Of a DNA stretch of 702 nucleotides, positions 1 through 702 are shown piece by piece. Source of the stretch: Escherichia coli (GTDB taxonomy: Bacteria; Pseudomonadota; Gammaproteobacteria; Enterobacterales; Enterobacteriaceae). The stretch lies in the NCBI RefSeq assembly GCF_003334385.1, contig NZ_QOWN01000148.1. One strand, written 5' to 3'. Below the pieces are notes generated by a model. The model saw only the letters and a list, made by a program, of their open reading frames with translations, was not told the DNA's origin and did not search any database. Position numbers and translations under genes: made by a program. How positions within the stretch are numbered: position 1 is the stretch's first letter; each line of letters starts with the position of its first letter.

Positions 1-667
1 CCGCCGTCGCGCTTTTAGTACTGATATATACATCGTGGATTTTGCGTCGCGCATGAGCCCAGCATCCTGCTTCCGTCAACGCGCCGCCTTCACGTTCGGC
101 ACTGAACAGCCGATCGTAACCATTAAACGCATCTGCCTGCAGGATACCCCGGAAGGGACGAAGGTGCTGCTCCGGATGTTTACCCTGATGATCCGGTGAG
201 TAGGCGAACCAGACCGCCGGAGGCTCTGGCGAACCGGCATTCCTGTCATCCCGGACATACGTCCAGATATATCCTGTTTTCGCCTTCTTCCTGCCCGGCG
301 CCAGTACCTTTACCGGTGTGTCGTCAGTGTGAAGCTTGAAGGTATTCATCACGTAACGGTACAGGGCATCATTCAGTGGCGTCATTAACTGGCAGCACTC
401 GTCAACCCAGTTGGAGAGTAATGCACGGCTCAGTTCGACGCCCTGGCGGGCAAAGATTTCACTCTGACGATACAATGGCAGGTGTTCGCAGTATTTTCCC
501 GTTAACACGCGGGCAAGTAACCCCGGGCCCGCGACACCACGCTCTATCGGACGGGACGGTGCTTCAACGATGCAGTCACATTTTGTACAGGCTTTTTTTA
601 CCCGTTCTGTGCGGATCACTTTCAGGGCTCTTCCGCAACCTGGGTGGAGATTTTCATGCCAGTGGAC
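1..667 (-). CDS. tnpC: IS66-family transposase (TnpC/ORF3-like DDE transposase), internal fragment; 3' end continues beyond the left window edge, 5' side closed by tandem stops at 668..673 (probably frameshifted)
   Basis: Reverse-strand translation in the frame with codons ending at + strand 667 gives 222 codons with no stop: [222 protein letters not shown]. Motifs I recognise as IS66-family signatures: Cys/His-rich zinc-finger-like segment (572..646), [10 protein letters not shown] (455..484), HTDDTPV with the first catalytic Asp (about 311..331), YVRDDRN (239..259), AVWFAYSPD (191..217), [10 protein letters not shown] with the second catalytic Asp (116..145), CWAHARRK (41..64). No in-frame ATG lies upstream within the window, which is why an ATG-to-stop ORF finder misses it. 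Confidence 0.85.
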
Positions 668-702
668 TCATTACCCTCTGCCTGAGTAGTTCAAATCCTG
701 CT
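1..702 (-). mobile_element. Interior of an IS66-family insertion sequence (transposase-coding portion only; no terminal inverted repeats in the window)
   Basis: The whole window is covered by an IS66-type transposase reading frame plus its upstream continuation in another frame. In IS66-family elements tnpC is the third and largest ORF, so the element ends and the tnpA/tnpB ORFs are expected outside the window (tnpA/tnpB to the right, the 3' IS end to the left). This is inference from family organisation, not seen in the sequence. Confidence 0.7.
1..702 (-). pseudogene. Probable frameshifted IS66-family transposase: upstream segment in a second reading frame (657..701, ...[15 protein letters not shown]) joined to the main frame (1..667) by an apparent 1-nt frame change near 668..673
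   Basis: The main frame is preceded by tandem TAA TGA stops (minus-strand sense; + strand 668..673). A second frame on the same strand is open from the right window edge to a TGA at 654..656 and ends ...LLRQRVM. Read together, ...LLRQRV / [12 protein letters not shown] resembles the conserved LPRE-x-VV-(x)n-C-x-C-G region that precedes the zinc finger in IS66-family transposases. That is the pattern expected from a 1-nt indel, not from a real gene boundary. Confidence 0.5.

Follow-up and report, generated by a model that had tools for sequence, protein, structure and literature searches.

The 702 bp stretch of DNA analysed here (the window) raises the question of whether a long minus-strand frame, absent from the list of its open reading frames, represents a gene, and where such a gene would begin and end. 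Translation of the reverse complement of positions 1–667 gives 222 codons without a stop (667..2, minus strand), and two in-frame stop codons lie directly upstream of this frame at 673–668. Stop-free runs of at least 222 codons in any of the six frames arose in 6 of 5000 base shuffles, and the significance of the frame is carried by its matches to profiles (E-values 1e-64 and 8e-58). The sole listed ORF of at least 60 aa, a 60 aa ORF at 76..258 on the minus strand, lies in another frame inside the transposase sequence, overlaps the profile-supported frame and is most likely spurious. The ORF list is silent on the 222-codon frame because it cannot hold a frame running off the window. An earlier note on this DNA had given this reason correctly; however, the frame also lacks a start because another insertion sequence, ISEc38, has inserted at position 625/626.

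The same note had described the frame as part of an IS66-family transposase encoded on the minus strand, and this reading was borne out. The 222 aa translation matched the NCBIfam family NF033517 (transpos_IS66) with an E-value of 1e-64 and 219 bits against a curated cut-off of 180, the Pfam family PF03050 (DDE_Tnp_IS66) with an i-Evalue of 8.3e-58 over model positions 1–169 of 284, and the PHROG transposase family 688 with 1.4e-106. At the DNA level, window positions 1–631 are 96–97% identical to genes annotated as ‘tnpC: IS66 family transposase’ on many E. coli chromosomes and plasmids, with matches in 3928 of the 5426 complete E. coli genomes and further ones in plasmids of Escherichia, Klebsiella, Salmonella and Shigella. 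In the protein collection the family yielded at least 8000 matches, with the architecture PF13007 + PF13005 + PF03050 + PF13817. Near relatives, annotated in RefSeq as ‘IS66 family transposase’ or ‘IS66-like element ISEc43 family transposase’, show 96–97% amino acid identity to the 208 IS66-derived residues of the translation, and the near-relative TnpC proteins of Enterobacteriaceae share with it the DDE_Tnp_IS66 domain and the HTDD, QAD and CWAHARR motifs. In contrast to the complete TnpC of Enterobacteriaceae, the window holds codons 166–373 only; ISEc38 disrupts the gene, as does ISEc45 farther on, beyond the window edge. The feature is thus an internal fragment of an IS66-family tnpC (1..625, minus strand; codons 166–373 of 535), which takes in the second zinc-finger cysteine pair and the DDE domain through CWAHARRK and runs off the left window edge. 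It is a degraded copy of an already known and very common element.

To define where the IS66 sequence ends, the window was aligned with the intact tnpC of E. coli STEC1590 and with the ISEc38-interrupted tnpC of E. coli SK6988. Up to about position 628 the window tracks the intact gene, and from there to 702 it is identical to the SK6988 sequence; DNA homology to IS66 tnpC stops at 625, placing the junction at 625/626. The protein matches agree with this boundary, as both the NCBIfam and the PHROG 688 matches begin at residue 14 of the translation, with none earlier, and the Pfam domain begins at residue 43. The first 14 codons of the 222-codon frame are ISEc38 DNA that is open by chance in the tnpC frame. 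Hence, of the 1–667 originally assigned to IS66, positions 1–625 are indeed IS66, but 626–667 belong to the end of ISEc38. A ‘PGCG’ in the translation that resembled a zinc-finger motif was likewise rejected, its codons being ISEc38 DNA.

The remaining 77 bp (626..702) constitute the end of ISEc38 that lies downstream of its transposase gene, and they are 100% identical to annotated copies of this ISL3-family element, with the inverted repeat GGCTCTTCC...; both of the 100% matches retrieved lie under genes annotated as ‘ISL3-like element ISEc38 family transposase’. Matches to this end were found in 2947 of the 5426 E. coli genomes, and 462 records carry a copy with at least 99% identity. The names ISEc38, ISEc45 and IS186 are those of the RefSeq annotation. 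The terminal inverted repeat (GGCTCTTC...) is situated at 626–648. The transposase gene stops a short way inside this repeat: its last 15 codons, together with a TGA stop at 656–654, occupy 654..702 on the minus strand (annotated CDS at 4659–6278 of the SK6988 locus). In SK6988 the complete element, annotated as ‘ISL3-like element ISEc38’, measures 1722 bp (4631–6352) and is bounded by 23 nt inverted repeats, GGCTCTTCCGCAACCTGGGTGGA and TCCACCCAAGTTGCGGAAGAACC, which form a 91% complementary pair; the former is the one present in the window. The SK6988 copy is flanked by the direct duplication ACTTTCAG (4623–4630 and 6353–6360), whose 8 bp counterpart in the window is the target octamer at 618..625. 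An 8 bp duplication is typical of ISL3 elements. The window holds only the last 77 bp of the 1722 bp element. The insertion follows codon 165 of the 535-codon tnpC, after ...LELVSSA, and falls between the two cysteine pairs of the zinc finger. When the ISEc38 pieces of the metagenome contig OAWU01000802.1, described below, were compared with the NCBIfam model transpos_ISL3, a 380 aa piece scored 261 bits, above the cut-off of 180, and a 164 aa C-terminal piece scored 114.5 bits, below it.

The ISEc38 end in the window also contains an ATG that shares bases with the transposase stop codon (ATGA) and is read outward, through the inverted repeat. In E. coli E2865 (3501–3532 of the locus) this ATG is in frame with an ISEc8 tnpC that was hit at about codon 5, and the 523 aa ‘ISEc8 family transposase’ of RefSeq begins inside ISEc38.

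An intact sibling of the interrupted gene was found on another metagenome contig, OAWU01000901.1, with 99.8% DNA identity to window positions 1–628. This IS66 copy has the gene order tnpA–tnpB–tnpC, with ORFs of 141, 116 and 535 aa, and terminal inverted repeats of 25 nt (GGTAAGCGTCAACGG... and ...CGCTTACC) which begin with GTAAGCG. Inverted repeats with this beginning and an 8 bp target duplication are typical of IS66-family elements; the ends of the element lie outside the window. Residues 15–222 of the window translation correspond to residues 166–373 of its TnpC and are identical at 208 of 208 positions. A conservation alignment of 14 rows was built from 12 homologues (58–97% identical to the intact copy), the intact TnpC and the window fragment. 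In this alignment D266/D267 of HTDD and D330 of QAD are invariant, and E461 in DNNxAE is nearly invariant. The two DDE aspartates that the earlier note had placed in the window are indeed present there. As a catalytic role for these Asp and Glu residues is deduced from their conservation and from what is generally known of DDE transposases, they are to be regarded as the putative catalytic residues of IS66 TnpC. In the literature covered, no usable residue-level DDE assignment for IS66 TnpC came to light. Querying the PDB with the sequence of the intact TnpC returned no solved relative, and the AlphaFold2 model of the intact protein, with a mean pLDDT of 55 and values below 50 across the catalytic domain, was unfit for fold search or residue mapping.

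The six motifs quoted in the earlier note are all present in the translation, but to call them a full set was an overstatement, as the Glu motif and the first cysteine pair of the zinc finger lie outside the window. TnpC homologues carry leucine-zipper (PF13007) and zinc-finger (PF13005) regions. In the window, the second cysteine pair (CTKCDC) is left, while the first (CPECGG) and everything upstream of it have been removed; the N-terminal leucine-zipper region and the first cysteine pair are gone because ISEc38 inserted between the zinc-finger cysteine pairs. The window gene is therefore a fragment of a member of the IS66 TnpC family and not a complete member. Sequence alignments also revealed a 6 bp in-frame deletion site at 557..558 (minus strand), where Ala-Pro has been lost from the conserved EAPAPSRPI. 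The deletion is common to the window fragment and the intact sibling (around 11875 in OAWU01000901.1) and absent in 12 of 12 other aligned homologues. It falls in the stretch that separates the zinc finger from the DDE domain, and the sibling element carrying it is apparently intact.

The setting of the window was examined in contig OAWU01000802.1, which contains it with 100% identity at 3896–4597; contig OAWT01000247.1 matches at 99.9%. An exact-match scan of metagenome contigs gave three loci, and the exact-match scans of genome contigs for the deletion allele and for the junction gave no match. In OAWU01000802.1, the 3' tail of the IS66 element (1932–2150) is followed by ISEc45, an IS110-like element (2151–3597; 99.8% identical to E. 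coli copies) which is inserted in tnpC 63 codons before its stop, and then by the tnpC fragment (3598–4520). ISEc38 begins at 4521 and is itself split by a copy of IS186B/IS421 of 1338 bp (5042–6379), which matches E. coli copies at 100% identity. The two parts of ISEc38 on either side of IS186 overlap by 11 bp, which looks like a target duplication. As had been predicted, the Glu motif lies beyond the left edge of the window, DNNxAE being situated 88 codons to the left in this contig. The expectation that leftward extension would supply the rest of the gene held in part: 99 more tnpC codons including DNNAAE are present, but they are then cut off by the ISEc45 insertion.

On its other side, ISEc38 ends at 7591 and is joined to internal sequence of an IS2 orfB, a fragment of which runs from about 7592. 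The far flank, ACTATTGC, lies inside IS2 and differs from the duplication ACTTTCAG on the tnpC side. Neither tnpA and tnpB nor the N-terminal 165 codons of tnpC are adjacent in this contig, which implies a later rearrangement, and the tnpA–tnpB–tnpC order seen in the intact sibling is not found next to the fragment. The mismatched far flank suggests that two ISEc38 copies recombined or that an adjacent deletion occurred. A 195 bp flank of this contig occurs almost exclusively on E. coli plasmids and, together with the IS content (IS186, ISEc45, IS2), suggests that an E. coli plasmid would be the host of the pile.

Two further observations were made around these elements. The ISEc45 copies in the six E. 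coli matches listed are all annotated beside a ‘transposase domain-containing protein’, and in the STEC1590 locus an IS110-family fragment (2664–3500) abuts the end of tnpC. Because IS110-family elements choose their targets by means of a guide RNA, the IS66 3' region may be a programmed target of such elements. Beside the pile, OAWU01000802.1 also encodes an AraC-family regulator of 277 aa (1049–1882, plus strand). HilD and HilC are the NCBIfam families that it matches best, with every score far below the cut-off. Its best tblastn match among 72,556 plasmids was 45% identical and no near DNA match was found in the complete E. coli genomes; this regulator is poorly represented.

Taken together, we are highly confident that the window carries a tnpC fragment split by ISEc38, an inactivated remnant within a pile of insertion sequences. 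Its sequence identity, boundaries, domain content and nesting were observed directly. The window is best explained as the junction of two insertion sequences, an internal piece of IS66 tnpC at 1–625 (minus strand) and an ISEc38 end at 626–702. ISEc38 would have transposed into tnpC at the 8 bp target ACTTTCAG, splitting the zinc finger between its cysteine pairs, and its inverted repeat happens to add 14 stop-free codons to the tnpC frame, which brings the stop-free frame to 222. In OAWU01000802.1 the same tnpC is interrupted again near its 3' end by ISEc45, and the far side of ISEc38 meets the IS2 fragment; we infer the order of these insertion events. The presumed outcome is an inactivated remnant which keeps the two aspartates and has its Glu motif just beyond the window. 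The fragment is probably non-functional because it has no start, no N-terminal DNA-binding and dimerisation regions and, in the contig, neither its native C-terminus nor its partner genes. Scans of the window found no Rfam match at E ≤ 1, no promoter-like site and a single terminator-like hairpin (631–649, plus strand), which lies inside the ISEc38 inverted repeat and is within chance expectation.

Two other readings were weighed. The length and conservation of the frame, with 208 of 208 residues identical to the intact sibling, would also be expected of an undamaged, functional IS66 tnpC that simply extends past the window, with its N-terminus just to the right of 667 and the remainder to the left. 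However, the two in-frame stops at 673–668 stand in its way, tnpC homology ceases at 625 where ISEc38 begins, and in OAWU01000802.1 ISEc45 cuts the gene a second time and the 5' part is not adjacent; the alignment breakpoint and this contig refute such a reading, which we consider to have next to no chance of being correct. An equally negligible chance is given to the junction being a metagenome assembly chimera of joined repeated IS sequences. The exact window was found in metagenome contigs only, the genome-contig scans being without a match, yet an identical junction exists in nine complete E. coli genomes, in SK6988 with a proper 8 bp target duplication, and it appears in contigs of two separate assemblies, OAWU and OAWT.

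A slightly better, though still very poor, prospect is that a truncated TnpC is made, for instance by read-through from the ISEc38 transposase gene, and that it binds partners or DNA and modulates intact IS66 copies. An in-frame GTG at 619–617 could in principle start a truncated product of 353 aa, the ISEc38 transposase gene and the tnpC fragment share a strand and are separated by just 28 nt, and the fragment, free of frameshifts and internal stops, is 99.8% identical to the intact sibling copy from the same assembly as OAWU01000802.1. In E. coli E2865, moreover, the ATG in the same ISEc38 end gives rise to an annotated in-frame fusion with ISEc8 TnpC. The counterpart of this ATG in the window (657–655), however, is out of frame and its reading stops after 11 codons, and the window has no promoter-like site. 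In OAWU01000802.1, IS186 has disrupted the ISEc38 transposase gene, ISEc45 sequence stands in place of the C-terminus of the frame, and the conserved AERALR reads AEKALC. The high identity would be accounted for equally well by a recent insertion.

The junction is not unique to the window. The nine complete E. coli genomes with the identical tnpC::ISEc38 junction carry it on the chromosome in SK6988 and on plasmids in the eight others. They are like the window in insertion point, orientation and ISEc38 end, and window positions 573–702 are identical to SK6988. The IS66 background of the junction-bearing genomes is different, being about 78–88% identical to the window over 1–300. In SK6988 both tnpC halves flank ISEc38 with its target duplication, which is not so in OAWU01000802.1. 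At informative sites the window is of the STEC1590 type to about 520 and of the SK6988 type at 526–625, and the intact sibling copy on OAWU01000901.1 shows this same succession. E. coli IS66 copies are patchwork mosaics: when window positions 1–625 were compared with the SK6988, STEC1590 and sibling copies, the pairwise type identity ranged from about 65% to about 99% per 100 bp block. Judged from such sequence patterns, frequent recombination among IS66 copies is indicated as the probable source of this mosaicism. The shared junction may stem either from recombination between IS66 copies after insertion or from independent insertion, given that the intact sibling has the same pattern and that mosaics are general among IS66 copies.

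Strict site specificity of ISEc38 was rejected, as other copies have unrelated flanks, one with a psiE fragment nearby and one at about codon 5 of ISEc8. Two looser ideas, namely that ISEc38 prefers IS66-family tnpC genes as targets or that truncated TnpC made by read-through inhibits intact IS66 copies in trans, we regard as improbable. Some support for a tnpC preference comes from the presence of the junction on two IS66 backgrounds about 88% identical to each other and from another ISEc38 at about codon 5 of an ISEc8 tnpC.

For annotation, the window is to be corrected to a tnpC pseudogene fragment plus an ISEc38 end and not a single 222-codon gene. The case also illustrates that an open frame may overrun the end of homology into an adjoining element, and that gene boundaries should be set by the end of profile or DNA alignments and not by stop codons. 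Nested piles of insertion sequences of the kind found in OAWU01000802.1 mark recombination-prone regions of E. coli plasmids.

Follow-up and report, generated by a model that had tools for sequence, protein, structure and literature searches.

The change of reading frame at positions 654-673 of the window, the 702-nt stretch of DNA analysed here, is almost certainly the boundary zone of two unrelated genes on the same strand, namely ISEc38, an insertion sequence of the ISL3 family, inserted in an IS66-family tnpC gene (estimated probability about 0.97). According to this reading, ISEc38 would have transposed into tnpC between codons 165 and 166, duplicating the 8-bp target CTGAAAGT and separating the N-terminal region of TnpC from its catalytic part. 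The resulting order on the minus strand is the stop codon of the ISEc38 transposase (656-654), the terminal inverted repeat (648-626) and then the 3' two-thirds of tnpC from position 625. Alignments to complete genomes, plasmids and a metagenome contig show what each segment is and where exactly the junction lies; they also show the inverted repeats, the target duplication in a sister copy and the nested-IS surroundings of the exact window. The nested insertion itself is ordinary and already annotated in many E. coli genomes, and there is nothing new about it: in complete genomes, PGAP calls an ISEc38 transposase followed by an 'IS66 family transposase, incomplete, missing N-terminus', and resistome and mobilome surveys list ISEc38.

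The high end of the window is formed by the last 77 nt of ISEc38 (626-702, minus strand), comprising the C-terminus of its transposase, the stop codon and the terminal inverted repeat, with the remainder of the element lying past the window's edge. This segment is 100% identical to ISEc38 ends found beside different genes in many E. coli records, where the match falls under the PGAP label 'ISL3-like element ISEc38 family transposase'. The 3' end of the transposase gene occupies 654-701 on the minus strand and consists of the last 15 codons and a TGA stop at 656-654; all 15 residues match positions 525-539 of the 539-aa ISEc38 transposase. The 539-aa protein encoded in E. coli SK6988 (locus L002) scored 376 bits against the NCBIfam model NF033550 transpos_ISL3 (cutoff 180). 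In SK6988, ISEc38 measures 1722 bp (L002 1356-3077) and is delimited by a pair of 23-nt inverted repeats, GGTTCTTCCGCAACTTGGGTGGA and TCCACCCAGGTTGCGGAAGAGCC, which are 91% complementary and lie at 1356-1378 and 3055-3077. The terminal inverted repeats begin GGTTCTTCC and GGCTCTTCC; the window carries one arm, the one at the transposase-stop end (TCCACCCAGGTTGCGGAAGAGCC; 626-648, minus strand).

The rest of the window (1-625, minus strand) is an internal fragment of tnpC, extending from the codon for Leu166 (position 625) to approximately codon 375 (position 1) of a 537-aa relative and continuing past the low end. An intact IS66-family relative, the copy of E. coli STEC1590 (locus L001; TnpC WP_105475127.1), shows the canonical order tnpA, tnpB, tnpC, an order also present in SK6988; ISEc8 is a more distant relative. 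Positions 1-625 correspond to residues 166-375 of this TnpC with 97% amino-acid identity. The BLASTP alignment to the intact protein (L001 2512-4125) covered residues 165-375 with 205/211 identical positions, homology beginning at A165/L166, and nucleotide identity to the L001 gene was likewise 97%. In the metagenome contig that contains the exact window (OAWU01000802.1, locus L005; window at 3896-4597), the open reading frame with the tnpC fragment reached 326 bits against NCBIfam NF033517 transpos_IS66 (cutoff 180). Compared with the intact relative, the tnpC of the window is cut at codon 166 by ISEc38 and carries a two-codon in-frame deletion, and in L005 it is cut a second time further downstream by an IS110-family element. 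The only possible start of the remaining frame is an internal GTG at 619-617, giving a 353-aa ORF in L005. Because it has lost its N-terminal third and is truncated at the 3' side in L005, this tnpC is an insertion-disrupted pseudogene fragment without its first 165 residues, which include the LPRE motif and a CxxC zinc-finger-like motif.

The exact junction was located by alignment. The window was compared by megablast with 5,426 complete E. coli genomes, using its reverse complement as the minus-strand query, in which nt 1 corresponds to window position 702. All matches to IS66-family tnpC genes (96-97% identity) began at query nt 72-75, and the few records spanning the whole query were annotated as 'ISL3-like element ISEc38 family transposase' followed by 'tnpC: IS66 family transposase'. 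In a three-way alignment, the window was base-for-base identical to the ISEc38/tnpC junction of SK6988. The intact tnpC of STEC1590 was unrelated upstream of the point at which ...GCC gives way to CTGAAAGTGATCCGC and 97% identical downstream of it, both in the three-way and in the BLAST alignments; in the former, its divergence was complete upstream of ...GCCCTGAAAGTG. A 103-nt junction query was then placed in its database contexts: taken by themselves, its first 77 nt recurred at 100% identity in many records in which ISEc38 is flanked by something else, such as an ISEc8 tnpC or a fliM/fliN-family gene, and identity to ISEc38 ends in these other contexts broke exactly at nt 77. Since the same 77 nt recur in unrelated contexts, the ISEc38 terminus is window position 626 and tnpC starts at 625, and the string expected at the junction is the ISEc38 inverted repeat followed directly by CTGAAAGTGATCC.

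The first tnpC bases past this junction are one copy of the 8-bp target-site duplication, CTGAAAGT (618-625, minus strand). In SK6988, tnpC is present on both sides of ISEc38, and the same octamer stands at either end of the element (L002 1348-1355 and 3078-3085); in the intact tnpC it occurs as a single copy (L001 3007-3014). A target duplication of 8 bp is expected of the ISL3 family. The far flank of ISEc38 in L005 is IS2, so that the duplication can be demonstrated only in the SK6988 sister copy. The left tnpC half of SK6988 has GCT as the codon ahead of the duplication, in contrast to the right junction, which reads GAGCC/CTG; the terminal GCC is therefore ISEc38 sequence, and its likeness to the codon for Ala165 is no more than coincidence.

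The original prediction had taken the two frames for halves of one TnpC, a continuous gene broken by a 1-nt indel or a sequencing error, an explanation to which we assign practically no chance. Its starting observations were accurate, as translation placed the tandem stops TAA (673-671) and TGA (670-668) in the minus-strand frame from 700 and the end of a second frame, the one from 701, at the TGA 656-654. Two open frames thus abut on one strand, and superficial likenesses, of LLRQRV to LPRE and of HPGCG to a CPxCG motif, also speak for a single broken gene. However, the supposed upstream half of tnpC is the C-terminus of the ISEc38 transposase, identical at 15/15 positions. The nucleotide-level alignment to intact tnpC that the prediction proposed stops abruptly at 625/626, with no continuation in a shifted frame. 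Intact TnpC reads ...LPREIHRLEPEESCCPECGSELDYLGEVSAEQLELVSS immediately ahead of the codon-166 region, and an uninterrupted gene would read CPECGSELDYLGEVSAEQLELVSS-ALKV; the 36 residues between LPRE and ALKV in the intact protein are found in none of the window's frames. The proposed reconstruction of an LPRE-RVV-H region proved spurious: the real LPRE occupies residues 127-130, which places it 36 residues ahead of the break. Likewise, the peptide following the tandem stops, which had been assigned to the transposase, comes from translating the stop region and inverted repeat of ISEc38 in the tnpC frame, where TCCACCCAGGTTGCGGAAGAGCC yields the spurious ...HPGCGRA. The zinc-finger look-alike HPGCG was rejected on the same ground, as an artefact of translating ISEc38 sequence.

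The prediction's view that tnpC cannot begin at this point held, as the residues upstream of 166 are missing relative to intact TnpC, although the shortfall is about 165 residues according to the alignment to the intact protein and not roughly 100. It was also right in calling the transposase inactivated; tnpC is dead, but the cause is an IS insertion, with homology to tnpC ending at 625/626, rather than an indel or a sequencing error. Programmed ribosomal frameshifting of the kind known from IS3-family transposases, which the prediction had considered unsupported, finds no support here either, given that the two ORFs encode different proteins and that no X_XXY_YYZ motif occurs on reading 650-680. 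The tandem stops (668-673, minus strand) lie inside the ISEc38 transposase coding sequence, out of frame, and are functionless; in the transposase frame these positions are G-GTA-ATG-AGT (Val-Met-Ser). A pair of adjacent stops outside the coding frame of the underlying gene carries no statistical weight. The case matters mainly for annotation, where the 'upstream half' of a supposed gene turned out to be another element: where stops and a change of frame accompany a transposase fragment, the first possibility to test is an IS-in-IS junction, and only then a frameshift or sequencing error.

A separate concern is that the junction might be an assembly chimera, in which ISEc38 and IS66 copies were joined via a short shared string and which is absent from cells. 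The sole exact full-length match to the window lies in L005, a short-read metagenome assembly of a repeat-rich region made up almost wholly of repeated IS fragments, and neither the complete E. coli genomes nor the PLSDB plasmids contained the full 702 nt at 100%. Against this stands the 103-nt junction query, which was identical at 103/103 positions in SK6988, whose complete chromosome shows the 8-bp target duplication in proper form, and was matched at 99% identity on eight independently assembled plasmids. Moreover, an exact 110-nt string covering the junction and a window-specific 6-nt deletion in tnpC was present in two separate metagenome contigs. Together, these matches leave a chimeric origin hardly credible.

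The tnpC portion of the window is a mosaic. The window matches SK6988 at every position of ISEc38 (77/77) and of the first 69 nt of tnpC; distally, in window 1-302, 55 of 300 positions (~18%) are mismatched. Relative to the STEC1590-type gene of L001, it shows 3/69 mismatches near the junction and 1/302 distally. From about window position 517 downward, tnpC is nearly identical to the STEC1590 type and ~18% off SK6988. We infer that the junction of the window descends from the same transposition event as that of SK6988 and that later recombination probably substituted other sequence for its left flank and for the distal tnpC. As the tnpC is mosaic with respect to the SK6988 copy, a single-event origin does need such later recombination; the simplest reading of the sequences would be that ISEc38 inserted once and that IS66 relatives then recombined homologously, with a breakpoint near window 518-556. 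Independent insertions of ISEc38 at the same nucleotide of different tnpC genes, with CTGAAAGT as a preferred target, would also place one junction in tnpC backgrounds ~18% apart distally, and other ISEc38 copies, too, have left flanks ending in ...AAAGTG or ...ATAGTG. Yet the 69 nt of tnpC adjacent to the junction are identical in the window and SK6988, with L001 differing at three positions there, and divergence appears only further from the junction, the signature of a recombination breakpoint. Most ISEc38 copies, in addition, sit in unrelated targets. Recurrent insertion at one site is thus the less likely alternative to a single insertion with recombination, and on the whole unlikely.

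A further proposal concerns an outward-reading ATG of ISEc38 (655-657, minus strand), which overlaps the stop codon of its transposase (ATGA) and opens a short frame at 622-657 in the frame-1 translation. In the window this frame consists of only 11 codons before a stop at 624-622, so no fusion arises there. In STEC strains such as E2865, PGAP annotated the same ATG as the start of a 523-aa ISEc8-family TnpC (L003 3546-5117 in E2865); this 'ISEc8 family transposase' ORF is a hybrid, with ISEc38 supplying its first 11 codons. That the interplay of ISEc38 and IS66 elements is non-random, with repeated insertion at CTGAAAGT in divergent tnpC genes and ATG fusions re-expressing the truncated genes, nevertheless strikes us as very improbable.

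The surroundings of the exact window in L005 consist of broken elements throughout. From the low end, the contig holds an AraC-family regulator (1049-1882), a 3' remnant of tnpC (1932-2150), an IS110-family element (2211-3344), the middle part of tnpC including the window (3598-4526), the 3' part of ISEc38 (4521-5041), an IS4-family element inside ISEc38 (5212-6330), the 5' part of ISEc38 (6380-7589), a truncated IS2 (7579-8325) and a 52-nt left-end remnant of IS66 (8337-8388). ISEc38 continues past the window and is split by the IS4-family element; its remainder matches the L002 copy at 99.2-99.8% identity. The other end of ISEc38 is degenerate and borders on the truncated IS2; the 5' part of tnpC with the first 165 codons is not adjacent to it. 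Of the IS66 element, only the 52-nt remnant and two tnpC fragments are left; tnpC is split again by the IS110-family element. The locus, a nest of decayed insertion sequences, shows no sign of new biology, and an Rfam scan of the window at E<=1 returned no RNA family. The 110-nt junction-plus-deletion string had 0 matches in species-representative genomes, and a phage collection yielded only IS66 tnpC relatives and one ISEc38 end, with no junction found.

Compared in full with plasmids, L005 gave piecemeal IS matches only, the best in E. albertii and E. coli plasmids. For its non-IS flank with the AraC-like regulator (1-1930), megablast returned nothing from PLSDB and a single stretch of 195 nt from the complete E. 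coli genomes; in view of this lack of a close DNA match, the window's replicon does not correspond to a plasmid type sequenced from E. coli. The regulator itself is 277 aa long, with HilD as its best NCBIfam match at 107 bits, far below the cutoff.

Two details of the ISEc38 copy in L005 were also observed. The first two bases of its inverted repeat are GA instead of GG. Both in L005 (7591-7620) and in STEC E2865 (L003 1828-1855), the far end of ISEc38 adjoins one and the same flank of ~21 nt, GTCACGAACGGTGCAATAGTG, which in L005 lies within the truncated IS2. The right flanks differ, being codon 166 of the IS66 tnpC in L005 and the 5' end of an ISEc8 tnpC in E2865. This combination of a shared far flank with differing right flanks points to exchange between ISEc38 copies.

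Nested insertion sequences of this kind also occur on Escherichia virulence plasmids. On plasmids of enteroaggregative E. coli, the ISEc38/tnpC junction adjoins aggABC; of the eight plasmids with the junction, all three that were inspected or named carried AAF/I fimbrial genes or a pAA label. On these AAF/I (pAA-type) plasmids, PGAP calls partial or frameshifted pseudogenes at the junction. The window differs from them in its distal tnpC and in its neighbours, which are the AraC-like regulator and the IS110, IS4 and IS2 fragments. In the two AAF/I plasmid loci L004 (1-1460) and L007 (1-960), the junction lies ~500 bp downstream of aggA, and the left flank of ISEc38 is an IS21-family fragment.

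Within the tnpC fragment, nucleotide and protein alignments to the intact gene located the 6-nt in-frame deletion at 557/558 (minus strand), where Ala-Pro is lost from EAP[AP]SRP. The deletion sits in a short direct repeat, GCGCCAGCGCC, of the intact gene. At the same spot, SK6988 differs from the window in length by 7 nt and carries a frameshift annotation; the site appears to be indel-prone. Finally, a run of seven T on the plus strand (593-599) reads A7 in gene sense, within GTA AAA AAA GCC (Val-Lys-Lys-Ala). The run has the form of an A_AAA_AAA slippery heptamer and is conserved in intact tnpC homologues; because it is in frame in these homologues, no frameshifting is implied, and homopolymer sequencing errors would be especially likely there.

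Follow-up and report, generated by a model that had tools for sequence, protein, structure and literature searches.

Insertion sequences often make use of tandem -1 slippery sites, and in dnaX the gamma product is made by early termination after a -1 shift. The sites of IS1 (A6C), the IS3 family (A6G) and dnaX (A_AAA_AAG) are all A-rich heptamers positioned in the X_XXY_YYZ register. In E. coli, A_AAA_AAA is far less shift-prone than A_AAA_AAG (PMC5009743). Transcriptional slippage at 9A/9T runs has been described for some IS elements as well as for the Thermus dnaX gene (PMC1088944). The same study reports that selection against A/T runs, taken here as a proxy for slippage, is evident from about 9 nt, and that such runs are also hypermutable. 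IS66 is mentioned in neither PMC1088944 nor PMC5009743, a review-style passage of PMC3281130 gives trans-frame transposase production for IS1 and IS3 alone, and a literature search for recoding, frameshifting or transcriptional slippage in IS66 or tnpC found none. Homopolymer tracts are also met with in frameshift pseudogenes attributed to replication slippage, in which recurrent changes of plus or minus one base truncate the protein and some of the changes are inherited within a lineage.

The current study concerns a run of seven A residues within a tnpC fragment, located on a 702-nt stretch of E. coli DNA that was analysed as a whole (hereafter, the window). All coordinates refer to the + strand of the window, whereas the features themselves are read from the minus strand. 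The nearest relatives of the gene are the TnpC proteins of the ISEc23/ISEc43/ISEc47/IS682 group, which it resembles at 96-97% DNA identity over + 1-631 and whose domain order is the same as that of the intact allele of the window gene. In contrast to the members of this group, the window copy is an internal fragment cut by the element ISEc38 and contains a 6-bp in-frame deletion. As for the A7 run, it shares both its A-rich composition and its register with the sites of IS1, IS3 and dnaX, but the comparison made below places it among the homopolymer frameshift pseudogenes, even though the window copy itself retains the ancestral tract length.

Results

From its profile match and DNA identity, the gene in the window is recognizable as tnpC, the transposase gene of the IS66 family. 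Positions 1-625 (minus strand) hold an internal fragment corresponding to approximately residues 166-373 of 535, the frame being open throughout and the N-terminal ~165 codons being absent. The fragment scores 219 bits with NCBIfam NF033517, above the model's cut-off of 180 (E=1e-64), and covers positions 53-241 of the 387 in the profile. It is 96.9% identical in DNA to an intact E. coli tnpC and 99.8% identical to an intact allele found on the metagenome contig L082, and alignment to the best intact relatives is limited to + 1-631. Related DNA annotated as tnpC is present in ~5,000 E. coli records. In L082, the intact 535-aa protein contains all four expected Pfam domains in the order LZ_Tnp_IS66, zf-IS66 (residues 138-182), DDE_Tnp_IS66 (the DDE region spanning 195-484) and DDE_Tnp_IS66_C. 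The L082 element is free of ISEc38 and encodes ORFs of 141, 116 and 535 aa, the two shorter ones being located upstream of tnpC in a gene order that matches the tnpA/tnpB/tnpC annotation of another related locus (L002). Of this domain set, the window retains only portions of zf-IS66 and of the DDE domain. Its allele is marked by a single GCACCG unit at 557-562, where alignment reveals two units in the relatives (GCNCCNGCNCCG). This loss of one GCNCCN direct-repeat unit is a 6-bp in-frame deletion that converts EAPAPSRP to EAPSRP. It is not an inactivating change, as the intact 535-aa allele of L082 has it too. The deletion is thus a tolerated length variant lying just downstream of zf-IS66 and ahead of the DDE domain.

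The 5' third of tnpC (~165 codons) is lost at a junction located at + 625/626. Beyond it, positions 626-702 (minus strand; 77 nt) belong to ISEc38, an element of the ISL3 family, and form its right end, identical to an annotated ISEc38 end and its junction in E. coli SK6988 (L001). Reading + from 626, the sequence begins with the ISEc38 terminal inverted repeat (GGCTCTTCCGCAACC...), while the last 9 codons of the ISEc38 transposase and its TAA occupy + 671-700. In SK6988, the ends of ISEc38 are GGTTCTTCCGCAAC (IRL) and GGCTCTTCCGCAAC (IRR), each flanked by CTGAAAGT. By comparison with that locus, the CTGAAAGT (gene sense) found at 618-625 of the window is probably one copy of the 8-bp ISEc38 target duplication, one junction being contained in the window. 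The window is matched at 100% identity by a second metagenome contig, L084, whose flanking ORFs match the ISL3 transposase model. The tnpC remnant of L084 is broken at its 3' end as well, where the intervening DNA contains an ORF for an IS110-family transposase, and no 5' third of the IS66 element could be located on the examined part of this contig. Consequently, the window forms one layer in a nest of insertion sequences, and the tnpC that it contains is dead. As the gene is already dead, the tract within it has no functional consequence there.

Several further observations were made at these loci. Between 1932 and 7594 of L084, tnpC is cut by ISEc38, which an IS4-family element of ~1.3 kb has in turn split. 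The stretch from the tnpC remnant to the 3' end of IS66 contains the IS110-family ORF, and an IS2-type ORF is located beyond. The longest remaining ORF of the gene starts from an internal GTG at 617-619 of the window (minus strand), 6 codons ahead of the run's first Lys codon, and has a length of 353 aa in L084 (3453-4514). Gene callers could report this ORF as a protein. In addition, the ISEc38 transposase frame continues into the frame of the GTG ORF, with TAA TGA alone between them. The same ISEc38/tnpC junction can be found in at least 11 E. coli records, 9 from the complete-genome set and 2 from the plasmid collection. Past its first ~300 nt, the tnpC of the window is ~88% identical to the ISEc38-cut copies, versus 97% to uninterrupted ones. 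The shared junction reflects either repeated targeting by ISEc38 or a single old insertion followed by recombination between IS66 copies. Downstream of the window, at ~3600-3900 of L084, differences from L082 are far more numerous than within it (99.8% identity), which suggests that the L084 tnpC is a mosaic or recombinant gene. The SK6988 copy, with its ISEc38 locus at 2360-4077 of L001, has a 1-nt insertion at ~4160-4170 (CGCCGCGAT versus CGCC-CGAT), ~60 nt downstream of the run, and this frameshift is situated away from any homopolymer.

The run itself (A7 on the minus strand, T7 on the + strand) was read directly from the window sequence at 593-599 and is the only homopolymer of at least 5 bases in the 702 nt. 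Across it, the minus-strand frame reads cgg gtA AAA AAA gcc tgt, or R-V-K-K-A-C, just as in the preliminary description, which had placed the T7 exactly here as a V-K-K string. In the numbering of the intact L082 allele, the A7 is composed of the third base of Val-174 together with Lys-175 and Lys-176, located within the zf-IS66 zinc finger between both CxxC pairs, upstream of the DDE domain and 26 nt into the part of tnpC that remains. It is the longest homopolymer in tnpC. Among 200 dinucleotide-preserving shuffles of the window, 13 contained an A7/T7 (mean, 0.10 per shuffle). The run is real and only weakly above chance.

Both alternative frames close after a short distance. The -1 frame, which is also the frame read by an A8 mutant, continues as G-K-K-S-L-Y-K-M before a TGA at 576-578, five codons (SLYKM) past the run. 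This had been correctly predicted in the preliminary description as KKSLYKM*. The same source had stated that the +1 frame meets TAA at once, which is literally true, as that triplet is the 'gTA Aaa' overlapping the upstream edge of the run, but it is misleading for any shift occurring within the run. A +1 shift or 1-nt deletion inside the tract skips the TAA and adds 15 further codons prior to a TAG at 544-546, in the frame read by an A6 mutant.

The window's own allele is seldom encountered. A metagenome scan, performed with an allele-specific pattern in which the tract length was left free from 5 to 9, yielded three contigs from two assemblies (L082, L083 and L084), L083 differing from the window by one base. 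All three of these copies have A7. The full-length allele is absent from complete E. coli genomes and PLSDB plasmids, where the best match is 89% over the full length and 97% over the tnpC part; a one-genome-per-species scan gave a best match of 96% and no exact allele, and a scan of viral contigs did not find the allele. A total of 95 E. coli records among the complete genomes exceed or equal 99% identity to the window query. As all listed matches of full length or 90% coverage are at or below 97%, these probably match the ISEc38 end over a short length. Nearly identical tnpC genes were also observed on short contigs (L006, L008-L010, L012 and L017) binned as Rikenellaceae, Clostridia, Lachnospiraceae, Collinsella, Segatella and Bacillota MAGs, most likely as a result of binning contamination by Enterobacteriaceae mobile DNA.

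To enumerate tract lengths among the E. coli copies, invariant flanks of 29 and 20 nt were joined by A6, A7 or A8 and compared with complete E. coli genomes. With queries this short, a single gap or mismatch brings the identity below 99%. Each record is counted once, at its best place, exact flanks are needed for a match, and different sequencing technologies are mixed in the totals. In the main subfamily, exact full-length matches were obtained from 2754 records for A7, 41 for A6 and 7 for A8, and a single A9 copy was read directly. A neighbouring A4 run served as the control: neither its shortened (A3) nor its lengthened (A5) form was found in any record. Each of these control queries also returned 2 matches at '>=99%', which were rejected as variants: since the top-ranked full-length rows stand at 98.2%, they must have partial coverage. 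In an IS682-like subfamily (IRTVRVKK), A6 occurs in 114 records, whereas the remaining 95-99% band amounts to ~1355 records, of which the rows listed carry A7. Length variation is evidently present and is concentrated at the A7 run, as had been anticipated in the preliminary description, where the tract was considered a likely site of indels and sequencing errors; these counts are not a mutation rate. Uniformity of tract length among copies, another point raised there, holds for all three contigs that carry the allele of the window and fails in the wider family.

Some of the variants are clearly real and inherited. Among the matches listed, the IS682-like A6 is found on six plasmids of ~90 kb, and in the A6 plasmid copy that was inspected (L085), which lies beside toxB, a separate 180-aa N-terminal ORF ends just past the tract. 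Two genome records of O104:H4, derived from different strains, share an A6 copy of ISEc43 at the same locus beside sigA. In SMS-3-5, an A6 copy of ISEc23 has this one base as its sole length difference from intact copies. Other calls have a different explanation: at least one A8, from a small plasmid assembly in which frameshifted genes abound, is probably an error, and some of the A6 and A8 calls are probably assembly errors as well. In the A8 copies, the annotation gives a truncated 'zinc-finger binding domain-containing protein', and at all variant loci that were inspected the gene is recorded as frameshifted or as broken up into short ORFs. The widespread A6 alleles (IS682-like and O104:H4) reside in copies that are also damaged in other ways, for instance by internal stops and truncations.

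For the comparison with more distant relatives, 73 related loci were fetched from one-genome-per-species contigs, and those that could be aligned across the run were examined. Among these alignable loci, GTA AAA AAA is confined to relatives with at least 88% protein identity. At this level, the DNA around the run is nearly unchanged, and the 56 nt tested are identical in three copies, A7 included. Relatives at 68-79% identity mostly retain V/M-K-K, encoded as GTG AAA AAG, GTA AAA AAG or ATG AAA AAG, apart from one K-R (GTG AAA AGA) and one E-K-H. The GTA AAA AAG of Citrobacter braakii (L014) accordingly forms A_AAA_AAG. Below ~55% identity, a single K or R remains (e.g. REKF or RPKL). The A7 is thus found only in a young ISEc23/43/47/IS682-like group. 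The run is therefore not conserved as DNA, and these copies have it in common only through recent ancestry.

Several features relevant to recoding were examined as well. The register A_AAA_AAA places an X_XXY_YYZ slippery heptamer in the 0 frame. No stimulatory RNA structure was detected relative to shuffled sequences, either in the 93 nt downstream of the run (z = +0.55) or in 86 nt spanning it (z = +0.49), and direct reading located no SD-like AGGAGG ~10 nt upstream of the run. The nucleotide motif is not conserved beyond what the protein needs, the -1 ORF supplies no defined trans-frame product, as it ends after SLYKM, and the run has 7 nt rather than the ~9 nt associated with transcriptional slippage.

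Discussion

The A7 tract is very probably an ordinary Val-Lys-Lys string that plays no signalling role, has a mutational consequence alone and, in the window, persists as a neutral relic in a dead gene. Under this scenario, GTA AAA AAA would have been inherited unchanged from a recent ancestor of the enterobacterial ISEc23/ISEc43/ISEc47/IS682 clade. Strand slippage during replication would occasionally add or drop one base at the A7, and any such change of length would cut the transposase short inside the zinc finger, before the DDE catalytic domain is reached. The tract of the window would have kept its ancestral length in a gene that has lost its 5' third to ISEc38 and, in the identical contig, its 3' end to an IS110-family element. 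The position and frame of the run, the identity and truncation of the gene, the codon differences among relatives and the length variants of other copies were observed directly, and from them we infer both that replication slippage is the cause of the variants and that the run has no role in translation. A consideration on the opposing side is the exact slippery phase of A_AAA_AAA, and a low, unselected level of slippage in an intact element may be compatible with everything that sequence analysis is able to address.

The rival that survives best, though still highly unlikely, supposes that a programmed -1 frameshift or transcriptional slippage at the run yields a short, regulatory N-terminal TnpC, in the manner of IS1 InsA, IS911 OrfA or the gamma product of dnaX. 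The phase of the heptamer is right for tandem -1 slippage, the -1 stop arrives only 5 codons later, as it does almost immediately in dnaX, the C. braakii relative has an A_AAA_AAG, and the truncated ORFs of the A8 copies have been annotated as zinc-finger domain proteins. Given the dnaX gamma precedent, early termination alone cannot exclude a function, and the real argument is non-conservation: the heptamer is broken in most of the V-K-K relatives (GTG AAA AAG, ATG AAA AAG and GTG AAA AGA) and missing in distant IS66 elements. Moreover, the downstream structure is no better than that of shuffled sequences, the upstream SD-like element is missing, and A_AAA_AAA is in any case a comparatively poor shifter in E. 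coli (PMC5009743). In the window, the issue is moot, as the gene has no start. Unlike the sites of IS1, IS3 and dnaX, the tnpC run has neither an overlapping ORF to fuse nor a hairpin, and IS66 tnpC is a single uninterrupted ORF for which the literature searched offered no link to frameshifting. Similarly, while the 9A/9T slippage runs (PMC1088944) are likewise A homopolymers in IS transposase genes, the tnpC run is shorter at 7 nt, its 0 frame already encodes the full transposase, and its A8 and A9 variants are annotated as broken rather than as the functional form. The earlier claim that no productive frameshift product is encoded is therefore borne out by the lack of conservation, the unremarkable RNA fold and the termination of the -1 frame after 5 codons.

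A more modest version of this proposal would restrict it to the intact elements of the clade, in which low-level -1 slippage might generate a ~181-aa TnpC that damps transposition. Such a product would consist of the leucine zipper and half of the zinc finger without the DDE domain. Taken jointly, low-level slippage and a product of this kind seem very improbable. Were it true, it would amount to a recently acquired, clade-specific version of the IS1 InsA/IS911 OrfA logic, in a family without any described case of recoding.

It is similarly improbable that the tract length read in the window arose through an error of sequencing or assembly and that the true number of A residues differs. Homopolymers are a classic site of error, and at least one A8 relative stems from an assembly riddled with frameshifts. 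However, A7 is the length that leaves the frame open over the entire fragment, the same allele has A7 in three contigs from two metagenome assemblies, and 2754 E. coli records exhibit A7 between identical flanks. Least probable of all is a phase-variable contingency locus at which changes of length would switch the transposase reversibly between on and off, for despite the existence of A6, A7, A8 and A9 among the copies, the variants are rare (~1-2% of main-subfamily records) and look lineage-fixed rather than like a high-frequency reversible polymorphism (A7 in 2754 records versus 41 for A6 and 7 for A8), all inspected variant loci are annotated as frameshifted or split, and the presence of the widespread A6 (114 records; O104:H4) in copies with further lesions fits one-way decay.

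The overall significance of this A7 is very small. Nevertheless, it accounts for the IS66 tnpC genes that are recurrently called as 'frameshifted' and for the short ORFs labelled 'zinc-finger binding domain' in E. coli, including the ~90-kb plasmid copy beside toxB and the copy in O104:H4, and it marks a position at which long-read assemblies may miscall the length.

Follow-up and report, generated by a model that had tools for sequence, protein, structure and literature searches.

The 702-nucleotide stretch of Escherichia coli DNA analysed here, which we refer to as the window, is very probably the non-functional meeting point of two insertion sequences, where the middle of an IS66-family tnpC gene is joined to the terminal repeat and the transposase 3′ end of ISEc38. 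The window corresponds to positions 3896–4597 of a metagenome contig, L004, whose numbering we use for most of the surrounding locus. An earlier note had taken the window to be purely the interior of one IS. Judged from its sequence, the window is instead an IS-in-IS junction (IS66 tnpC plus an ISEc38 end), with the IS boundary at 625/626 and the ISEc38 inverted repeat at 626–648, and the corrective outcome of the analysis is that an edge of ISEc38 lies in the window, which is not only IS66 interior. It is already known in kind, being one more case of nested-IS decay in an accessory region of the Escherichia/Shigella type.

The larger part of the window, positions 1–625, holds on the minus strand an internal piece of an IS66-family tnpC that is equivalent to residues 165–375 of the 537-aa TnpC, or about 39% of the protein. 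The minus strand of this part matches the NCBIfam model NF033517 ("IS66 family transposase") at 1e-64 and 219 bits, where the curated cutoff is 180, and the tnpC frame matches Pfam DDE_Tnp_IS66 (PF03050) at 8.3e-58. When aligned with the intact 537-aa TnpC of E. coli STEC1590 (WP_105475127.1, locus L002), 205 of 211 amino acids are identical (97%), and at the nucleotide level window 1–628 is 97.0% identical to the L002 tnpC. Taken with the model matches, this bears out the earlier proposal of a degraded IS66-family copy, as does a window GC of 0.548 the description of its base composition as roughly balanced. In a megablast search, window-related DNA was found in 3,928 of 5,426 complete E. coli genomes, so the similarity to IS66 is not due to chance. 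The tnpC frame runs on leftward past the window, and its right end is cut by the ISEc38 insertion.

Several motifs of the transposase can be read from the translation of the minus strand. HTDDT (317–331), which lies inside the Pfam DDE_Tnp_IS66 match, is what we presume, from knowledge of the family, to be the region of the first catalytic Asp of the IS66 DDE transposase, and QADAF (125–139) presumably carries the second; the conserved motif CWAHARR (44–64) follows QADAF. The Glu-bearing motif DNNAAE, which we take on the same family knowledge to supply the Glu of the DDE triad, falls outside the window and is present in the translation of L004. Near the right end of the fragment, CTKCDC (572–589) supplies what we read, from knowledge of the IS66 family, as the second of two cysteine pairs in a TnpC zinc finger. 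Its partner, CPEC in intact TnpC, sat upstream of the ISEc38 insertion and is now lost.

The sole gap in the alignment of the window with the L002 TnpC amounts to two codons, which changes APAPS to APS. It traces to an in-frame 6-bp deletion (552–563, minus strand) in which one tandem copy of a GGCGCY hexamer is gone, with the gap at window 557/558. Differences from the STEC1590 tnpC are unevenly spread, with 4 in window 1–500 and 16 in window 501–600, and over 501–600 the window differs from the ISEc43 copy (L013) by 2 substitutions and the 6-bp gap. Comparison of the copies suggests that the tnpC fragment may be a mosaic produced by recombination among IS66-family elements.

The boundary at 625/626 was placed by a three-way alignment, in which the intact tnpC of L002 loses all similarity to the window past ~628, while the E. 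coli SK6988 locus (L001), annotated as IS66::ISEc38, is 100% identical to the window over 558–702. The megablast matches divide in the same region: those that span the whole window overlie two annotated features, and the closer IS66 matches (96.9%) end at ~631. Immediately left of the boundary, at 618–625, lies ACTTTCAG, probably the 8-bp target site of ISEc38 in tnpC and one copy of its target-site duplication; the same octamer flanks both ends of ISEc38 in L001. Immediately to the right, where the L002 tnpC diverges, is the 23-bp terminal inverted repeat of ISEc38, an element of the ISL3 family, with the sequence GGCTCTTCCGCAACCTGGGTGGA (626–648). In L001 the inverted repeats form a 23-nt pair, GGCTCTTCCGCAACCTGGGTGGA and TCCACCCAAGTTGCGGAAGAACC, that is 91% complementary and of the GGCTCTT... 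type, and the far repeat is also found in L004.

Beyond the repeat, the minus strand at 654–701 encodes the 3′ end of the ISEc38 transposase, consisting of the last 15 codons and the stop (654–656). The product read from 701 to 654 is identical at 15 of 15 positions to residues 525–539 of WP_075262665.1, which is annotated as an ISL3-like element ISEc38 family transposase. The same gene continues outside the window, where the ORF at L004:4549–5043 matches the ISL3 model NF033550 at 5.6e-33 and the other half of the ISEc38 transposase in L004 matches at 2e-77; Pfam DDE_Tnp_ISL3 is recorded for the called ISEc38 genes of the locus. Relative to the RefSeq-annotated ISEc38 of SK6988, window 626–702 is identical, down to the 23-bp inverted repeat and the transposase C-terminus, and the remainder of the ISEc38 in L004 is 99.1% identical. 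The two elements differ in that an IS186-like insertion interrupts the one in L004, whose far target duplication is down to 3 bp. ACTTTCAG is intact on either side of ISEc38 in L001, but only ACT survives on the far side in L004, because of a later deletion. Since the far copy is not intact in the window's own locus, the signature of ISEc38 transposition rests on the L001 junction, where the IS66 is only 89% identical to the window.

The earlier note had accounted for all of the sequence as a transposase and its frameshifted upstream portion, that is, the whole window would be one IS66 transposase gene whose right part is the same gene out of frame. We consider this exceedingly unlikely, and the three-way alignment refutes it. 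The minus-strand frame does stay open to position 667, and the stretch to the right of the boundary superficially resembles the CPECGSEL zinc finger of intact TnpC; however, the L002 tnpC has no similarity to the window beyond ~628 in any frame, and 626–702 is 100% identical to the annotated end of ISEc38, the inverted repeat and the transposase C-terminus included. In a six-frame translation of the window, a single long frame is open, running from 667 to 2 on the minus strand; this 222-codon frame is chimeric, with its first 14 codons in the ISEc38 repeat and the rest in tnpC. The first 14 codons (626–667) are chance read-through of the ISEc38 inverted repeat, and the NCBIfam match within the frame starts at residue 14. 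The sequence "PGCG" in the read-through mimics the CPECG of the real zinc finger and is probably what prompted the reading of an upstream continuation. An open frame that crosses an IS boundary can in this way mimic a "frameshifted upstream portion".

Insertion sequences are a classic source of mis-assembly, and several of the carriers of the junction are short-read metagenome contigs, so we also weighed whether the junction is an artefact of collapsed IS repeats. The probability of this is vanishingly small, given that the junction is present in nine complete E. coli genomes or plasmids, SK6988 included, and in a 131-kb NCTC contig, and that the junction in L001 has a proper 8-bp target duplication. 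In all nine, the IS66::ISEc38 junction has the insertion point and orientation of the one in the window. Their IS66 tnpC genes are only 88–89% identical to that of the window, and, unlike the window's locus, the SK6988 locus keeps tnpB, a frameshifted gene in the position of tnpA, and the 5′ part of tnpC.

The insertion point, ACTTTCAG joined to GGCTCTTCC, is shared by the window (618–648), L001:6623–6653, and L003:14306–14336, in IS66 copies that are only 88–89% identical. The use of the same ISEc38 octamer in diverged IS66 copies could point to a target hot-spot and not to common ancestry; alternatively, it could stem from one ancestral insertion followed by recombination. Of the 424 E. coli records that carry ISEc38-like sequence at ≥99% identity, just nine have the junction. 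On these counts, we rejected the idea that ISEc38 targets IS66 exclusively.

A scan of metagenomes for the junction returned three contigs, in which identity to the window is 100% (L004), 99.9% (L005), and 88% (L003), and a scan of species-representative genomes for the junction and for a deletion-specific 34-mer found neither. By exact-protein look-up of the adjoining regulator, the same locus was located in GCA_900449675.1, GCA_012649405.1, GCA_012312565.1, and GCA_032505985.1 and in further metagenome contigs. The window is present at 100% identity in L004 and in L007–L012, which comprise the four NCBI assemblies and metagenome contigs.

The junction sits inside a larger nest, the outer shell of which is an IS66 element at L004:1932–8385. 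Its ends, GTAAGCGTTAACGG... and ...CGCTTAC, are of the GTAAGCG type and match those of the intact L002 element, and it is flanked by 8-bp target duplications, TATTACTA, at L004:1924–1931 and 8386–8393. The terminal repeats and 8-bp duplication that the earlier note had proposed to look for in the flanks are present, ~2 kb from the window on its left side and 3.8 kb from it on the right. NCBIfam models identified what is nested within this shell: ISEc45, an IS4-family element, the two ISL3 halves, and a fragment of IS2 OrfB. On the left, an ISEc45-like element of the IS110 family (L004:~2151–3597) splits tnpC near codon 475 and encodes a 377-aa protein that matches NF033542, an "RNA-guided transposase" model, at 2.9e-83. 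The combination IS66::ISEc45 is also annotated in E. coli MB19 (L006). On the right, ISEc38 occupies L004:4521–7591 and is split by an IS186-like element of the IS4 family (L004:5042–6379) that carries CATAAGCGCTAACTTAAGGGTTG as inverted repeats and has left a clean 10-bp duplication, CTGTAAATCC. Past ISEc38 lies a fragment of IS2 OrfB (L004:7595–8336; PRK09409, 3.9e-165), which runs to the end of IS2.

The order of sequences at the right edge of the nest records a deletion. Over L004:7592–8385, ACT comes right after the far ISEc38 repeat and is joined directly to a point within IS2 orfB; the IS2 fragment in turn gives way to the final 49 bp of the left end of IS66. The earlier note had expected tnpA and tnpB nearby. 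Neither is found in this copy, where the interval from the far ISEc38 end to the last 49 bp of IS66 holds only the IS2 OrfB fragment; the relatives L002 and L013 have the tnpA-tnpB-tnpC trio. Because tnpA and tnpB are missing, we file the copy as an IS66 remnant and not as an intact member of the family. The ACT remnant, the IS2 orfB sequence, and the 49-bp IS66 end together indicate the deletion of tnpA, tnpB, and the 5′ ~165 codons of tnpC, with the IS2 fragment now in their place. Compared with known E. coli IS66 (the STEC1590 copy, ISEc43/ISEc23-like), the element is alike in its TnpC DDE domain (97% amino acid identity over residues 165–375), in its GTAAGCG ends, and in its 8-bp duplication, and it differs in the loss of tnpA, tnpB, and the tnpC 5′ end, in its interruption by ISEc45 and ISEc38, and in the 2-codon in-frame deletion.

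From this arrangement, we propose the following history. A single insertion of one IS66 element would have come first, 49 bp past the 3′ end of an AraC-family regulator gene, with duplication of TATTACTA. ISEc45 would then have entered it at tnpC codon ~475, and ISEc38 just after codon 165, where ACTTTCAG was its target, and IS2 would have inserted 49 bp from the left end of IS66; these three events are placed in no set order. The IS186-like element would subsequently have entered ISEc38 and duplicated the 10-bp CTGTAAATCC, after which a deletion that ran from inside IS2 to the far end of ISEc38 would have taken tnpA and tnpB along with ~165 codons from the start of tnpC. A whole transposase gene is kept by neither IS66 nor ISEc38, and we infer that neither would be able to encode its own transposase here, and that the window would do nothing alone.

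Searches of the window for anything else were empty, in keeping with the earlier statement that it contains no independent novel locus. Rfam returned no family at E≤1, a tRNA/tmRNA scan found none, PADLOC gave no match for any of the window ORFs, among them a 123-aa antisense ORF that crosses the junction, and scans for promoter-like sites and for internal repeats found none in the window. One 13-nt tandem was weak (score 39) and was judged to be due to chance, as was a terminator-like hairpin inside the ISEc38 inverted repeat, which is within the expectation from shuffled sequence. Rfam at the gathering threshold also found nothing in 20.8 kb of context (L008), and the non-coding ends of the ISEc45-like element matched no Rfam family.

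One finding speaks against simple debris, which is that the truncated tnpC frame remains open for 370 codons, unusual in old debris. The ORF, of 353–370 codons, could on this account have been retained, possibly as a domesticated or regulatory fragment. Its frame is open across the whole fragment, and at least six independent assemblies or contigs carry it at 100% identity. Even so, we hold retention to be very unlikely. The N-terminal 164 residues are gone, half of the zinc finger among them, and the C-terminal ~62 residues have been replaced by read-through into ISEc45; the window has no promoter-like site, and tnpA and tnpB have been lost. Moreover, the identical copies share all of the nested ISs, so recent common descent, and not selection, accounts for their conservation. 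The identical copies of the locus are probably recent, which tempers the objection from the open frame, and we keep to the reading of the window as a non-functional IS66–ISEc38 junction.

The surroundings of the nest are of more interest than the window itself. As the earlier note had anticipated, the region is accessory, has neighbouring cargo genes, and has a shift in GC content: in L004, L005, and L008, the flanks place a nest of five IS types, at ~48–53% GC, within cargo DNA of 31–37% GC. The left flank (L005:611–4529 and L004:1049–1882) carries a regulator and a chaperone-usher fimbrial operon, together with scraps of IS3, IS91, and IS630 elements. The regulator is a 277-aa AraC-family protein whose gene ends 49 bp before the end of IS66, and its best NCBIfam relative is HilD, though far below the cutoff of that model. 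The fimbrial operon consists of a 247-aa chaperone, an usher of ~812 aa, and a subunit. The right flank (L008:18943–20469) carries a dispersin-family protein and an FtsX-domain protein. The former, of 122 aa, matches PDB 2jvu at 1.5e-19, is 44% identical to Aap, and has a signal peptide followed by GG; the latter may be AatP-like, as read from its position beside the dispersin gene.

The IS nest stands between the AraC-family regulator and the dispersin/Aat-like genes, beside the divergent fimbrial operon. AggR/Rns-type regulons with CexE/Aap-Aat have the same architecture as these flanks (PMC7344145, PMC7478709). The cargo is nonetheless far from any counterpart in sequence: against the plasmids of PLSDB, identity does not exceed 34% for the usher and 45% for the regulator, and the parts of the cargo overall are only 34–55% identical to any counterpart. 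At the DNA level, only IS parts of the flank query matched PLSDB, and a megablast of the regulator and the fimbrial operon against the 5,426 complete E. coli genomes gave no match. Among public assemblies, the regulator is listed in 279 blocks. We considered and rejected the identification of the flank as the AggR/AAF system of EAEC, since no plasmid AraC regulator exceeds 45% identity to the one here and the dispersin homologue shares 44% identity with Aap; by these comparisons the flank is a relative of that system and not the system itself. The AraC regulator, the fimbrial operon, the dispersin-family coat protein, and an Aat-like exporter may possibly make up the regulon of an uncharacterised colonisation-factor system, a proposal that we offer as tentative and regard as less probable than its failure. 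What is worth passing on from this analysis is the apparent regulon around the nest, which is divergent, low in GC, and of virulence type, rather than the window. In the NCBI assemblies, a 115-aa gene with a weak match to Pfam Microcin (PF03526) lies ~2 kb past the fimbrial operon (positions 73–420 of L007 and L008).
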